A program made the position numbers and the translations under genes. The notes under the pieces were generated by a model that made no database searches, had not been told where the DNA came from, and saw only the letters and a list, made by a program, of their open reading frames with translations. This document shows positions 1 to 64,000 of a stretch of 64,000 nt of DNA, one piece after another. Location: contig DATJXE010000004.1 in assembly GCA_035500505.1 (NCBI GenBank), positions 50,230-114,229 of the forward strand. Direction: 5' to 3'. The stretch is from Minisyncoccota bacterium (lineage in GTDB: Bacteria; Patescibacteriota; Minisyncoccia; Phycocordibacterales; UBA2100). Position 1 is the first letter of the stretch. Every line of letters begins with the position of its first letter.

Positions 1-261
1 ATTGCGGAATTAAAGGCACGCATTGATAAGACCATCGCGTACTTGAAGACCATCAAGCCCGAGCAGGTCATCGGCCAGGAGGGCCGCGAGGTCTCACTCC
101 CCTTCTGGGAGGGCAAAAAGGCAGACGCGTTCGGATACGTCACCGAATACCTCATCCCCAACTTCTACTTCCACGTCACGACCGCCTACTCCATCCTCCG
201 CACCAACGGCGTTCAGATCGGCAAGGACGATTACATCGGCGGATTGCCGTTCAAAGAATAA
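1..261 (+). CDS. 3' end of a DUF1993-like helical-bundle protein (partial, runs in from upstream)
   Basis: Open frame from nt 1. The C-terminal motif FYFHVTTAYSILRTNGVQIGKDDYIGG is typical of the DUF1993 family. Confidence 0.45.
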   Translation: MAELKARIDKTIAYLKTIKPEQVIGQEGREVSLPFWEGKKADAFGYVTEYLIPNFYFHVTTAYSILRTNGVQIGKDDYIGGLPFKE

Positions 262-279
262 TTTCGGGAGTGCGGTAGA

Positions 280-1677
280 ATGCGAGATATGGCGTCTCTC
301 AAAAAGACGATGTTCCGTGAGTATGACATCCGCGGGCGCGAGTCCGAGGATGAACTCAACGAGACATCCGTCTACCATATCGCCCGAGGATTTGCCGCAA
401 TGCTGAGGGGAAAGAACATAACCAAGGCAGTGGTCGGACACGACGCTCGAGCGACATCCGATCATTTTCATGCGCGAGTCGTCGCGGCCCTGCGAGAGTC
501 GGGTGTCGACGTAGTAGACATCGGAACCGTCACGACCCCGATGAGCTACTGGGCGCAATTCCATTTCAAGGTGGATGGCCTGGTCATGGTGACCGCGAGC
601 CACAATCCGGCTGGTTGGAACGGGGTGAAGCTCGGTACCGGGCTTGCAAAAACGTTGCTTGCGGAAGAAGTTAAGACTCTCTACTCCATTATCGAACGAG
701 AAGAATACGTAACCGGGACCGGCGAGTACACGAAAGAGGATATCGCGGAGCTGTACATGAACGACCTCCTCTCCCGCGTCACCATCGGAAAGAAGTTCAA
801 GCTGCTAGTCAACACCGGGAATGGGACCGCCGGGTTATTCGCGCCAACGCTCCTGCGAAAAACCGGAAGCGAGGTGATAGAACGGTATACCGACGTCGAC
901 CCTTCTTATCCTCACTACACGGCTAACCCCGACGGCACCGGGATGATGAGTGACACGGGGGCGCAGGCGAAGGCTCATGGCTGCGATCTGGGAATAGCAT
1001 TCGACGGCGACGGCGACCGCATGGGCATCACCGACGAAACAGGAGCTACCATTTGGCCCGATCGCTACCTCATCCTTCTCTCGCGTCTCGTGCTCAAGAA
1101 GCAACCCGGATCCACTATCGTGTTTGACGTCAAGGTCTCCGAAGCGCTCCCCGAAGATATCGCGGCGCACGGTGGAATTCCGATCATGTGCAGGACGGGC
1201 CACTCATACATCAAAGCGAAATTGGCCGAAGAAAAAGCTGCGCTCGCTGGGGAAATGAGCGGCCATATCTTTTTCGCCCAAGATTTCTATGGCTTCGATG
1301 ATGCCTTTTTCGCTGCATTGAAGCTTCTCGAATACCTCTCGTCGCAGGACAAACCTCTTTCGCAGATAATCTCCGACACGCCGTCCTACGTCTCGACCCC
1401 AACGATCCAGGTGAAAAGTTCAGATGAAAAGAAATACGTCATTGTCGAAAAGCTCACCGAGGAGTTCAAGAACGAAGGGTACCATGTCGTCGATATCAAC
1501 GGTGCACGCGTATACTTCAGCGACGGCTGGGGGTTGGTGCGTGCCTCTTCGAATACACCAACCCTGGTGCTCCGATTCGAATCCAAGACCCAAGAAGGTC
1601 TCGACAAAATCCGATCTGTTTTCCACGCAAAACTCGACGCGCTTGGCCTCACGGAGTGGGATTCATCCGGTCATTAG
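280..1677 (+). CDS. phosphomannomutase/phosphoglucomutase (alpha-D-phosphohexomutase)
   Basis: 465 aa. It has the catalytic TASHNPAGWNG(V)K motif and a DGDGDR metal-binding loop. A GGGAG lies ~10 nt upstream. Confidence 0.85.
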   Translation: MRDMASLKKTMFREYDIRGRESEDELNETSVYHIARGFAAMLRGKNITKAVVGHDARATSDHFHARVVAALRESGVDVVDIGTVTTPMSYWAQFHFKVDGLVMVTASHNPAGWNGVKLGTGLAKTLLAEEVKTLYSIIEREEYVTGTGEYTKEDIAELYMNDLLSRVTIGKKFKLLVNTGNGTAGLFAPTLLRKTGSEVIERYTDVDPSYPHYTANPDGTGMMSDTGAQAKAHGCDLGIAFDGDGDRMGITDETGATIWPDRYLILLSRLVLKKQPGSTIVFDVKVSEALPEDIAAHGGIPIMCRTGHSYIKAKLAEEKAALAGEMSGHIFFAQDFYGFDDAFFAALKLLEYLSSQDKPLSQIISDTPSYVSTPTIQVKSSDEKKYVIVEKLTEEFKNEGYHVVDINGARVYFSDGWGLVRASSNTPTLVLRFESKTQEGLDKIRSVFHAKLDALGLTEWDSSGH

Positions 1678-1701
1678 CAAGATGTGGTACACTTCCCCCT
1701 C

Positions 1702-2463
1702 ATGAACGCGCTCTCGATAAAGAACCTCACCAAGACCTACGGCAACGGCGTACAGGCGCTCAAAGGCGTCTCGCTTGAGATCCCCGAAGGCGACTTTTTT
1801 GCGTTGCTCGGCCCCAACGGCGCCGGCAAGACGACCATCATCGGCATCACCGCCGGATTGGTGAATAAAACAAGCGGCACCGTCGAGGTCTTCGGCCACG
1901 ATATCGACAAGGAAACAGAGGTGGCCAAGACCTTCATCGGCCTCGTCGGTCAGGAGATAAATTTCAACCCGTTCGAGCGCATCCTCGATACGGTCGTCAA
2001 CCAGGGCGGTTACTACGGCATCCCGCGTTCCGAGGCGCTACCGCGCGCCAAGCAGCTCCTCACCGACCTCGGGCTTGGCGACAAAATGGAAGGCAGTGGT
2101 ATGGAGCTCTCCGGCGGCATGAAGCGCCGCCTCATGATCGCCCGCGCGCTCATTCACCAGCCCAAATTCCTCATCCTCGACGAACCGACCGCCGGCGTCG
2201 ACGTCGAGCTTCGCCGCGGCATGTGGGATTACTTGAAAAAGCTCACCTCCAAAGGCCTCACCATCCTTCTCACCACGCATTACCTCGAAGAAGCCGAGCA
2301 GCTCGCCAAACATGTGGCCATCATCAACAAAGGACAGATCATCGTGAACGACACCATCGACAAGGTGCTTGCCATGCACACCGATACTGGCGAAGCGAAA
2401 GCGGGGTACCGCGGCAGCAAACTTGAGGAGATATTCCTCGAGCTCATCCGCGAAAATAAATAG
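1702..2463 (+). CDS. ABC-2 type transporter ATP-binding protein
   Basis: Walker A GPNGAGKTT, signature LSGGMKRRLMIARAL and Walker B ILDEPTAGVD. The track ORF starts at GTG 1684; ATG 1702 (MNALSIKNL) is the likelier start. Confidence 0.85.
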   Translation: MNALSIKNLTKTYGNGVQALKGVSLEIPEGDFFALLGPNGAGKTTIIGITAGLVNKTSGTVEVFGHDIDKETEVAKTFIGLVGQEINFNPFERILDTVVNQGGYYGIPRSEALPRAKQLLTDLGLGDKMEGSGMELSGGMKRRLMIARALIHQPKFLILDEPTAGVDVELRRGMWDYLKKLTSKGLTILLTTHYLEEAEQLAKHVAIINKGQIIVNDTIDKVLAMHTDTGEAKAGYRGSKLEEIFLELIRENK

Positions 2464-2464
2464 T

Positions 2465-3247
2465 ATGGATACCTATCACAAGTGGATCGCCTTTTATACG
2501 ATGATGCGCAAGGACGTCGTGCGCATATTCCGCATCTGGGTGCAGACATTCTTGCCGAGCGTCATCACCTCGTGCCTCTACTTCCTCATATTCGGCACCG
2601 TATTGGGAAGCCGCATCGGCACTATGGAAGGCGTGCCATACATGCAATTCGTCATTCCCGGCCTCGTCATGATGGCCATCCTCACCAACGCCTATGCGAA
2701 TTCCTCATTCACCTTCTTCCAATCCAAATTCTTCGCGCGCTCCATCGATGAACTCCTCGTCTCGCCGATGCCGCCGTGGCTCATCATTTCCGGATTCGTT
2801 TCGGGCGGCGTCATTCGCGGTGTCTTGGTGGGTGCCATCGTACTCATCGTCTCGATATTCTTCACCGGGTTGCACCTCACGATCGCCAACCTCGCCATCA
2901 TTCTTTTCTTCGCCGTCCTCACGTCGGTCGTCTTCGCGCTCGCAGGGCTCATCAACGGCGTGTACGCCAAATCGATCGACGCCATCAACATCGTGCCGAC
3001 CTTCGTCCTCACGCCGCTCACCTATCTCGGCGGTATTTTCTACTCGGTACACACGCTCCCGCAGTGGGCGCAATACGTGACCTATGTGAACCCCATCTTC
3101 TACCTCATCAACGGCTTCCGGTACGGATTCCTGGGCTTCGCCGACATTTCCGTTTGGACCTGCGTCGGCGTTCTCTCCGGGCTCATCATCGTCCTCGTCG
3201 GCATCAATTTGTATCTCATCCGCACGGGGTTGGGCTTGAAACAATAG
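2465..3247 (+). CDS. ABC-2 family transporter permease
   Basis: ATG lies 1 nt after the ATPase stop. It has six predicted TM helices with an ABC-2 permease-like profile and is co-oriented with the ATPase. Confidence 0.75.
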   Translation: MDTYHKWIAFYTMMRKDVVRIFRIWVQTFLPSVITSCLYFLIFGTVLGSRIGTMEGVPYMQFVIPGLVMMAILTNAYANSSFTFFQSKFFARSIDELLVSPMPPWLIISGFVSGGVIRGVLVGAIVLIVSIFFTGLHLTIANLAIILFFAVLTSVVFALAGLINGVYAKSIDAINIVPTFVLTPLTYLGGIFYSVHTLPQWAQYVTYVNPIFYLINGFRYGFLGFADISVWTCVGVLSGLIIVLVGINLYLIRTGLGLKQ

Positions 3248-4639
3248 TTAGCCGCGAGCGATTCTTTCCGCAAGGCCGAGGTAGTTTTCTGGTCGGAGCG
3301 CCTTGAGGCGCTTTTTTAGTTTGGCGTCGATATCGAGACCGTCGATGAATTCGGCGAAGTCTTTAAGCGTAACCTGTCGGCCGCGTGATAATTCTTTCAG
3401 CTTCTCATATGGCAAGGCGACGCCTTGACGTCGTAGGACGGTTTGGATGGCTTCGGCCAAGACTTCCGGGTGCGCACGCAGCGCTTGGAGCATTGCGCCT
3501 TTGTTGACGCTTATCTTTCCAAAGCCTTTCACGAGTGAGCGGTAGGCGATAAGCGAGTGCGCGAAAGCGGTGCCAAAGACGCGCTCGACGGTCGAATCGG
3601 AAAGGTCGCGCTGCAGGCGCGAGATGGGCAGCTTGCGCGAGAAATGCTCGAACAAGGCGTTTGCAACGCCCAAGTTCCCCTCCGCGTTCTCGAAATCTAT
3701 CGGATTCACCTTGTGCGGCATCGTCGAAGAGCCGGTCTCGCCTTTTTTTGCCTTTTGCGTGAGCCAGCCGTCGGAGATGTAGCGCCATAAGTCCTGCGAG
3801 AGATCGATGAGGATGGTGTTGATGCGACGCATGTAGTCAAAATATTCTGCATACGTATCGTGCAGCTCTATTTGCGTCGTGAACTCATTGAGCTCGATGC
3901 ACATGTAGTGCTTCTTCCCCTTCCCTTCCAGATTGAAACTCTCGATGAATTTCTTGGAGAACGCGGGCCAATTCACATCGGGCGCTGCAACGACGTGCGC
4001 ATTGTAATTCCCTGTCGCGCCGCCCCACTTCACCAAAACTTTGCCGTGTTTGAAAACATCCACCTGGTTCTGCAATCGTTTCAAAAATACTCGCATTTCC
4101 TTGCCGAAGGTCGTCGGTGAGGCGCTCTGGCCGTGGGTGCGTGCGAGCATCGGCGTTTTGGCGTGCGTTTTCGCGAGACCTTCCAACTCTTTTGCGATAT
4201 CCCACATCGGGCCGCCCAAAAATCCTTTCTCGAAGAAATCCCGGAGCATCAAGCCATATGCGACACTGTTTACGTCTTCGGAGGTAATCGCAAAGTGGAC
4301 CGACTCTGAAACGTCTTCGAGCGACGTCCCCTGCAGTTTTTGTTTTATAAAATATTCGATCGCCTTTACGTCGTGGTTCGTATCCTTTTCGATCTCTTTT
4401 ATCGATCGGGCATCTTCGAGTGAGAGCTTGGAAAGTTTCTTTAACAATTTCTGTTCCTTGTCGGTAAGTCTCCGAACGCCCGTCTTCGGCGTTTTCGAAA
4501 GCGCGAGCAAGTACTCACATTCAACGAGAATGCGGTACTTTATGAAGGCAAACTCGCTGAAATACTCGGCGACCGGACCGGTTATTTCGCGATATCGCCC
4601 GTCTATAGAGCTTACTGCTGTCAGTGGTTCAAGCGGCAT
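3248..4639 (-). CDS. purB: adenylosuccinate lyase
   Basis: 463 aa. Fumarate-lyase superfamily with the ASL-specific N-terminus (SSIDGRYREITGP) and the GSSTMPHKVNPIDFEN signature. Confidence 0.9.
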   Translation of the reverse strand: MPLEPLTAVSSIDGRYREITGPVAEYFSEFAFIKYRILVECEYLLALSKTPKTGVRRLTDKEQKLLKKLSKLSLEDARSIKEIEKDTNHDVKAIEYFIKQKLQGTSLEDVSESVHFAITSEDVNSVAYGLMLRDFFEKGFLGGPMWDIAKELEGLAKTHAKTPMLARTHGQSASPTTFGKEMRVFLKRLQNQVDVFKHGKVLVKWGGATGNYNAHVVAAPDVNWPAFSKKFIESFNLEGKGKKHYMCIELNEFTTQIELHDTYAEYFDYMRRINTILIDLSQDLWRYISDGWLTQKAKKGETGSSTMPHKVNPIDFENAEGNLGVANALFEHFSRKLPISRLQRDLSDSTVERVFGTAFAHSLIAYRSLVKGFGKISVNKGAMLQALRAHPEVLAEAIQTVLRRQGVALPYEKLKELSRGRQVTLKDFAEFIDGLDIDAKLKKRLKALRPENYLGLAERIARG

Positions 4640-5567
4640 ACGCCTTCAGATTCCGCTCAATACGGGCCAAAATCGGCTCTTTCCCAGGCTTGAACGTCGA
4701 CCCCGTGATCTGCTCATACATGCGTATATACCGCTTTGAGAGCTCTTCCACAAGCTCCGGCGGGGCTTCCGGCAGTTTCTCATCTTTGTATGGATCGCTA
4801 TGCTCTTTGAACCACAAGCGCAAGAATTCCTTGTCGAAATACTCCGGCTCCTCACCTTGTGCGAACCTCCCTTCGTACGAATCGAGCTGCCAGTAGCGCG
4901 AGGAATCCGGCGTGTGGATCTCATCTATCAGAATGATGTCGTCGCTGCCGTTGAGCGTGCCGAACTCGTACTTCGTGTCCACCAGGATGAGTCCTTGCTC
5001 GCGCGCGATCTTGGCCCCGCGCTCGTAGAGCGCAAGCGCCGCGCTTTCTATCGCATCTATCGTTTTACGCGGCAGAATTCCCTCGTTGACGATCTCCTGC
5101 GGTGAGAGTGTGCGATCGTGCGCGTCGGATTTAGTCGAAGGTGTGAAAACTGGACGTAAAAGCTGTTGGTTCTTTTTCATCCCGTCGGGCAATTTGAAAT
5201 TGCCGAAGTCACGCTTCCCCTTTTGATAGTGCGTCCACAGCGACGTGTCGGTGACACCCGTCATGTACCCGCGCACGACGGCTTCGACGGGGAGCGGCTT
5301 GCATTTCTTCCCCGCCGTTACGTTGGGATCGGGAATCGCGAGCACGTGATTGGGCACGATATCTTTCGTCTCTTCGAACCAAAACGCGCTTATCTCATTC
5401 AGCACCTGGCCCTTGTGCGGAATGTGCGCGATGAGACGGTCAAAAGATGAATGCCGGTCGGTCGTTATCAGAATGAGCCTTCCGTCCTGTTCATACACAT
5501 CCCGCACCTTGCCCGTAAACTTCCGGCCAAGATTCTTGAAATTCGTTTCTTTGAGGAGCTCTGTCAT
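4629..5567 (-). CDS. purC: phosphoribosylaminoimidazole-succinocarboxamide synthase (SAICAR synthetase)
   Basis: Start MTELLKETNF. The long bacterial/eukaryote-type PurC body is present (GKVRDVYE...LILVDTKYEFG). It overlaps the purB start by 11 nt. Confidence 0.9.
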   Translation of the reverse strand: MTELLKETNFKNLGRKFTGKVRDVYEQDGRLILITTDRHSSFDRLIAHIPHKGQVLNEISAFWFEETKDIVPNHVLAIPDPNVTAGKKCKPLPVEAVVRGYMTGVTDTSLWTHYQKGKRDFGNFKLPDGMKKNQQLLRPVFTPSTKSDAHDRTLSPQEIVNEGILPRKTIDAIESAALALYERGAKIAREQGLILVDTKYEFGTLNGSDDIILIDEIHTPDSSRYWQLDSYEGRFAQGEEPEYFDKEFLRLWFKEHSDPYKDEKLPEAPPELVEELSKRYIRMYEQITGSTFKPGKEPILARIERNLKAYAA

Positions 5568-5568
5568 A

Positions 5569-6690
5569 TCATTCGCCCGGCGGTGGAAGGGTGATTTTTT
5601 CCGGTTCGAAAATAACCTGCCGCTCGCCTTCTTCCACGCGACCGACTTCAAGCACATCGTATCCGGCTTTCTTACCCGCAGCGAGAACACGTTCGACATC
5701 GGGCGCGGCGACGAATGCATAGTAACCGATGCCCCAATTGAACGTTTTGAGGCAATCCTCGAGCGACACCCCGATCGATTGCATGAATTGGAACAGCGGC
5801 GGCACTGCAGTCCACGTATGAACGCGATAGGTCGCCGGCCGGCTGTCGAATGCAATCTTCGCAACGCCACTTCCGGTCCCGGGCAACAGTGCGTGTATAT
5901 CTACCTTTGCTTCGAGAAGCGCTTCGACAAATCCGACGTATGAGCGCGTTGGAATAAGTGTTTCTTCACCGAGTGTATTTCCATTCGGTAATTTGGTCAT
6001 GAATTTGTCTGGCAACTCAAGCGCCTTCTTAATGATGAGCGAGATGCCATTGGCATGTATACCGGAAGAAGTAACGCCGATGATCGCGTCACCCGGCGCA
6101 AGTTTTGTGCCGGTAATGAGGCGGCTTGTCGGCGCGATTATCGCGGTAACACAGCCGGAAAGCGATGGCGCGCTTTTGACTGGCGGTTCGGCTTTGACGA
6201 GATATTTGAGCGCCGGGGACTCTCCTGCAGGCAGTGCCATCCCGGCTTCCTCGCACACTTTCAGAAATCCTGTGGCGAGATCTTTTGCGCGTTTTTCGTC
6301 GGCGAACCATTCCGAATCCCCCGCGGCGACTTCGTCGGTGTAAACGACCGGCATCGCCCCTTGCGCGATAACGTCGTTGACCGCCATCAGCGCTGCGTCG
6401 ATGCCGATACCGCCGTAATATGTTTTACCCGTTCCCGCATACTGGTACATCCATTCCGCGATCCAATTCTTATTGCCTAGGCCCTCTTGCGTGTTGCACC
6501 AGAGATGCTTTTCTGCACCGCGATACTCGAACACGCCGCCATGTGAATGAAGAACATCGCTGTTTATGTATACGCCGCGTTTGTTGGGAAAGGTTATCGT
6601 CTTCTTCCCCGCTTCGATCATCGCGTGCTTGAAAGGTTCGATTTTCGTGTAATCAACCCCCGCTTTTGCATACGCGCTTTGCTTACTCAT
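5569..6690 (-). CDS. purM: phosphoribosylformylglycinamidine cyclo-ligase (AIR synthetase)
   Basis: 373 aa PurM-like AIR synthase related protein (N-term YAKAGVDY..., C-terminal AIRS_C fold). Its stop lies 1 nt before the purC ATG. Confidence 0.8.
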
Positions 6691-7198
6691 GGCCTTTCAG
6701 ATATTTCTCATATCCCATTCCCTCAAGTTCCTTCGCCTTCGCCAGAACTTCCGACTCCATCTTTGATTTATAGTCCGCGACTTTCTTCTGCACCTTTTCG
6801 TCGGAAGTTCCGATGATCTCCGCCGCGAGAATGCCGGCATTCTTTGCGCCATTTACAGCAACGGTCGCAACGGGCACGCCCGGCGGCATCTGCGCGATCG
6901 AAAGCAGCGAGTCGATACCTTTCATTGTTTTGGTCATGACGGGCACCCCGATGACCGGAAGCGGCGTGTAGGCCGCGAGCATGCCCGGTAAATGCGCGGC
7001 ACCTCCTGCGCCCGCGATGATGACCTTGACGCTGCGCCCTGCGGCAGTTTTTGCATACTCAACTAGCCTATCCGGTGTGCGATGCGCGGAAACTATCGTT
7101 ACTTCGCTCGTGATACCGAATTCTTCCAAAATCTTCGCTGCATCCTGCATTACGGAGAGATCCGAATCCGAGCCCATCACGATGCCGACTTGTGTCAT
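6683..7198 (-). CDS. purE: N5-carboxyaminoimidazole ribonucleotide mutase
   Basis: 171 aa with [10 protein letters not shown]...[13 protein letters not shown] motifs. It overlaps the purM start. Confidence 0.9.
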
Positions 7199-8286
7199 AT
7201 TGAAATTAGTGCACGTGCTTTTTCCGCTTTTTCTTTTGCTTCCTCGAGCGTATCCGCAACAGCCGTCAGATGCCCCATTTTGCGCTCCGGGCGAGTTTCC
7301 ATCTTACCGTAGATATGGACTTTTACACCTTCTATCTTTTCCGCCTCTTCGACTCCTCTCGGCTCGGCTGTGCCGCTCCTTTCGCCCAAGATATTTATCA
7401 TGACTGCCGCCGGAACCTTCATCGAACTGTTCCCCAGCGGCATGCCGCTTATCGCACGGATGTGCTGCTCGAATTGGGAGGCGTGGCAGGCTTCGATGGT
7501 GAAATGCCCGCTGTTGTGCACGCGCGGAGCGACTTCGTTGACCAAGACTTCTCCATTTGCGAGGAACATTTCGATGGCGAAAACACCGGCGCCATCGAAC
7601 GAGGCGAGAACTTTCTGCGCGAGATCGTGCGCCTTCTGTGCAACTTCTTTCGACACGGGGGCGGGGGCGAGAACCATGTGGCAGATGTGGTTCTTGTGCA
7701 TCGTTTCGACGAGCGGAAATATCTGCATCTCCCCTTTTGCGGTGCGTGCGGCAACAATTGCAAGTTCTTTCTCGAACGGAACAACGCGCTCGGCGTATGC
7801 CGGGGCGCCCTTCAATTTTTCCTGCGCAGCCTGCAAAGCTTCGGCTTTCTCAACAAGTGCGTTGCCGCGGCCGTCGAACCCACCGGAGCGGGCTTTGAGA
7901 ATATATGGATAGCCGAAATGCTCGACATCGTCCGAAAACTCCGCAACGGGAATGCCGTGCTCTTGTAAAAATCGCTTTTGTGTCAATTTGTCCTTGATGA
8001 TGCCGAGCGTTTTTGGCGAAGGATTGACGGGCATTTTTGTTGAAAGTTCTTCCAGCACGTCGGCGTTCACCGATTCTATTTCGTAGGTAAGGAAGTCGGA
8101 CTTCTCCGCGAGCGCTCGGAGCATCGCGCCGTCTTTATAATCGCCGACTATCTGCTCGTCGGCGACCTGGCCAGCCGGCGAACCCGGGGTCGGGTCCAAT
8201 ACGACGATCTTGAACCCGAGCACGTGCGCCGCCTCTGCGAGCATCCTGCCGAGCTGCCCCCCGCCAGCGATGCCGATGGTTTTCAT
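7195..8286 (-). CDS. purK: N5-carboxyaminoimidazole ribonucleotide synthase (ATP-grasp)
   Basis: 363 aa. N-terminus [15 protein letters not shown] plus an ATP-grasp body. It overlaps purE by 4 nt. Confidence 0.85.
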
Positions 8287-8831
8287 AGGTTCGCCAACAC
8301 GAACTCTACTCGTTCAGGTATTGGCAGAACGGGAACATCGACAATGGTGTGCCCGAGCTCTTCGTACGCGCGCCGAATTTCATTATGGATGTGGCGCGCT
8401 TCCTCGGGCGTTTCGAACCGCGCCGTATCGTTGGCATACTCCAACATTTCGAGCAAAAACACTTTGCGATACTTCGTTGTTTCCAAGATCCTCCTGAACT
8501 CCTCATCGATCGGGAGGTTGGTGAACCGAAAGTACGCCACGTTGTCGGGGATGCCGCGATCGAAGAACGTCACCTTGTCTTTCGCAACATTCCCCTCAAG
8601 CTCAATGTGCCGCTGCAAAATATCGTGCTCGAACTTGTTGATATCCTTTCGCATCTCGGGGATGGTCTTGCCGAGCGCGAGCTGCTCCTCGATGAACATA
8701 CGCGCCGCTTCCGGCAATACCGCATGGCCGAGCTTTTCGAGCTCAAAAACGAGCGTCGTCTTGCCCGCGCACGGGCCGCCGGTGAGCACATACCACGGGG
8801 GCGTTTTCATGGGAGCTATCATATAAAACAT
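8283..8831 (-). CDS. P-loop NTPase, AAA_28/NadR-kinase-like, embedded in the pur operon
   Basis: Walker A GGPCAGKTT, 176-182 aa. It overlaps the purK start by 4 nt. The start could be at 8831, 8822 or 8810. Confidence 0.55.
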   Translation of the reverse strand: MFYMIAPMKTPPWYVLTGGPCAGKTTLVFELEKLGHAVLPEAARMFIEEQLALGKTIPEMRKDINKFEHDILQRHIELEGNVAKDKVTFFDRGIPDNVAYFRFTNLPIDEEFRRILETTKYRKVFLLEMLEYANDTARFETPEEARHIHNEIRRAYEELGHTIVDVPVLPIPERVEFVLANL

Positions 8832-8873
8832 TCAGGAGCTCCGCGAGGAACTCCTGCAACATTCGTTTGTGCG

Positions 8874-9035
8874 TTATTTGTCATGCCAGTCCTGGTCATG
8901 ATCGCCGGTACGACCCTGTGGTCGTGCGAGAGACATGAGCGCCAAATGGATCTCGGTTGAGGACAACCCCCGTTCACCTTGACGTTCTTCTCCGTTATCG
9001 TTCGCAGCGACTGTTTTCGTGCGTTCCTTTGTCAT
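8874..9035 (-). CDS. small charged hypothetical protein (53 aa)
   Basis: ATG is preceded by a GGAGGAG Shine-Dalgarno ~9 nt upstream and sits between purQ and the NTPase. No recognizable domain. The longer track ORF 8874..9179 overlaps the purQ 3' end and was trimmed. Confidence 0.2.
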   Translation of the reverse strand: MTKERTKTVAANDNGEERQGERGLSSTEIHLALMSLARPQGRTGDHDQDWHDK

Positions 9036-9076
9036 GGCGTCCCTCTCCTCCGAGAAACGATTCGTTCGGCTGAAAG

Positions 9077-9847
9077 CTACTGGAAGTATCTTACCGCATT
9101 TCGGAACACTTGGAGACCGGGCCCGTCCTTCGGCATCGGGACGCCGTCGCGCAAGTAACGTTCCTTGAGATACGTCCAATGCGGCAGCTGCGTGAAGCGC
9201 ACCGCGCGCTCCGGGTGCGGCATGAGGCCCAAAACTCGGCCGCCATAGGCAGTGACGCCGGCGATGTCTTCGAGCGCACCGTTAGGGTTGGCGGGAAGAT
9301 CAAAATACTTCGACATCTCGCCTTCGACGTAGCGCACCGCGATGGCGTTCTCTTTTTTCAGCGCGGCGAGTGCCTCTTTCGTAGCGTAGTACTTCCCTTC
9401 GCCATGCGCGATTGGCAACGACAGCCTTCTTACTCCGGAGAGCCATGGGCTCGCGCCAGTTACTTCGAGGTCGACCCAGCGCGTGAGGTAGCGTGGAGAC
9501 TCGTTGGCAAGGAGCGCGCCGGGCAGTATCTCCGCGCTCGTGAGTATCTGGAACCCGTTGCACATGCCGATCGCAAGCGTGTCGCGTTCGAAGAATTTCT
9601 TGAGCTGGGTGCCGAGGTGCTCCTTGAGGCGATTGCCGTAGGCTTTGCCCGATCCGGTGTCGTCGCCAAAAGAGAACCCGCCGGGGAATGCGAGTATCTG
9701 CGCCTCCTTGAGCGCGGCGGGGTGCGCGATCAGGTCGTTGATGTGAATGATGTCGGCGGAAGCCCCCGCGAGCTCGAACGCGGCCTTGGTCTCCGTTTCG
9801 CAGTTGAGTCCGTAGCCCGAAAAAACGATGACGTGCGGTTTTTTCAT
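9077..9847 (-). CDS. purQ: phosphoribosylformylglycinamidine synthase I (glutaminase subunit)
   Basis: Class-I glutamine amidotransferase (GMCNGFQIL nucleophile elbow, HPE). Its ATG overlaps the purL stop (ATGA). Confidence 0.9.
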   Translation of the reverse strand: MKKPHVIVFSGYGLNCETETKAAFELAGASADIIHINDLIAHPAALKEAQILAFPGGFSFGDDTGSGKAYGNRLKEHLGTQLKKFFERDTLAIGMCNGFQILTSAEILPGALLANESPRYLTRWVDLEVTGASPWLSGVRRLSLPIAHGEGKYYATKEALAALKKENAIAVRYVEGEMSKYFDLPANPNGALEDIAGVTAYGGRVLGLMPHPERAVRFTQLPHWTYLKERYLRDGVPMPKDGPGLQVFRNAVRYFQ

Positions 9848-12807
9848 AGCCAACTTTTGAAGGGCTTTCGGTAAGCGATCGTGAGCTTGGAGAGCGGGAT
9901 GCTGAACCCGGAGCGCGGGAGTTCTATCGAAAGATGTCCGGCATTCCCCACCTGCCCTATCCGCACGCTGGGCACGCCGCGCATCAGCATTTCGAATTCT
10001 CGCTGCGCTTCCGGTCGAATAGAAACGAGGACGCGCCCCTGGCTTTCGGAAAACAGTATCGACTCCGCGTTCTTCGGAGCACCGGGAACGCTTGAGAGAT
10101 CGACATCGGCGCCGAACTGGCCTGCGACCGCCGATTTCGCAAGCGCGACGGCAAGCCCGCCGCGTCCCACGCCGAGCGCGGAGGAGATCAGTCCTTCTTC
10201 CATCGCCTGCGACAGCGCGTCGTAGGTCTTCGCGTTCTTCTTCGCGTCGACCGTCGGAACGCCCGCGCCGACGTACCCGAGCATCGAAAAATACTCGGAA
10301 GCGCCGAGTTCGTCCTTCGTGTCGCCCAAAAGGTACAGCAAGTCGCCCTCTTGTTTGAGGTCAAGCGTCACCGCCTTCGACACGTCGGGAATGATGCCGA
10401 TGGCAGAAATGAGAAGCGTGGGCGGCGCTGCGATGTGGATCTTTTCTCCTTGCGCGGTGAATCCGCGGAAGTCGTTGAACATGCTGTCCTTGCCGGAGAT
10501 GTAGGGTGTCGCGTACGCGGTGGCGATATCGAAACACGCCTTCGCGGCGCGCTTGAGCTCGTAGAGTCGCCCGGGCTCGTTGGAACTCGACCAGCAGAAG
10601 TTGTCGAGGATGGCGAGATACTCGCGCGATGCGCCTGCACAAACAGCGTTGCGTACCGCAGTGTCGATGGCAGAGGCCGCCATGTGGTACGTGTCGATGT
10701 CGGAATACCAGGGCGCGTAGCCGTGCGAAAGCACGATGCCTTTTTGCGAGTTGGGCAATGGTTGCAAGACCCCCGCATCCGCGTTGACCCGCCCGCGGCC
10801 CTGCAAAGGCTTCGTCACCGAAGAGCCTTGGACCTCGCTGTCGTACTGCTGCGCGATGAACGCCGTGCTGCCGACATTGGGGCGCGAGAGAAGTTCGAGG
10901 AACGCGGCGTCGAGGCCGCCGGTGCGCCGCAGACGCACAGGTGGATCTGCGTGGACGCGATTCACGCGCTTTCCCTTTTGCACCTCGATCGGCCGCCCGT
11001 CATGCAGGAATTCCATGCCGAGGTCCATGACCTTTTTGCCTTTGTAGCGAACAACGCAACGGCCGGAATCGGTAAAGACGCCGATGCGCGTCGCTTCGAC
11101 ATCGTGCCGGTCGAGTACTTTTTTGAGCTTCGTCCAATTCTTTTTGGGCACCGAAAGTGTCATGCGTTCTTGGGACTCCGATATCCAAATTTGCCACGGC
11201 GAGAGTCCCGGATACTTGAGCGGGACTTTTTCGAGATCGACGAGACAGCCGCCGCATTCCTTCGCCATCTCGGCGACGGCGCACGAAAGTCCGCCCGCGC
11301 CGTTGTCGGTGATGCTCGTGTAGAGCCCTACATCGCGCGCTTCGCGCACGAGCGCGTCCGAAAGTTTTTTCTGCGTGATCGGGTCACCTATCTGCACCGC
11401 CGTCGCGGGAGAACCGCTCGAAAGCGACTCCGACGAAAAGGTCGCGCCGTGGATGCCGTCGAGCCCGACCCTTCCGCCCGCCATGACGATATAGTCGCCC
11501 GGTCGCGCCTTCTTCTCGTAGAGCTTCTTCCCTTTTTGTTTACGAGGGATGAGACCGACAGTGCCGGCGAAGACGAGGGGCTTGCCGCGATAACGCGGGT
11601 CGATCGCGACGAATCCCAAGGGCGTGGGGATGCCGCTTTGGTTGCCGCCCGCGTTGACGCCGCGCACGACGCCTTCGAGGATGCGACGTGCAGCCAGAAG
11701 CGGTTGATGTTTCTCCTTGTCGCGGAAAAGATTCGTTTTGTCTTCCGGGTCGGCCACGCAAAAGCCGTAGACGTTGGCAATGGGCTTCGCGCCCAGACCA
11801 AATCCGAGCGCGTCGCGGTTGACGCCGACGATGCCGGTGATGGCGCCGCCGAAGGGATCGAGCGCCGAAGGAGAATTATGCGTCTCCACCTTGTGCGTCA
11901 CGAGGTATTCATCGTCAAAGGCGATGCCACCGGAGTTGTCGGTAAAAACGGACACGCAGAAATCCTTATCGCCTTTCTCTTTCCGTATCTGCTCCGTGGC
12001 GCCCTTGATGTAGCGGCGATAGATCCCCTCTTTCACTTCGTCCAACGGGTCGGCGAATATCGTGTGTTTGCAATGTTCCGACCACGTCTGCGCGAGCGAT
12101 TCGAGCTCGACGTCGGTCGGGTTGCGGCCAAGTTCTTTGAAATGCTTTTGGATGACCTTCATCGCGTGCAACGAGAGGGCCAAGGGGCCGCGCCGCGTGC
12201 CATCCCTGTCCGCAATGCCCTGTTTGCCTATTCTTCCGAGCTCATCATCCGGCACATTGAGCCTCACGATATCGGCGCGGGCGGAGGCATGTAGCTTCAC
12301 TTTCGGAACGACTATTGGGAACACTCTCGTCCCTGCCTGGTAGACGCTCGCCCGTTCGATGAGTGAGTTGTGCAGACCCCGCGCGAAGCCTTCGGCTTCG
12401 CGCGTTGAGATCTTTCCCGAAAGGAAGATGAGCATCGAGGAGTACACGCTTTCGCTCTCTTTGAATTTCCTCCCAATGGCATCTTCGATCGTCTGCTTCG
12501 CGGTTTTGCCGACGTTGTCCGTGACCCCCGGCAGGAATCCGATCTCTATCGCGCAGGCAAACCCCTTTGGTGCGGACAGCGTGTCGATGGTCGCCTTTTC
12601 GGTGATGGGATTCGCGAGCCGTTTTGCCGCCGTCGCGAGGTCTTCGCGAGAAAGTCTCGCATCGATGGTGTAACAGGAAACGACCGTCGCAGTGGTCGCT
12701 TTGGCGCGCGGGAATGAGTTCCGGAAGGAAGCAAGGTAGCCTTGCGCGCGGGCATCGGGCACGGTCGAGGAAACGGCTATCCGGTGCGCACGGGCCATTG
12801 CCTGCAT
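9844..12807 (-). CDS. purL: phosphoribosylformylglycinamidine synthase II with ~230-aa N-terminal PurS-like extension (PurSL-type fusion)
   Basis: The PurL AIRS/AIRS_C duplicated core is recognizable from LALSLHAMKVIQ...WSEHCKH onward. The N-terminal extension carries PurS-like repeats. No separate purS is present in the operon. Confidence 0.85.
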   Translation of the reverse strand: MQAMARAHRIAVSSTVPDARAQGYLASFRNSFPRAKATTATVVSCYTIDARLSREDLATAAKRLANPITEKATIDTLSAPKGFACAIEIGFLPGVTDNVGKTAKQTIEDAIGRKFKESESVYSSMLIFLSGKISTREAEGFARGLHNSLIERASVYQAGTRVFPIVVPKVKLHASARADIVRLNVPDDELGRIGKQGIADRDGTRRGPLALSLHAMKVIQKHFKELGRNPTDVELESLAQTWSEHCKHTIFADPLDEVKEGIYRRYIKGATEQIRKEKGDKDFCVSVFTDNSGGIAFDDEYLVTHKVETHNSPSALDPFGGAITGIVGVNRDALGFGLGAKPIANVYGFCVADPEDKTNLFRDKEKHQPLLAARRILEGVVRGVNAGGNQSGIPTPLGFVAIDPRYRGKPLVFAGTVGLIPRKQKGKKLYEKKARPGDYIVMAGGRVGLDGIHGATFSSESLSSGSPATAVQIGDPITQKKLSDALVREARDVGLYTSITDNGAGGLSCAVAEMAKECGGCLVDLEKVPLKYPGLSPWQIWISESQERMTLSVPKKNWTKLKKVLDRHDVEATRIGVFTDSGRCVVRYKGKKVMDLGMEFLHDGRPIEVQKGKRVNRVHADPPVRLRRTGGLDAAFLELLSRPNVGSTAFIAQQYDSEVQGSSVTKPLQGRGRVNADAGVLQPLPNSQKGIVLSHGYAPWYSDIDTYHMAASAIDTAVRNAVCAGASREYLAILDNFCWSSSNEPGRLYELKRAAKACFDIATAYATPYISGKDSMFNDFRGFTAQGEKIHIAAPPTLLISAIGIIPDVSKAVTLDLKQEGDLLYLLGDTKDELGASEYFSMLGYVGAGVPTVDAKKNAKTYDALSQAMEEGLISSALGVGRGGLAVALAKSAVAGQFGADVDLSSVPGAPKNAESILFSESQGRVLVSIRPEAQREFEMLMRGVPSVRIGQVGNAGHLSIELPRSGFSIPLSKLTIAYRKPFKSWL

Positions 12808-12836
12808 TATGCGGACTTCGCGCGTCCGCGCAACTC

Positions 12837-13346
12837 CTACTGTCCCCGCTCCAGATCCACCCACCGGTAGCGCAAGCCGTTCCACTCGTGGGCTTCGTCG
12901 AGCGTTTTCTTGGTGAATTCTTTCTCATACGGCGGGAAGAACGTATCCGCCTCTTTGTCGTCGTCGATCAGTGTCAAAAAAAGTTTGTCCACCTGCGGTA
13001 AGACTTGTTCGTACATCTGGGCCCCGCCGCCGATGTGTATCTCTTCGGGGTCGAGCGCTTTTGCTTTTTCTACGGCCTCATCGAGCGACTGCGCGACGAT
13101 CGCTCCTTCGTATGTATAGGTCGGGTCTCTCGTGACTACGATATTCGTGCGCTCTGGTAGCGGCTTTCCCTTGTTATAACTGAGCACTGATTCGAACGTC
13201 TTGCGGCCGAAAATAATAGGGTGCCCGCGCGTGAGCGCTTTAAATCGTTTGAGGTCGTCCGGAATATGCCAGAGCAATTTCCCCTCTTTGCCGAGCTCTC
13301 GGTTCTTCCCTATAGCAACGACGATGCAAATTCGAGGTTTTTTCAT
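12837..13346 (-). CDS. folA: dihydrofolate reductase
   Basis: Start MKKPRICIVVAIGKN..GKEGKLLWHIPDDLKRFK..TRGHPIIFGRKTFES. Classic DHFR motifs. Confidence 0.85.
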   Translation of the reverse strand: MKKPRICIVVAIGKNRELGKEGKLLWHIPDDLKRFKALTRGHPIIFGRKTFESVLSYNKGKPLPERTNIVVTRDPTYTYEGAIVAQSLDEAVEKAKALDPEEIHIGGGAQMYEQVLPQVDKLFLTLIDDDKEADTFFPPYEKEFTKKTLDEAHEWNGLRYRWVDLERGQ

Positions 13347-13420
13347 AGGTCGAATATACCACACCTCGTTTCCCCTGCCCTTGCAACGGCGCGGCAGGCG
13401 CAGAGAGCTATAATGCCCCG

Positions 13421-14095
13421 ATGCAATCCTACGAGGTCGAAGTGAAGTCGCTTTTGGGCAGTGAGGAACGGGCGGACGAACTGCGCGAGGAGATGAAAAA
13501 GATCGATCCCTTAAGCGAGCTCCAAACGAAGAACAAACAGCTGAACCATTATTTTGAAAAAGGGGCGTTAAAGAAACTTGCCGAGGTGCTGTCGCCGCAT
13601 CTCTCCGGCGTTGCGGAGATCAAGCTCGACGACATGGCAGAGCGCGCCAAGGAATTCTCCGTGCGCACGAGAGACAAGAACGGGACGGTCTATTTCGTCG
13701 TCAAGGCTTCGGTCGGCGACGACTCGAGCCAGAACGGGGTCGCGCGCATCGAATTCGAAGAGAAGCTCGACCTTTCGCTCGAAGCACTCGACAAGCTCAT
13801 TCTTTCGGCCGGATTTTCATACCAGGCCAAGTGGTCGCGCGAGCGGGAAGAATATATCTGCAAGAACGTCAACGTGACCCTCGACAAGAACGCCGGCTAC
13901 GGCTGGGTCGCGGAGTTCGAGCTCGTCGTGCAGGACCAGGCAAAGATCTCCGACGCCAAGCGCCAGATCGAGGCCCTCATGCAGGAACTAGGGGTCCAGG
14001 AACTGCCCCAGGAGCGTCTCGAACGGATGTTTTCATATTACAACACACATTGGCAAGAGTACTATGGAACCGACAAAATCTTCACGGTAGAATGA
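13421..14095 (+). CDS. CYTH-domain protein (triphosphate tunnel metalloenzyme-like)
   Basis: N-terminal YEVEVKSLL matches the ExExK CYTH motif. Acidic beta-strands (IEFEEK, AEFEL) follow. Confidence 0.5.
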   Translation: MQSYEVEVKSLLGSEERADELREEMKKIDPLSELQTKNKQLNHYFEKGALKKLAEVLSPHLSGVAEIKLDDMAERAKEFSVRTRDKNGTVYFVVKASVGDDSSQNGVARIEFEEKLDLSLEALDKLILSAGFSYQAKWSREREEYICKNVNVTLDKNAGYGWVAEFELVVQDQAKISDAKRQIEALMQELGVQELPQERLERMFSYYNTHWQEYYGTDKIFTVE

Positions 14096-14099
14096 CGTT

Positions 14100-14678
14100 A
14101 TGTTCCTCTCCGATGTCGACATAAAGAAAGCGATAAAAAAAGGAGAGATCACGCTCGAGCCGTTCACGGAGTTGCGATTGCAGCCTGCAAGTTACGATAT
14201 TTTGCTCGGCAACAAGTTCGTCGAGAACGACGCGAGCAGCACGCGCTTCGTTGACCCGGCACGAAAAGTCTACGCGAAGACGACCGAGAAAGACGTCGCC
14301 GATGGCGAAGAGTTCATGTTGCACCCCGGCGTTTCGGTCCTTGGATTGTCGAAAGAGTTTTTCGGCTCCGACCACTACCTCGTGCAGGTCGGCGGTAAAT
14401 CCTCGCTCGCGCGCATCGGCCTCATGATCCACAACACGGCCGGCATCATCAATCCGGGACACTTTTTGCACATCACGTTCGAGATAACCAATCAGAGTAA
14501 TATTCCTATCATCTTGCGTCCGGGGATGGAGATCGCGCAGATAACATTCTCCAAGCTCACGTCGCCGCCCGAGCGCAACTATCGAAGGGTCGGCCGTTTT
14601 GCCAAGGACAACTGGAACCATTTCATCGAGGCCAAAAAACCCCGCGCGACAAAACGCGCGAAAGTCGGCAAAAAATAG
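14100..14678 (+). CDS. dcd: dCTP deaminase
   Basis: MFLSDVDIKKAI...LEPF...QPASYDILLG. Typical Dcd N-terminus and length (192 aa). Confidence 0.85.
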   Translation: MFLSDVDIKKAIKKGEITLEPFTELRLQPASYDILLGNKFVENDASSTRFVDPARKVYAKTTEKDVADGEEFMLHPGVSVLGLSKEFFGSDHYLVQVGGKSSLARIGLMIHNTAGIINPGHFLHITFEITNQSNIPIILRPGMEIAQITFSKLTSPPERNYRRVGRFAKDNWNHFIEAKKPRATKRAKVGKK

Positions 14679-14679
14679 T

Positions 14680-15648
14680 ATGGATCGCCACCCCGAATAC
14701 CAGTACCTCGATCTTCTTCGGAAGACGCTTGAGCAGGGCGAGGAGCAAGTGGACAAAGGTACGGGTGTAAAAACCTATAGTTGTTTCGGTGCGCAGATCC
14801 GTTTCGATCTCTCGCAAGGATTTCCGATGCTCACGACCAAGAAGGTCTATTGGAACGGCGTCTTGCAAGAACTCTACTGGTTCCTCTCCGGCCAGACCAA
14901 CATCAAATACCTCGTGGATAAGAACGTGCACATCTGGGACGATTACCCGTACAAGCTCTACATGGAGAACGTGGAGCGCAAAGAAGTACCGAGTCTGACC
15001 AAGGATGAATTCATCGCGAAGATCAAAGACGACGCGAAGTTCGCAGAGATGTACGGAGAACTGCCACACATCTACGGCGAGCATTGGAGGCGCTGGATCG
15101 CCCGCGATGGTCGCACAGTGGACCAGCTCGCCTGGGCGATCGAGGAGTTGCGCAAGGACCCCGACGCGCACAATACGCTCGTCACCTCCTGGAATCCGGA
15201 GTACATGTATGCGATGGCAAAGCCCGGCGAGGGAGCCCGCTTCCCCATCTGCCACAACATGTACCAGATAAACATCAAACGTGGTCGCGTGTGTCTCCAG
15301 CTCTATCAGCGCAGCGCCGACATGTTCCTCGGTGTGCCGTTCAACATCGCAAGCTATGCGCTCTTGACGACCATCATCGCCAAGATATTGGGCAGAGAGC
15401 CGGGCGAGTTCGTTCATACGTTCGGCGATTTTCATATGTACGAGAACCACCGCGAACAGATAAAAGAACAGCTTTCGCGGGGGCCAAAACCATTCCCCAT
15501 GGTGCGGTTCACCCAAGATTTCAACTCGCTGGATTCGTTCAAGCCGGAGTACGTCGAGCTCGTCGGGTACGAGCCGCACGCCGCCATCAAGGCGGAACTC
15601 ACCGTCGCGGGCGGATACAACAAGAAGATGCACGGCGCAGCCGCTTAA
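14680..15648 (+). CDS. thyA: thymidylate synthase (ThyA) with ~50-aa insertion
   Basis: Start MDRHPEYQYLDLL. Catalytic FPICHNMYQ and ITSWNP...DLxLxPCH-like motifs are present. An insertion (DDYPYKLYMENVERKEVPSL...) resembles the L. casei-type insert. ATG lies 1 nt after the dcd stop. Confidence 0.9.
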   Translation: MDRHPEYQYLDLLRKTLEQGEEQVDKGTGVKTYSCFGAQIRFDLSQGFPMLTTKKVYWNGVLQELYWFLSGQTNIKYLVDKNVHIWDDYPYKLYMENVERKEVPSLTKDEFIAKIKDDAKFAEMYGELPHIYGEHWRRWIARDGRTVDQLAWAIEELRKDPDAHNTLVTSWNPEYMYAMAKPGEGARFPICHNMYQINIKRGRVCLQLYQRSADMFLGVPFNIASYALLTTIIAKILGREPGEFVHTFGDFHMYENHREQIKEQLSRGPKPFPMVRFTQDFNSLDSFKPEYVELVGYEPHAAIKAELTVAGGYNKKMHGAAA

Positions 15649-15700
15649 ATTCGTATGATTTAGGTCCTACATATCTTTATTCACCAAAATCAAAGAAGAT

Positions 15701-17044
15701 ATGGATTACGCACGCATCAAAAAAGAAGATCCAAGCATCTACAAAGCGATCGAGAACGAGCAGGAGCGGCAGGCCGAGGGCCTTGAGCTCATTCCATCGG
15801 AGAATTACACGTCGTCCGCCGTGATGGAAGCGATGGGGAGCATTCTTACGAACAAATATTCCGAAGGGTACGCCGGCAAGCGTTACTACAACGGCAATGA
15901 ATTCATCGACGAGATAGAATCGCTCGCGATAGCGCGCGCCAAAAAACTCTTCGGCGTCGAACACGTCAACGTCCAGCCGTATTCCGGAAGCCCCGCCAAC
16001 CTCGCGGTATACCTCGCGACGTGCAAGCCGGGCGACGTCGTGTTGGGGCTCAACTTGCCCGACGGCGGCCATCTCACGCACGGCTGGAAAGTCTCGGCGA
16101 CCGGCATCTTCTATAAAACGCTTCCCTACCACGTGCGCAAGGATGGCAAGATAGACATCGAAGAGGTCCGCTCGCTCGCGCGGGAGCACAAGCCGACGCT
16201 CATCTGGGCCGGAGCGACGGCGTACGAATTCAAATACGACTACGCGGCCTTCGCGAAGATAGCCGATGAGGTCGGGGCGTACCTCGCGGTTGACATCGCG
16301 CACATCGCGGGACTCATCGTCGCGGGAGCGCACCCCGACCCCGTCCCCCACGCGCACATCGTGACGACGACCACCCATAAGACGCTCCGCGGACCGCGCG
16401 GCGGTATGATAATGGTCACGAAACGCGGTCTCGCGAAAGACCCCGACCTCGCGTCAAAAGTCGACAAAGGCGTATTTCCGGGTCTTCAGGGCGGTCCGCA
16501 CGACCATCAGACCGCGGGCATTGCCATCGCGCTCAAAGAGGCGGCGACACCTGCGTTCAAAAAATACGGCAAACAGATAGTTGCCAACGCCAAAGCGCTC
16601 GCCGAGAGCCTGAAGAAGAACGGGCTGACCATCGTCGGGAACGGCACCGAGAACCACCTGCTCCGCATCGACGTGGCTCCCATCTTCGGGCCCGGCGGCG
16701 GCGTCTTTGGGAGCGACGCGCTGGAGGTCGCGGGCATGACAGCCAACAAGAACACCATTCCCAAGGACCCCGGGTCGCCGTTCTACCCGAGCGGTATCCG
16801 CATCGGTACGCCGGCGCTGACCACTCGCGGGATGAAAGAGAAGGAAATGAAACAAGTGGGCGCGTGGATCGCACGCGCGATACATGCGGTCGCATCATAT
16901 CGGCTTCCGACGGAGCAAAAAGAGCGCGCCGCTTACATCGCAAAATTCAAGAAAGATATCGCGAAGAACAAAGAACTGCTCGCCATCCGCAGCGAGATAA
17001 AAAAGTTCACCAAGAAGTTTCCGCTCCCCCACGCAAAAGCGTGA
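15701..17044 (+). CDS. glyA: serine hydroxymethyltransferase
   Basis: 447 aa. [10 protein letters not shown] and the PLP-lysine region [14 protein letters not shown] are present. Confidence 0.9.
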
Positions 17045-17053
17045 TCTTCGTAC

Positions 17054-17662
17054 ATGCTGCATACCCTCCTGCCGCATCTCGGACTCGTGCATCTCGTGCG
17101 TGCCGTCGGCTATCCCGGTCTCTTCGCGGCTGTCTTTCTTGAATCCGGCGTATTCTTCGGATTTTTCCTGCCTGGCTCTTCGATGCTTTTCACCGCCGGG
17201 CTTCTTGCGACGACCGGCCTTTTCAATCCCTGGGTCTTGATGGGGCTCATGGCGCTCGCCGCCATCCTCGGCGACAACGCCGGTTATTGGTTCGGCTCGT
17301 ACATGGGCGTTTCGCTTTTCTTTTGGAGCGACTCGCGCTTTTTCCGCCACGACTATCTCGAACGCGCGAAAGAGTTCTACGAAAAACACGGCATCCTCTC
17401 TATCGTGCTCGCGCGCTTCATTCCCATCGTGCGGACATTCGCGCCGATATTCGCCGGCGTCGTGAAGGTGCGTTACTCGCTTTTCCTCATGTACAACGTG
17501 CTCGGCGGCATCCTCTGGGCCTCCGGCGTCACGTTCCTCGGCTACTTCCTCGGGCGAAAAGTGCCGTTCATCGCAAGCTACATAACGCCCATCGTCATTT
17601 TGATAATCATTGCGAGCCTCGTCCCACTTTTGTGGGAAACGCGCAAGTCGCGTGATCGTTAG
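17054..17662 (+). CDS. DedA/SNARE-associated family membrane protein
   Basis: 202 aa. The DedA signature GYPGLFAAVFLESGVFFGFFLPGSS and multiple TM helices are present. Confidence 0.8.
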   Translation: MLHTLLPHLGLVHLVRAVGYPGLFAAVFLESGVFFGFFLPGSSMLFTAGLLATTGLFNPWVLMGLMALAAILGDNAGYWFGSYMGVSLFFWSDSRFFRHDYLERAKEFYEKHGILSIVLARFIPIVRTFAPIFAGVVKVRYSLFLMYNVLGGILWASGVTFLGYFLGRKVPFIASYITPIVILIIIASLVPLLWETRKSRDR

Positions 17663-17668
17663 CGACAC

Positions 17669-17778
17669 GTCCCCCCGCAGGCCACACGTTTGCCGTGTTC
17701 TCGGAGCGCTTGGCGCGAGAGGCAGGGAATTTTCAGCAGAAAATTACCCGACGGCAAACGTGTGGCCTGCGGGGGGAC
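17669..17778 (+). repeat. conserved ~110-nt long-hairpin element, copy 1 (28-bp perfect outer stem, conserved 70-nt core with two internal hairpins)
   Basis: GTCCCCCCGCAGGCCACACGTTTGCCGT pairs perfectly with ACGGCAAACGTGTGGCCTGCGGGGGGAC. The core CTCGGAGCGCTTGGCGCGAGAGGCAGGGAATTTTCAGCAGAAAATTACCCG lies between them. The 45-nt stretch CGAGAGGCAGGG...ACGGCAAA is identical to copy 2 at 34166-34279. The element fills the DedA/ROK convergent gap. Confidence 0.7.
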
Positions 17779-17786
17779 CTACCCAG

Positions 17787-18560
17787 TTAGTGCAACTGTT
17801 TCAGGCGGGTCATTCCGCCCCAAAGCCCGCCGAAATCGCCGAGCTGCGAGTGGACTATCTCGGGAACGTTGGGGAATTTTTTCATCACCTCAGCGACGTG
17901 CGCACGCACGCGGTCTACGGAGATGCCTATCTCGTTGAACATCGAGCCGCCAAGCACCACGCGCTCCGGCGACCAATGCAGGATGGAGTTGTGCACGCCG
18001 AAAGCGACCGTGCGCGACAGCTCTTCCCAAACTGCATGGTCTTTGCCCAGGTCCTTTGGCGATTCCACTTTGAAGCGCTCCGAAATCGCTTTGCCAGAAA
18101 CCATCTGCTCAAACGTTGTGGGGGTCTCGCCTATCGAAAGGTATTGGCCGCCGATCTCGAACCCTTGTTTGGAAATATCAATTTTCCCATCAACGATGCG
18201 GGCGCCGTTCACACCGGTCGAGACCGTGACGTACATGCAGATGCGCACGCCCTTCCCTGCGCCGTTGGTCGCTTCGCCCAAACCTACGAGCGCCGTGTCA
18301 TTCTCGATATGCAAAGGTGCATTTATACGCGCCTGCAGGTCCTTTTCGAAAGACGGGCGGGACTTCCAAATGGGTTTCCCGACGATGACGCCGTCTATCC
18401 TTCCTCCGTTCGATATACCTTTTACGGTATTGGCAAGATGTTCTATCAAGTCCTTGAGATCAGGTGGTGTGTGCGTGATGAGCGGTTCGTCAAAACGTTC
18501 CAGGTCATCGGTCTTCGCGATGCGCATCTTCGTTTCGCCTACGTCTACCGTGATGTACAT
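17787..18560 (-). CDS. ROK-family sugar kinase (glucokinase-like)
   Basis: 257 aa. The ROK glycine-rich N-terminus (ITVDVGETKMRIA) and the ENDTALVGLGE motif (like ENDANAAALGE) are present. Confidence 0.7.
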   Translation of the reverse strand: MYITVDVGETKMRIAKTDDLERFDEPLITHTPPDLKDLIEHLANTVKGISNGGRIDGVIVGKPIWKSRPSFEKDLQARINAPLHIENDTALVGLGEATNGAGKGVRICMYVTVSTGVNGARIVDGKIDISKQGFEIGGQYLSIGETPTTFEQMVSGKAISERFKVESPKDLGKDHAVWEELSRTVAFGVHNSILHWSPERVVLGGSMFNEIGISVDRVRAHVAEVMKKFPNVPEIVHSQLGDFGGLWGGMTRLKQLH

Positions 18561-18563
18561 ACG

Positions 18564-19139
18564 TTACTCGTCGAGTTGCAGCCCGCCGAAATCGGTTTTT
18601 CGAACTTCTTTGTAGAGCTTGTTGGCGACGAGCGCGGGAGCGCCGTTTTTCTCGACAACATAGTAGGCGAAGCCGTGCATTTTCTTTACCGCTTCGTAAT
18701 CCGCGTGCCCCGGCATCGAAGCGGAATCGCCCGCGCCTTCGACCGGAGAGTCGTCGAGCATAACGAGCCACGTGCTACCGATGTTGACGATGAGGTGCCC
18801 ATATCCGGGCGGCATGTAGGCGGAGTCTCCCGCTTTCACTTTGATCGCCTTGAATTCCTCAACGACGCTCGGATCGTCCTGCGAAACGAGCTTCTGCTGC
18901 AGCACGACGCCTTCGCCGGCGGAGAACCAGTAGGTCTCATCAAGGTTGCCGATGTGGTAGTGGCCGTACGTTTTTATGTATTCACCGCCGACGGTGCCGG
19001 TCTCGAGCACGGTGACGTTGCGCTTCTTCGAGCCGCCGCGGATCATGTAGTAGTGCACCGCCGGTCCCGACGCATCGGGCGCCATCAAGACCTCCTTCAT
19101 CTTCTCTTGCGTACGCGCGGCGTAAGGTTCGAATGCCAT
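18564..19139 (-). CDS. cupin-type glucose-6-phosphate isomerase (archaeal-type cPGI)
   Basis: 191 aa. The cupin metal site TYGHYHx6ETYWF plus downstream PPGYGH matches the His-His-Glu-His ligand arrangement of archaeal cupin PGIs. Confidence 0.6.
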   Translation of the reverse strand: MAFEPYAARTQEKMKEVLMAPDASGPAVHYYMIRGGSKKRNVTVLETGTVGGEYIKTYGHYHIGNLDETYWFSAGEGVVLQQKLVSQDDPSVVEEFKAIKVKAGDSAYMPPGYGHLIVNIGSTWLVMLDDSPVEGAGDSASMPGHADYEAVKKMHGFAYYVVEKNGAPALVANKLYKEVRKTDFGGLQLDE

Positions 19140-19164
19140 GGTTTGATTGTATCAAATCGCGGGG

Positions 19165-21123
19165 CTAGGCCCCTAGTTCCTGAAGCTTTTCAAGGTACTT
19201 GAGCACGGTGTGCGCGTAGGTCGCGTGGGCCCAGGTCAGGGGACTTGCGCAGACCTCCTCGCCAGTTTGTGGATTGAGCTGCTCTGAAAGGACGCCGGAG
19301 CTTGCCGCGTGGCGGCTCACCCACGAAAAGATGTCGCGCGCGCGGTCGAGGTCGTGCGGATTCCTCGCGTTGGCGATGAGGTATTCGGCGTACCAAAGGG
19401 TCGTGATGATCCAGGGGTTGCCTGTCGAAGGCCCGGGAACACGGTAGTAATCGTCGTTCTCGAAGCGGGCGATGCCTCCCGTCTGGATGCCTTCGCTCAG
19501 GCGCCGCACCGTTTCGTCCCAGGCGCGCGAAAGGCGAACGTCGTCGGCCGGCAGAACGCCGAACGAAAAGACGCCATAGACGCTCGCAATGTTCACCGTG
19601 CGGTCGACCGATACCTCGCCTTCCTTGCGCAGTATCATGTCGAGAAAAAGTCCGGCGCCCTCGTCCCACAGGTGCGTGAGGATGGCATCGCGGACTTCAC
19701 GCGCGGCTTCCCTGTAACGGGCCTCGTTCTCGCTCTTGCCGAGTATTTTGGAGAGGTCGGCGGCCGCGACGAGCCCCCCGTAGACCGTGCATGAGGTGTA
19801 GGTCGACGTGCCGCGCTTGCGCTCCCAGAGATCGTAGGACGGCTGGGGCAATTTCGTTTCGGGATCGCGATAGTCCACAAGAAAGTTCGCCGCCTTCTCG
19901 ACGAGCGGGTTGTACATGTCTTCCAGAAATTCAAGATCGCGGCTCCGTTTGTAATGCTCGCGCATCGCCCACACGACGAGCGCGGTCTCATCTTCTTGGA
20001 TGGGCAATTGGAACTGTCCGTTCTGTATCCACGGATGCCAGGAAGAGCCGAGCGATTTGTCGGGCAGATACTTGTGCATGAAGTAGCCTTCGTCGGTGAT
20101 GGTGTCGCGGCAGAATTCAAAAAAACGCTTCGCGACGTTGGTGTCGCCCGCGTGGTCGAGCGCAGCCGCAGTGTACGCGCTGTCTCTTGGCCAAACATAG
20201 GAATACGTATCGAGGCCGTACTGGAGCATGTCGGAGTCGACGGAGGCGATGATGCCGCCGCCCTGGTCGACGTGCGCGCGCACGTACATGAGAGAGCGTT
20301 TGAAGAGCGCGATGTGTTCGGGCGAGAGGTTCTTGAAATCCCATTCGTATGCATTGACCCACGCCTTCCAGAAATCGCTCGCCGTTTGGATGAGATGTTC
20401 GGGGGTCTTTTTGAGGATGTACCGGCTCAATTCCTGCGCCTCGTGGATGGACTTCCCTGCCGCTATCCAGTAGTAGCAGGTCTTCGATTGTCCTGCCGCG
20501 TAGGCGCTGTAGAGCCCAATGACGGAGTCAGCGGGGCCGTGTTCTATCGGATTTTTGCTCAAAACGCCGTCCTCTGCGTCCTTGTGCGTTCCCTCCTTGC
20601 CCTGGAAATTATCGCGACCGGTCGCGTAGTCGTCGAACGGCGTCCCTTCCAGGGTTCCCCCCATGAGAAAGACGCGCTGCCCCTTGTAGTGGATGATTGA
20701 ATGCGTGATGGGGTCGAAATAGGCGGTGTCGGAGCCGTGGGATTTGTATATCTCGAACTGGTGGGCGAAATAGAGCTTCACATCCCGCGCGGCGCCCTGA
20801 TTCGTGACCTTGATGCGCCGCAGAAAAATGGGTTGCTCGTTGTAGACGATGTCGGTAAAGGACAATTCCACCTGCAAGCGCGGATGTCGCGCGACGATGG
20901 CGGAAGCGAGCGCCTCTTCTTCGCACGAAACAGTGACGTCCCACGCCGGATCGTCGGAAAGCCAGCTCAATTGCCCGTCGACCCAAATGCCGATGCGGTG
21001 GATGTAGTGCCCTCGCACGTGATCTTCGAGCCCAACATGCGGATAGTAGATGTCGCGCACGGACGCTTTGTTATCCAGCGCCACGCACAACCCGCCGTTG
21101 GAAAGAACAATGGAGCGTGACAT
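19165..21123 (-). CDS. glycoside hydrolase family 15 (glucoamylase/trehalase-like)
   Basis: 652 aa. An N-terminal beta-sandwich precedes an (alpha/alpha)6 catalytic domain with the WPRDSAYTAAAL motif typical of GH15. Confidence 0.75.
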   Translation of the reverse strand: MSRSIVLSNGGLCVALDNKASVRDIYYPHVGLEDHVRGHYIHRIGIWVDGQLSWLSDDPAWDVTVSCEEEALASAIVARHPRLQVELSFTDIVYNEQPIFLRRIKVTNQGAARDVKLYFAHQFEIYKSHGSDTAYFDPITHSIIHYKGQRVFLMGGTLEGTPFDDYATGRDNFQGKEGTHKDAEDGVLSKNPIEHGPADSVIGLYSAYAAGQSKTCYYWIAAGKSIHEAQELSRYILKKTPEHLIQTASDFWKAWVNAYEWDFKNLSPEHIALFKRSLMYVRAHVDQGGGIIASVDSDMLQYGLDTYSYVWPRDSAYTAAALDHAGDTNVAKRFFEFCRDTITDEGYFMHKYLPDKSLGSSWHPWIQNGQFQLPIQEDETALVVWAMREHYKRSRDLEFLEDMYNPLVEKAANFLVDYRDPETKLPQPSYDLWERKRGTSTYTSCTVYGGLVAAADLSKILGKSENEARYREAAREVRDAILTHLWDEGAGLFLDMILRKEGEVSVDRTVNIASVYGVFSFGVLPADDVRLSRAWDETVRRLSEGIQTGGIARFENDDYYRVPGPSTGNPWIITTLWYAEYLIANARNPHDLDRARDIFSWVSRHAASSGVLSEQLNPQTGEEVCASPLTWAHATYAHTVLKYLEKLQELGA

Positions 21124-21127
21124 ATGG

Positions 21128-22348
21128 TCAGCCGGCGCGCTTGTCGAGACGAAGTTTGAGGTCCTGCAGCGCGTTCATGTAGGCGATGTGCGCGTCGTAG
21201 GGCGATTCGTAAGGAGAGAAATACGCGTGAACATCGCCGTCGTTGAACCATTTCGTGCACATGTAGTAGAAGTGGTCGGAGGTCTGCAGGCGACGCCAGT
21301 CTTCGAGCAACTTCAGATCGTTGGCGAGCAGTATCTTTTCTTCGAGCTCATAGATCGCCTCGAGCGCGGCGCGCTGCATCGGGTTCCCCGTCCACGCCGT
21401 GAGGTCGCGGTCGGTGTCGGCCCATGTTACGGCGTGCGGCATGTCCACTTCGTCGCGCGCGTCGTAGGACGCGATGACTTCTGATGGTGTTTTGAAATCG
21501 ATACCGGGATTCTTGGCGAGTTCTTCGGGCAACTTTTCCAAAAAGTGGAAGATGCCGGTGTCTTCCCACTGGTGCTCGCCGAACGTTTCGTAATCCATGA
21601 AAAGATTCACGACGTCCCCTTCCGCGACCCCGAGCCACTGCGCGAATTTCTCCGCCGTGAGCGGCCACTCGCTCCACGAGCGCGACGAAAATCGGAATGC
21701 AACGTCGTCGGAGAGGCGGTAATTTTTCAAAAGCAGTCTGGCGTTCTGCGAGCCTTTTGGTTTGTACACGTAATTCGGACTCCTCCAACCGAGTATCGGG
21801 TCCCACCCTTCCGCGAGCACTCCTGCATAGCCGTTTTTGTCCGCCCACTCGCCAAGGTCGTTGCGATACGAAAGTTCGGTGTTACGAAAAACGCGCGGCC
21901 ACACGCCGAAGAGCCGGCGAATGGTCTCGCGGTGTTTTCCAACCTGGCGCTCGAATTCCGACGGCGAGTAGAAGAACGCGAGCGAGTGGTAGTAGGTCTC
22001 CCCCAAGATCTCTACCCTGCCTGTGTTGACGAGCTCCTTGAAAAGTCCGATGACCTCCGGCACATACTGCTCGAGTTGCTCCAGAGCGACCCCCGAGAAG
22101 GAGAACGAAACTCGCATTTCCGGGTGCCGTTTGAGAAGCTCTATCAGGAGCTTGGTCGCCGGAATATAGCTCTTTTGAGCCACTTTTTGGACGATGCGGC
22201 GATTGTTTAGGTTGCCTTCACCGCGATCGTTGAAGTATTCGGCGTCATTGCCAATATCAAATACGCGATAGTTCTTTACCCGATAGGGCTGGTGTATTTG
22301 GAAATAGAAACATACCGATTTCATACGGTTCTTTCGCTCATTGTACAC
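21128..22348 (-). CDS. glycoside hydrolase family 57 (alpha-amylase / alpha-glucanotransferase-like)
   Basis: GH57 region-I motif FYFQIHQPYR. ~400 aa. The start is 22348 or 22324. Confidence 0.75.
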   Translation of the reverse strand: MYNERKNRMKSVCFYFQIHQPYRVKNYRVFDIGNDAEYFNDRGEGNLNNRRIVQKVAQKSYIPATKLLIELLKRHPEMRVSFSFSGVALEQLEQYVPEVIGLFKELVNTGRVEILGETYYHSLAFFYSPSEFERQVGKHRETIRRLFGVWPRVFRNTELSYRNDLGEWADKNGYAGVLAEGWDPILGWRSPNYVYKPKGSQNARLLLKNYRLSDDVAFRFSSRSWSEWPLTAEKFAQWLGVAEGDVVNLFMDYETFGEHQWEDTGIFHFLEKLPEELAKNPGIDFKTPSEVIASYDARDEVDMPHAVTWADTDRDLTAWTGNPMQRAALEAIYELEEKILLANDLKLLEDWRRLQTSDHFYYMCTKWFNDGDVHAYFSPYESPYDAHIAYMNALQDLKLRLDKRAG

Positions 22349-23558
22349 CTGAAAGGAGCGTTTCTTGCAGCACGTTCTCCACTTTTCCGGCCGCGTCCTC
22401 CCAGGTGAGGTTCGCGACCTCGCGGCGGCCGTTCTCGGAGAGCGATTGTCGGAGTCCCTTGTGCCTGACGACGCCCAATATCTTGTTGGTCATCTCGTCG
22501 ACGTCCCAAAAATCGACTTTGAGCGCGTGCTTGACCGCCTCCGCCACACCCGACTGTTTTGAAACGAGCACGGGCGCGCCGGTCTTCATCGCTTCGAGCG
22601 CCGTGATGCCGAACGGTTCCGAGACGGAGGGCATGATGAAGAGATCCGCGGCGGCGTACACTTCGTGCCGGTCCGAGCCGGAGAGGAATCCCGTAAACAG
22701 CACGCGGTCGGAAATGCCGAGCTGCGCGGCGAGGTCCATCATTTGCCGTTCCATGTCGCCGGAACCGGACAAGAGGAAGACGACTTTCGGGTCGCGCATG
22801 AGGACCGACTTGGCGGCGCGCAAAAAATAATCCGGTCCCTTTTGGAGCGTGATGCGTCCGAGAAAGAGCACGATGGAGTAGCCGGATGCCTTGAGCGACG
22901 ACAGTCGCAAACGGCTCGCGGCACCGTGCGGCTGCGTCGCCTCGTCGATGCCGTTGTGAATGACTTTTATTTTCCAATCCGGAATGCCGTAGTGACGAGT
23001 GATGATGTCCTTGGTGTACTGCGAGACCGCGATGACGCGATCGGCCGCTTCCATCCCCTCTTTTTCTATGTCGTACACGTCTTTGTTGACGCCCAACGGG
23101 CCGCCACAGCGATCGAACTCGGTCGCGTGCACGTGCACGATGAGCGGTTTGCCGGAAACTCTCTTCGCTTCGACGCCCGCGCCGAACGAAAGCCAGTCGT
23201 GCGCGTAGATGACATCGAATTGCTCTTCTTTCGCTATCTGACCGCCGAGGAGCGCGTAGCGGCGCACCTCACTCAAGAGATCGCGGCCGTAGATACCGAT
23301 GTCGTGCAACGCACGCGCGTAGCCATTGCCCGTAACATAGGGCTTCAGGGTCGAGTTGACGACGCGAGTCTCAAGTTCCGTATCCGCAAACACGAAACGC
23401 GCCCAAGACGCGTTGACGTCGAGCTTCTTTGGCATCACGAAGATGATGTCGATGCCCCGCGCCGCCATAGCCCGCGTGAGTCCTTGGCAGGCGACCCCTA
23501 AACCCCCGCTATTGTGAGGCGGGAATTCCCATCCGAACATCAAGACGCGGGTTTTCAT
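22338..23558 (-). CDS. archaeal-type glycogen/alpha-glucan synthase (GT4/GT5 glycosyltransferase)
   Basis: N-terminus MKTRVLMFGWEFPPHNSGGLGVA (EFxP..GGL as in archaeal glycogen synthases). A C-terminal GT1_B/GT4 Rossmann domain is present. Confidence 0.7.
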   Translation of the reverse strand: MKTRVLMFGWEFPPHNSGGLGVACQGLTRAMAARGIDIIFVMPKKLDVNASWARFVFADTELETRVVNSTLKPYVTGNGYARALHDIGIYGRDLLSEVRRYALLGGQIAKEEQFDVIYAHDWLSFGAGVEAKRVSGKPLIVHVHATEFDRCGGPLGVNKDVYDIEKEGMEAADRVIAVSQYTKDIITRHYGIPDWKIKVIHNGIDEATQPHGAASRLRLSSLKASGYSIVLFLGRITLQKGPDYFLRAAKSVLMRDPKVVFLLSGSGDMERQMMDLAAQLGISDRVLFTGFLSGSDRHEVYAAADLFIMPSVSEPFGITALEAMKTGAPVLVSKQSGVAEAVKHALKVDFWDVDEMTNKILGVVRHKGLRQSLSENGRREVANLTWEDAAGKVENVLQETLLSGVQ

Positions 23559-23675
23559 CCGATAAAAGTGACCGTATTGTCAATAGTACCACGTTCTGTG
23601 GATAATTCTGTGGAGAAATGTGTGGAAAAGCCTTACTTTTCGCCCAAAAGGCGACATTCGTGCTACCCTCTAACG

Positions 23676-24437
23676 ATGGAATGCCCGAAAGTGGCCCTTT
23701 TTGACCTCGACAACACCCTGGCGGAGCCATTTCGACCCGTTTCGGATGCGATAGCGGAGGCCTTTGGGCGCCTGATAACGACTCTTCCCATCTCGATCAT
23801 GACGGCGGCAAGTCTGGAACGCATACAGGTGGAAGTCCTCTCCCGGCTTTCCGGCGACACCGACTTCTCTCGCCTGACCCTGTTCACCTCGAATGCGGGC
23901 CAATCGTTCGCGTTCGACGTCGACCACTGGCAGGAGCAATACCACTTTGAATTTACGGACGCGCAGCTCCAGCAAATACGTGCCGCGATAGAGGAAGCGA
24001 TTCGCGAGACCAACGCGCTTGCGAACACGAAGGTGTATGGCGAGCAGTTCATCGATTACCGAGGTTACTTCGCGTTCACCGCGCTCGGCATCGGCGCGCC
24101 TGTCGCGGAGCGCAGAGCTTGGGACCCGGATTTTTCGAGACGCCGAAAGCTTCAGGCAACCGTCGCGCGGAAACTTCCGGAATTCGACGTGTACATTGGC
24201 GGTTCCACTTCAATTGACGTGACCTTGAAAGGTATCAGCAAAGCGTACGGCATCGAATGGCTCTCGAAACGCCTGAATATGGCGCCTGCCGACATGCTCT
24301 ACGTCGGCGACGCGCTCTACGAAGGCGGGAACGATTTCGTGGTCATCAAAACCGGCGTCCGGACGAAAGCGACGAGCGGGCCGGAAGAGACCCTCGGTAT
24401 CATCAACCAACTCATCGCCGCGTGCGCGGTGAAATGA
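23676..24437 (+). CDS. HAD-superfamily subfamily IIB phosphatase (sugar-phosphate phosphatase-like)
   Basis: Start MECPKVALFDLDNTL (motif I DxD) and a C-terminal GDALYEGGNDF (motif IV). A Cof/PMM-like cap is present. Confidence 0.65.
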   Translation: MECPKVALFDLDNTLAEPFRPVSDAIAEAFGRLITTLPISIMTAASLERIQVEVLSRLSGDTDFSRLTLFTSNAGQSFAFDVDHWQEQYHFEFTDAQLQQIRAAIEEAIRETNALANTKVYGEQFIDYRGYFAFTALGIGAPVAERRAWDPDFSRRRKLQATVARKLPEFDVYIGGSTSIDVTLKGISKAYGIEWLSKRLNMAPADMLYVGDALYEGGNDFVVIKTGVRTKATSGPEETLGIINQLIAACAVK

Positions 24438-24492
24438 GAAGCGGCGACCATTCGGTCGCCGCTTCTTTCCCCTTTCGGTTACGTAAGACGGT

Positions 24493-25260
24493 TTATCGTC
24501 TGCGGGCCCAGTACCAGTATCCGCCGCCCAGGATGATCAGGACGAGGACGAGCCACCAGTACCACGCGACTCCGGCAAGTCCCGCCGCAGCGGCCTGATT
24601 CGATGCCGAGTTGTTGGTCGCCGCGACCTCCGGCGCGGCTACTGCCGCGGTCTGATCTGAAGTGAATACATTGTCGTTCGTGCTGCTCGAGCTGTTCACC
24701 GCAGCCGTGTTCGTGTTCGAAGATTGTGTCGTCGCGACCGTCGTTTTCTTCGTGGTCGAGGCGGTCGTCGGGGTCGTCGCCGGCTTCGGAGCCGTCACCG
24801 TTATCGAGAGCGAGCCCTGGGTCCCGGAAACTTCGTTCGTGTTGTTCTGATCGAGCAAGACGGACGCGTTGGTCGCCGAGACGGTCGCCGTGCCCGGCGC
24901 GACAGCCGTGAACGTGATGGTGCCGAGCGCCGTCGGCGCGGTGAAGCCGCCCGGATACCCGCCGGTCTTCACGAGCGCGCCGCCCGTGTTGTCGGTCGAG
25001 TTATACGAGCTCTGCGTCACCGGCATCCAGTTGGTCGCGAACGTGAAGTTCGTCACCTGAAGAACACCCGGCGTGAACGAAAGGTGCGCGCTCGCCGTGT
25101 AGATGGCCGAGCTCCCCGGGGTGGCGATGACCTGCACGGTCACTGTCTGGCCGGTCGTTACGGATGTCTGCGAGGACGTCAGCTGGAAGGACGCCGCGAG
25201 CGCGAGCGAGGGCAGCATCAGAGCCGCCGTCGCGAGAAGAGTCGTTGTTATTTTGTTCAT
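24493..25260 (-). CDS. secreted cohesin-domain protein with Ser/Thr-rich linker and C-terminal TM anchor
   Basis: A signal peptide is followed by a ~130-aa cohesin-like beta-sandwich (IATPGSSAIYTASAHLSFTPGVLQV). A TTPTTASTTKKTT linker and a C-terminal hydrophobic helix plus RRR follow. Confidence 0.55.
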   Translation of the reverse strand: MNKITTTLLATAALMLPSLALAASFQLTSSQTSVTTGQTVTVQVIATPGSSAIYTASAHLSFTPGVLQVTNFTFATNWMPVTQSSYNSTDNTGGALVKTGGYPGGFTAPTALGTITFTAVAPGTATVSATNASVLLDQNNTNEVSGTQGSLSITVTAPKPATTPTTASTTKKTTVATTQSSNTNTAAVNSSSSTNDNVFTSDQTAAVAAPEVAATNNSASNQAAAAGLAGVAWYWWLVLVLIILGGGYWYWARRR

Positions 25261-25261
25261 A

Positions 25262-28200
25262 CTAAGAGGTCCAGTGGACCATGAAGCTGTTAAAGTCGAT
25301 AAGGTCTACCGTGCCGTCGCTGTTGAAGTCGCCCGGGACGCTGAACCCTGTCTTCCCGAAGTTGGTCATCAGGAGGTTGAAGTCGAGGAGATCCACCTTG
25401 CCGTCCTTGTTGAGGTCGTACTGCGAATACGTGCTGATCGAACCGCCACCGCCTCCCCCGCCTGGGCTGCCACCTCCGCTCGAAGGTGCGGGAGCGCTTT
25501 CAGTGATGACGCTCACCTCTGCCCCAGCCGTCTCAGGCGAGCCGTGCGAGATGGGGCGGAAGTAGTACGTTGTGCCGGACGAGAGTCCGCTGATGGTTAC
25601 CGAGTGGCTCGTGACCATCGGCGAGTCGTCGGTCTCGACGGTCGTGTTGGGGTAGCCGTAGTTGTCGTCACCGCCCGCTTTCGCCTCGGTCGAGGAAGCG
25701 TCGGAAACCGAGCTCGTGCCCCACACGACGCGGCTCGAAGCCGGGTGCGAGGTTGTCCACGTGATGGTGACGCTGTCATCCGTCGGGCTCACGCCCTGCT
25801 CCGCCGAGAGCGCGAGGTCGGAGACGATGACGGTGCGGGTTGCTTGCGTTGCAATATTCCCTGCTGCGTCGGTCGCGTCGTACGTGATCGTGTACGTACC
25901 CGCCACTGCCGGGTCGGGAACCGTATCACCGCCGACAACTACCACGACTGACGAATCTACGTTGTCGGTCGCAGTTGTTCCCGGATCGACGAATGTTGAA
26001 CCGGTCGGGATGTGCATCGTAGCATCACCGTTAAGCGTGATAACAGGAGCTTCAAGGTCTTTAACGTTGACCGTGCGTGTTACTGGTGTCGCCACGTTGC
26101 CTGCTGCGTCGGTGGCGGTGTAGGTAACGGTGTAGCTGCCGAGCGTGCCTACGTCGACTGCGCTCGTGTCAGCATTGACCGCCACGCTGGTGTCGACGTT
26201 GTCGCTCGCTGTGGCACCGAGGTCAACGTACGGAGTGTTGATGTTGATGTCGGTCGGGTTCGCACCAGTGACCGTGATAACCGGTGCGGTTGTGTCGATG
26301 AGAAGTGTCGTATTCACCGTTGCCGTGTTCGTCAGAGGGTCGGTCGCCGTCACCACGACTGGAAGGTCGCCTTCAGGAAGTGCGTCAGGGATCGTCACAC
26401 TCCAGGAACCATCGCCCGCGACAGTGGCCGGGTAATCAGTGCCATTTACGTGGACATTTATTGTCGCATCGGCATCGGTCGTACCACTGATGGTCGGCGT
26501 GTTCGGTGTCGTCGGGGCGACCGTGAGGCTCGGCGCGTTGTGGTCGTACGTCACAGAGAACTGCGCCGCGGCGGTGTTCTCATTGTCGGCCGCATCGGTC
26601 GCGGCTCCTGCGGCGATATCAGCCGTTACATCAAGGGGGCCGTCATTGTCCGGAGTGATAGTGAAGGTGTAGTGGGAGCCGTCAACCGCAGTGAAGTCGC
26701 CCAGTGTGCCGTTCGCTACGACCACGTCCGAGGAATCAAACCCCGTAACGTCTTCTGAGAAGACGACGCTGACTGGGATCGGCGACGCGTTCGTCGGGCT
26801 TGATACTGTCGAAGACATCGCGACACTCGGGTCAGTCTTGTCGATGCTGAAGGACAGCGATTGTGTGCTGTTGTTCCCTACATCGTCGGTCGCCGATATG
26901 TCGAAGGAATGCGAGCCTTCAGAGAAACCTGAGACGTCTATCGGCGAGGATGGGCACGCTGCGGGTGTGCCGCCGTCGAAATCGCACTCGACATCGGACG
27001 CGCCGGTAACGTCGTAGACCACCTGCGCGCCCCCGACGGTCGCGGCGTTGAGCACATCACTCGGCTGTACGGAAGCAGTAATGACAGGCGCATCGGCGTC
27101 AACATCGAACGAGTTCGAAGTTACTGAAGTCGTGTTGTTGCCCTGGTCGGTAGCGCTGACGGTCACTGTGTGCGAACCAGTCGAAAGTGTGGGGGCGAAA
27201 GTCGTGCCACTCGTGCACGGGCCAGGTGTTTGGTCATCGACTGCGCAAGTGAGCGTCAATGGTGTCGCATCCGTGGCACTAAAGGTAATCGTCGGGTTCG
27301 CATTCGTCGGACCGTTTACTGGATCGATCGTTACCGACGGTGCAACGGTGTCCTGTACGGTGACCGTGCGGGTCGTTGTGGTCGCGTTGCCGCTCAAATC
27401 TTGAGCGTTGTACGTAACGGTGTAATCCCCTACCGCCCCGGTGTTGACGGACGTCGCAGAGTCGTTTGTTGCGACAAGTCCGGTGTCGTAGTTGTCAGTG
27501 ACGGTCGTCCCTGGATCGGTATACGTCGCACCAGCTTCGATGACGTACGGGTTGTCGCCGATGAGTGTGATCGAAGGTTCCTGGGTGTCGACCACGTGTA
27601 CGGTGCGTGTCACCTGAAGAGCCGCGTTGCTGCTTGAGTCGGAGACATCGTACGTGACTGTGTAGTCGCCTATGACTGCCGTGTTGACCGGATTGTTAGT
27701 GACGATCGAAGCCGTAAGGTCGCCGTCGTAGTTGTCCGAAGCCGTCGCACCAGCGTCGGTGTAGGTCGAACCAACCTCAAGCGTCACGTTAGCGTCGCCG
27801 AGGAGCGTGATGACAGGTTTTGTCGTATCAACGACGTGCACCGTTCGGCTAGTCGAAGTCGAGTTGAGCGCGGAGTCTTCAGAAGTGTATGTAACGACAT
27901 ACGTTCCCAAGTGTTCGCTGTCGACGGTGTCACCTCCAATGACAACCGAGGAGGTGAGGTCTCCATCAACTGCGTCTATGGACGAGTAGCCGGGCTCAAC
28001 GAACGGCGTGTGAACTTCGAGCGTGAGCGGGTTGTCGCCGGAGAGAGTGATGACCGGAGCTGTGTCCTGTACCGTCACCGTGAACGTGGTCGGGGTCGCG
28101 TTGTTGGCACTCGAGTCGGGACCGGCGTTGCAGGTCACTACTGTATCGCCGATCGAGAAGGGTGAGCCTGAAGTCGGAGTGCAGTTGGCGACGAGCGTGT

Positions 28201-31102
28201 CGATGTTGTCGGTCACCGTCGGAAGGTCATAGCTAACGTTGGCACCAGCTGCGGAAGTCGCCGGGGCTGAGACGTCGGCGTGAGCAGCAATGACCGGCGC
28301 TGAGTCGTAAACGCCGACATCAAAGTGTGCGGAAGAAGAGTTGCCCACCGCATCGGTAGCGGTGCAATTGACGGTCGTCGTCCCGAGGGCGAAGGGTGAG
28401 CCCGATGCGGGAGTGCAGACTGGAATTACTGTGCCATCGACATTATCCATTGCTGTGACAGTGAAGTTGACCGGCGTAGTCGGCAGTGCTGTTGCGACCA
28501 CGGAAACGGACGTGGGCGCGGTAATAACCGGCGGCGTCAAGTCTGGGAACACACACGGAGCGTGATTCAAGACTTGTGAGACAGTGAGCACGCAGGCCCC
28601 ATTTTGTGCGAGGTAATTCACCGTGTCTTGCAGTGTTGCCGGAGTTTCCGCGTAAACGTCGTTATCGTTTGCGGGGTTCGCCTCTATTTGGTGGAAGACC
28701 AAAATAAGCCACAGTTTGTTCACGAGTGCGGTGTGTATCCAGGCCTCTATGGTTGACGTAGGTGTCGAAGAATCGAGATCCTCGACGACGAGACGATACG
28801 GGTCGGTATTTTTCGTGTTGAAGCCTTCGTCTATGGTGCGCGCAGCCGAGAAACCGCCAGCCGCAACCTGTGCTGTGCTCGTACTATTGAAGGAGCCAAA
28901 GGGATACGCAAGATTGTCATCGGGTGAAATTCCCATTGCCTGCATTTCAATCTTTGAGTTCGTTATTTCCGCTTGTGAGGTCGTGGCCGCAGAAAGCGCG
29001 TGATCGGGGCAACCAACTCCGGGGTTCCCCTGAGGGCCTGTTACGAGTGCGGAATTAGGATCGGCCTGGAGTGCGACCAGGTCGCAGTGGTCGGCGGTGT
29101 GGGACGCTATATCGTGACCGGCCGCTTGCATCTCAAGCACTTGGGCCGGTGACATGTAGATGTAGGAAGAATCCGGAGCGACGTACGACGTGTAGTTCAA
29201 CGTGTCGTTCGGAATAATGTAGAACGTCCCGTGCATTGCACCTCCGGGAGCGTTCTTGAGAGTGGAAGAGGCGTTGTACTGGTCGAGATAGCCGTCGTCG
29301 AAAGTGAGTGAGACCATACCGTTGTCGTACTGACCACTTGTCACACCTTCGCTCAAGGAAGCGTCGTCCACCGTCAGGGAACCGCCGACGGTGTCAAGAA
29401 GTTGGAACACGCTCGCCTGCACTGCACCGGGCGGCGGCGAGATGACTGCGGAAAAGGTCGAAAAGCTCCCCGGAGAAGGTTTTACTGAAGAGGAGACGAC
29501 TTCGTAGCAGTCGACATGGCTCGGATCCCCTTGGATGGCCGAACATTCACTTGAGATCGAATTCGCCGAGTTGACGATGTACTCAACGTCAACCTCAGTG
29601 TCGACGTTGGACATATACTTGTCGCTGAACGTGTAGATCTGACCCGACGTGACCGTCACAGGACTCGGGCTCCACTGTATTTGTCCTGTGCCGCCGGTCA
29701 TGTGTACTTCGGCCGCCTTCGTGCCGGAGTAGTACGAAGCAGCGGGGTAAGTTCCCCCACCGACTACACTTGAATCTTTGTAGAAGTTCCAGTTGTCCGG
29801 GCCACCAACACTGCCGTTGAACGGCGTGGTACTGGTCTCGAAGCATGGGTTCGCGAAGAGGTCATTGCCCGCATTGAGCGCACAGGGAACGCCAGGCAAG
29901 TTGTACGTGACGGTGTTGTCCGTCGCTGTAGAAGCAAGGTTGGCATTGTTGGATGCATCGTGTGCCATCCCCGCCGCGATGCTCGGGATGACCGTACCAC
30001 TCGAAGTCATACCCGAAACCGCGACACTGTACGTCGTGCCAGTGCCGGTGACGACGGCGGTCGTCGCGCCAGCGGTGCCGGAAAGCGTCACGTCGCCTGT
30101 CGCGAAGTCAGTTACTGGTGCACTAAAGACAACAGTGAAATCGATCGGTGAGTCTCCCGTCGGGTCTGATTGTCCCGCTGACTGATTGATGGTGACCGTC
30201 AGTGCAGGAGGATTGACTACCACTGCGTTGTTAAGGGTGAACGTATTGCTCGGAAGTTCTCCTGATTCGTTGGTGCAGTTCTGGCCGCTGTATGCGACAA
30301 GGTAGAGACTGTAGGTTCCGGTCGATGCTGGAGTCGTAATGTTGAAGTTCCCAGTCAGGCCCGTTTGTGCCCCGATCGTCGAACTAGGATTGTTCGTGCA
30401 GGAGGCCGTACCGACGCCATTAGTCGAGAGGAGCCAACTTGTAGACTGCCAGTCGTTGTCATTACCGCTCGAACCGATCGTATTGCCGGTGACGGTCGCA
30501 GCAATCGTCGCGCTCGGCGTAGTAGTGGTACTCGTCCCACCACCGACTGTTGCGGCCGTAATCGAACGAGTCGGATTTTGAACCAAAACCGATGGACTGA
30601 TTGCAATGTTTGAAGGGGACCCACCGCTGCCGTCATGTGTGGCTGTAGTGAACGTAGCAGTTCCCGTCGTACTTTGAACGGTCACCGACTGACCGACGCC
30701 GTACGTAACAGTAATATGATCGTTCTGGCCACAAGTTTGGGCGATGGTGATTTGTTGACCGCTGAAAGTTGGCGTTCCGGGGCTGCAAGTGTTAGTACCG
30801 CTTCCGGACCCTACCGCAACGGATACGTTAGAAGAATTCGGTGCAGTCCATCCCGAGGGAATAGTTATTCGTACATACGAACCATTTGAGAACTGCGATG
30901 AACTGTTCTGAGAAAAGTCGATGGTGAATGTCTGGTGGTTCGCTCCTGCAGCAACAGGTGAAGGTGTAATGGAGGCAGCGCCATTCCCCGATGCCGCCGC
31001 CAACGCGGTCGCAGGCACACTGATAAACAAGAGCGAGAGCGCTCCGGAAACGGCGAACGTGGCGATGCGGCTTTTTACCGCACCGATAGTAGTGGTACTC
31101 AT
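25262..31102 (-). CDS. giant secreted surface protein: CE4 polysaccharide deacetylase domain, many Ig-like (DUF5011/HYR-like) repeats, Gly-rich linker, C-terminal type-I dockerin
   Basis: 1,947 aa from MSTTTIGAV (signal peptide). The NodB motifs TFDDGY...HTADH are present. There are more than 10 repeats of ~85 aa containing DNVDS/DNYDG. The C-terminus carries DLNKDGKVDLLDFNLL...DFNSDGTVDLIDFNSF (two dockerin Ca-binding repeats). Its stop abuts the cohesin gene start. Confidence 0.7.
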   Translation of the reverse strand: MSTTTIGAVKSRIATFAVSGALSLLFISVPATALAAASGNGAASITPSPVAAGANHQTFTIDFSQNSSSQFSNGSYVRITIPSGWTAPNSSNVSVAVGSGSGTNTCSPGTPTFSGQQITIAQTCGQNDHITVTYGVGQSVTVQSTTGTATFTTATHDGSGGSPSNIAISPSVLVQNPTRSITAATVGGGTSTTTTPSATIAATVTGNTIGSSGNDNDWQSTSWLLSTNGVGTASCTNNPSSTIGAQTGLTGNFNITTPASTGTYSLYLVAYSGQNCTNESGELPSNTFTLNNAVVVNPPALTVTINQSAGQSDPTGDSPIDFTVVFSAPVTDFATGDVTLSGTAGATTAVVTGTGTTYSVAVSGMTSSGTVIPSIAAGMAHDASNNANLASTATDNTVTYNLPGVPCALNAGNDLFANPCFETSTTPFNGSVGGPDNWNFYKDSSVVGGGTYPAASYYSGTKAAEVHMTGGTGQIQWSPSPVTVTSGQIYTFSDKYMSNVDTEVDVEYIVNSANSISSECSAIQGDPSHVDCYEVVSSSVKPSPGSFSTFSAVISPPPGAVQASVFQLLDTVGGSLTVDDASLSEGVTSGQYDNGMVSLTFDDGYLDQYNASSTLKNAPGGAMHGTFYIIPNDTLNYTSYVAPDSSYIYMSPAQVLEMQAAGHDIASHTADHCDLVALQADPNSALVTGPQGNPGVGCPDHALSAATTSQAEITNSKIEMQAMGISPDDNLAYPFGSFNSTSTAQVAAGGFSAARTIDEGFNTKNTDPYRLVVEDLDSSTPTSTIEAWIHTALVNKLWLILVFHQIEANPANDNDVYAETPATLQDTVNYLAQNGACVLTVSQVLNHAPCVFPDLTPPVITAPTSVSVVATALPTTPVNFTVTAMDNVDGTVIPVCTPASGSPFALGTTTVNCTATDAVGNSSSAHFDVGVYDSAPVIAAHADVSAPATSAAGANVSYDLPTVTDNIDTLVANCTPTSGSPFSIGDTVVTCNAGPDSSANNATPTTFTVTVQDTAPVITLSGDNPLTLEVHTPFVEPGYSSIDAVDGDLTSSVVIGGDTVDSEHLGTYVVTYTSEDSALNSTSTSRTVHVVDTTKPVITLLGDANVTLEVGSTYTDAGATASDNYDGDLTASIVTNNPVNTAVIGDYTVTYDVSDSSSNAALQVTRTVHVVDTQEPSITLIGDNPYVIEAGATYTDPGTTVTDNYDTGLVATNDSATSVNTGAVGDYTVTYNAQDLSGNATTTTRTVTVQDTVAPSVTIDPVNGPTNANPTITFSATDATPLTLTCAVDDQTPGPCTSGTTFAPTLSTGSHTVTVSATDQGNNTTSVTSNSFDVDADAPVITASVQPSDVLNAATVGGAQVVYDVTGASDVECDFDGGTPAACPSSPIDVSGFSEGSHSFDISATDDVGNNSTQSLSFSIDKTDPSVAMSSTVSSPTNASPIPVSVVFSEDVTGFDSSDVVVANGTLGDFTAVDGSHYTFTITPDNDGPLDVTADIAAGAATDAADNENTAAAQFSVTYDHNAPSLTVAPTTPNTPTISGTTDADATINVHVNGTDYPATVAGDGSWSVTIPDALPEGDLPVVVTATDPLTNTATVNTTLLIDTTAPVITVTGANPTDININTPYVDLGATASDNVDTSVAVNADTSAVDVGTLGSYTVTYTATDAAGNVATPVTRTVNVKDLEAPVITLNGDATMHIPTGSTFVDPGTTATDNVDSSVVVVVGGDTVPDPAVAGTYTITYDATDAAGNIATQATRTVIVSDLALSAEQGVSPTDDSVTITWTTSHPASSRVVWGTSSVSDASSTEAKAGGDDNYGYPNTTVETDDSPMVTSHSVTISGLSSGTTYYFRPISHGSPETAGAEVSVITESAPAPSSGGGSPGGGGGGGSISTYSQYDLNKDGKVDLLDFNLLMTNFGKTGFSVPGDFNSDGTVDLIDFNSFMVHWTS

Positions 31103-31643
31103 ATCCCTGGGGGACGTGTTATGGCTAATGATTAATAACCAAAGCGAAAACACGCAGTTCCCAGGCCGCGAGGTGACCAAAAGCTGGGCGCATCCTACTA
31201 CAGGCCCGTATGCCGTAACAAGTTGACACTAAGTCAAACGCCTGCTACGTTGCAGGCGTTGCGAGTTCCTTTCTAAGGAACTTTTTTCTTTTATATAAGC
31301 CGCGTAAGGGCGCGAGAAGGGCCCGAACACTCCAGCCTTCGGCTGGTTCCCAGAGTTTTGGGCCCTTCCCACTCCCCTACATTCAACTCGGAAAAGCCAT
31401 GCCCGCCCTTTTCAGAGCGGCGCGCACGTGTCCTTATTATACAAGTCGCAACCCGCGGATATCTCCTTTATCCACAGGTCGTAATCCCCTGAAAAAACCT
31501 TGAAGTTCTGATGAGGGGGCATACAATCAATGCAACTACGAGCGTGCGCGCACGTAGAACATAATGGGAACCAGCCAAGCCATCTATGGCTACGGCTTTT
31601 TCTTTATTACATTCCCGACTCGGCAACGCATAACTTCTTGCGT

Positions 31644-34163
31644 ATGCCGATTTTTTTAGACACATCGAAACGGCGCAAGCTGTTCATCCGCGTCTTCGCC
31701 GTCACGTTCGCGTCCATCACTTTCTTGGGTCTTGTGTTCCTCGCAGTCAGCGTCTTTTTCGAAAGCCCGCAGCGCCCCGCGCTCACCTACGCCGAAGCCG
31801 CGGATTCGTATCACTACTACTACAGCTCCGCCAACGATCACAAGATCGCGATCACTTTCAACGACGGCCCGCAGCCGGGTATTTCGCAATCCCTGATGGC
31901 GACGCTTGAGAAAGACAACGCGCCGGCGACCTTCTTCTATATCGGCGAGAATGTTTTCATGCACCCCAACATCGTCCACGAGGCGGCGACGGAAGGATTC
32001 ACTATCGGCAATCAGTCCTTCACCGGCTCCGACAACGTCGAGTCTTCGGCCACACGGCTCTCGCTCGAACTGCACGCGACCGAATTCCTGATATCGCGCA
32101 TCACCGGCGCGTCGTCGTTCTTTTATCGGCCGCCATACCTCCTTGGCGTGGGCACCGACCCGACCATGAATCCCTACCTTCCGCCCTCACAGGACATTTT
32201 GTGGGCCATGGAGAACGGTTACAACCCCGTCGGCGCCGACATCGACCCCAACGATTGGAAGGCCGACACAAAAGAGGACGTTGAGTCGGGCGTCATCGCC
32301 GCACTCAAGAGTTCCCCCAACGGGCACATCCTGCTTCTGCACGAGCGGCCCCAGACCGCGGAAGCGATGGATGCGATAGTCCAGACCATCCGTAAGAGCG
32401 GCTACACCATCGTGCCGCTTTCCGAACTTCTCACGCCGCCCGCGCAGCTCGCGCTCACACAACCGCTCCAGCAGGGCGATACCGACGCGACGACCGAGGG
32501 CCAGGTGTCGCAATTGCAGTGGTTCCTCTACAAAGACGGCGACCTCGACCCGTACCTCATCACCGGCACGTTCGGCTCCCTCACTCGCACGGCGCTCATA
32601 CGCTTCCAATTGAAGAGCAACATCCTCAACGGCGGTTCCGCATCGGCTGGCGCAGGCATCGCCGACGCCGCGACGCGAAAAGCCATCGAGAGCCGCTCGG
32701 TCGCCGTCTTGCAGCACAACGCGCTCTTCAATGCGCCCGTTCTTCATCCCTTCGCGTTCACGTGGATAGGACAACTCTTCGCCTTCGCCTACATCAACCT
32801 CTTCCCCGCCCTGCACGACGGCCTCTCTGCCATCATGTGGCTCGCCCTCTTCATCGTGCTCATACGCTGCGCCGCCCTCTTGGGACTTCTCGCGTGGGCG
32901 AAACGACAGGAGCGGCTGGCCAAGATCGGCGACCCGGAAGACATGGGAGAAGGGATCTCGGTGCTCATTCCCGCGTACAACGAAGAAGAGAACATCCGCG
33001 CGACGATAGAAAGCGTGTTGCACTCCAACTACCAGCCCAAAGAGGTCATCGTCATCGACGACGGCTCGACCGACGGGACCGGCGGCGTCGTGCGCGAAGC
33101 CATGGCGGCGCATCCGGACGAACCCATCAGGCTTCTGCAAGTCGAGAACGGCGGAAAAGCGAGCGCGCTCAACCACGGACTCGAAGCGGCGCAGTTCAAC
33201 ATCTGCGCGGTGCTCGATGCCGACGCGGTCATCGAGGAAGGGACCCTTTCGTATTTCGCGCGACACTTCAAGGACGCCGAGGTGGGCGCTGTCGCGGGCA
33301 AGGTGTGTACGACCGCGAGCGCGCGCGTCCTCGACATGTTGCAGACGCTCGAATATGCGATAGGCCAGAACATCAACAAGCGCGCGCTTTCGACCATTGG
33401 CGCGATAGGCGTCGTGCCGGGACCTTCCGGCGCGTGGAACAAGCGATTCGTGCTCGAAGCCGGCGGTTTCAGCACCGACACCCTGGTCGAGGACCAGGAC
33501 ATGACGCTCACGCTCCTACGCGCCGGCAGGAAGGTCGTCTACGAAGAGAAAGCCGTCGCCTACACGGAAACGCCGCACACCGTGAAGAACTTTCTCAAAC
33601 AGCGATTCCGCTGGGTCTACGGCACGCTGCAATGCTTCTGGAAACACAAGCGCGTCGTCATCGAGCACCCGCTTTCGAGCATGAGCCTCATCGTGCTGCC
33701 CAACATCATCGTGTTCAACACCCTGCTGCCGCTCACCTATCCTTTCTCCGATCTTTCGCTCGTCATCGGCCTCCTCGTGAGCGACTGGCACGGTCTCGTC
33801 CTGCCGTTCCTGCTCTTCACCGCGTTCGACGTTTCGTACGCGGCGGTCGGGGTTTGGCGCGAGAAAGACCGCGTGCGGATGCTCGCCTATGTCCCCTTGC
33901 AGCGTTTCGTGTACCGCCAGCTGCTCTATTACACGGTCATGCGGGGCCTCATCCGCGCGCTCGAAGGCACGGGCTCGGGCTGGAACAAGTTCTCGAAGAT
34001 CGGCGAGACGCAGCGTTTCTACTTCTCCGCCCTCGGCGAGAGCCCCGAGCCCGTGTTGGATTTTCTCCCGTCATTTTCGCCCCTCCCGGACTTGTCGACG
34101 TCGTCGTCTCCGAGCACGTCGGGGATGCTCTCGCTTTCGGAAAGCAGCGACTTACAAACGTAG
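31644..34163 (+). CDS. fusion protein: CE4 (NodB-like) deacetylase, peptidoglycan-binding domain, processive family-2 glycosyltransferase (NodC/PgaC-like)
   Basis: An N-terminal TM helix is followed by ITFNDGP (NodB motif) and a PG_binding_1-like segment (LQWFLYKDGDLDPYLITGTFGSLTRTAL). The GT2 domain has LIPAYNEE, DDGSTDGT, DAD and the QRFRW processive-synthase motif. Multiple C-terminal TM helices follow. Confidence 0.75.
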   Translation: MPIFLDTSKRRKLFIRVFAVTFASITFLGLVFLAVSVFFESPQRPALTYAEAADSYHYYYSSANDHKIAITFNDGPQPGISQSLMATLEKDNAPATFFYIGENVFMHPNIVHEAATEGFTIGNQSFTGSDNVESSATRLSLELHATEFLISRITGASSFFYRPPYLLGVGTDPTMNPYLPPSQDILWAMENGYNPVGADIDPNDWKADTKEDVESGVIAALKSSPNGHILLLHERPQTAEAMDAIVQTIRKSGYTIVPLSELLTPPAQLALTQPLQQGDTDATTEGQVSQLQWFLYKDGDLDPYLITGTFGSLTRTALIRFQLKSNILNGGSASAGAGIADAATRKAIESRSVAVLQHNALFNAPVLHPFAFTWIGQLFAFAYINLFPALHDGLSAIMWLALFIVLIRCAALLGLLAWAKRQERLAKIGDPEDMGEGISVLIPAYNEEENIRATIESVLHSNYQPKEVIVIDDGSTDGTGGVVREAMAAHPDEPIRLLQVENGGKASALNHGLEAAQFNICAVLDADAVIEEGTLSYFARHFKDAEVGAVAGKVCTTASARVLDMLQTLEYAIGQNINKRALSTIGAIGVVPGPSGAWNKRFVLEAGGFSTDTLVEDQDMTLTLLRAGRKVVYEEKAVAYTETPHTVKNFLKQRFRWVYGTLQCFWKHKRVVIEHPLSSMSLIVLPNIIVFNTLLPLTYPFSDLSLVIGLLVSDWHGLVLPFLLFTAFDVSYAAVGVWREKDRVRMLAYVPLQRFVYRQLLYYTVMRGLIRALEGTGSGWNKFSKIGETQRFYFSALGESPEPVLDFLPSFSPLPDLSTSSSPSTSGMLSLSESSDLQT

Positions 34164-34165
34164 CG

Positions 34166-34279
34166 GAAGTCCCCGGGACGGCATGGTTTTGCCGTGTCTC
34201 GGAGTGCGTCGGCACGAGAGGCAGGGAATTTTCAGCAGAAAATTACCCGACGGCAAAACCATGCCGCCCCGGGGACTTC
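34166..34279 (+). repeat. conserved ~110-nt long-hairpin element, copy 2
   Basis: GAAGTCCCCGGGACGGCATGGTTTTGCCGT pairs with ACGGCAAAACCATGCCGCCCCGGGGACTTC (one A/C mismatch). The core is identical to copy 1 from CGAGAGGCAGGG through ACGGCAAA. It fills the gap between the GT2 gene stop and the 3D-domain gene stop. Confidence 0.7.
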
Positions 34280-34299
34280 GCAATAAGGAACGAGAGAGA

Positions 34300-35064
34300 C
34301 TAATGCGTGGGCGTATTGCCGTACTGCGCAGTGCAGCTTGTGCCGTTGAAGAGCGAGCCGGGAACGACCGCGTAGGTCGGACTCGGGTTCTCGATGATGG
34401 TGTAGTTGCCGGTTATGGTGTCCTCGCATGCGAGCACCCCTTTGCCGGAATAGTCGCCCGCGTACATGTCCACCCAGACCTGCACGCCCTTCGGCGTTTG
34501 GTGGCATTCGGCGCAGGTGTCGGCCACGATGAAGTAGCGCCGCACGTTGGGGATGTAGAACTTCGTCCCGGCTGGAATGTCCGGCTTTTCGCCGACGTAG
34601 CCGACGGCGAGCGTGATGGGAGCCTGGTAGGTGCCGGTGCCGCCGGCGCTTCCTTCGATGCCGCTGATGTAAGTGATGATACTTCCCGCAGGATCGTTAT
34701 CGCCCGCAGCGTAGGAGGTCGTGTATGCGGTGAGATAAATTTCGCCCGAAGACGTTGCGGGCGGCGTGCTCGTTGGCGACGTGCTCGGCGGAGGATTTTG
34801 CGGAGGCGGCGGAGGCGGGGGCGTCGGTTTCGTTGTGGTCGCCGTAGACGTGGAGGTCGTCGAACCCGACGTGCCGCCCGACGAATGCTTGGGAGGCTGC
34901 TTCGTATTATTGGAAGTATTCGAACCGGAATGCTGGCTCGAGATGATAACACTCGGCGTCTGTTGTACCGGAGTCGGTGAAGGCTGGGACCAGCCGAAGT
35001 GTCCGCCAAAGAAGAGCGCGCCGACAGAGAGCACTGCGGCCGCCATGAACGACAAGAAATGCAT
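34300..35064 (-). CDS. secreted 3D-domain (MltA/YabE-like) cell-wall protein with Pro/Thr-rich linker
   Basis: A signal/TM segment is followed by a PT-rich linker (TKPTPPPPPPPQNPPPSTSPTSTPP). The C-terminus has GTKFYIPNVRRYFIVADTCAECHQ...VQVWVDMYAGD, which resembles a 3D domain. An alternative start lies at 35130. Confidence 0.5.
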   Translation of the reverse strand: MHFLSFMAAAVLSVGALFFGGHFGWSQPSPTPVQQTPSVIISSQHSGSNTSNNTKQPPKHSSGGTSGSTTSTSTATTTKPTPPPPPPPQNPPPSTSPTSTPPATSSGEIYLTAYTTSYAAGDNDPAGSIITYISGIEGSAGGTGTYQAPITLAVGYVGEKPDIPAGTKFYIPNVRRYFIVADTCAECHQTPKGVQVWVDMYAGDYSGKGVLACEDTITGNYTIIENPSPTYAVVPGSLFNGTSCTAQYGNTPTH

Positions 35065-35215
35065 ATGTATGTTTAATAAGATGTATAACCCTACGCAAGA
35101 ACGGGTGACCCTCGCGTGAAGGTATCTCATGCACCCACGCTCTTTAGCAATCGTATCAGACACTGGCGTCCTGATACAAATCGGGCTATAAAGCCCCTGT
35201 CAGCATCATGAACGT

Positions 35216-36490
35216 ATGACGCACCCGGATAAGTTTTGGAAATTTTTCTGGGCAGCCGTGGGCGCAGCGTTCCTCCTCTACGTCATCGCGATCGGGGTTC
35301 TTACGTATCTATATAACCCCATACGCACTGCGGGTGCGGCAGCGGTCGGCATTGAGTACAACGCATCGAAGGATCCGTTCGCTTCCACGACTAAGACGCA
35401 AAGCGACCGTCCTTCTTTCACGGGCGACTATTTCTACCAGGAGTCGCTGCCGCTCGCCTTCGCCGACTGGTCGTGGGGTGCCAACGTGGATTGGAACTCG
35501 ACCGAACAGGCGTATGAAGGCTCGCACTCATTCAAGGTGCAGTTCTTGCAACAGTGGTCGGGAGTGCGGGTGGACGCAAGCGACATAGACGTCTCCGCGT
35601 ACCAGGGGCTTTCCCTTGCGGTCTACCCCGATCAGAACGTCGGCAATCTCTACATTTCGCTGTACGACACGTTCGGCAACACGCTTGGCCGCCAATCCAT
35701 CGGCTGGTACACGGCGAGCAGCACACTCACCGCTGGAGCGTGGAATGTTGCGACCATTCCGCTCCAAAATCTCGTGCCCGACGGGCAAGCGATACGCCCC
35801 ATCACGGGATTTTCCATCAGCTCCGACAACCCCGGCACCATTTACGTGGACGACGTGAAGTTGGAGACGACGGCAGCCGCGCACGATCGCTGGGTCGAAC
35901 CGCCGCCGCCCACTCCGGTAGCTGCGGCGCCCGTCGTGCCCATTGCGCTTCCCTACACGCTCGCGCTCACGCCGGATTCCGTCGGTGACTGGTACAAAGA
36001 GTTCGGCCGATTCGACCTCACCCAAAACGGCGTGTCCGCAGGTCCTGTCCCAAACACGACCAACGGTTCGATGGCCTACCTATCCGGCGGCAAGGACTGG
36101 AAAGATTATCGCGTCGACGCGACGCTCTACTGGGGTCCGGTCGACACGTTCTCGCTTCTCGTGCGTTTCGCGGACGACGCCGATTTCATTTCCTGCGCCT
36201 TCTCGCGCTACGGACAGTTCGTGCAAATGTACGAAGTTCAGAACGGCAAGTCTACGCTCCTGGGCACGTCGCCCAATCTGCCGATACGCGCCTATGAGCC
36301 GTGGAAGGATGCGAAGCACGGCGCTTCCGTCCAAGGCAACGTCGCCAATTGTTACCAGGACGGCAATAAGGTACTCTCGGAAACCATTCCGGATATCTCG
36401 CCGACGGGAACAGCAGGCATCGAAACATGGAGCACCAACTCACTTGCCCCGCCGCACACGCTGGAAGCGCTGACGGTCACGCCGCTATAA
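35216..36490 (+). CDS. membrane-anchored hypothetical protein with two predicted extracytoplasmic beta-sandwich (CBM/lectin-like) domains
   Basis: 424 aa with an N-terminal TM helix. The rest is rich in W/Y/G/T as in carbohydrate-binding modules. It has a PPPPTP linker and no catalytic motif. Confidence 0.5.
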   Translation: MTHPDKFWKFFWAAVGAAFLLYVIAIGVLTYLYNPIRTAGAAAVGIEYNASKDPFASTTKTQSDRPSFTGDYFYQESLPLAFADWSWGANVDWNSTEQAYEGSHSFKVQFLQQWSGVRVDASDIDVSAYQGLSLAVYPDQNVGNLYISLYDTFGNTLGRQSIGWYTASSTLTAGAWNVATIPLQNLVPDGQAIRPITGFSISSDNPGTIYVDDVKLETTAAAHDRWVEPPPPTPVAAAPVVPIALPYTLALTPDSVGDWYKEFGRFDLTQNGVSAGPVPNTTNGSMAYLSGGKDWKDYRVDATLYWGPVDTFSLLVRFADDADFISCAFSRYGQFVQMYEVQNGKSTLLGTSPNLPIRAYEPWKDAKHGASVQGNVANCYQDGNKVLSETIPDISPTGTAGIETWSTNSLAPPHTLEALTVTPL

Positions 36491-36525
36491 CACAAAACAC
36501 CCCGCCTACGCGGGGTGTTTTGCCA
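36491..36525. terminator. bidirectional intrinsic terminator between convergent genes
   Basis: AAAACACCCCGC-CTAC-GCGGGGTGTTTTG is a GC-rich 9-bp stem with A-run/T-run flanks. It sits between the 36490 and 36537 gene ends. Confidence 0.55.
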
Positions 36526-36536
36526 AAACGGAACGA

Positions 36537-39500
36537 TCAATGATCGTTGCCGCCGTAGCCATTGTTCCCGAAATTCCCGAAGCCGTTGTTGCCGTGGCCG
36601 TTGTCGTCCCAGTCGTTGTCGCCATCAGAACCCTTGCCTTTCTTGGGGTGTTGGGTGTTGCCAAAATTCTCATTTTTGGCGTTCGTGCCGGATTGAACTT
36701 TGATGGAACCCGGGTGCTGTGTCTGGGTCCAGCCTGTCTGCGACACCTCGGTAAGCGTGTACGTTCCGGCCGCAAGCCCGGTGAAGGAGAAGCTGCCGTC
36801 GGAACCGGTCGTTGTCGTTTGCGTCTGACCGTGCGGGCCGTGGAGAACGATTGTCCAACCCTCAAGTCCGGTCTCGCCGTTATCTTTCCTGCCGTTGCCG
36901 TTGGCGTCGTTGTACTTCATACCCGAGATGGTGCCGGGCTTGAAGTTACCGAAGTCTTTCTTCTTGGCATTCTGTCCCGCGCTCAAGGTGACCGTGTAGC
37001 AGCCGCCGCCGGTCTTCGGATACGTTTGCGTCCAGCCGCTCGGTACGACTTCGCAGACGTGGTACGTCCCTGCGACAAGTCCGGTGAAGTCATAGAAGCC
37101 TTGCTTGTTGGTCGTCAGCGACGTCTCACCGTTGTCGAGCTGGCCGTTATTATTGGCATCGAGGAAGATGGTTACGCCGGAGAGTTTGTGGTGATCGCCA
37201 TCCTTGAGCGTCCCGTCGCCGTCGCGGTCTTCATACTTCGTGCCGCGGATGGAGCCCAGGAGCTTATTGCTGGTGTTGGTGATGATGCAATTGATGTTGT
37301 CCCCTGCGGCGACAGGCAGTGCGGTGCAGCTGTTGTCCGTCTCGGTCCAGCCCTTGGGAAGGTTCACCTCGGTGACGTTGTAGATGCCCGGCGCAACATC
37401 GTCGAAGGTCACGCTGCCCGAGTGGTTAGTCGTCGTGATGCTGAAGCTCGGGTGGTTGGGAATATCACTGGTGAAGTTGTACGTCCCGCTTCCATTCCCG
37501 CCGTTCGTTTCTTTGGTGATAGTGAGGGTTGCGGTCGTCGGACAGAAATCATTCCACACGATGACGTACTGATCGGTGGTTATCTGCGAGAACTGGATGG
37601 GCGTCGTGGTCGTAGCTGCCGTTGCGGCATCGTCGAAGCTCATCGGGCTCGTGCTGTACCCGTCGAAGTAGTATTTGCCCGGCGAACAGGATTCTATAGA
37701 CGGCACGACCTGGCTTGAGGGGTCAATGTCACTCGTGATCTCTGATGTTACGTAATCTGCGGGCGCTTGCATCGGCGCGGTGTCCGCGAAGTAGCCGGTC
37801 GCCCCGCCCCATCCGGTACCCAATGTGTACGGTCCGCTCGTTTGCGCGCCACCGTTGAGGTTGGCGGTTTGCCATGTGGCCGTCATGGGGAAGATGTAAT
37901 TGCTGGCGCTTTCGGCTGTGGCAGGCTTTCCGTCGAGGTACTTTTCAATATGGACTTTGAGCGTCGCGGGTGGGGTAACAGTACAGCTCTTGTTCCACAC
38001 GATGATGTACTGATTGCCATTGATCGTTACGGTCGGCGGCGTCGAGGACTGAGAAGCGTTTTCTGCGTCTTGCAAGGTACTGCCTGTCGAGTACCCGACG
38101 AGGACGTACGGATGTACGCCGTCGCACTCTGGCCCAGGGCCTACCAAGCTCGTCGTCGTGTCCTCATTTGCGGTGTAGGTCGAATTTGCAGGAATAACGT
38201 TGGTTGATGCTTCGTAATCGACATCCGGCGTGGCGGGATTCCATCCGCCGGGCCCGAGCGTGAATGGAGCGTTATACGTGGCGGTGAACATCGGGAACGA
38301 GACACTGCCGACGCTGGCTGTAGTCGCTTGGACGCCGTCCACGAACTTGAAGATGTGCACTGCACCGTCTTGTGGCGGAGGAGGCGCGAAACAATACTGC
38401 CCCTGCGCGCTGTAGAGGAGTCCCGTCGGATTGACGGAGCCGGGGTAGGAAGAGTTCCTGACGACGAACGAGAGCGTGTTGGTTTGCCCGGCGACAGGTG
38501 TGAACGTCGCGCTGTAGGTATTGCCGAAGACCGACGGCAAAGAACCCGGCGTTGCCGCATAAGTATCGAGGTCGGGATTGGTGTCGCCTATCCATACGCC
38601 GTTGAAGTACACGCTCACAGCATTGTCCGCAGTGTAGTAGATGGTTATGGGGCTAACGGTCGCGCCAGCAGGGACATTGAAGTCTTTCTGGAAGAGCCTC
38701 CATTGATCTTCGGTGCCGGCTCCTTCACCTCCCGAATCTCCCGGGGACGCAGCGATATCAGATATCCATGCTGCGCCCGAACCCGCAAATGAACCACTTG
38801 AAGGGTCAGTCCACGGCCCAGGAACGAGCGTGAAGCCAGTGGGGCTGAGGTTCGCGAGCATCGAGGTCACGAAGTTGCCAGTGTCGGTGTAATTCAAGGG
38901 ATTGAGGCCCGATGCATCATTCGTGACGGCTACCCCACCTTTTACATTGGTTCCGTTGGTCCAACCACCAGTAAAGGTCGAGGTGTCGCTCACAAGATTG
39001 ATTGGGGTGCATTCTGACGGCGAGCTCGCAGGGATCGGGCCCGAAGCGAGCGTCAAATTGTCGATCAGGAATCCTTTGTCTAAGTTGGCTGGAACCGCAG
39101 CTCCTCCGGCACGGAAAAGCATCGTGCGCACGGCGCGGCTGTGATCATTCGAGAATCCGGGGTTGGATTCCGAATCGTAGAGATAGTAGTCTTCCCAGCT
39201 CGTGCCGGTCGCCATCAGATGGTCATCGATGTATATATTCACGACATCGTTATCAGGACCGTCGTAGAAATCCATCGAGAACTTGACCGTGTGCGGCACG
39301 CCCGAACTTAGAAGTGCAATTTGAGACTCGTTGAAAGTATCTTCGTTATTAGAATGGGTCGGGTCGGTCACGTCATCGAAGTACACGTGGATACCGTCGG
39401 CTTCGCTGTCGAAACGCAAATAGCTCATACGCGCACCATCGCCGCGATCGGGCGAAACTGACATGACGTCACCGATGCTGTCAGGAATCGCATATATGTC

Positions 39501-39881
39501 GAACTGAGATTCGAAGTGGGCCTGGAGCGGTCCGCTTGGGAAACCGCCCAAATCGGCGTTGCTCTCCCCTGCCGCATTAGTTAGCGGCGGGGCAAACGTC
39601 TGGTCACCAAAACTGCCGCTGGTTACTGCGTTGGATATGCGAAGGCTTTGGGTCGCAAAACTCGCGGGGGCACCAGAGATCGTTGAATTATCGGAAACCG
39701 CGACATCATAAGCGCCCGTCATCGACCAACCATTTTGGCCGTTTATATTGCCAACGGTGTAAGTAGGAGCGGAAGGCTCAAAAGTAATAGGGCCAATCGT
39801 GTCTGCGGACGCTAGCGCCGGAAGAATAAGGAGCGCCGAGGAGATGATGGCTGAGGCGATAAGATATTTATTCGTTTTCAT
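36537..39881 (-). CDS. large secreted surface protein with C-terminal SdrD-B/Cna-B-type repeats and Gly/Asn-rich tail
   Basis: 1,114 aa with a signal peptide. Two C-terminal ~110-aa repeats (G.KY.D.DGDG..D.GE.GL.GVTI.L....G......TTT...G.Y.F..L..GTY) are present. The protein ends with GNNGFGNFGNNGYGGNDH. Confidence 0.65.
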   Translation of the reverse strand: MKTNKYLIASAIISSALLILPALASADTIGPITFEPSAPTYTVGNINGQNGWSMTGAYDVAVSDNSTISGAPASFATQSLRISNAVTSGSFGDQTFAPPLTNAAGESNADLGGFPSGPLQAHFESQFDIYAIPDSIGDVMSVSPDRGDGARMSYLRFDSEADGIHVYFDDVTDPTHSNNEDTFNESQIALLSSGVPHTVKFSMDFYDGPDNDVVNIYIDDHLMATGTSWEDYYLYDSESNPGFSNDHSRAVRTMLFRAGGAAVPANLDKGFLIDNLTLASGPIPASSPSECTPINLVSDTSTFTGGWTNGTNVKGGVAVTNDASGLNPLNYTDTGNFVTSMLANLSPTGFTLVPGPWTDPSSGSFAGSGAAWISDIAASPGDSGGEGAGTEDQWRLFQKDFNVPAGATVSPITIYYTADNAVSVYFNGVWIGDTNPDLDTYAATPGSLPSVFGNTYSATFTPVAGQTNTLSFVVRNSSYPGSVNPTGLLYSAQGQYCFAPPPPQDGAVHIFKFVDGVQATTASVGSVSFPMFTATYNAPFTLGPGGWNPATPDVDYEASTNVIPANSTYTANEDTTTSLVGPGPECDGVHPYVLVGYSTGSTLQDAENASQSSTPPTVTINGNQYIIVWNKSCTVTPPATLKVHIEKYLDGKPATAESASNYIFPMTATWQTANLNGGAQTSGPYTLGTGWGGATGYFADTAPMQAPADYVTSEITSDIDPSSQVVPSIESCSPGKYYFDGYSTSPMSFDDAATAATTTTPIQFSQITTDQYVIVWNDFCPTTATLTITKETNGGNGSGTYNFTSDIPNHPSFSITTTNHSGSVTFDDVAPGIYNVTEVNLPKGWTETDNSCTALPVAAGDNINCIITNTSNKLLGSIRGTKYEDRDGDGTLKDGDHHKLSGVTIFLDANNNGQLDNGETSLTTNKQGFYDFTGLVAGTYHVCEVVPSGWTQTYPKTGGGCYTVTLSAGQNAKKKDFGNFKPGTISGMKYNDANGNGRKDNGETGLEGWTIVLHGPHGQTQTTTTGSDGSFSFTGLAAGTYTLTEVSQTGWTQTQHPGSIKVQSGTNAKNENFGNTQHPKKGKGSDGDNDWDDNGHGNNGFGNFGNNGYGGNDH

Positions 39882-40087
39882 AGATAAATGAAAAAAATTT
39901 ATAAAATTGCTGGATAAAAATTGCCAAGAAATTAAGGCAATCCTCTATTGCGCCTGAGGCTATCATGAAATCGCACGGCAAAAAGATTCGCCACCTACGT
40001 CAATAGGTGGGTAACTCGTCTGAAAAGCCCGTGGATTACCGGTGCGTAACCCTGTGCACAAGTCTTCCCCCAACGTAAGGGTCTTCC

Positions 40088-40116
40088 CCTGCGTCAAGGC
40101 GACGCCTTGACGCAGG
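40088..40116. repeat. REP-like palindrome upstream of the RAYT gene
   Basis: CCTGCGTCAAGGCG-A-CGCCTTGACGCAGG is a perfect 14-nt inverted repeat. Confidence 0.6.
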
Positions 40117-40151
40117 GGGCTTCCAAAAAAGCCTTCGTATAAAATCAATCC

Positions 40152-40823
40152 ATGAATCGGGGTCACTTTGCCGTCGGCGAGTGGTATCACTGCTATTCGC
40201 GCGGGATCGAAAAAAGGAAAACATTCGTAAGCAAACGGGACTACGAACGGTTTATCCAACTATTGTATCTTTGTAACTCCCCTCGACCGATCCATCGAAG
40301 TAACTTGAGAAATCCGTCCTTGGGTGAAGTCTTGAATATTCCACGGCAAGAAACTCTGGTGTCTTTGGGTGCATTTTGCCTAATGCCCAATCACTTTCAT
40401 TTGTTAGTCAAAGAAAAACGGGAACAGGGAATCTCGCGTTTCATGCAAAAACTTGGAACGGCGTACACAATGTACTTTAATATCAAAGAAACGAGGGTCG
40501 GCGGACTTTTCACCAAACCGTTCCGTTCGCGCCTCGTGGGCGACGATAGATATTTTCAGTACGCACTACAATATATCCACTGCAATCCGGCCGAATTGTA
40601 CGAAGCCGGTTGGAAAGAGGGCGTTGTCAAAAATATGAAGGAGTTGGAACAACTGTTGGTGGAATACCCCTACGGGAGTTTCGGCGTTTACCAAAGTGCG
40701 AATCATCGTTTGCGCCCGCTCCTTGCGGACGAGGTTTTCGAGATCCAATCTCAAGCAACTCCTGCTCGAATGTTGAGAGAGGCCCGACTCTATTATGCAG
40801 AACGCGTCAAGGCGTCGCCTTGA
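40152..40823 (+). CDS. REP-associated tyrosine transposase (RAYT; IS200/IS605 TnpA-like HuH enzyme)
   Basis: 223 aa. N-terminus MNRGHFAVGEWYHCYSRG, the HuH motif PNHFHLL and a catalytic Tyr region (RYFQYALQYIHCNP). Domain order and length are as in RAYT/COG1943. Confidence 0.8.
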   Translation: MNRGHFAVGEWYHCYSRGIEKRKTFVSKRDYERFIQLLYLCNSPRPIHRSNLRNPSLGEVLNIPRQETLVSLGAFCLMPNHFHLLVKEKREQGISRFMQKLGTAYTMYFNIKETRVGGLFTKPFRSRLVGDDRYFQYALQYIHCNPAELYEAGWKEGVVKNMKELEQLLVEYPYGSFGVYQSANHRLRPLLADEVFEIQSQATPARMLREARLYYAERVKASP

Positions 40824-40828
40824 CGCGT
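40802..40828. repeat. REP-like palindrome overlapping the RAYT 3' end
   Basis: ACGCGTCAAGGCG-T-CGCCTTGACGCGT has the same GCGTCAAGGCG core as the upstream REP. It encodes the RAYT C-terminus ..RVKASP*. Confidence 0.6.
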
Positions 40829-40829
40829 G

Positions 40830-42620
40830 TCAGCCGAACGTGAACGTGTAGGCTTGAAGCCCCGGTTGCGAGATGACGAACTCGAGGAAGTGTTCGCCGT
40901 AATCCTTGCCGGCGACGATGTCATAAAGACGGTTCTCATTGACGTCTACGTAGCTCATCCCGTCTTTGAAATACACGTCCTTCCCCGCCACCGACGCGTC
41001 GAGCGGCTTGCTGTCGAGCAAGACTTCGACGGGAATGGCTTTGCCTGTCGCAGAACCAGCGACGAAATAAACATTCTTTGAGTCATATTTGTAGTCAACG
41101 CGGTCGGAGCCAACGGAACCGCCGACGTCGCTTCCCGTTTGGGCGTACTGGTCCTCGATATCCCACTGCCCTACCAGATAGAGCGTGTTGAGGTCCACCT
41201 GTTGCGGCTCGTCAAAATTTTGCACGCCGCTTATGCCCGGCTGCCCATTGCCCAGATACTCGTTGCGCTCCGAACCGAAGTAGGTCTCCGGCGATTGCAC
41301 GCCGTTGAAGTTTATCGGGATCATGTTGCTCGGCGTCGTCGAAGTTGCGTTGAAATCCGGCGTTGGAAGGCCGAGACGCGCGGCGCGTTCGATGAGCGCC
41401 TTTTGGATGGCGGCCTCGGCGCCGTCGTAGTCGCCTTCGCCCGCATGGTTGTAGACGATGTAGCCGTCGATATCCACGAGGAAATCGTTGGGCCAGTATT
41501 CGTTGCTGAACGCGTTCCACGTGCCGTACTCATTGTCGAGAACGACCAAGTACGTGATGCCGAATTGTTTCACTGCATTCGCGACATTGTCGTACACATG
41601 TTCGAACGCGAATTCGGGAGTAGAAACACCGATGATGACGAACCCGTACGGCGCGTATTTCTTGTACCACGCCTCGAGGTACGGGATGGTGCGCTGGCAG
41701 TTAATGCAGGAGTACGTCCAGAAATCCACCAGAACGACGTCGTTGCCCTTGTACTGCCCTATCGTTATCGGCTTGCCGTTGGTGTTGATGTAGCCGTCTA
41801 TCGAAGCGAGTTCGGGAGATTTCTTGTACACCATCGCCTTTTCGCTCGGCGAGAGAAGGGCTGTCGAGGTCGACGTGGTCGTGACACTCGATGAGGTGCT
41901 GTTTTGCGCGCCGAGGAGTTGCTCCTCGACGCCGCCAAGGTCGAAACCGTGGTTCAAGAGCCACGCTTCCGCGCTCGCCTCAGCGCCTGTGGCGACCAAA
42001 AGTCCTATGAGGATAAAAAGGATGCCGATGCCGCGGCGGAACCAGCCGGTCGGGTTTATCGTCACACCGAGCCTGTCTACCAATTTCTGTCCCGCGAGCG
42101 CGATGATGAAGAGAAAACCGGAAAGCCCCACCGCGTAGGCGAGGAGGTCGAGGAAGCCGGCAGCGAAGCTCTGAGGCAAGACCGTCGCGAGGATGACGAA
42201 GTACGTTGGCGAGCAGCTCGAGAAGACCGGGCCGAGCGCCGCGCCCATGATCATGTCGCCCACGCGAGAGTTACGCTGGTACCCTTCCGCAAGGAGCTTG
42301 TTGGAGCTGCGGTTCATCAGGTTGACGAAGCCCAGACGGTCCCACAGCGACGGAAAGACCATCACGAGCCCGAAGAGGACGAGGATGATACCCGAGAACC
42401 ATTCCCAAAAGGTCTGCGGGATATTGATGAATATCGTAGAAGCTTTCAGGAGCAACGTGAAGACGATGACCGAAACGCCGAGCGAAAAACATATCGTGTA
42501 AGCGCGCCACCTGCCGCCTTGCGCCAAGGAGCCGCCGACGATGACCGGCAAAAGCGGCAGGACGCACGGCGCTAAGACCGTAAGTACCCCGGCGATGAAT
42601 GAGATGAGAAAGAGGAGCAT
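40830..42620 (-). CDS. DsbD/CcdA-family transmembrane thiol:disulfide transporter fused to thioredoxin-like (TlpA/redoxin) and C-terminal extracytoplasmic domain
   Basis: An N-terminal CcdA-like 6-TM core (LAPCVLPLLP) is followed by a redoxin domain with WTYSCINCQRT (CxxC). A ~200-aa Gly/Asp-rich beta domain follows. Confidence 0.75.
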   Translation of the reverse strand: MLLFLISFIAGVLTVLAPCVLPLLPVIVGGSLAQGGRWRAYTICFSLGVSVIVFTLLLKASTIFINIPQTFWEWFSGIILVLFGLVMVFPSLWDRLGFVNLMNRSSNKLLAEGYQRNSRVGDMIMGAALGPVFSSCSPTYFVILATVLPQSFAAGFLDLLAYAVGLSGFLFIIALAGQKLVDRLGVTINPTGWFRRGIGILFILIGLLVATGAEASAEAWLLNHGFDLGGVEEQLLGAQNSTSSSVTTTSTSTALLSPSEKAMVYKKSPELASIDGYINTNGKPITIGQYKGNDVVLVDFWTYSCINCQRTIPYLEAWYKKYAPYGFVIIGVSTPEFAFEHVYDNVANAVKQFGITYLVVLDNEYGTWNAFSNEYWPNDFLVDIDGYIVYNHAGEGDYDGAEAAIQKALIERAARLGLPTPDFNATSTTPSNMIPINFNGVQSPETYFGSERNEYLGNGQPGISGVQNFDEPQQVDLNTLYLVGQWDIEDQYAQTGSDVGGSVGSDRVDYKYDSKNVYFVAGSATGKAIPVEVLLDSKPLDASVAGKDVYFKDGMSYVDVNENRLYDIVAGKDYGEHFLEFVISQPGLQAYTFTFG

Positions 42621-42890
42621 TTAGTGCATCATGACTCCCTCCGAAGTCGAAGCCGAGACGTCCATCATGTCATGCGACGAAGTTCCCATCATGTCGTGCG
42701 AGGAAGTTCCCATCATTTCGTCGGACGACGTTCCCATCATGTGATCCGACGAGGACGCCATCATGTCGCCGCTTTGCTCGTGCATCATTGCGTCGTTCGA
42801 AGAATAATTCTCATTGTGCTGGATAAGGAGGTACCCGCCGCCGATAACAACTATCGCTGCGACGATCCATCCGATAAGTGTCGTTGTCAT
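42621..42890 (-). CDS. small membrane-anchored Met/His-rich tandem-repeat protein (candidate metal, e.g. Cu, binding)
   Basis: 89 aa. A TM helix is followed by four tandem ~8-aa repeats (S)SDHMMGTS / SHDMMGTS, encoded by ~24-nt DNA repeats. Its stop abuts the DsbD-like gene start. Confidence 0.5.
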   Translation of the reverse strand: MTTTLIGWIVAAIVVIGGGYLLIQHNENYSSNDAMMHEQSGDMMASSSDHMMGTSSDEMMGTSSHDMMGTSSHDMMDVSASTSEGVMMH

Positions 42891-42975
42891 ACGTATATGA
42901 TTGAAATGCTAATGCATCGAGTGTAGTGCGGCGCCTGGCGATGTCAAGCTCACTTTACATTGGACAATGTGGATA

Positions 42976-43341
42976 TCAGCGATACAAGGAACTCCAGAGT
43001 CGCGCACCTACCTTGGCGAGCACCATGACCATGAGCGCGAATACGAGCCACGGATCGGGCTCGCCGTGAGACCCTTCGAAGAGTATCGCGATGATGAGCG
43101 CGACGCCCCCCGCGAGGAACGCGGCGCGGCCAGCGAGCATCTTATGGGCTTCCTCGCGCTCGTCCCCTTGCCCTTCGGCGAGCACGAATACCGCGAGCGC
43201 GCCGAAGACGGCTACGGCAGCGGCGAGCATTGCGACGTGCGCCATGCTCGGCATCCACAGATGGAACGGGTTGATGAGAAACGCGCCGATGACGACGAGC
43301 GCAAGCGCGGCGATGAATTGTAAGAACATGCTACGAGTCAT
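42976..43341 (-). CDS. multi-pass membrane protein (DUF2975-like partner of XRE regulator)
   Basis: Start MTRSMFLQFIAALALVV with 3-4 TM helices. It overlaps the 3' end of the XRE gene by 11 nt. Confidence 0.45.
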   Translation of the reverse strand: MTRSMFLQFIAALALVVIGAFLINPFHLWMPSMAHVAMLAAAVAVFGALAVFVLAEGQGDEREEAHKMLAGRAAFLAGGVALIIAILFEGSHGEPDPWLVFALMVMVLAKVGARLWSSLYR

Positions 43342-43543
43342 ACCGTATTGAAAATATATCTTCGACCGGTCGCTTGAATAAGCGCGCGAGCTTGAGCGCA
43401 AGCGCGACCGAGGGGGTGTAGTTGCCTTTTTCCATGGCGATGATGGTCTGCCTGCTCACGCCCACTTTGTGAGCGAGTTCTTCCTGGGTCGCTTTGGAGC
43501 GCTCTCGCAAGCGCTGTACCTGATTCTCGACATATTCGCGCAT
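43331..43543 (-). CDS. XRE-family HTH transcriptional regulator
   Basis: 70 aa with the Cro/C1-type HTH QEELAHKVGVSRQTIIAMEKG. Confidence 0.75.
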   Translation of the reverse strand: MREYVENQVQRLRERSKATQEELAHKVGVSRQTIIAMEKGNYTPSVALALKLARLFKRPVEDIFSIRYDS

Positions 43544-43592
43544 GTGGGGCCATCATACGGAGCGACGCGCCGGGGTCAAGTTGATTTTACAT

Positions 43593-44297
43593 TTACCTGA
43601 AGAATTCGCGGCGGATGCGCATGACATCGTGATGGAAGTTCTCGCTCTCGCGCCTCGGATACGGAAGGTCTACGGGAAAGATGGCGTCCACGGTGCCGTC
43701 GCGCATGAGGATGACACGGTCCGCGAGTGAGACCGCCTCTTCGATGAGGTGCGAGACCATGACTATCGTTTTCTTCGTTTCGCGCCAGATGGCGATGAGG
43801 TCGTCGTGCAGCTCCGCGGTCGTCTTGGGATCGAGCGCGGAAAAGGGTTCATCGAGCAAAAGCACCTGCGGATCGACGGCGAGAGCACGGGCGATGCCAA
43901 CACGTTGCCGCTGCCCGCCGGAGAGGTCGGCGGGATATTTCGCCTGATAGGCATGCATGTTCATCGCGCGCAATTCCTTTTCGACGACACGCGAGACCTC
44001 GCTTTCGTTCGCCCCTTTTTGCCGCAACCCGAGCGCCGCGTTCTCAAAGACAGTGAGCCAGGGAAAGAGTGCGCCCTGCTGGAACGCCATTGCGATATGT
44101 TCCGGCTTCGTTATGGCCCCCTCCGTCGGCCGCTCCAGCCCGGCGATGAGCTTCAACATGGTCGTTTTGCCGCAGCCGGAGGCACCAACAAGGCAGATGA
44201 ACTCCCCTTCCGCAACGGAGAACGTCACGTTACGCAACGCGGGACGCGTCTCTTCGGGATAGATCATCCCCACGTTCTTGAATTCGATGACGGGCAT
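43593..44297 (-). CDS. ABC transporter ATP-binding protein (NitT/TauT nitrate/sulfonate/bicarbonate-type)
   Basis: Walker A GASGCGKTT, signature LSGGQRQRVGIARAL, Walker B LLLDEPFSALD. Confidence 0.85.
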   Translation of the reverse strand: MPVIEFKNVGMIYPEETRPALRNVTFSVAEGEFICLVGASGCGKTTMLKLIAGLERPTEGAITKPEHIAMAFQQGALFPWLTVFENAALGLRQKGANESEVSRVVEKELRAMNMHAYQAKYPADLSGGQRQRVGIARALAVDPQVLLLDEPFSALDPKTTAELHDDLIAIWRETKKTIVMVSHLIEEAVSLADRVILMRDGTVDAIFPVDLPYPRRESENFHHDVMRIRREFFR

Positions 44298-44303
44298 ATC
44301 GTA

Positions 44304-45119
44304 TCACTCGAAGCGGAAACGCTGCGCGTAGTGCAGAAGCCTTTGCCAGACGAAGAAGTTGAGGAGCGCGATGAGAACGACCATCACGAAGACGCACGCG
44401 AGGAATACTCCGTTCTGCGCGTTAGCCGCGGCAGAAACGAGAATAGACCCGACGCCGAAAAGGTCCTGCGCCGAGGTTCCGCCCGGAATGTACGTGTGCA
44501 GCACTTCCGCGACGATGATGAGGTTCCATCCCTGCGCGACCGCGAGGATGGAGCCTGTCACGAGCTGCGGAAAAATAGCGGGGAGCACGAGGCGGCGAAT
44601 GAACTCGAATCCCTTCAACCCGAAAATGTGCGCCGCGTCGATGATGTCGCGCGGGATTATCTTGAGACCGCCGACGACGGTGAAGACGATGTTCCAGAGC
44701 ATCGAGAGGAAGAGAATGAAGACGGCCGCTCCGTTCAAATTCCCGAAGCGGATGAAAAGCATGATGACGACCGGGAAGAGCGCGAGGATGGGCACAGATT
44801 CGAGCACGTCGAACGCCGGCAAGAGTATCGCCTCAACGAACCGATTGGACGTGACGAGGAGCGCGAGCGGAATGGCGACGACGACCGCGAAAACATACGC
44901 AATGGTGAGCCGCACGCAGGTGTCGAATGCGGCGAGAAGTATCGTGTCGAATGAGACCGCTTGTCCCGTCGGAATGAGGATGGGATAGAAGTAGAACGCG
45001 AGCCCCATGAGCCCGACAACGACCAACGGCCCGAGCACGATGGCGTAGAAACGCTGCCATAGCGTGACGGGGTAGCTGATCATTATGTGATGTGCGTGTC
45101 CGCGAGTCGTGTGCTTCAT
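44304..45119 (-). CDS. ABC transporter permease (BPD_transp_1, SsuC/TauC-like)
   Basis: 271 aa, 6 TM helices. It contains the EAA-like loop region and is adjacent and co-oriented with the ATPase. No binding-protein gene is adjacent. Confidence 0.8.
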   Translation of the reverse strand: MKHTTRGHAHHIMISYPVTLWQRFYAIVLGPLVVVGLMGLAFYFYPILIPTGQAVSFDTILLAAFDTCVRLTIAYVFAVVVAIPLALLVTSNRFVEAILLPAFDVLESVPILALFPVVIMLFIRFGNLNGAAVFILFLSMLWNIVFTVVGGLKIIPRDIIDAAHIFGLKGFEFIRRLVLPAIFPQLVTGSILAVAQGWNLIIVAEVLHTYIPGGTSAQDLFGVGSILVSAAANAQNGVFLACVFVMVVLIALLNFFVWQRLLHYAQRFRFE

Positions 45120-45214
45120 TTCCTCTATTGTAGGACGTATTCGAACCGGTGTTTGCGTTATGCATGTAATTACTGCATAATTTTAGTGGTTGGAATTCCT
45201 CCGGCCAGGGAGTT

Positions 45215-45523
45215 GTGGCGATGACGATCCATGCAGATCTAAACCCTAAGGCGAGAGGCTACATGCCGCGTCCGTTGACGAAAACCGAAGAGGAGATCGA
45301 GGCCCTGTGGCTGCACAGTCGGCAAAAGGTTAGGGCCCTCGTCGAGACCTGGGTGGAAGAGCTTGTCGTAAAGATCGGCCAAACATCCTCGCAAAAGGTC
45401 GACGACTATGTCAGGTTCGCGCATGAAACTGTTGATGATTGCTACAAACGCGAGATCTCACCGTTCGCAGCCGTCGACGAGATCCGACAGTGTTTGATCG
45501 ATTTGGGCCTGTGCCCGGCATAA
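45215..45523 (+). CDS. hypothetical protein (102 aa)
   Basis: ATG follows a GGGAG RBS-like element. No recognizable motif. Confidence 0.35.
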   Translation: MAMTIHADLNPKARGYMPRPLTKTEEEIEALWLHSRQKVRALVETWVEELVVKIGQTSSQKVDDYVRFAHETVDDCYKREISPFAAVDEIRQCLIDLGLCPA

Positions 45524-45595
45524 GAACATTTTTTGAAGAGCAGCGGAGGCCGCCACACAAGGCGGCCTTCTTGTTTTTCAAGATATAATCAAGAC

Positions 45596-47245
45596 ATGGC
45601 TCTTCGAGACCGCATCCAGCCTCTCATCAAGGGCGACTGCGCGGACGACGACGCGACACTTTCAAAATACAGCCGGGACACGAGCATTTTCGAGCGTCGG
45701 CCCGCACTGGTTGTTTTTCCCAAGGACGCGGACGACGTCGCGGCGGTCGTGAGGTTCGTGCACGATGCGAAACAGAGCGGCGAACATATTTCTTTGGCCG
45801 CGCGTTCGGCGGGCACCGACATGGGCGGCGGACCTTTGACCGATTCCATCGCGCTCGTGTTCACCAAATACATGAACCATATGGGAGAGATCGGCAAAGA
45901 CTTCGCCGCCGCCGAGCCGGGGGTCCTCTACCGCGATTTTGAAAAAGCCACGCTTGCGAAGCGAGGGATGCTACTTCCCTCCTACCCGGCTTCGCGCGAG
46001 CTGTGCGCTATTGGCGGTATTGTCGCCAACAACTCCGGCGGCGAGCTCACCCTGCGCTACGGCAAGACCAATCGATACATCCGCACGCTCGACGTCGTCC
46101 TCTCCGACGGCTCGCGCGCGACCTTCAGGCCGCTTTCGATGCACGAGCTGCCTGCCAAAGAGCGCGAGCAAACGCTCGAGGGGCATATTTACCGTGAGGT
46201 CCACAAACTCATCGACGCGCATCAGGCGGAGATAGCCGCGGCGCGACCGAACGTGACGAAGAATTCCGCCGGGTACGCGCTGTGGGACGTCGTGGACAGA
46301 ACGAAGCACACGTTCGACCTCACCCAGCTCATCTGCGGCTCCCAGGGCACGCTCGGTATCGTGACCTCGGCGACGCTCGATCTCGTGAGGACCAAGACGC
46401 ACCGCTCGATGCTCGTCATCTTTCTTTCCGACATCGAGGTGCTGCCGGATATCGTGCACCGCGTGATGCGCTACGGCCCCGAGAGCTTCGAAAGCTACGA
46501 CGATCAGACCTTCAAGCTGGCGGTGCGTTTCCTGCCGCAAATCCTCTCGCAGCTCGGCTTAAGGAAAATGCTCTCGCTCGGGCTGGCCTTCATTCCCGAA
46601 ATGTGGGCGGTGCTCACGGGCGGCGTGCCAAAGCTCGTCCTCATGGCCGAATTTGCCGAAGACACCGCCGACGAAGCACTGCAAAAGGCCGAGGAAGCTC
46701 GGGCGCTCCTCCACGGACTTCCGGTGCGCACCGAGATCGCGCGGACCGAAGCACAGTCGAAAAAATACTGGACGATACGACGCGAAAGCTTCTCGCTCCT
46801 GCGCAAGAACCTCCGCGGCCTCTACGCCTCTCCTTTCATCGACGACATCGTCGTGCACCCCGATGATTACCCCAAATTTATTCCCGAGTTGAACGCGCTC
46901 TTGTCGCGCCACCACCTGCTCTACACCATCGCGGGACACATCGGTGACGGTAACTTCCACATCATTCCGCTCATGAACCTGGCCGACCCGAAAATGCGCA
47001 AGGAAATATTGGAACTGCAGCCGCAAGTGTACGCGCTCGTCGCGAAGTTCCACGGCTCGACGACCGGCGAGCACAACGACGGCATCATTCGCACGCCCTA
47101 CCTCGGCATGATGTTCGGTGAAAAGATGGCGCAGTTCTTCGGCGACGTGAAAAAGATATTCGATCCGCTCGGCATTTTGAACCCTGGCAAGAAAACGGGC
47201 GGCACTATGCAGGACATCGAACGCAGCATGATACGGAACAAGTAG
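45596..47245 (+). CDS. FAD-linked oxidase (GlcD/D-lactate dehydrogenase-like; FAD_binding_4 + FAD-oxidase_C)
   Basis: Start MALRDRIQ (the track ORF starts at 45533). FAD-binding PCMH-type domain motifs (VVFPKDADDV, SAGTDMGGGP) and a C-terminal oxidase domain are present. Confidence 0.8.
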   Translation: MALRDRIQPLIKGDCADDDATLSKYSRDTSIFERRPALVVFPKDADDVAAVVRFVHDAKQSGEHISLAARSAGTDMGGGPLTDSIALVFTKYMNHMGEIGKDFAAAEPGVLYRDFEKATLAKRGMLLPSYPASRELCAIGGIVANNSGGELTLRYGKTNRYIRTLDVVLSDGSRATFRPLSMHELPAKEREQTLEGHIYREVHKLIDAHQAEIAAARPNVTKNSAGYALWDVVDRTKHTFDLTQLICGSQGTLGIVTSATLDLVRTKTHRSMLVIFLSDIEVLPDIVHRVMRYGPESFESYDDQTFKLAVRFLPQILSQLGLRKMLSLGLAFIPEMWAVLTGGVPKLVLMAEFAEDTADEALQKAEEARALLHGLPVRTEIARTEAQSKKYWTIRRESFSLLRKNLRGLYASPFIDDIVVHPDDYPKFIPELNALLSRHHLLYTIAGHIGDGNFHIIPLMNLADPKMRKEILELQPQVYALVAKFHGSTTGEHNDGIIRTPYLGMMFGEKMAQFFGDVKKIFDPLGILNPGKKTGGTMQDIERSMIRNK

Positions 47246-47293
47246 GCGGCGCGGCACTATCACCGCCGATTTGTTCTGCTATACTGGAGAAAA

Positions 47294-47773
47294 ATGCCCA
47301 CCAGAAACGATACTTCGTTCTTGTTGCAGGTCGTGCAGCCGGGGCTCGCCGGCCTTATGGACGGCTCCGTCTCGACGCTCGCGCCCATATTCGCGGCGGC
47401 GTTCGCGACACGTGACGCGCACACCGCGTTCCTTATCGGCATGTCGGCAGCGATTGGTGCGGGCATTTCGATGGCGTTCGCCGAAGCGCTATCAGACACC
47501 GGCAAGGAAACGGGCCGAGGCCATCCCGCCTATCGCGGCTTCATCATCGGCGCAATGACGTTCGTCGGCGGCATTTTTCACACACTCCCCTTCCTCATCT
47601 CGAATTTCTATGCGGCGGTCACGCTCGCGTTCCTCGTCGTCGGCTGCGAACTCGTCGCGATCGCCTACATTCGCTATCACTTTTTCCACATGCGTTTTTG
47701 GCTTTCCGTTCTGCAAGTCATCATCGGCGGCGGGCTCGTTCTCGCGGCAGGTCTTTTGATCGGCGGAGCCTAG
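47294..47773 (+). CDS. VIT1/CCC1-family (DUF125) membrane protein
   Basis: 159 aa with Gly/Ala-rich TM segments characteristic of the VIT family. A TATACT and GGAG lie upstream. Confidence 0.55.
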   Translation: MPTRNDTSFLLQVVQPGLAGLMDGSVSTLAPIFAAAFATRDAHTAFLIGMSAAIGAGISMAFAEALSDTGKETGRGHPAYRGFIIGAMTFVGGIFHTLPFLISNFYAAVTLAFLVVGCELVAIAYIRYHFFHMRFWLSVLQVIIGGGLVLAAGLLIGGA

Positions 47774-48168
47774 GCGCGATGCCTTTCCGCTCCGCACCTG
47801 CAGCCGTGCGGCTTGATGAATTCGTCGAAATATTCCTGGCCGTAGTCGATGGTTATTTCCTCGCCCTGAAAGATATCGCGCAGCGCGTGGATGAGGATTT
47901 TCCCCTTTTGGACCTCGGCCTCGGCGTTGGGCACGCAGGCGTGATTGATCCAACGGGCGTGATTGTCCTGTCCTTCTCCGTCGATGGTCCACTTCGTATC
48001 GAGTTCGAACAGGTAGCGCCCTTTGGACGAATTGGCTTCTTTCGTCGGTATCTTTTTGCCCGTATATTCGAGGATGAAGTCCCCTTCCGCGATGGGTTCG
48101 CGTGCAAAAAGGCCCCACCCTATGCCCGGAGATTCGCGCACTTCGAAACGTGGGTCCATGGTTTGCAT
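47770..48168 (-). CDS. SET-domain protein (putative lysine methyltransferase)
   Basis: SET signatures RWINHACVPNAE (NHxCxPN) and EEITIDYG (ELxxDY). A post-SET-like CRCGAERH follows. Start MQTMDPRF. Confidence 0.7.
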   Translation of the reverse strand: MQTMDPRFEVRESPGIGWGLFAREPIAEGDFILEYTGKKIPTKEANSSKGRYLFELDTKWTIDGEGQDNHARWINHACVPNAEAEVQKGKILIHALRDIFQGEEITIDYGQEYFDEFIKPHGCRCGAERHRA

Positions 48169-48208
48169 ACCTCTTTTCGTGCCCTTAGTTTTAATGCATA
48201 CTGTCCCA

Positions 48209-49471
48209 ATGAACAAGCGAGAGCGGGTCTCCACGGAATCCTACAAGGGCGTTCGCGATTTCTATCCCCAAGATCAATTCCTGCAACGATACCTCTTCGA
48301 GCACATGGAGCGCGTGTGCGAGCTCTACGGTTACGAGGAATACAACGCGAGCGTGCTCGAACCCGCGGAACTCTACCGCGCCAAAACGAGCGAGGAGATC
48401 GTGAATGAGCAGACCTACACCTTCATCGATCGCGGCGGACGTGAAGTGACCCTTCGACCTGAGATGACGCCGACCCTCGCCCGCATGGTCGCGGCACGCA
48501 TCCGAGAGATCCCGCTGCCGGCCCGCTGGTACTGCATCGAGAACAATTTCCGCTACGACCGCATGCAGCGCGGCCGAGAGCGCGAGTTCTGGCAGCTCAA
48601 CGCTGACCTCATCGGAGCTGAAGGGGTCGAGGCGGATGCGGAAATTATCGCCATCGCGCACGGGGTCCTGCGCTCGCTCGGCGCCGACGAGCGGGATTTC
48701 GAGATCCGCGTTTCCGACCGACGCATCCTCGACTCGATCTATGCGTCCGTCGGGATCGCAAAAGAGTACACCGCCAACGTGACCCGCCTTCTCGACAAGC
48801 GCGCCAAGATAGATGATTTCGAAAAACAGTTGACCGACATGATCGCCCATGAGGAAAAGGCCGTACGGCTCATCGAAGAGCTCGAGCGCATTACGTCGAC
48901 GAAGTACCTCGAAGACCTGCGCGTCAAACTCGAACATATGGGAGTCGGCAACATGATAGTGGACACTTCCATCACGAGAGGGTTCGACTACTACACCGGC
49001 ATGATATTCGAGGTGTACGACACCAACGAAAAGAACTCCCGATCGCTTCTGGGCGGCGGCCGATACGACAACCTGCTTTCGATGTTCGGAGCAGAACCCA
49101 TACCCGCTGTCGGGTTCGCGATGGGTGATGTGACTGCCAAAGACTTCCTGCAAACGCACAACCTGCTGCCCGAATACGCGCCCGCAACGGAACTCATGGT
49201 CTGTATCGTCGCGGAGAGCGCGACGCAGCACGCGGTTGCTCTCGCACAGGACCTGCGCCGGCAGGACATCGCCGTCGCCGTCAACTTCTCCGGCAAGCGC
49301 ATCGGCGACCAGATAAAGGATGCGGATAAGATGAAAGTGCCGTTCGTCATCGTCGTCGGCGAGAAGGAGCGCGACTCCGGCCGCTACAGCTTGAAGAACC
49401 TCGAAACAGGCAACGAGGTCATCCTCCCCGCGGACAGGATCGCCGAGCACTTGTTCTCCGCCTTGGAATAA
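48209..49471 (+). CDS. hisS: histidyl-tRNA synthetase
   Basis: Class-II motifs (GVRDFYP, ...FRYDRMQRGRERE..., GGGRYDNL) and a C-terminal anticodon-binding domain. Start MNKRERV. Confidence 0.9.
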   Translation: MNKRERVSTESYKGVRDFYPQDQFLQRYLFEHMERVCELYGYEEYNASVLEPAELYRAKTSEEIVNEQTYTFIDRGGREVTLRPEMTPTLARMVAARIREIPLPARWYCIENNFRYDRMQRGREREFWQLNADLIGAEGVEADAEIIAIAHGVLRSLGADERDFEIRVSDRRILDSIYASVGIAKEYTANVTRLLDKRAKIDDFEKQLTDMIAHEEKAVRLIEELERITSTKYLEDLRVKLEHMGVGNMIVDTSITRGFDYYTGMIFEVYDTNEKNSRSLLGGGRYDNLLSMFGAEPIPAVGFAMGDVTAKDFLQTHNLLPEYAPATELMVCIVAESATQHAVALAQDLRRQDIAVAVNFSGKRIGDQIKDADKMKVPFVIVVGEKERDSGRYSLKNLETGNEVILPADRIAEHLFSALE

Positions 49472-49472
49472 C

Positions 49473-50048
49473 ATGAGGATCGTCACGTTCGACATCGAAA
49501 CGGCGAATTGGTTCGCCGAGACGGGCGGGAATAATCCGGCCGATCTCGACATCGCGCTCGTCGGCGTTCACGACTCCGAAACGGATTCCTACACGAGCTA
49601 CCTCGAACCGGAGCTGCCGCAGCTCTGGCCCATCATCGAGCGCGCGGATATGCTCGTCGGCTACAACTCCGACCACTTCGACGTGCCGCTTTTGAACAAG
49701 TACTACCCCGGCGACCTCTCGCGCATCAAGTCGCTCGACCTCATGGTCGAGGTGTACGACGTGCTCGGCAGGCGGCTTAAACTCGACTCCATCGCCGAGG
49801 CGACGCTCGGTGTGAACAAGATAGGCAGCGGGTCGCAATCCCTCCAGTGGTGGCGCGCGGGCGACGTGGAGAAAGTGCGCGAATACTGCCTCAAGGACGT
49901 CGAGATAACCAAAAAGATATTCGATTACGCGCTCGAAAAAGGTTCCATCAAATACAAAGACCTCGGCAACCTGCGCGAAGTGAAGCTCGACACATCGAAA
50001 TGGCTGCAGCCCAAAAGCGGCGCAATGACGTTTTCGATGGGATTCTGA
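49473..50048 (+). CDS. DEDD-family 3'-5' exonuclease (DnaQ/RNase-T-like)
   Basis: Exo I FDIET, Exo II YNSDHFDVPLL and Exo III YCLKDVEIT (DEDDy). ATG lies 1 nt after the hisS stop. Confidence 0.65.
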   Translation: MRIVTFDIETANWFAETGGNNPADLDIALVGVHDSETDSYTSYLEPELPQLWPIIERADMLVGYNSDHFDVPLLNKYYPGDLSRIKSLDLMVEVYDVLGRRLKLDSIAEATLGVNKIGSGSQSLQWWRAGDVEKVREYCLKDVEITKKIFDYALEKGSIKYKDLGNLREVKLDTSKWLQPKSGAMTFSMGF

Positions 50049-50057
50049 TTCTCTTTG

Positions 50058-50131
50058 TGCCCAGGGCCAGACTCGCACTGGCGACCCTTCGCTCTTCAGG
50101 CGAATGCTCTAACTAACTGAGCTACCTGGGC
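50058..50131 (-). tRNA. tRNA-Phe (anticodon GAA)
   Basis: Cloverleaf GCCCAGG/CCTGGGC acceptor, D-arm GCTC..GAGC and anticodon loop CUGAAGA. The T-loop TGCGAGT is unusual. CCA is not encoded. Confidence 0.8.
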
Positions 50132-50171
50132 TTCGCGAGCCACTTTATCATAAAGGGCCGTTCCCTTCACC

Positions 50172-50495
50172 TCATTGCGTTGTGGTAGAAGTCGGCGTCG
50201 AGCCGCCAAAGCGCGATTCGAACTGTTGGATGGCGTTTTCAAATCCTTGGAACTGGTTCTGCGCCTGAGAGTTCGTGCCTTCTATCTTGTTGATGGTCGC
50301 GAGCATCTGCTGCACGGCGGTATTGAGATAGGTAAAGTAGAACCAGATGGGAGCGGAAAGAAGCGCGGCGTAGATGATGAATCTGACGAACCCCCATAAA
50401 AACGCGCTTCGGCGCATGTGGTGCATCATCTGGTTGTTCTCCCGCGTCAGCCGCAAGATCTCCTGCAGCGTCTGGTCGTTGTTCGTCGGTTCCAT
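50172..50495 (-). CDS. hypothetical membrane protein
   Basis: One TM helix (FLWGFVRFIIYAALLSAPIWFYF) and a Gln-rich C-terminus. The start is ambiguous (50546 or 50495). Confidence 0.35.
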   Translation of the reverse strand: MEPTNNDQTLQEILRLTRENNQMMHHMRRSAFLWGFVRFIIYAALLSAPIWFYFTYLNTAVQQMLATINKIEGTNSQAQNQFQGFENAIQQFESRFGGSTPTSTTTQ

Positions 50496-50497
50496 GG

Positions 50498-50758
50498 TTA
50501 TTCTTTGAGGGAAATTCCGGTTCGTTTTGCGATTCTCTTTATCCAACGGTCATGTCGTGATGTTTGCTCTTTCACCGCCACGTATTCGAGAGTCAGCCTC
50601 TGGAAAGGAGTGATTAGGCCGTCGATAGCCTGGAGCATCTGCTCTTGAACGTCCCGCATTTCCTTTATTTCTTCCTTAACTTCTTTAAAGGAATCACGCA
50701 ACTCCATCTTGGTCGCGAAGACCGACAGAAGTTTGTTCATGTCTTTGTCCGTCAACAT
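50498..50758 (-). CDS. hypothetical coiled-coil protein (86 aa)
   Basis: Charged helical sequence. Adjacent and co-oriented with the previous gene. Confidence 0.35.
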   Translation of the reverse strand: MLTDKDMNKLLSVFATKMELRDSFKEVKEEIKEMRDVQEQMLQAIDGLITPFQRLTLEYVAVKEQTSRHDRWIKRIAKRTGISLKE

Positions 50759-50783
50759 GAAAATAGTGTACCATGACGCGATT

Positions 50784-50855
50784 GCCCTCGTAGCTCAATG
50801 GATAGAGCAATCCCGTCCTAAGGGAGAGATGTGGGTTCGATTCCTGCCGAGGGCA
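50784..50855 (+). tRNA. tRNA-Arg (anticodon CCU)
   Basis: Acceptor GCCCTCG/CGAGGGC, canonical T-loop GGTTCGATTCC and anticodon loop GUCCUAA with G32 and an A27-G43 mismatch. Confidence 0.75.
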
Positions 50856-51104
50856 TCAAGCAGGCACGTTCAAGAGCTCTCGCAGACGGTCCTCGTCGAA
50901 TCCGACGACGAGTTCGCCGCCGACGTCGATGACCGGCACGCCCATCTGGCCGCTTTTCTGTATCATTTCTTGGCGCTTCGCCAAGTCGCTCGCGACGTTG
51001 TATTCGGTGAATGCGATATTGTGCTCGCCGAAGAACTCCTTTGCCGCATGACAAAAGTGACACGTCGGGGTCGAGTAAATGGTTACTGGTTTCTGATCTG
51101 CCAT
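50856..51104 (-). CDS. glutaredoxin-like protein (NrdH/YruB-type)
   Basis: 82 aa with an N-terminal CHFC (CxxC) active site in a thioredoxin fold. Confidence 0.75.
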   Translation of the reverse strand: MADQKPVTIYSTPTCHFCHAAKEFFGEHNIAFTEYNVASDLAKRQEMIQKSGQMGVPVIDVGGELVVGFDEDRLRELLNVPA

Positions 51105-51136
51105 ACGAATTATTTTATTTTTATAACGCTAGTATA

Positions 51137-51724
51137 TCACGCGGAGTTCCGCGCCGTCTTCAAGGCTTTTCCCCACCACAGTAACTGCTCAAGCATCATC
51201 TTGGCAGCGCCCTCGAACTGCTCCAACACCCCGGGCTTGAAGGCGCCTTTTTCATCCATCATGGTCCACGGCGCCTGAATGTGAACTGCGGTCCGCACCG
51301 ATGCCATGTGTAATTCCACGGCCGTCTGTCGCAAGTGCTCGACCGAACGCGCTCCGCCCGCGCTGCCGTAGGCAACGAACGCAAGGGGCTTGTAGTTCCA
51401 TTCCGTGAACACGTGATCGAAGGAATTCTTCAAGACCGCCGGCACTCCGTGGTCGTATTCCGGAGCGATCACAATGAACGCATCGGCTTCTTTGATCTTG
51501 GCCGCCCACTTCTGGACGACCTCGTTGTTATATGCGCCATCCTTCACCTGGCTCGGCGTCGTCGCTTCGTCGTAAAACGGCATCGGATACTCGCGTAAGT
51601 CGAGCAGTTCGGCATCAAATGCGTCGTTCTTTTTGACTTGCTCCAGCACCCAGGGCGCGACCTTTTCACTTGTGCGATTGGGCCGAGTGGAACCGAGGAT
51701 AATTTTCACCTTAAGTTTGTCCAT
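51137..51724 (-). CDS. NADPH-dependent FMN reductase family flavoprotein
   Basis: Start MDKLKVKIILGSTR. Flavodoxin-like fold with FMN_red motifs. Confidence 0.7.
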   Translation of the reverse strand: MDKLKVKIILGSTRPNRTSEKVAPWVLEQVKKNDAFDAELLDLREYPMPFYDEATTPSQVKDGAYNNEVVQKWAAKIKEADAFIVIAPEYDHGVPAVLKNSFDHVFTEWNYKPLAFVAYGSAGGARSVEHLRQTAVELHMASVRTAVHIQAPWTMMDEKGAFKPGVLEQFEGAAKMMLEQLLWWGKALKTARNSA

Positions 51725-51815
51725 AATGATGATGGTGAGGTCTGTTAGAGGAACAGTGTACGGCATGCGCTTTACTTTGTAAAGCGGGCTGCGTCATGCT
51801 AGCATGTGGATATCT

Positions 51816-52121
51816 ATGAAAACGGCGGAAAAGCCCTGTCCGGTCGGCAAGGTAGTCGAATTGCTCGGCGATAATTGCTCTATTCTCATCGTCCGCGACC
51901 TTCTGGAGGGCCCGCGGCGCTTCGGCGAGCTCGAAACGTCACTCGGAAGCTCCTCCCGCACGCTCGCCAAGAAGCTGAAACTCCTCGAACATGAAAAAAT
52001 GGTGACGCGTAAGGAGTCCAAAGATGAACCCTCGTGCGTGAAATATCAACTCACCCGCAAAGGCGAGGCCTTCCACGGCGTCGTGGACGCGATGCGCGCG
52101 TATGGCAAGAAATATCTCTAG
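51816..52121 (+). CDS. HxlR-family winged-helix transcriptional regulator
   Basis: CPV...LGDNCSILIVRDLLEGPRRFGEL signature. Divergent from the FMN reductase gene. Confidence 0.75.
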   Translation: MKTAEKPCPVGKVVELLGDNCSILIVRDLLEGPRRFGELETSLGSSSRTLAKKLKLLEHEKMVTRKESKDEPSCVKYQLTRKGEAFHGVVDAMRAYGKKYL

Positions 52122-52163
52122 CGCATATTTCTGCAGGGCACACACTTGGCGCGCGGAAGTGTG

Positions 52164-53189
52164 CTAGGTTTTGCGCACGATACAAAACGGCGTCATTTCG
52201 TCCGACTGCCCCATCGGGTTGTCGCGGAACAGTTTGCCGATGAAAGACTCGGTGATGGCCCCCGTCTTGCCGAGACTGAATGCGCCGCGATAGTTGGAAT
52301 CGAGGATGATCGTCTCACAGCCGAGACGCGCTTTGATTCGTTTCGCGTTGCCGCCGGGATCGAGCGGGGCAAGCTTCGCCGAGTGCGCGTATTCGAGGAT
52401 GAGGAACGACATCGGAAGGTCGACCGACTTGGCCTGGGTTCCGCATAGGTAGTAAAAAAGGCCACGAATGCCGAACGGGCGCGTTATCGCCGAAACGATG
52501 CCTGCGAACATGGCGCGGACATACCCTGCTTCTTCGATGAGCAATTGCATCGCGAGCGGCGTGCCGTGGCCGAAGCCGTGGAAATCGCTCGTGCCGTAGT
52601 AATTGCTTACGTTACGTGCAAAGAGATATGCGAGCCACGATGGCTGTATCTCGGCCATGTCGATGACCCTTCCCTGCGTGATGGTAAGGGCTTTCTCGCT
52701 CACGAAGAGCATGTCGCCAGGCTTCAGGTGCGGTCCTGCGAATTCCTCGATGATAGGCAGGATGTCCTTGTCCTTCATCGTGATGAGGCGCGATTTCACC
52801 AAGAGGCGGTCGTACTTCGTGCCATCAACCTCGATGGACTTATTAGCGGGCGCCGAAGAAGGTGTGTCGGGACGAGGGGCGCTCACCGAGGCAATTATCT
52901 GGGGAGAGATCTTCTCGCCACGGAACATGGCGAACAGGATGTCGACTGCACGACGTATTTCGACCGGAGTTTGCCTAAGCTTCGCGCGCGAACGCAACAA
53001 CTCCGTCGCTTCCATGTACAGAATATGTGCCTCGTCGATGCGTTTTACTGAAAAAGCTGCGGTGATGTCCGGTCCCTGCCCTATCGCTCCCAGTATGACG
53101 TTCCCTTTCTTATCAGGTGTGTACGTTATCGTGAGCCCGGTTTGGGCTTTCATCTCGTCATACATGAGCAGCCGTTCCGTCATGCGCAT
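52164..53189 (-). CDS. CofE-like (F420-0:gamma-glutamyl ligase family) protein
   Basis: GDMLFVSEKALTITQGR resembles the CofE GDVLVISSKVVSKAEGR motif. A DSN motif is also present. 341 aa. Confidence 0.45.
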   Translation of the reverse strand: MRMTERLLMYDEMKAQTGLTITYTPDKKGNVILGAIGQGPDITAAFSVKRIDEAHILYMEATELLRSRAKLRQTPVEIRRAVDILFAMFRGEKISPQIIASVSAPRPDTPSSAPANKSIEVDGTKYDRLLVKSRLITMKDKDILPIIEEFAGPHLKPGDMLFVSEKALTITQGRVIDMAEIQPSWLAYLFARNVSNYYGTSDFHGFGHGTPLAMQLLIEEAGYVRAMFAGIVSAITRPFGIRGLFYYLCGTQAKSVDLPMSFLILEYAHSAKLAPLDPGGNAKRIKARLGCETIILDSNYRGAFSLGKTGAITESFIGKLFRDNPMGQSDEMTPFCIVRKT

Positions 53190-53203
53190 GAGAATACCAC
53201 AGA

Positions 53204-53274
53204 TGCGGGTACGGGGAATCGAACCCCGATCTAATGCTTGGGAAGCATTCGTTCTGCCACTAAACTATACCCGC
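53204..53274 (-). tRNA. tRNA-Gly (anticodon CCC)
   Basis: Acceptor GCGGGTA/TACCCGC, anticodon loop UUCCCAA and T-loop GGTTCGATTCC. Confidence 0.8.
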
Positions 53275-53345
53275 CTTCGCTAAAGCTTCGGCGGGCAGGC
53301 CCGCTCCAACTTCGCGTTCTGTAAATCTACCAAAGCTTGTCGCTT

Positions 53346-53717
53346 TTACCACCACGAAAACGCCTTCTTGAGCTTGTCCAAAAAGCTCTGCGGCTGGGGA
53401 GGAGGCGTAGTTGAGGAATCGACGATGACTATCATGTCCTCGCCCTGCTTCCCCACCGCGTACTGCTGTCGGAGCGCGGCCTCCTTGCCGCGCTCGCTCT
53501 GCAATTCGGTGATGTTTCCCTGCAACTGCGATTCCTGGGACGAAAGGTCCGCGAGCGCGGCTTGCGACTCTCGGTTGAGCGCGGACGACTGTTTCTCCTT
53601 CTGCCAGGAGTTCCACACGCCCGCGCCGACGAACACGACCAGCACGAACAGCCCGAAAAGCCTGAGGCGCCGCCACAGGAGGCGCGTCGGATCGTTCCTT
53701 GGCCGTATTGCCATCAT
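53346..53717 (-). CDS. FtsB/DivIC-like septum formation initiator
   Basis: An N-terminal TM helix is followed by a leucine-zipper-like coiled coil. The C-terminus is Pro-rich. Confidence 0.5.
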   Translation of the reverse strand: MMAIRPRNDPTRLLWRRLRLFGLFVLVVFVGAGVWNSWQKEKQSSALNRESQAALADLSSQESQLQGNITELQSERGKEAALRQQYAVGKQGEDMIVIVDSSTTPPPQPQSFLDKLKKAFSWW

Positions 53718-53737
53718 TAGGTATACTCTAGCACTAT

Positions 53738-53866
53738 ATGAGTTTCCTGTTCCACAAACGCACGAGGAAGGTAGCGAACATCGTTTGGGGCGTCATCGCC
53801 GTCCTGGTCATCCTGGGCATGGTCATTTTCTTCGCCCCAGGCCTCACGAATTTGTTGACGCAGTAG
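53738..53866 (+). CDS. possible small hydrophobic peptide (42 aa)
   Basis: ATG lies 11 nt after a TATACT -10-like hexamer. It has a single TM helix. It is below the 60-aa track cutoff and has no RBS. Confidence 0.2.
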   Translation: MSFLFHKRTRKVANIVWGVIAVLVILGMVIFFAPGLTNLLTQ

Positions 53867-53908
53867 GGCTTTGAAACTTTCCTGGAAATTTGAATGGTGT
53901 TGGAGCAG

Positions 53909-54358
53909 TTACTCATCTTTTTCTGGAAATTCAGCTTTCGCATCTAAAGTGCGTCGAAATCGTATAAGATCCTGACGAGAAGCTTCTAACCTTTCTAATG
54001 TTTCGATGATCTGCTCTCTTCCTCTCTCATCCTCACTTACTATATTCTGGACACTGTCCAATCTCTCTTTTATATCTTGCCGTGTGACCGACCCCGCAAG
54101 CTGAGACTCAAGTTCAGCCAATGTGCGTTTCCATTCAGCGAGGCTCAAATCTTTCCGTTTGAGGGCATCGTTGTATTCAGTAATCCACAGGTCGTTTTGT
54201 TTTATATATCTCGTTATTCGGGATTTATGTTGTGTCAGTGATTCGTTTTCGCGACGGGAGTAAGGTAATTCCATCGGAAGGATTTTCTTTTCTCCAGACT
54301 CACCTTCAGGCATACATTCACTATACCAAACCAACAGAGCTTGAATCCTGCCAACCAC
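53909..54358 (-). CDS. hypothetical coiled-coil protein in low-GC segment
   Basis: 149 aa, charged and helical. Judged by eye, the local GC content is well below the window average. Confidence 0.35.
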   Translation of the reverse strand: MVGRIQALLVWYSECMPEGESGEKKILPMELPYSRRENESLTQHKSRITRYIKQNDLWITEYNDALKRKDLSLAEWKRTLAELESQLAGSVTRQDIKERLDSVQNIVSEDERGREQIIETLERLEASRQDLIRFRRTLDAKAEFPEKDE

Positions 54359-54394
54359 AGATATGCTATTAACTCTTCTGGATTGTTGACTTTC

Positions 54395-56170
54395 CTAGCT
54401 CTCTCTGACGACCTTGAGGAAGACATCGTGCGGGATGTCGACCTTGCCGCGCGCGAGCATTTTCTTCTTGCCGCGCTTTTGCTTTTCCAGAAGCTTCATC
54501 TTGCGGGTGATGTCGCCACCGTAGAGGTAGCCGGTGACGTCCTTGCGCATCGCGCTTTTGCGACGCGACGCGATGATGCGACCATTGGCCTTCGCCTGGA
54601 TCTTCAGTTCGAACAATTGCTTCGGCAATAACTTCTCCAGTTTCTCCACGAGCTGTTCGGCCTCGAGTTGCACGCGACGTCTCGAAACAATGCGCGCGAA
54701 CGCCGGGACCGGCTCTTCCGCAACGAGAATGTCGAGCCGGACCACGTCGGCCTCGCGCAATCCGATAAGTTTGTAGCCGAGCGATCCGAATCCGGACGAA
54801 ACGCTCTTCAGTTTGTCGAAAAATCCGCGCATCAGTTCGCGCAGCGGCATTTCGGCCCGGAGTTCCACCTTGCCATCGGGCATCGTCACGGTGTTCCCCG
54901 TCTTCGCCTCGTGGTCATACAGGAGCTGCGAGATGCTACCCATGTACTCGCTCGGGGTGATGAGCGTGATATCGGCCCATAGCTCGCGTACCAATTTTGC
55001 CGTGCCGTCGTCGGGAAATTTGGCGGGAGAATAGATCTCTTCCACTGTCCCGTTCATCGTGGTTATTTCATAGACCGTGGTCGGCTGTGTTACCACCAGC
55101 TTCATATCGAACTCGCGACGCAAACGTTCGATGATTATCTCCAAGTGGAGCATGCCCAAAAACCCGCAGCGGAACCCGCGACCCATGATGCCGGAGGATT
55201 CTTCTTCGAATGAAAGCGAAGAGTCGGAAAGGCGCAGTTTGCCGAGCGCTTGGCGCAAGAGTGGCAGGTCATCTTGCGATTCCGGGTAGACGCTCGCCCA
55301 AATGACCGGCGTCGGGGCCATGTAGCCGCCGAGCGCCGACGCAGGTCGCTTCGCGTTGGCCACGGTGTCTCCTACGGAAGCGATGCCCGGCTTCTTAACG
55401 CCCGTCACGATGTAACCGATCTCCCCTTCCGTCAATTTCTCTGCGGGCTGCTCGTCCGGTGAAAGGGTTCCCACTTCAAGCGCCAGGAAATCCGCGTCTG
55501 CCGCGACGAAGCGGAGCGTATCGCCTTTCGCGAACGTCCCGCCGAATACGCGCAAATACACGATGATGCCGCGGTGATCGGAATAGCCGAAATCGAATAT
55601 GAGTCCTTGCGTGGCGTCGGTGTGCGAGGGCGGTGGAACGAGCTCGACCACGCGGTCGAGAAGTGCCGCGACTCCCTCGCCGGTCTTACCTGAAACACCG
55701 AGTATCGTCGACTCGTCGATCTCGAGGAGGAGCGCGAGTTCGCTCTTGATGTCGGCAACGCGGGCGTTCTTCGAGTCTATCTTCGACACGACCGGAATGA
55801 TGACGCGGTTGAGCGATCTCGCGACCTGCAGGACCGAAAGCGTTTGCGCCTGCACTCCTTGGGTCGCATCAACGAGGAGGATGACGCCTTCGACGGCCGT
55901 GAGCGCGCGGGACACTTCGTAGGCGAAATCGACGTGTCCGGGCGTATCGATAAGATTTAGTATGAAATCCTGCTCCTTGTAGTTCCAGCGCATTCGCACC
56001 GGCTGCATCTTGATAGTGATGCCGCGCTCGCGCTCGAGATCCATCCTGTCCAGCACCTGCTCCTGCATTCGTCGCGGTTCGATGGTGCCGGTCAGTTCAA
56101 GCATTCGGTCGGCAAGCGTGGATTTGCCATGGTCAATGTGGGCTATGATGGAAAAATTACGGATGTTCAT
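54395..56170 (-). CDS. lepA: elongation factor 4 (LepA)
   Basis: FSIIAHIDHGKSTLADR G1 motif and the LepA-specific C-terminal domain. 591 aa. Confidence 0.9.
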   Translation of the reverse strand: MNIRNFSIIAHIDHGKSTLADRMLELTGTIEPRRMQEQVLDRMDLERERGITIKMQPVRMRWNYKEQDFILNLIDTPGHVDFAYEVSRALTAVEGVILLVDATQGVQAQTLSVLQVARSLNRVIIPVVSKIDSKNARVADIKSELALLLEIDESTILGVSGKTGEGVAALLDRVVELVPPPSHTDATQGLIFDFGYSDHRGIIVYLRVFGGTFAKGDTLRFVAADADFLALEVGTLSPDEQPAEKLTEGEIGYIVTGVKKPGIASVGDTVANAKRPASALGGYMAPTPVIWASVYPESQDDLPLLRQALGKLRLSDSSLSFEEESSGIMGRGFRCGFLGMLHLEIIIERLRREFDMKLVVTQPTTVYEITTMNGTVEEIYSPAKFPDDGTAKLVRELWADITLITPSEYMGSISQLLYDHEAKTGNTVTMPDGKVELRAEMPLRELMRGFFDKLKSVSSGFGSLGYKLIGLREADVVRLDILVAEEPVPAFARIVSRRRVQLEAEQLVEKLEKLLPKQLFELKIQAKANGRIIASRRKSAMRKDVTGYLYGGDITRKMKLLEKQKRGKKKMLARGKVDIPHDVFLKVVRES

Positions 56171-56234
56171 AAGGACGCTTGTCCCGCCAGGGCGGGATTC
56201 ACCTCAAAAATCTAGCATTTTGGAGGCCCAAAGA

Positions 56235-57959
56235 CTACTTCACGTCGGAAGGCTCGATGGCAACGATCGCCGGCGCGTCGACGAACCTGCGCCTGAGCGC
56301 GCCCAGGACCTCCGAGAGTTCCCTGCTCTTCAAGAGCCGCAGCATGAAGACCGAGACCGCAATGCCGACGATGCCGGCCCCGGCGCCCTGCGCAAAAATA
56401 CCGAGGGTCGTGTTGATGGTGCCCACCTGCCCCGTCGCGGAAAGAATGATGTACGAAGCCGCTCCGCCTATCACGGAAGCCGCGAAGCTCTCGAAAAAGA
56501 GGCGTTGGAACGCGGCGCGGGAAACGGAAAAATCGTTGAGGAAAAAGGAGTAGCCGACGAAAAATTCTGCTATAGAACCGAGCGCGTACCCCAACGCGAG
56601 CATCAGAACACTGGTGCCGCTTATGTCGCTCACGCGCAAAAGCGCTTCCACGAAATTCCTGAAGAACAGGTTCTCGTGGAAAACGGCGAGGAGCGCGAAC
56701 GCGGAGATGACCGAAACCGCGATGTCAAAGAGCCCGAAATAGAAGGGTTTTTTGGTGTTGCCGATCGCATAGTAAGCGCGCGAGATAAGGAACGTTGCCG
56801 ATTGGGCCAAAAGCGAGAGAACGAAGAGCGCGAGCGCGGCCGCGGTGAGACGCGTCGCGCTCCAGTCGAATTGCCCAGCGCCGAGGATGGTGCGCACGAT
56901 CTGTGCGCGCAGGACAATGACGAAAACGGTGCAGGGCACCGACCAGAAGATGATGTGCCGGAGCGCGGCCTCGGCGTAGCGGGTGAATTCTTCTTTGGCC
57001 CCCTTTGCATAGAGACGCGCGAACGTCGGGAACGCGGCGACCGAATACGAAATGCCGATGATGGTCAAAGGGACCGACTGCAGGTTGTAAGAAAAGTTGA
57101 ACACCGCGATCGAGCCCGGCGCCAAGAAGGACGCGAGCGCGATGATGATGAGGAGCGATATCTGATTGGACGCGAGCGCGAGCGTGCGCGGGATGGAGAG
57201 TGCCAGGATCTCTTTCGTCAGCGAAACGAGCCGCGGCAACTCCACGCGCCCTTCGCCTTTTTCGCCGAAAAAGAACGGCAACTGCACCGCCATGTGGAGG
57301 AAAGCGCCGAAGACGACGCCGAGCCCCAGCCCCGCAATGCCGAAGCGCGGGTACAGCGCGACCGCGCCGAAGATGATGCCGAGGTTATAGAGGAGCGGCG
57401 AAATGGAGTAGAGAAGGAATCGATGCCGCAGCTGCGTGAGCGACGAGATGGTGTTAGAGATGCCCAAGAGGATCGGCTGGAGAAGGAGGATGCGAATGAG
57501 CAGAACGAGGTCGGTGCGCGATGCCGCGTCAGAAAGCCCCGGTGCGATGACAGGCAACAAAAGCGGCGCGAGCGCATAGGCGACCAGCGAGAAGAACGTC
57601 ATGCCCAGCAGAAAGACGAACGTGAGGTCGCGCAAGAACGAGATCATGAGGCCCTTCCGTTCTTCCTCAAGTCGGGAGAGAATGGGCAAAAGCGCGTAGA
57701 GCGAGAAGAGCGACGCGATGGTGGCGAAGAGAAAATCCGGCACGCGGAAGGCTGCGTAGTAAAGATCGAGCGTGTGCCCCGCGCCGAACGACGCGGCCAA
57801 TATCCTGTCGCGCAGGAGGCCGATCACCTGCGATGCGAACGCGAAGGCAGCGAGAAGGTACGCAGCCTCGTGCATGCCGCGAGTCTCGGATGCAAAAAAG
57901 CGCCACGCGCGGGAGGTAAGGTAGGCGCCGCTGTTTCGGACTCGTTCGAATGGCGACAT
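56235..57959 (-). CDS. murJ: lipid II flippase MurJ (MviN)
   Basis: 14-TM MOP-superfamily protein. Start MSPFERVRNS. The motif RILAASFGAG is typical of MurJ. Confidence 0.8.
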   Translation of the reverse strand: MSPFERVRNSGAYLTSRAWRFFASETRGMHEAAYLLAAFAFASQVIGLLRDRILAASFGAGHTLDLYYAAFRVPDFLFATIASLFSLYALLPILSRLEEERKGLMISFLRDLTFVFLLGMTFFSLVAYALAPLLLPVIAPGLSDAASRTDLVLLIRILLLQPILLGISNTISSLTQLRHRFLLYSISPLLYNLGIIFGAVALYPRFGIAGLGLGVVFGAFLHMAVQLPFFFGEKGEGRVELPRLVSLTKEILALSIPRTLALASNQISLLIIIALASFLAPGSIAVFNFSYNLQSVPLTIIGISYSVAAFPTFARLYAKGAKEEFTRYAEAALRHIIFWSVPCTVFVIVLRAQIVRTILGAGQFDWSATRLTAAALALFVLSLLAQSATFLISRAYYAIGNTKKPFYFGLFDIAVSVISAFALLAVFHENLFFRNFVEALLRVSDISGTSVLMLALGYALGSIAEFFVGYSFFLNDFSVSRAAFQRLFFESFAASVIGGAASYIILSATGQVGTINTTLGIFAQGAGAGIVGIAVSVFMLRLLKSRELSEVLGALRRRFVDAPAIVAIEPSDVK

Positions 57960-57980
57960 GGTGAGCCGAGTATACAGCAA

Positions 57981-58004
57981 AATGGCCCCGAGGGGCCATT
58001 TTGC
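57981..58004. terminator. perfect GC hairpin with A/T flanks 22 nt upstream of murJ start
   Basis: AAAATGGCCCC-GA-GGGGCCATTTT, followed on the minus strand by TATACT and the murJ ATG. Confidence 0.4.
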
Positions 58005-58042
58005 TGCGCCCATACTCGCTACACTCGTTTCGACTTGCTCAT

Positions 58043-58077
58043 TCGGAAACGAAAAAGCGAAGCTTTTTCGCTTCGCT
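58043..58077 (-). terminator. intrinsic terminator of rnpB
   Basis: Minus strand AGCGAAGC-GAAAAA-GCTTCGCT followed by TTTTCGTTT. Confidence 0.6.
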
Positions 58078-58424
58078 CATTTCGCTGCGTCGATAAGCCG
58101 GATTCTGTCGAGGGCAGCCATGTATCTGGGATGGTCGTTGCCGACCACCTCAAGCGACACTTTCGTGAGGCCCAATTGGTTCCCCACGAACACGGCCTTG
58201 CACGCGGGTAGGATTTTTGCCGTTGCACCTCCGAGTTACCTTCGGAGCTGTTCTGCGCAAGGTTGAACCTTGCTCAGAACCCCTTACCTCTCGGCTCGGG
58301 CGTCTCTGTTCGCATCCCTATCCTCGCGGACGGCGGGCGTTACCCGCTACCTTCTTAACATCTCGCGATGTGCGTGTCCGGACTTTCCTCCGCGTTTGAC
58401 GCGGCGACTGCCTGGCGCAGACAG
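58078..58424 (-). ncRNA. rnpB: RNase P RNA, bacterial type A
   Basis: Minus strand carries CAGGCAGUCGCCGC (P2/P3), the universally conserved GGAGGAAAGUCCGGAC (P4/CR-I), GGUAACGCC, GCGAACAGAGAC, AGGUAAGGGGU and 3' ACAGAAUCCGGCUUAUCGACGCAG (P4'/P1). Ends are approximate (+/-5 nt). Confidence 0.8.
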
Positions 58425-58446
58425 ATAAAATACCACGCGCCAGAGG

Positions 58447-58932
58447 TTATGGCAACGTCGCCGTATCCCCCACTTTGATCCCATAGGTGGCCGCAAAGTT
58501 CGCCGGCACTTCGAGCACGTAGCGCGAAGGAGCATCAGGCCCGAAGGCTTCCGGGTAGGTGTCTGGCGAAACATGTGGCTGGATGTAGATGACGGTGCCG
58601 TCCTGTGAGAGCCATATCATGTCTATCGAAAACTCCATGTCTTTCATCCAGAACATGTGCTGCGCATTACTCGGGAAGATGAACAGCATGCCGGCGTGGT
58701 CTGCCAGCCCCGCGCGACCGCCGAGGCCGAGTTCCTGTTGTGCGGGGGTTTCTTCGAGTTCGACGGAGATCGTTTGCCCGTCGATCATGACAACGGGTCG
58801 TTGCGTTGCCGCAGGTGCGGGAGCACTCGCCTGAGGCAGGTTGTACCAAACTTCAAAACCGACCGCCGCTATAATGACGACCGCGAGAAGCACGAGCGCG
58901 TTCTTGTTGTGCTTTCTATTCGTTTCCGACAT
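58447..58932 (-). CDS. DUF192 (COG1430) domain protein
   Basis: A signal/TM helix is followed by MLFIFP...FWMKDMEFSIDMIWL...GTVIYI, typical of DUF192. Confidence 0.6.
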   Translation of the reverse strand: MSETNRKHNKNALVLLAVVIIAAVGFEVWYNLPQASAPAPAATQRPVVMIDGQTISVELEETPAQQELGLGGRAGLADHAGMLFIFPSNAQHMFWMKDMEFSIDMIWLSQDGTVIYIQPHVSPDTYPEAFGPDAPSRYVLEVPANFAATYGIKVGDTATLP

Positions 58933-59383
58933 AAGAACCGGGACCCTGGGTGTTGTAAGAATTTTGGACGAAAAGCACGGAGGTATACAGCAATATCAAC
59001 GCCATCACGAGGAACGACACGAGCCAGTAGAACGCGTCGATGAGGTAGAGACGTACGGGCTTTTGGTCCCATAAAACCTGCCCCAGGAGCGTCGGCGCGC
59101 AAAATCCTACCCAACACCAAAGGCCGAGCTCAAGCGCGCCCGCCCAATCGTACACTTGTCGGGCGATGCCGAAATACGCCATCACATATGCGACGAGCAT
59201 GCTCGCGAGAAGCCCGAACAACGCGACGACCCACAGCCTTTTTTTGCCGAGTTCGATCTGCTCCGGCGAGAGATTCGTAAGCCGCATCCACGTTCCTCCG
59301 AATACGCGGGGACTGTACCACACCCACCCGATGAGAACCGACGCTACTCCTGCCAGCAAGATGGGCACAAAGGCGACGATCAT
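58916..59383 (-). CDS. DUF1761-like membrane protein
   Basis: 4 TM helices. Start MIVAFVPILL. It overlaps the DUF192 start by ~17 nt. Confidence 0.45.
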   Translation of the reverse strand: MIVAFVPILLAGVASVLIGWVWYSPRVFGGTWMRLTNLSPEQIELGKKRLWVVALFGLLASMLVAYVMAYFGIARQVYDWAGALELGLWCWVGFCAPTLLGQVLWDQKPVRLYLIDAFYWLVSFLVMALILLYTSVLFVQNSYNTQGPGSYVGNE

Positions 59384-59598
59384 GCGAGTATGATACCGCA
59401 CGCGCGCGGCCCGCGCAGGCATGGTATGCACAGGCGGAGTATCTCCACCGGTCCAAAACTATCGTGCTAGCATCAGGTATGAAATTGCGGGTCATTACGG
59501 GAAAAAAGCTCTCTAAAGCTCGAAGAAAACACATCGCTGCTCACAAAAGGCCACACGAAAGCCAGATAAAATCCTGATAAAGTGCCGATGCGAAGATC

Positions 59599-60285
59599 AT
59601 GAATATGCGCGTACTCATCGTCGAAGATGAAAAGAGAATAGCGGACTTTCTCAAAGAATCGCTTGAGGCGGAATATTTCGCCGTGGACGTCGTCGATGAC
59701 GGCGACAAGGGTGCCTATTATGCGCAAATAAACGACTACGATCTCATCATCCTCGACATCATGTTGCCCAAGAAGGACGGATTTGAGGTCCTGCACGAAC
59801 TGCGGAGCGTCGGCATCACGATCCCCATCCTGGTACTCTCGGTCAAGAGCGAAACGGTCAAGAAAGTCGACTTCCTCAACGCGGGGGCCGATGATTACCT
59901 CACCAAGCCGTTCGTGTTGAGCGAACTCCTTGCTCGCATCCGAGCGCTTTTGCGGCGGCCGCAAAAGACCGAGGCTGAAGTATTCGCAGTGGGCGACCTA
60001 ACGCTGAACGTAAAGGCCGGAAAGGTCACGCGCGGCAAAAGGGATATATATCTTACGCGAAAAGAATTCATGCTTCTGCGCTACCTCATGCAGAATGAAG
60101 GCTCCATCATCTCGCGCGGCATGATACTCGAACACGTCTGGGACATGAGTGCCGACATCTTTTCAAACACGATAGAATCGCACATCTTGAGCCTCCGGAA
60201 GAAGCTCGGCGATACCGGCAAAACCCGCCTCATCCAGACTGTTCCTGGGCGAGGCTACAAGATAGAGGCCCCGCTTACTTCTTAG
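59599..60285 (+). CDS. OmpR-family response regulator (REC + winged-helix)
   Basis: Receiver domain with D9/D10, the phospho-acceptor D53 (LIILDIMLP) and K103. The C-terminal trans_reg_C domain is present. No histidine kinase gene is adjacent. Confidence 0.85.
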   Translation: MNMRVLIVEDEKRIADFLKESLEAEYFAVDVVDDGDKGAYYAQINDYDLIILDIMLPKKDGFEVLHELRSVGITIPILVLSVKSETVKKVDFLNAGADDYLTKPFVLSELLARIRALLRRPQKTEAEVFAVGDLTLNVKAGKVTRGKRDIYLTRKEFMLLRYLMQNEGSIISRGMILEHVWDMSADIFSNTIESHILSLRKKLGDTGKTRLIQTVPGRGYKIEAPLTS

Positions 60286-60391
60286 CCTCCTTGTGCACCG
60301 TTTGCTTACGGCACCACTTGCAGTACTTCTTAGTGCTACGTGCAGCAATACAAATGAGAAGACCACCGTACCGAGAGGCGCGATGGCTTCT
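60278..60391 (-). pseudogene. ribosomal protein L33 C-terminal fragment (attR-like remnant of rpmG 3' end)
   Basis: Its last 18 codons (KKYCKWCRKQTVHKEAKK*) are identical in protein to rpmG. There are 7 nucleotide differences, all synonymous. There is no start codon: an in-frame TAG lies 38 codons upstream, and the upstream part is unrelated to L33. Confidence 0.55.
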
Positions 60392-60418
60392 CTAACGGTG
60401 GTCTCGTGTTCGCGGCGA

Positions 60419-60886
60419 CTACGTAATGCCCGCCGCCATTGCTTCAATCGCCATCGCCCCCGAGCGCATGCTGCCGGCGGAAATCTTCGATGGATCCCGC
60501 ATTGCCAGCGCGCCCATTTTCAGGAGTTCGACTAAGTCGGTCTTCGTGCAGTTTCCCGGCAATGTGACCGTGACGTTGCGCCGATCCATATTGATCCGAT
60601 CGGCGATCCGCTCCATCCCCGCCAAGGCGGATTGGAACAGGAGGAAGATGGCGACTTCACGTTCGTTGACACGTATGCCAAGAATGGCTCCGTCGCGGTA
60701 GATGACAGCGCCCTGCATGCCCCGCGGCGCTTCATCGCACACGACGGCGCCGAGATGATGTGCAATCGCCTCGTTGGTCATGGTGTCGTCGTGGAGCTGA
60801 AACCAGACCGCCGAATTGAGCAGGGTCTTGGTGCCAGGCATTTTGGGCGTTCTCTTGCCGGAGGCAGGAGTGGCTTGGGTCTGCAT
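60419..60886 (-). CDS. hypothetical protein (155 aa), cargo gene 3 of rpmG-associated insertion
   Basis: AAGGAG RBS 7 nt upstream of the ATG. No recognizable domain. Confidence 0.45.
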   Translation of the reverse strand: MQTQATPASGKRTPKMPGTKTLLNSAVWFQLHDDTMTNEAIAHHLGAVVCDEAPRGMQGAVIYRDGAILGIRVNEREVAIFLLFQSALAGMERIADRINMDRRNVTVTLPGNCTKTDLVELLKMGALAMRDPSKISAGSMRSGAMAIEAMAAGIT

Positions 60887-61044
60887 GGTGTTTCTCCTTC
60901 GCAGTCTGGACCCTCTTGTCCGCGCGGCACTATGTCATAAAAGTGCACTGATAGCAACAGACAGCGTCAGTCGCATGCGAAGGAAAGATGAAATTATTTG
61001 AGGTCAACATTCCCGCAACGGACTCGACCAACGAAGAAAAACTT

Positions 61045-61081
61045 GAATAACAAAAAAGGAGGCCCGCGTCGAGCGCGGGCC
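61045..61081 (-). terminator. intrinsic terminator after the 162-aa gene
   Basis: Minus strand GGCCCGCG-CUCGA-CGCGGGCC followed by UCCUUUUUUGUU. Confidence 0.55.
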
Positions 61082-61106
61082 GTTGATCGAAGAGCGAGCT
61101 GCGCCG

Positions 61107-61595
61107 TCAGTCGCTCTCGGGATCCCTGAAGTAGAACTCGACAATCGACATATATCGGTTATCGCGGAGCAGTTTCCGCGCGTCCTTGCGGCTCATGTCG
61201 CCGCACCCGACCGCGAGCATCGCCCCAGCGATTTCATCCACGTCGGGGAGGTAGCCGGAAAAACCGTATTCGTTCTCGTTGCCGCTGACCGCTCCGGCGT
61301 ATTTCTCCTCGCTTTCGTTCATGCTCTGGCGGCTGAGACGGTGTCCGAGATCGCGGAACTCGAACAGGCGGCGGCACTTCTCGCGGCTCAGCCGGTCGTA
61401 CTTCTCGCGCTTGTCGAGCTTCGGCACGTCGCCCACAAGCCCACCGGCAATCGGTGTGCCTTGATGAGACACGCAGAAATATGCGCCGTCACGGCCTTGC
61501 ATCCCCTCATAGTCCCTGAGCAGAGCTTGAACGACTCCGGCGACGTATGTCGCTCGGGACGCGAAGGTGAAATAGTCAGGTAATCGGTCGCTCAT
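61107..61595 (-). CDS. hypothetical protein (162 aa), cargo gene 2
   Basis: GGGGAG RBS. The start codon lies 12 nt after the upstream gene's TGA. No recognizable domain. Confidence 0.5.
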   Translation of the reverse strand: MSDRLPDYFTFASRATYVAGVVQALLRDYEGMQGRDGAYFCVSHQGTPIAGGLVGDVPKLDKREKYDRLSREKCRRLFEFRDLGHRLSRQSMNESEEKYAGAVSGNENEYGFSGYLPDVDEIAGAMLAVGCGDMSRKDARKLLRDNRYMSIVEFYFRDPESD

Positions 61596-61607
61596 GGTGA
61601 ACTCCCC

Positions 61608-61787
61608 TCATTGCATCACGTAGCCACTGCCATACTTACAGGGCGTACCGTCAGACCTGTCGTGCTTCACGAATCTCAGGCCTGCCTTGTTGCTGCCATA
61701 AGCCAGGGATTCGGCAGATACATTTGGATCCTCCGCGACGTTTTGTTCGGTCTTGCAGAAAGGACAGATTTCTTTGCCCTCGCGCAT
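61608..61787 (-). CDS. small hypothetical protein (59 aa, CxxC-containing), cargo gene 1
   Basis: AGGAG RBS 8 nt upstream of the ATG. N-terminal ICPFCK. Its stop TGA overlaps the RBS of the next gene. It is below the track length cutoff in part (the track shows overlapping alternative-frame ORFs). Confidence 0.4.
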   Translation of the reverse strand: MREGKEICPFCKTEQNVAEDPNVSAESLAYGSNKAGLRFVKHDRSDGTPCKYGSGYVMQ

Positions 61788-61816
61788 GGTGTAAACTCCT
61801 CTGTTTCGCGGCCTGC

Positions 61817-61845
61817 AAAATAACTATTCCAGCGAGTATTGTCAA
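61817..61845 (-). promoter_or_regulatory. sigma70-like promoter for the three-gene cassette
   Basis: Minus strand TTGACA-17 nt-TATTTT ends 30 nt upstream of the ATG at 61787. Palindromes CGCACAATGTGTGTTGTGCG and GAGCGAGATCTCGCTC lie just upstream (61861-61895). Confidence 0.35.
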
Positions 61846-61912
61846 TTAGATGAGGCGAATCGCACAATGTGTGTTGTGCGAGCGAGATCTCGCTCATTCG
61901 AGCGAGACGGTT

Positions 61913-62071
61913 TTACTTTTTAGCCTCCTTGTGTACGGTCTGTTTCCTGCACCACTTGCAGTACTTCTTGAGTTCAATTTTGCGCTCGACGAGCTTGCGG
62001 TTCTTGCGCGACCAATAGTTGATGCGGCCGCACTTTGAGCAAGCAAGTTTTATGAGTTGATCTTGTGACAT
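61913..62071 (-). CDS. rpmG: 50S ribosomal protein L33
   Basis: MSQDQLIKLACSKCGRINYWSRKNRK..ELKKYCKWCRKQTVHKE. Zn-ribbon L33 (two CxxC). The track ORF extends upstream to 62137. Confidence 0.85.
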   Translation of the reverse strand: MSQDQLIKLACSKCGRINYWSRKNRKLVERKIELKKYCKWCRKQTVHKEAKK

Positions 62072-62140
62072 AGGAATATATCGCGCCCGCCTCTTCGGCG
62101 GGCAAGGCACTATAACGCACAGGAGCTTGATGGTCAAACC

Positions 62141-62542
62141 TCACGGCTGCGAACACAACGTGTTCCAGGACGCGTTCGTGGTGAGCGCTGCCATGATGAC
62201 GCTCACGATGATCCAGGCGGTGAGGATAAGCACGAGTCCGATGGTGACGTTCCAGAATATCTTCTTTGCCTGCGAAACCTGCGCCGTATTACCCGAAGAA
62301 GAACCGATGATCATGTTCCACCCTGCCCAAGCAAAGAGGATGGCCGAAAGGAAGATGGCGATGTAGATGCCGTCGGTGAGCGCATTCTGGGCAAGCTGCG
62401 CGAGATCGCAGATAGACTGGCAGCCGCCCGCCCCTTTGCAGCTGTCCGGAACGATGGAAACGAGCCCAAGCGCGGAGGAGAGGGTCGGCGCGAGCGTGAG
62501 CAACGTGAGAAGAGCGACGATCGCGAATCTTCGCTTTACCAT
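62141..62542 (-). CDS. TrbC/VirB2-like pilin family small membrane protein
   Basis: A signal peptide is followed by a Cys-rich segment and two hydrophobic helices separated by a short loop (IYIAIFLSAILFAWAGWNMI ... VTIGLVLILTAWIIVSVIMAAL). This matches the VirB2/TrbC topology. Confidence 0.45.
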   Translation of the reverse strand: MVKRRFAIVALLTLLTLAPTLSSALGLVSIVPDSCKGAGGCQSICDLAQLAQNALTDGIYIAIFLSAILFAWAGWNMIIGSSSGNTAQVSQAKKIFWNVTIGLVLILTAWIIVSVIMAALTTNASWNTLCSQP

Positions 62543-62593
62543 GGCGAATATTGTAGCACGCGCGAAAGTACGGCATACTGCTCATGTTCCCAC

Positions 62594-62676
62594 GCGTCGG
62601 TGGCGGAGTGGTCAAACGCACTTGGCTGTAAACCAAGCGCCTTCGGGCTACGCAGGTTCGAATCCTGCCCGGCGCA
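62594..62676 (+). tRNA. tRNA-Tyr (anticodon GUA), type II with long variable arm
   Basis: Acceptor GCGTCGG/CCGGCGC (one G-U), 3-bp D-stem, anticodon loop CUGUAAA, 14-nt variable arm and T-loop TTCGAAT. Discriminator A. Confidence 0.8.
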
Positions 62677-62752
62677 CAAAACAAAGGAGACCGACGCATG
62701 CCGTCGGACGACTATTGTTTTGCAGCTGCCGGCTTGGCCGAATCCTCACCCT

Positions 62753-64000
62753 TTAAGCCCGTACCGCCGCCCGGGCGCGCACGCTGCGCTCGCGGCTGGG
62801 GCCTTTGCGCACGTCATAGGTGAACTCCCCGTTCTTGGCGTCCACCGAGACCGCGCCGCCTTCCATGACACCGCGGGAGACCATGAGATTGGCGATGGGC
62901 GTGAGCACCTTGGTTTGGATGAGGCGCTTGAGAGGGCGCGCGCCGTATTGCGCGTTGTAGCCTTCCTTCGCCAAAAGCTCCATCGCCTCTTTCGTGAGAC
63001 GGAGCGTTATCTGTTTCTCTTCGAGACGCTTCGCGACGATATCCACTTGCATGCGTACGATGTCGAGAATGGCTTCGTGCGAAAGAATGTTGAAGAGAAT
63101 GACGTCGTCGAGACGGTTCAAGAACTCCGGGCGGAAGAATTCCTTCAGAGAATCCGTGACCTTGCTCTTCACCTGCTCGTAACGCTCGCCCTCGGTCGAG
63201 GAGCCGCCGCTCGCGAAGCCGAGCGAGGACATCCTGTCGATGTGTTCGGCGCCGATGTTCGAGGTCATGATGATGACGCAATTCTTGAAGTTGACAGTGC
63301 GGCCTTTGGCGTCGGTGAGGCGGCCGTTGTCGAGCACTTGCAGGAGGATGTTGAACACCTCCGGATGTGCCTTCTCTATTTCATCGAAGAGGATGACGGA
63401 ATAGGGGCGGTGCCGCACCAGTTCGGTGAGTCCTCCGCCTTCGTCATAGCCAACGTAGCCGGGCGGCGAGCCGATCATTTTGGAAACGCTGTGCTTCTCC
63501 ATGTATTCGGACATGTCGACACGGATGAGCGCCTTGTCGCTGTTGAAGAGGAATTCCGCGAGCGAACGCGTGAGCTCGGTCTTCCCCACCCCAGTGGGGC
63601 CGAGGAACAGGAATGAGCCGACGGGGCGGTTGGGATCGGCGATGCCGGCGCGAGAGCGCTTGATGGCGTCGGAAACTTTCTGCACGGCTTCGTCCTGGCC
63701 GACGATGCGCTTTTTGAGTTCTTCTTCCATGCGCGAGAGCTTTTCCGCTTCCTCTTCGAGCATGCGGGAGACCGGCACCCCGGTCCAGCGGGAAACGACC
63801 CCCGCGATGTCTTCGGCGGTGATCTCTTCTTTGAGGACGCGGCGGGTTTGCTGCAATTTCTTGAGACGCTTGGTCGCCGCCTCGATCTGGTGCTCAAGCG
63901 CGGGTATGGTGCCGTAGCGGATCTCGGCGGTCTTGGTGAGGTCGCCTATGTTCTCCGCGGAATCGGCGTCGATGCGCGACTGCTCGAGTTCTCCCTTCGC
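62753..64000 (-). CDS. clpB: ClpB/ClpA-family AAA+ chaperone, C-terminal half (5' end beyond window)
   Basis: The second AAA+ module is present: GQDEAV, Walker A GPTGVGKTE, Walker B ILFDEIEKAH, sensor-2 GARPLKR and the C-terminal domain. The frame stays open to the window edge. Confidence 0.85.
   Translation of the reverse strand, partial: AKGELEQSRIDADSAENIGDLTKTAEIRYGTIPALEHQIEAATKRLKKLQQTRRVLKEEITAEDIAGVVSRWTGVPVSRMLEEEAEKLSRMEEELKKRIVGQDEAVQKVSDAIKRSRAGIADPNRPVGSFLFLGPTGVGKTELTRSLAEFLFNSDKALIRVDMSEYMEKHSVSKMIGSPPGYVGYDEGGGLTELVRHRPYSVILFDEIEKAHPEVFNILLQVLDNGRLTDAKGRTVNFKNCVIIMTSNIGAEHIDRMSSLGFASGGSSTEGERYEQVKSKVTDSLKEFFRPEFLNRLDDVILFNILSHEAILDIVRMQVDIVAKRLEEKQITLRLTKEAMELLAKEGYNAQYGARPLKRLIQTKVLTPIANLMVSRGVMEGGAVSVDAKNGEFTYDVRKGPSRERSVRARAAVRA

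Follow-up and report, generated by a model that had tools for sequence, protein, structure and literature searches.

The 3′ end of rpmG, the gene for ribosomal protein L33, is an established target of streptococcal ICEs and IMEs that use tyrosine integrases of the Tyr_6 and Tyr_10 types, and many of the streptococcal elements found there are decayed or have accreted (PMC4701971, PMC5357655). Elements that have lost their integration and transfer genes and have retained attL and attR are referred to as CIMEs (PMC6323972). When genomic islands and prophages occupy the 3′ ends of tRNA genes, a complete copy of the gene is left together with a partial one (PMC9897764, and Williams 2002 as cited in it).

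A 1.6-kb segment at the same end of the same gene was analysed in the genome of an uncultured Paceibacterota bacterium, within a stretch of 64,000 nucleotides (hereafter the window). The locus resembles the streptococcal elements in its target gene and target end, in the direct repeats of the rpmG 3′ end and in the gene remaining functional. However, the streptococcal ICEs and IMEs measure 5–40 kb and carry an integrase and transfer or mobilisation genes, whereas the segment in the window holds three uncharacterised genes and lies in Patescibacteria, so that the two are likened by target site and not by sequence. Like a CIME, the insert keeps att-type repeats and has no integration or transfer genes. 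CIMEs, however, need a cognate ICE or IME to recombine their sites, and a survey of 80 related loci, with as much as 10 kb of downstream sequence, revealed no integrase-bearing element at rpmG. With the islands in tRNA genes the locus shares a complete gene, a partial distal copy and, apparently, a replacement end supplied by the element. It differs in that the target is protein-coding, which is why the divergence between the copies is visible as synonymous-only change. The source genome of the window also has a comparable arrangement at a tRNA-Lys gene (L001 1396–530). Taken together, the segment is probably a mobile or once-mobile one that entered the rpmG 3′ end by site-specific recombination and now forms a CIME-like islet.

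The rpmG gene (61913–62071, minus strand) encodes an intact L33 protein of 52 aa (Pfam PF00471, Ribosomal_L33, 2.1e-18) and is preceded by a promoter-like site at 62137–62109 on the same strand, assigned by consensus match. A repeat search identified a 57-nt direct repeat at 61913–61969 (copy A, within the gene) and 60275–60331 (copy B, downstream of it). The copies start 1638 nt apart and enclose 1581 bp. The first-pass annotation had placed them at 61913–61968 and 60275–60330; the repeat is real, and each copy is one base longer. Because the runner-up direct repeats between 58 and 64 kb reach at most 24 nt with 67–81% identity, the 57-nt repeat is far beyond chance. On the minus strand, both copies encode KKYCKWCRKQTVHKEAKK followed by a stop, i.e., the last 18 codons and the stop codon of rpmG. 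The 5′ 21 nt of the coding strand, AAGAAGTACTGCAAGTGGTGC, are identical at all 21 positions in the attL-like copy (61949–61969, minus strand) and the attR-like copy (60311–60331, minus strand). This core encodes KKYCKWC, in codons that show synonymous-site variation among relatives, and is the putative crossover region.

Recomputation gave the 50 of 57 identical nucleotides (88%) reported earlier. All seven differences between copies A and B lie in the distal 36 nt (A/C, G/T, A/G, G/A, C/G, A/G and A/G), and the codon-level comparison of the two ends that had been proposed found every one of them silent, again as claimed. Just 19% of the possible single-base changes in these 36 nt are synonymous, and the probability that all seven would be is therefore about 1e-5. 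A diversity-generating retroelement with a VR/TR pair was considered and rejected, as no RT is present within ±10 kb and the differences are silent and not confined to template adenines. A local duplication of the host rpmG end, either in tandem or as an insertion with a long target duplication, followed by drift, would account for direct repeats that flank an insertion in which no recombinase is found. Insertions of restriction-modification genes are reportedly flanked by direct repeats without a recombinase as well. Such a duplication is nevertheless very improbable, as it conflicts with the silence of all seven differences, with a synonymous divergence that is near saturation between A and B and yet stops at 21 identical adjoining nucleotides, and with the foreign character of copy A in one clean case among the relatives (L150, see below).

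In the proposed mechanism, the crossover would have taken place in the 21-bp block, either internally or at its edge. The incoming DNA would have brought its own last 11 codons and stop of rpmG (RKQTVHKEAKK and stop, 61913–61948, minus strand, carrying the seven synonymous differences from copy B), and L33 would be intact because of this imported 3′ end. The original end of the host gene would have been pushed 1.64 kb downstream, where it would have been untranslated since (60275–60310, minus strand). Copy B indeed has an in-frame stop 38 codons before its own stop and no ATG, GTG or TTG in between, in line with the earlier remark that it lacks a start codon. Precise excision would restore an empty site in which ...AAGTGGTGC is joined to CGTAAGCAAACG, and a circular (attP) form would join the right to the left end as ...GCACGTAGCACT-AAGAAGTACTGCAAGTGGTGC-AGGAAACAGACC...

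The insert holds three uncharacterised genes on the minus strand, which may form two transcription units. The first would consist of c59 and c162, with a promoter-like site (TTGACA-17-TATTTT, 61817–61845, minus strand, consensus match only) before c59 and a terminator-like structure after c162. c59 (61608–61787, 59 aa) has a Shine–Dalgarno-like AGAGGAG run 5′ of its ATG at 61787 and is a singleton ORFan, which found only itself among 5.8 billion proteins. c162 (61107–61595, 162 aa) belongs to an uncharacterised family of proteins of about 165 aa. The intrinsic terminator-like hairpin GGCCCGCGCTCGACGCGGGCC with its T run (61061–61081, minus strand) is also kept after the c162 homologue in L003, which is 88% identical and lies in an unrelated context. 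The second unit would be c155 (60419–60886, 155 aa), a near-ORFan with one homologue, a 208-aa protein in L004 with 60% identity over 67%. Between c155 and the rpmG remnant, a hairpin with a 10-bp stem, AGACCACCGT...ACGGTGGTCT (60360–60404, minus strand), can be read from the sequence as a possible terminator.

Word-indexed searches returned one match each for c162 and c155 and zero homologues for c59. A full HMMER search with c162 yielded 262 remote homologues; the contexts L166–L170 of such homologues are ordinary chromosomal neighbourhoods, and 45 family members had no match in Pfam, NCBIfam or PDB and essentially none in PHROG. None of the three genes matched Pfam, PHROGs, PADLOC or NCBIfam, and AlphaFold2 models from shallow alignments were unusable for both c155 (pLDDT 47) and c162 (pLDDT 38). 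The entire insert had no blastn match in phage and plasmid collections. The suggestion to look for the same cargo at other rpmG genes led to no such case. The plus strand at 60989–61051 carries what looks by eye like the final ~20 codons of a convergent gene, a remnant of which L003 has a longer version, with MKLFEVNIPATDSTNEEKLE and stop in the window resembling ...GKMRLFEFNVPATDSNNEERLE and stop in L003. This remnant shows the cargo to be apparently mosaic or decayed.

No recombinase domain was detected in the insert ORFs with Pfam, PHROG, PADLOC or NCBIfam, and no recombinase family occurs in the called genes within ±10 kb. The earlier statement that the insert has no integrase thus holds for the three ORFs and for these surrounding genes, and no recombinase or excisionase was identified in any data examined. 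An integration enzyme would have been supplied in trans or lost. As the att-type repeats are kept and a recombinase is absent, the segment is best described as CIME-like and integrase-less, and its mobility is proposed from these sequence features.

Comparison with relatives supports an integration. The upstream order ClpB–tRNA-Tyr–pilin–rpmG is conserved in 80 related rpmG loci. In most of them the site is empty, with rpmG followed 16–50 nt on by tRNA-Trp, so that the empty-site evidence is at the level of the clade. Nine of the 80 loci, at least eight of them distinct, contain a second rpmG 3′ end on the same strand (L086, the duplicates L091 and L092, L094, L098, L110, L115, L139 and L150). 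In these filled loci as well as in the window, the homology between the two copies begins at one point, GTGGTGC. In L110, L094 and L115, tRNA-Trp follows about 40–95 nt after copy B, and filled loci share homology, 3′ of their second copy, with the sequence that lies 3′ of rpmG in empty loci. The clean case is L150. The 5′ part of its rpmG differs at 6–8 of 120 positions from that of close relatives with an empty site (L152, L149 and L143); its copy B differs from the gene ends of these relatives at 1–3 of 39 positions, and its copy A at 8–10 of 39. Such distances support the view that, where close relatives exist, copy B is the native end and the in-gene copy A is foreign. This is what the first-pass annotation had proposed in reading the downstream copy as a displaced native end and the end in the gene as a replacement from another lineage. 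In the window, copy B is likewise of the type that forms the native end in empty-site relatives. The integrative-element reading made earlier gains support from this asymmetry of the repeats and from the recurrent use of the site in relatives.

The same comparison bears on a technical explanation, in which the locus is a metagenome assembly chimera of two strains joined at the shared 21-mer. It is a MEGAHIT metagenome contig (k141 name) and a single assembly carries the locus. On the other hand, the same architecture recurs in eight independent assemblies of relatives, and composition is uniform across the junctions. The k141 name presumably implies a final k-mer size far above the 21-nt identity, which counts against a chimera too. 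An artefact of this kind is extremely improbable.

The closest genome is L086 (ClpB 91% and L33 96% identical at the amino acid level; genome-wide pS 0.57 against the window). Copy B of the window and of L086, compared over 39 nt (60275–60313, the remnant and the preceding TGC codon), differ at four positions, of which three are synonymous and one is a change from stop to stop, with no nonsynonymous change. About 22 differences would be expected if this stretch were neutral (P at most 2e-9). Given the pS of 0.57, copy B would therefore have been a working gene end until recently. A tandem duplication with a decaying pseudogene was rejected on the basis of these 4 of 39 differences against ~22 expected between lineages, in addition to the 7/7 synonymous differences within the genome. 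The conservation of copy B as coding sequence between the window and L086 and the synonymous-only divergence between A and B agree with the earlier claim that both copies derive from functional genes.

In L086, a 112-nt insertion that bears a core described below occupies the same point. It is conceivable that both insertions go back to the same ancestral event, after which 1.5 kb of cargo would have entered the insert in the window lineage, and the core and the guide arm would have disappeared. The A–A (6/39) and B–B (4/39) distances between the window and L086, which are the smallest in the matrix, and the closeness of the two genomes would fit such an origin. It is nonetheless unlikely. Copy A has accumulated six synonymous differences over 6.3 synonymous sites, a saturation that exceeds the genome-wide 0.57. 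Copy B has evolved as coding sequence between the two genomes and thus has not been an idle relic since they split. In addition, copy B of the window runs 15 nt further to the left in perfect match with copy A, where L086 has core-derived sequence, and the window has no trace of the core or the arm.

Alternatively, copy B could be under selection because it is still used, either through frequent precise excision of a reversible, polymorphic element or as a functional RNA or DNA signal. Between lineages, copy B has changed far less than neutral DNA would, its amino acids follow lineage-specific changes of the gene in several relatives (CKWD/CLWD in L094, KAHTK in L139 and L150), and perfect 21-bp repeats would permit precise excision. 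However, recent independent insertions would give the same pattern even if copy B no longer had a function, copy B lacks both a start codon and a conserved ORF upstream, and its frame relative to an upstream ATG varies among relatives. Continued use is quite improbable, and we infer a site-specific and possibly recent insertion, which may be reversible.

The rpmG inserts of relatives are gene-less and only ~130–190 bp long. They end in a conserved two-hairpin core of ~70 nt directly 5′ of the displaced gene end, and an arm of 9–17 nt complementary to the target lies directly upstream of the core. Searches with nhmmer and covariance model R1 located the core in 12 loci (L092 was left out as a duplicate of L091), and it is also found at tRNA-Lys, tRNA-Glu and tRNA-Thr. 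It marks every rpmG insertion seen except that of the window, in which the best match with the same methods lies elsewhere (E=3.1). A search for the arm as an inverted copy of TACTGCAAGTGGTG, with up to three mismatches allowed, found none in the insert of the window. In four core-bearing loci and the tRNA-Lys copy, Rfam detected nothing but tRNAs, so the core has no Rfam match, and viral contigs scanned for the rpmG end, L33, hairpin 2 and a degenerate core pattern contained no match. By eye, the core has no reading as an HDV-like, hammerhead or group I RNA. The RAYT-like Y1 transposase of the window is disfavoured as a mobiliser of the core, the palindromes that flank it (CCCCTGCGTCAAGGCG...) being unrelated to the core.

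Folded single-strand att sites are known from the attP(+) site of CTX-phi, which is used by XerCD, and from the attC sites of integrons. The mini-insertions of relatives resemble these in having an inverted target copy, a structured spacer of ~70 nt and then a hybrid site, whereas the insert of the window has none of these features. This likeness concerns the fold alone and not movement as a single strand or the use of Xer or IntI. Pairing between the arm and the junction can produce a stem whose central bubble of 2–4 nt lies beside the putative crossover, and this target-mimicking stem suggests a folded single-strand or nucleic-acid-guided integration site. It is tentatively proposed, as a possibility that is still doubtful, that undescribed gene-less elements of ~130–190 bp target the 3′ ends of rpmG and several tRNA genes in Paceibacterota; these elements would consist of a replacement end, the arm and the core. 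Their site, folded as a single strand like those of CTX-phi and attC or guided by nucleic acid, might be serviced by a host enzyme, and the islet in the window might use this crossover point too, but with cargo on board.

On the far side of the remnant, the flank contains an orphan response regulator of the OmpR type (Response_reg and Trans_reg_C in Pfam; 59599–60285, plus strand, convergent and outside the element), as well as DUF1761, DUF192 and MurJ. As noted earlier, the remnant overlaps the stop of the regulator gene: the overlap is 11 nt, and the last codons and the stop of the regulator lie inside the remnant. Because regulator orthologues align only up to residue 222–224 of 228, the last four to six residues are read from the remnant. 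The empty site that had been predicted, with rpmG followed directly by the regulator, proved to be wrong: in 80 loci with an orthologous regulator, neither rpmG nor any other neighbour from the window lies nearby, and synteny is lacking. A second rearrangement therefore abuts the remnant. The window contains no tRNA-Trp, and the flank on the side of the regulator is therefore not the ancestral neighbour. To judge from gene order, the locus has thus been rearranged at least once more.

Little is known about the mobile elements of Patescibacteria/CPR, and in this clade insertions have landed repeatedly in the tail of a gene for an essential ribosomal protein. Elements landing there would give L33 a foreign yet synonymous version of its last 11 codons. 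A synonymous-only repeat may serve as a clean marker, read from sequence alone, for integrase-less islets in uncultured genomes. The target-complementary arm of the mini-elements, together with their covarying hairpins, offers a testable lead on how targets are chosen.

The only outstanding direct repeat between 58 and 64 kb of the window, as identified by a repeat search, consists of two 57-nt sequences at 60275–60331 and 61913–61969, which start 1638 nt apart and are identical at 50 of 57 positions. This confirms the duplication of the rpmG 3′ end reported in the first-pass annotation. On the minus strand, both copies encode KKYCKWCRKQTVHKEAKK*. Copy A (61913–61969) forms the 3′ end of a 52-aa ORF (61913–62071) matching Pfam Ribosomal_L33 at 2e-18. 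As had also been noted, copy B (60275–60331) has no start codon and overlaps the stop end of a convergent OmpR-type regulator gene, by 11 nt. Identity is distributed asymmetrically along the repeat: the copies agree at each of the first 21 nt of the coding strand, and all seven differences lie in the last 36 nt. The claim that these differences are exclusively synonymous holds for 7/7, an outcome with a chance probability of about 1e-5, as only 19% of the possible single-base changes in those 36 nt are synonymous.

Comparison covered 80 rpmG loci from metagenomes. In most of them the upstream order ClpB – tRNA-Tyr – pilin – rpmG is kept and tRNA-Trp(CCA) follows rpmG after 16–50 nt, which represents the empty site. 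Nine of the 80 are filled, i.e., their last 13–15 codons recur on the same strand 89–141 nt past the stop; these loci comprise eight distinct sequences (L086, L091=L092, L094, L098, L110, L115, L139 and L150). In L110, L094 and L115, tRNA-Trp comes after the second copy rather than after the gene. Close empty relatives (6–8/120 differences in the 5′ part of rpmG) exist for just one filled locus, L150. The gene ends of these relatives differ from its distal copy at 1–3/39 sites and from its in-gene end at 8–10/39, which identifies the former as the native end, now displaced, and the latter as imported, in line with the earlier proposal of a replacement from another lineage. Further L33 sequences, incomplete or additional, were seen as well: an N-terminal L33 fragment just 5′ of rpmG in L095 (2592–2681; 60% identity to residues 1–30) and, in L164 (1793–1677, minus strand), another L33 copy in convergent orientation that is cut off by the end of the contig.

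The genome closest to the window is that of L086 (ClpB 91% and L33 96% identical in amino acids), with a pS of 0.57 for ClpB, pilin and the 5′ part of rpmG together. The distal copies of the two differ at 4/39 sites (three synonymous, one stop-to-stop and no nonsynonymous changes) versus about 22 differences expected under neutrality (P at most 2e-9), which argues that, in both lineages, copy B served as a functional gene end until not long ago. This coding-type conservation, together with the synonymous-only divergence, bears out the suggestion that both copies stem from functional rpmG genes. Between the in-gene ends, 6 of 6.3 synonymous sites have changed, and the window and L086 therefore imported their ends from different element lineages. 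Judged from these sequences, the simplest reading would be that the two insertions are independent, fairly recent events at one hot spot; alternatively, a reversible, polymorphic element may be involved.

The copies in the window enclose 1581 bp, similar in GC content to the surroundings and with all features listed on the rpmG strand. After the rpmG stop there is a palindromic hairpin, followed by a promoter-like site (61845–61817) and two ORFs separated by 12 nt, c59 (61787–61608) and c162 (61595–61107), named like c155 by their length in amino acids. This pair ends in a clean terminator (61081–61061). Next come a remnant of about 20 codons of a convergent gene (60989–61051), which by-eye comparison relates to a longer gene in locus L003, and c155 (60886–60419) with a 10-bp-stem hairpin behind it. 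None of the three ORFs has a match in Pfam, PHROGs, PADLOC or NCBIfam, and no integrase, resolvase or transposase was found among the called genes within ±10 kb, so the element indeed appears without an integrase, as first described. The source sequence is the 196-kb contig k141_3102742 of ENA assembly ERZ27256576, labelled Candidatus Paceibacterota MAG at NCBI. In the homologue search c59 was a singleton and c155 had a single homologue. The c162 family comprises at least 262 clusters of 150–190-aa proteins in which G, S, D/E and EK motifs are conserved, has no relative in Pfam, NCBIfam or PDB, and its members are single genes in ordinary Paceibacterota neighbourhoods. One member, 32% identical, adjoins hisS in L169 (6001–6510), where the order LepA-HxlR-flavodoxin-glutaredoxin-RNaseH-HisRS agrees with the hisS region of the window (L165 3150–4412); the window has a SET-domain gene at the place of this member. 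Structure predictions for the cargo were of too low quality for use. As a guess, c59 and c162, a pair with a promoter-like site and a terminator to itself, could form a small module of the accessory or addiction type.

In the relatives, the rpmG insertions are gene-less, measure about 130–190 bp between the stop of rpmG and that of the displaced copy, and each bring a replacement gene end (L086 10160–10319; L091 10160–10325; L094 851–1012; L098 6721–6857; L110 10160–10296; L115 4615–4803; L139 10160–10325; L150 1093–1259). Alignment of their spacers revealed one conserved unit: an arm (CCAYTTGCAG with extensions) that complements the CTGCAARTGG codons of rpmG, then RAGGARGGGGTC, hairpin 1 (GGGRAAMC...GKTTYCCC), GTGGAGGAAGGAAT, hairpin 2 (GGGAAAACCGTGGGTTTCCC), and AG with 3–6 nt before the displaced gene end. 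With a covariance model of the two-hairpin core (R1) and nhmmer, the unit was found in 12 loci: eight at rpmG, two at tRNA-Lys, one at tRNA-Glu and one at tRNA-Thr. The hairpins show compensatory double changes in 10/16 pairs, with 97% of cells paired, a value reached by 0/500 shuffles, with the caveat that the alignment had itself been fitted to the model. The arm is complementary to its target over 9–17 nt (G–T pairs allowed) directly 5′ of the core in 11/12 loci; in L094 the longest run detected by script is at another position, and only inspection by eye showed the expected arm (TCACTTGCA). In shuffle controls for the arm, ten loci gave 0–6/500, L131 gave 20/500 and L094 gave 52/500. According to RNAalifold, arm and junction sequence pair as a stem with an internal loop. 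The core has no match in Rfam 15.

At the tRNA genes, one copy lies in the source genome itself, about 7 kb past the window end. This arrangement (source contig L001 1396–530, about 70,200–71,070 in window numbering) opens with tRNA-Lys(CTT) and about 700 bp of DNA, part of which is a 146-aa ORF whose N-terminus resembles a signal peptide. An arm that complements the T-loop/3′ strand of the tRNA comes next, and behind it lie the core (623–555; 82 bits), 14 nt repeated from the tRNA 3′ end, and a terminator. From its sequence, this insertion appears to be a cargo-carrying copy of the mini-element. The same core, or a diverged form, lies beside duplicated 3′ ends of tRNA-Lys (L131 1360–1150, minus strand), tRNA-Glu (L055 3880–3600, minus strand, in a record labelled Micavibrio sp.; the terminator behind the gene is duplicated too) and tRNA-Thr (L046 7–270, plus strand). 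Besides these, tRNA-Trp and one more tRNA gene are followed after about 125–150 nt by repeats of their own 3′ ends (L086 10815–11010 and 12010–12265; L099 2186–2430). The spacers differ, yet are hairpin-rich and contain the complement of the tRNA T-arm; three such duplications lie inside 2.3 kb of L086. The window also encodes a 223-aa Y1_Tnp (IS200/RAYT-like HUH) protein with LMPNHFHLL and YIHCNP motifs (40152–40823, plus strand), flanked by GCGTCAAGGCG-type palindromes near 40090–40125 and 40815–40826, in the manner of a RAYT and its REP. Between these palindromes and the mini-element core there is no relation.

Neither the core (nhmmer, R1) nor the arm (inverted-copy search) was found in the window insert, and at the position that core-derived sequence occupies in the mini-insertions, copy B matches copy A perfectly for 15 further nt. 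The islet does not belong to the core-bearing family.

The regulator flank has a different history from that first predicted, as the empty site in relatives is rpmG – tRNA-Trp and not rpmG followed by the response regulator. Since 80 orthologous regulator loci have no neighbour in common with the window, rpmG did not ancestrally adjoin the regulator. The rpmG – tRNA-Trp order conserved among L085–L164, the compared rpmG loci, is broken in the window (60275–64000), and no tRNA-Trp or fragment of it occurs anywhere in the 64 kb, which points to a rearrangement with its breakpoint at the remnant end. This later event would have put the regulator block in place of tRNA-Trp, with the regulator now ending inside the remnant, which supplies its last 4–6 residues and stop codon. 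The regulator (59599–60285, plus strand) is an orphan without an adjacent kinase. The same TAG within the remnant ends another convergent gene, of 146 aa, in L086 and L091.

Altogether, rpmG carries a foreign replacement end with the native end displaced, the junctions share an identical 21-bp block, relatives repeatedly use the same insertion point, and there is no recombinase in cis. This would fit conservative site-specific recombination with crossover within or beside the 21-bp block, by an enzyme supplied in trans or lost since. In streptococci, tyrosine-integrase ICEs and IMEs are documented to insert at the rpmG 3′ end, where decayed or accreted elements are frequent (PMC4701971, PMC5357655). 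One complete and one partial target copy are the standard integration footprint (PMC9897764), and elements with attL/attR but without integration genes are known as CIMEs (PMC6323972). The islet resembles ICEs, IMEs and CIMEs in its repeat, intact gene and empty site, but unlike ICEs and IMEs it has no integrase of its own, and it is therefore classed as CIME-like, here in an unusual phylum. A DGR or a tandem duplication as the origin of the repeat pair was tested and rejected. Apart from the empty-site neighbour, the integrative-element interpretation is supported. The islet alone is moderately interesting; most of the interest lies in the repeated use of this hot spot and in the structured mini-elements, a kind not described before.

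Follow-up and report, generated by a model that had tools for sequence, protein, structure and literature searches.

CPR bacteria (Patescibacteria) have tiny genomes in which classical mobile elements are believed to be scarce, and this makes the route by which they gain flexible genes an open question. We have met this question in a stretch of 64,000 nucleotides from a Minisyncoccota bacterium (the window, hereafter), in which three small genes, here named g1, g2 and g3, lie between two ends of the ribosomal protein gene rpmG. In the initial annotation they were taken as one compact cassette of the kind that typically carries toxin-antitoxin, abortive-infection or other defence modules. What, then, has been inserted here, how could it have arrived, and do the three genes belong together? 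The features on which the answer depends are the following.

60275..60331, minus strand: repeat copy B (attR-like), native 3' fragment of rpmG in displaced position (KKYCKWCRKQTVHKEAKK, then stop)
60332..61912, minus strand: insert of 1,581 bp between the two rpmG ends, bracketed by a 57-nt repeat
60359..60405, minus strand: hairpin with an 11-bp stem, 3' of g3 and just within the distal insert end
60419..60886, minus strand: g3, 155 aa, no assigned function (ORF with SD AAGGAG)
60908..60937, minus strand: g3 control region, with an extended -10 TGACATAGT (60937..60929) and the inverted repeat GGAC-N6-GTCC (60921..60908)
60979..61050, plus strand: relic between g2 and g3 of a convergent gene, of which the 23 C-terminal codons and the stop are left (EGKMKLFEVNIPATDSTNEEKLE, then stop)
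61051..61081, minus strand: intrinsic terminator 3' of g2, GGCCCGCG-loop-CGCGGGCC and then a T run
61107..61595, minus strand: g2, 162 aa, unannotated family with an HbpS/GlcG/EfgA-like (DUF336-like) predicted fold (ORF with SD GGGGAG)
61608..61787, minus strand: g1, 59-aa ORFan with CxxC...H...C (ORF with SD AGGAG)
61817..61845, minus strand: sigma-70-like promoter for g1-g2, TTGACA-17-TATTTT (consensus scan)
61855..61908, minus strand: two hairpins/palindromes straight after the rpmG stop, TCTCGCTC-GAAT-GAGCGAGA(-TCTCGCTC) and CGCACAA-N5-TTGTGCG
61913..61969, minus strand: repeat copy A (attL-like), adjoining the insert and forming the 3' end of the functional rpmG (57-nt direct repeat)
61913..62071, minus strand: intact rpmG, ribosomal protein L33, 52 aa

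The insert and its rpmG bracket

The complete rpmG is recognised by Pfam as Ribosomal_L33 (E 7e-18), and its orthologues in the related loci L104, L120 and L124 show 91-94% amino acid identity. Its reading frame is unbroken despite the insertion; the last 36 nt are the recoded, element-borne 3' end, which has diverged as coding sequence. Copies A and B of the direct repeat are 88% identical over 57 nt, and all seven of their differences are synonymous, which random substitutions would give with a probability of ~5e-6 or less. This indicates that each copy has served as a working gene end during its evolution, the two in different lineages. Copy B overlaps the stop of a convergent response-regulator gene by 11 nt, that is, it runs on into the native flank. 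It is nearest to the rpmG end of L124, where the site is empty (4/57 differences), and likewise to the fragments displaced in L104 and L120. In addition, a perfect stretch of 21 nt (AAGAAGTACTGCAAGTGGTGC) is common to both copies. Overall, the insert is flanked, in the manner of att-type sites, by repeats that contain the 3' end of the target gene, and its location in an rpmG-bracketed insertion, as the initial annotation had it, is upheld both by this repeat and by the comparative data below.

Between the repeats there are just the three small ORFs and the 23-codon relic, with no family matches and no integration, excision or transfer genes, and there is no room for an integrase. Among the called genes that we have inspected in the window (~5.7-27 kb and 30.8-64 kb), none encodes an integrase, and duplicates of tRNA 3' ends do not occur within the window. 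The GC content of the insert (57.2%) is equal to that of the window; as GC and GC3 equal those of the host, the composition gives no sign of foreign origin.

Strongly structured sequence lies just within each insert end. The two palindromes noted earlier upstream of the g1-g2 promoter do fold as hairpins (-25.6 kcal/mol, z = -5.27, none of 200 shuffles being equally stable), and they could serve as the rpmG terminator, as an operator or as a recombinase arm site. At the opposite end, the hairpin downstream of g3 (-36.8 kcal/mol, z = -4.1) may be a terminator or the arm of a recombination site.

From these observations, we consider that the region is probably an islet of 1,581 bp that lacks an integrase, is CIME-like and either decayed or non-autonomous, and carries unrelated cargo in the 3' end of rpmG.

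Empty and otherwise occupied rpmG sites

The relatives of the window share the synteny clpB-tRNATyr-pilin-rpmG, with clpB 91-93% identical at the amino acid level, and they show the same site in other states. In L124, rpmG has a native-type end and no duplicate while the upstream synteny is that of the window, so that the site is empty there; the downstream flank of L124 is unlike the window's. In L104 and in L120/L131, the site holds a different element, a 118-nt two-hairpin mini-element together with a displaced rpmG fragment, and the response-regulator flank of L120/L131 is the window's own. An empty site with exactly the flanks of the window (pilin-rpmG and response regulator) has not been recovered, since the same-flank relative carries the mini-element. 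A GTDB genome search via the response regulator returned 80 loci with rpmG adjacent in none, and is uninformative on the empty site. As the site is empty in L124 and differently filled in L120 and L104, insertions recur at the tail of rpmG in this clade.

The same pattern is seen in a second lineage. In L113, the displaced fragment and the native end of L107, the relative with an empty site, differ at only 1 of 36 nt, and the in-gene end differs at 11 of 36. The 118-nt mini-elements, which were found in this work, are present at rpmG in L104, L120, L113 and L114, and at a tRNA-Thr gene in L046. They resemble the window insert in their rpmG target position, in having a replacement end plus a displaced fragment, and in lacking a recombinase, but they are gene-free and have no sequence similarity to the insert. 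With blastn-short, nhmmer and the covariance model R1, no trace of the mini-element was detected in the window, and Rfam likewise gave nothing relevant on the four related rpmG loci (L104, L113, L114 and L120).

These data bear on whether the cargo arrived with the duplication at all. The rpmG duplication could be older, for example left by a mini-element of the L120 type, with the present cargo exchanged later via the conserved flanks by homologous recombination. Such a swap would suit the host-like composition of the insert, the varied chromosomal positions at which g2-type genes are found in related genomes, and the fact that the nearest relatives with the same flank already hold a duplication with other content. 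We nevertheless regard it as unlikely: traces of the mini-element core are absent from the window, and the 21-nt perfect repeat, located upstream of TGGTGC, is kept in the displaced fragment of the window while it is missing from those of L120 and L104, so that an independent insertion into an intact rpmG is indicated.

The three genes and their transcription units

Concerning the genes themselves, much of the initial annotation is borne out. The three minus-strand ORFs of 59, 162 and 155 aa are in place, and their strong SDs can be read directly from the sequence. The gap between g1 and g2 is 12 nt, with the SD of g2 spanning the stop of g1. The promoter (61845..61817) matches the consensus at 10 of 12 positions, where promoter-like sites in the region number 3 vs 0.7 expected from shuffles, and the terminator after g2 (61081..61061) has 8 G-C pairs before its T run. 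The claim of one cassette has to be given up. There are two transcription units instead, for g3 has an extended -10 of its own, and the terminator and the gene relic lie between it and g2.

Nothing below E = 0.05 was found for g1, g2 or g3 in Pfam, PHROGs, PADLOC or NCBIfam, in keeping with the early impression that no family can be recognised. Sequence and profile searches of the PDB with g2, g3 and g1 brought up Tn916 Xis (E 0.7), an XRE protein (E 0.43) and Nop10 (E 0.7), all at chance level and all rejected. We have also rejected the idea that g1 or g3 is a small recombinase, as they are too short, have no catalytic motifs and match no family.

No homologue of g1 exists among 5.8 billion proteins, the NCBI annotation leaves it uncalled, and its GC3 is 0.62 vs 0.69-0.80 in host genes. 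Because it is without a relative, its SD site and the promoter are all that its coding status rests on. It is thus a candidate ORF, possibly encoding a zinc ribbon.

For g2, a family of 253 representative clusters is obtained at E <= 1e-3, and a dN/dS of ~0.12, computed against its sole close relative (in L001), indicates purifying selection. The AF2 model built from 64 sequences reaches a pLDDT of 95.4, while that from two sequences (pLDDT 37.6) was unusable. In Foldseek, the best PDB matches of the model are EfgA, ORFY/DUF336, NahX and PduO-C, with a probability of ~1.0 and a moderate level of similarity (E 3e-3, TM 0.47-0.56), and the top eight all belong to the HbpS-like/GlcG/DUF336 group. 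The structural check that the initial annotation proposed has thus given g2 an HbpS/GlcG/EfgA-like fold, and not the fold of a nuclease or a toxin. Like the HbpS-like/GlcG/DUF336 (PF03928) proteins, g2 has this predicted fold and a similar size, and by eye its motif GAV.G...SFSG...DE resembles their GAIGVSG..DE segment. The likeness has no support at the sequence level and the TM is just ~0.5: PF03928 is matched by 0 of the 64 family members, none of them reaches any Pfam threshold, and hhalign against a verified PF03928 sequence gives a non-significant probability of 0.7%. The C-terminal domain of PduO binds haem. EfgA is a formaldehyde sensor (PMC8153426). Judging from the modelled fold, we infer for g2 a role in binding or sensing a small ligand, of the HbpS/GlcG/EfgA type and possibly tied to haem or redox chemistry.

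Members of the g2 family occur in eight other contexts (L001, L086-L092 and L215/L216), in none of them with g1 or g3. The settings are ordinary chromosomal ones in all four loci that have enough flanking sequence, and the longer contexts resemble the gene content of the window. One locus places its member between HisRS and SET, a position that is empty in the window. In one case, Cyt-b5 and ferric-reductase genes follow directly downstream of the family member, a contextual hint at the binding of a small ligand such as haem, an aldehyde or a corrinoid. Only two members carry an organism name, and both are from Paceibacterota. We have found no g2 paralogue in the window, nor across related loci amounting to ~1 Mb, and no relatives when the g2 alignment was searched against metagenome and viral contigs.

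The third gene, g3, has a different set of relations. Its N-terminal ~105 aa are common to only one other protein (P0005), and its N-terminal 104 codons have a dN/dS of ~0.40, again computed against this sole close relative, which indicates purifying selection. The relative, in L002, lies on a phage-like contig without g1 or g2, where its neighbour is a phage gene whose PHROG is annotated as recombination directionality factor. The extended -10 and the GGAC-N6-GTCC repeat are kept upstream of it, while the remaining intergenic sequence is not. No family or PDB match exists for g3. Its alignment found nothing among viral contigs, as did tblastn of the relative against phages and of g3 against plasmids, and none of 80 viral loci has a g3-like gene beside the phage VG64/RDF-like gene. 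As a speculation, g3 may be a phage-derived regulator.

Between g2 and g3, the relic corresponds by homology to the C-terminal end of a convergent gene with no assigned function that is present in L001 (EGKMRLFEFNVPATDSNNEERLE, then stop), and stop codons precede it. The region is accordingly a mosaic of homologies: L001 matches only g2, the relic and the g2 terminator, which is conserved in the downstream region of the g2 homologue there, whereas L002 matches only the promoter and the N-terminal domain of g3. The relic shows that deletion gave rise to the present arrangement.

Could the genes still be a toxin-antitoxin, abortive-infection or other defence module (g1-g2, perhaps with g3) on mobile DNA? 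They are small, unannotated and on mobile DNA, they have their own promoter with palindromes upstream, and g1 and g2 are tightly spaced with the g2 SD over the g1 stop. But PADLOC, Pfam, PHROG and NCBIfam give no match, g3 is a separate unit cut off from g1-g2 by the terminator and the relic, and the g2 family, with its HbpS-like ligand-binding fold, does without g1 and g3 elsewhere. The initial annotation had itself taken absence of the trio as a conserved unit in other genomes to speak against its proposal. Searching the neighbourhoods as it advised, we have seen no conservation of the g1-g2 pair or of the trio within the reach of the databases: homologues of g1 are lacking, g2 occurs without the other two, and the relative of g3 lacks both g1 and g2. 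Since the arrangement was moreover born of deletion, we consider a defence role very unlikely. The outcome for the defence claim is a deflationary one, with no recognisable defence or toxin-antitoxin system, and in the decayed islet that we favour, g1, g2 and g3 would form no functional system together.

A further possibility is that the islet is non-autonomous but still active as an integrative element. The att-like repeats would then be functional, with the recombinase supplied from elsewhere in the genome or by a helper, and g1 and/or g3 would act as regulators or directionality factors. The 21-nt stretch shared by copies A and B would be a possible crossover core, flanked inwards by the structured insert ends, and other small integrase-less elements do reuse the rpmG site, with one such at a tRNA-Thr gene. 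CIMEs can be mobilised in cis or in trans (PMC5704250), and the only relative of g3 adjoins the RDF-annotated phage gene. Activity appears fairly unlikely to us nonetheless, as a second copy of the cassette has not been found in the collections searched, the inspected parts of the window hold no integrase, g1 and g3 show no similarity to known Xis/RDF families, and the internal relic indicates decay.

Origin of the islet and known systems

Taking the decayed islet as the preferred reading, the following course of events can be proposed. The element would have entered the chromosome by a Campbell-type insertion into the 3' end of rpmG, most likely mediated by a recombinase; here we infer both the type of recombinase and the choice of a recombinase over a RecA-mediated single crossover. 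The sequences do show that the incoming DNA brought its own synonymously recoded last 12-19 codons of rpmG, that L33 stays intact with this element-borne end, and that the native end was pushed to the far side of the insert. Today's remnant would consist of att-like repeats without a recombinase, the relic of a deleted gene and two units of cargo, one presumably running from the sigma-70-like promoter through g1 and g2 to the intrinsic terminator, and the other from the extended -10 promoter with its small inverted repeat to g3. A search for an attP-bearing viral contig by the rpmG core pattern gave 9 matches, all of them by chance and outside rpmG.

A bolder idea, which we hold to be rather doubtful, is that tiny recombinase-less mobile elements with recoded replacement ends form a new class in Patescibacteria, targeting the tail of rpmG and at least one tRNA gene. 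The cassette in the window would be a still-mobilisable, cargo-bearing member, g2-like genes would shuttle between CPR genomes, and g1 or g3 could possibly be new accessory recombination factors.

Overall, the locus offers occupied, empty and differently occupied versions of one site at the 3' end of a ribosomal protein gene, and its gene ends replaced by recoded copies suggest that att-type insertion shapes the flexible genome of CPR bacteria. A protein family of ~250 clusters, unannotated and with a predicted HbpS/GlcG-like fold, is also defined here.

Among known systems, the tycheposons of Prochlorococcus reportedly target tRNA genes and have defined recombinase families. The islands derived from them are said to resemble the window islet in several ways, with a streamlined genome, flexible genes at the 3' ends of conserved genes, partial target copies and often no recombinase. 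The islet differs from tycheposons in its target, rpmG, and in that no recombinase is seen.

In streptococci, ICEs and IMEs with tyrosine integrases integrate at the 3' end of rpmG (PMC4701971, PMC5704250), and CIMEs are elements that have lost the integration and transfer genes while retaining attL and attR (PMC5704250). The window insert is unlike these in its Paceibacterota (CPR) host, in its size of only 1.6 kb and in having no conjugation or mobilisation relics, and none of the collections searched yielded a parent element with an integrase at rpmG. On the other hand, it is like the streptococcal CIMEs and decayed ICEs/IMEs, which sit in the 3' end of rpmG or of other ribosomal protein genes (PMC5704250, PMC4701971), in lacking integrase and transfer genes, in its location at the 3' end of rpmG, in its replacement end and in its flanking direct repeats.

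Duplicated rpmG ends and site occupancy

The window comes from a Candidatus Paceibacterota (CPR) metagenome-assembled genome, where it lies on a contig of 196 kb. The window's 1,581-bp insert is flanked by a direct repeat of 57 nt: one copy, at 61913-61969, forms the 3' end of the intact rpmG, and the other, at 60275-60331, is a free-standing fragment. The two copies share a perfect stretch of 21 nt, after which 7 of 36 positions differ, and all seven differences are synonymous; the probability that seven random substitutions are all silent is about 5e-6 or less. The two rpmG ends were therefore functional coding sequence while they diverged, each in a lineage of its own, and one of them came in with the inserted DNA. 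The fragment continues into the native flank, where it overlaps the stop of a convergent response-regulator gene, so rpmG and this gene were convergent and overlapping before the insertion.

Features flanking the insert
59599-60285, plus strand: response-regulator gene, whose stop region shares 11 nt (60275-60285) with the displaced rpmG fragment
62141-62542, minus strand: T4SS-pilin-family gene (PF18895), just upstream of rpmG
62594-62677, plus strand: tRNA-Tyr gene, just upstream of rpmG

A search for the L33 C-terminus with a degenerate pattern yielded 33 rpmG loci from metagenomes, four of them from close relatives. In the loci L104, L120 and L131, ClpB is 91-93% identical in amino acids to that of the window. 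The gene order clpB, tRNA-Tyr, pilin, rpmG is common to the window, L104 and L120/L131 (pilin-rpmG also in L124), so the pilin and tRNA-Tyr genes are chromosomal context outside the insert. L124 has a 'native-type' rpmG end and no duplicate, and differs from the displaced fragment of the window at 4 of 57 positions. L104 and L120/L131 have an rpmG with another, recoded end; behind it lie first an insert of 118 nt and then a displaced fragment encoding WCRKQTVHKEAKK up to the stop; the response regulator next in L120/L131 is the same one as in the window. A more distant lineage (~90% nucleotide identity) gives the same picture, with L113 occupied and L107 empty: compared with the native end of L107, the displaced fragment of L113 has 1 difference in 36 positions and the in-gene end of L113 has 11, with one Ser codon changed from AGC to TCT. 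These comparisons show that the rpmG tail is a recurrent insertion site and that it is the end within the gene that was imported. Overall, they demonstrate an insertion into the 3' end of rpmG that brought its own replacement end.

The perfect repeat kept by the displaced fragment of the window is 15 nt longer than in L120 and L104, and no trace of the 118-nt element is present in the window, so the 1.58-kb insert arose in a separate event and differs in content. The window's own genome was not recovered from the GTDB-representative genomes (best response-regulator match 75%) or from the JGI metagenome contigs, although the protein database names JGI/IMG as a source.

Genes, signals and mosaic make-up of the insert

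The initial annotation had described a mobile three-gene cassette, typical of toxin-antitoxin, abortive-infection or defence modules. Its three ORFs, Shine-Dalgarno sites, promoter, palindromes and terminator are all present.

Features of the insert
61845..61817: promoter TTGACA-17-TATTTT (consensus scan)
61787..61608, minus strand: g1, ORF of 59 aa
61595..61107, minus strand: g2, 162 aa (NCBI hypothetical protein HTR18899.1)
61081..61061: G+C-rich terminator 3' of g2 (consensus scan)
60979-61050, plus strand: relic of a convergent gene (its last 23 codons), between the g2 terminator and g3, with stop codons upstream
60886..60419, minus strand: g3, 155 aa (NCBI hypothetical protein HTR18898.1)

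As read from the sequence, the g1-g2 junction is 12 nt, with the GGGGAG of g2 overlapped by the g1 stop. The two palindromes behind rpmG fold far above shuffles (z = -5.3). dN/dS is ~0.12 for g2 and ~0.40 for g3, each against its closest relative, and both are, judged in this way, real genes. Since the ORFan g1, which carries CxxC...H...C, has no relative that we could find and is also omitted by the NCBI annotation, it is a plausible gene.

The same convergent-gene end as the relic is found 3' of a g2 homologue in the locus L001. This homology (85% nucleotide) begins at the g2 start codon and stops at the relic, and upstream of the homologue L001 has a DUF4177-like gene in place of g1. The homology to L002, which encodes P0005, the only g3 relative, is limited to ~55 nt preceding g3 and its first ~105 codons, beyond which the C-terminus of P0005 differs; within the shared stretch ahead of the gene lie an extended -10 (TGnCATAGT) and the repeat GGAC-N6-GTCC. 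The relic and the separate homologies reveal a decayed, mosaic insert, in which the 'cassette' consists of two unrelated transcription units with independent signals, joined by an internal deletion. The trio is not seen elsewhere as a conserved unit, which by the initial annotation's own terms argues against its reading. Mobility is supported by the 57-nt duplication and the empty and occupied sites, while a toxin-antitoxin or defence module is unsupported.

Families of g2 and g3

A word-based search gave a single match for g2, while a full HMMER scan gave 253 representative clusters. None of 64 members of its family matches a Pfam family or a PDB sequence. The AlphaFold model from the family alignment has a pLDDT of 95.4, and its eight best Foldseek PDB matches are all HbpS-like/DUF336 (EfgA, ORFY, NahX, PduO-C with haem; probability 0.99-1.0, E 3e-3 to 2e-2, TM 0.47-0.56). 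When profiles are compared, g2 has no significant match to a verified PF03928 sequence, so g2 defines a new family with this predicted fold, outside PF03928. Haem is bound by other proteins of the HbpS-like/DUF336 group, and the modelled fold suggests that g2 may bind a small ligand. EfgA senses formaldehyde, which results in growth arrest (PMC8153426).

In the eight other loci inspected, neither g1 nor g3 occurs near the g2-family genes, whose positions vary. In a related genome (L090:5628-7904) one separates HisRS from a SET-domain gene, while in the window HisRS (48209-49471, plus) and SET (47770-48159, minus) are adjacent across a short gap with no g2-family gene between them; thus g2-type genes behave as single-gene flexible insertions. 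Another sits 3' of BipA. Directly 3' of g2-family genes are a Glu/Leu/Phe/Val dehydrogenase (glutamate dehydrogenase) gene on two contigs (L086:656-2098, L087:201-1167) and Cyt-b5 and ferric-reductase genes on two contigs of one species (L215:6001-8316, L216:48-2363). These neighbours faintly hint at a link to haem, redox or nitrogen metabolism, consistent with the fold. The window holds no g2 paralogue. It has a Y1 (IS200-like) transposase gene (40152-40823, plus; PF01797, E 3e-8), for which we found no link to the rpmG insert; a similar gene directly adjoins a g2-family gene in L092 (L092:3027-3686).

Family scans and a PDB sequence search detect no family for g3. The gene upstream of its relative (L002:2-313) matches PF25682 (Mycobacterium phage VG64) and phrog_478, annotated as RDF ('recombination directionality factor') in the integration and excision category. 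At least 184 relatives of this highly conserved gene occur in viral contigs, with 64-77% amino-acid identity in the 80 loci kept, and none of these 80 shows a g3-like neighbour. We may speculate that g3, as a regulator of phage origin, acts on the conserved inverted repeat.

Mini-elements and known rpmG-targeting elements

The insert in the relatives belongs to gene-less mini-elements of 92-118 nt, located between an intact rpmG with recoded 3' end and the displaced native fragment.

Mini-element loci, all outside the window
L120:2842-3085, minus strand
L104:3806-4040
L113:255-465
L114:2869-3075

Their empty-site partners are L124, and L107, L134 and L102. The conserved core of ~85 nt comprises hairpin 1 (with compensatory changes), GTGGAGGAAGGATT and hairpin 2; it is nearly identical between genomes of 37% and 54% GC and has no Rfam match. 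Upstream of it the rpmG 'TGCAAGTGGTGC' core recurs in inverted form, and this copy co-varies with host codon choice. A diverged copy (L046:134-220; covariance model R1, 39 bits, E 1e-6) lies, within L046:7-270, between a tRNA-Thr(CGT) gene (7-80) and a second copy of 27 nt from the 3' end of that gene (244-270, 93% identical), which indicates that this family targets a tRNA gene too. Such gene-less two-hairpin elements, accompanied by recoded gene ends both at rpmG and at tRNA-Thr, are the more intriguing by-product of this work.

The insert itself leaves no space for a recombinase gene, and family scans of its proteins gave no matches. Tyrosine-integrase ICEs and IMEs target the rpmG 3' end in streptococci (PMC4701971, PMC5704250), and by analogy with these a site-specific recombinase probably made the insertion. 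Elements of this kind are known; the host here is an unusual one.
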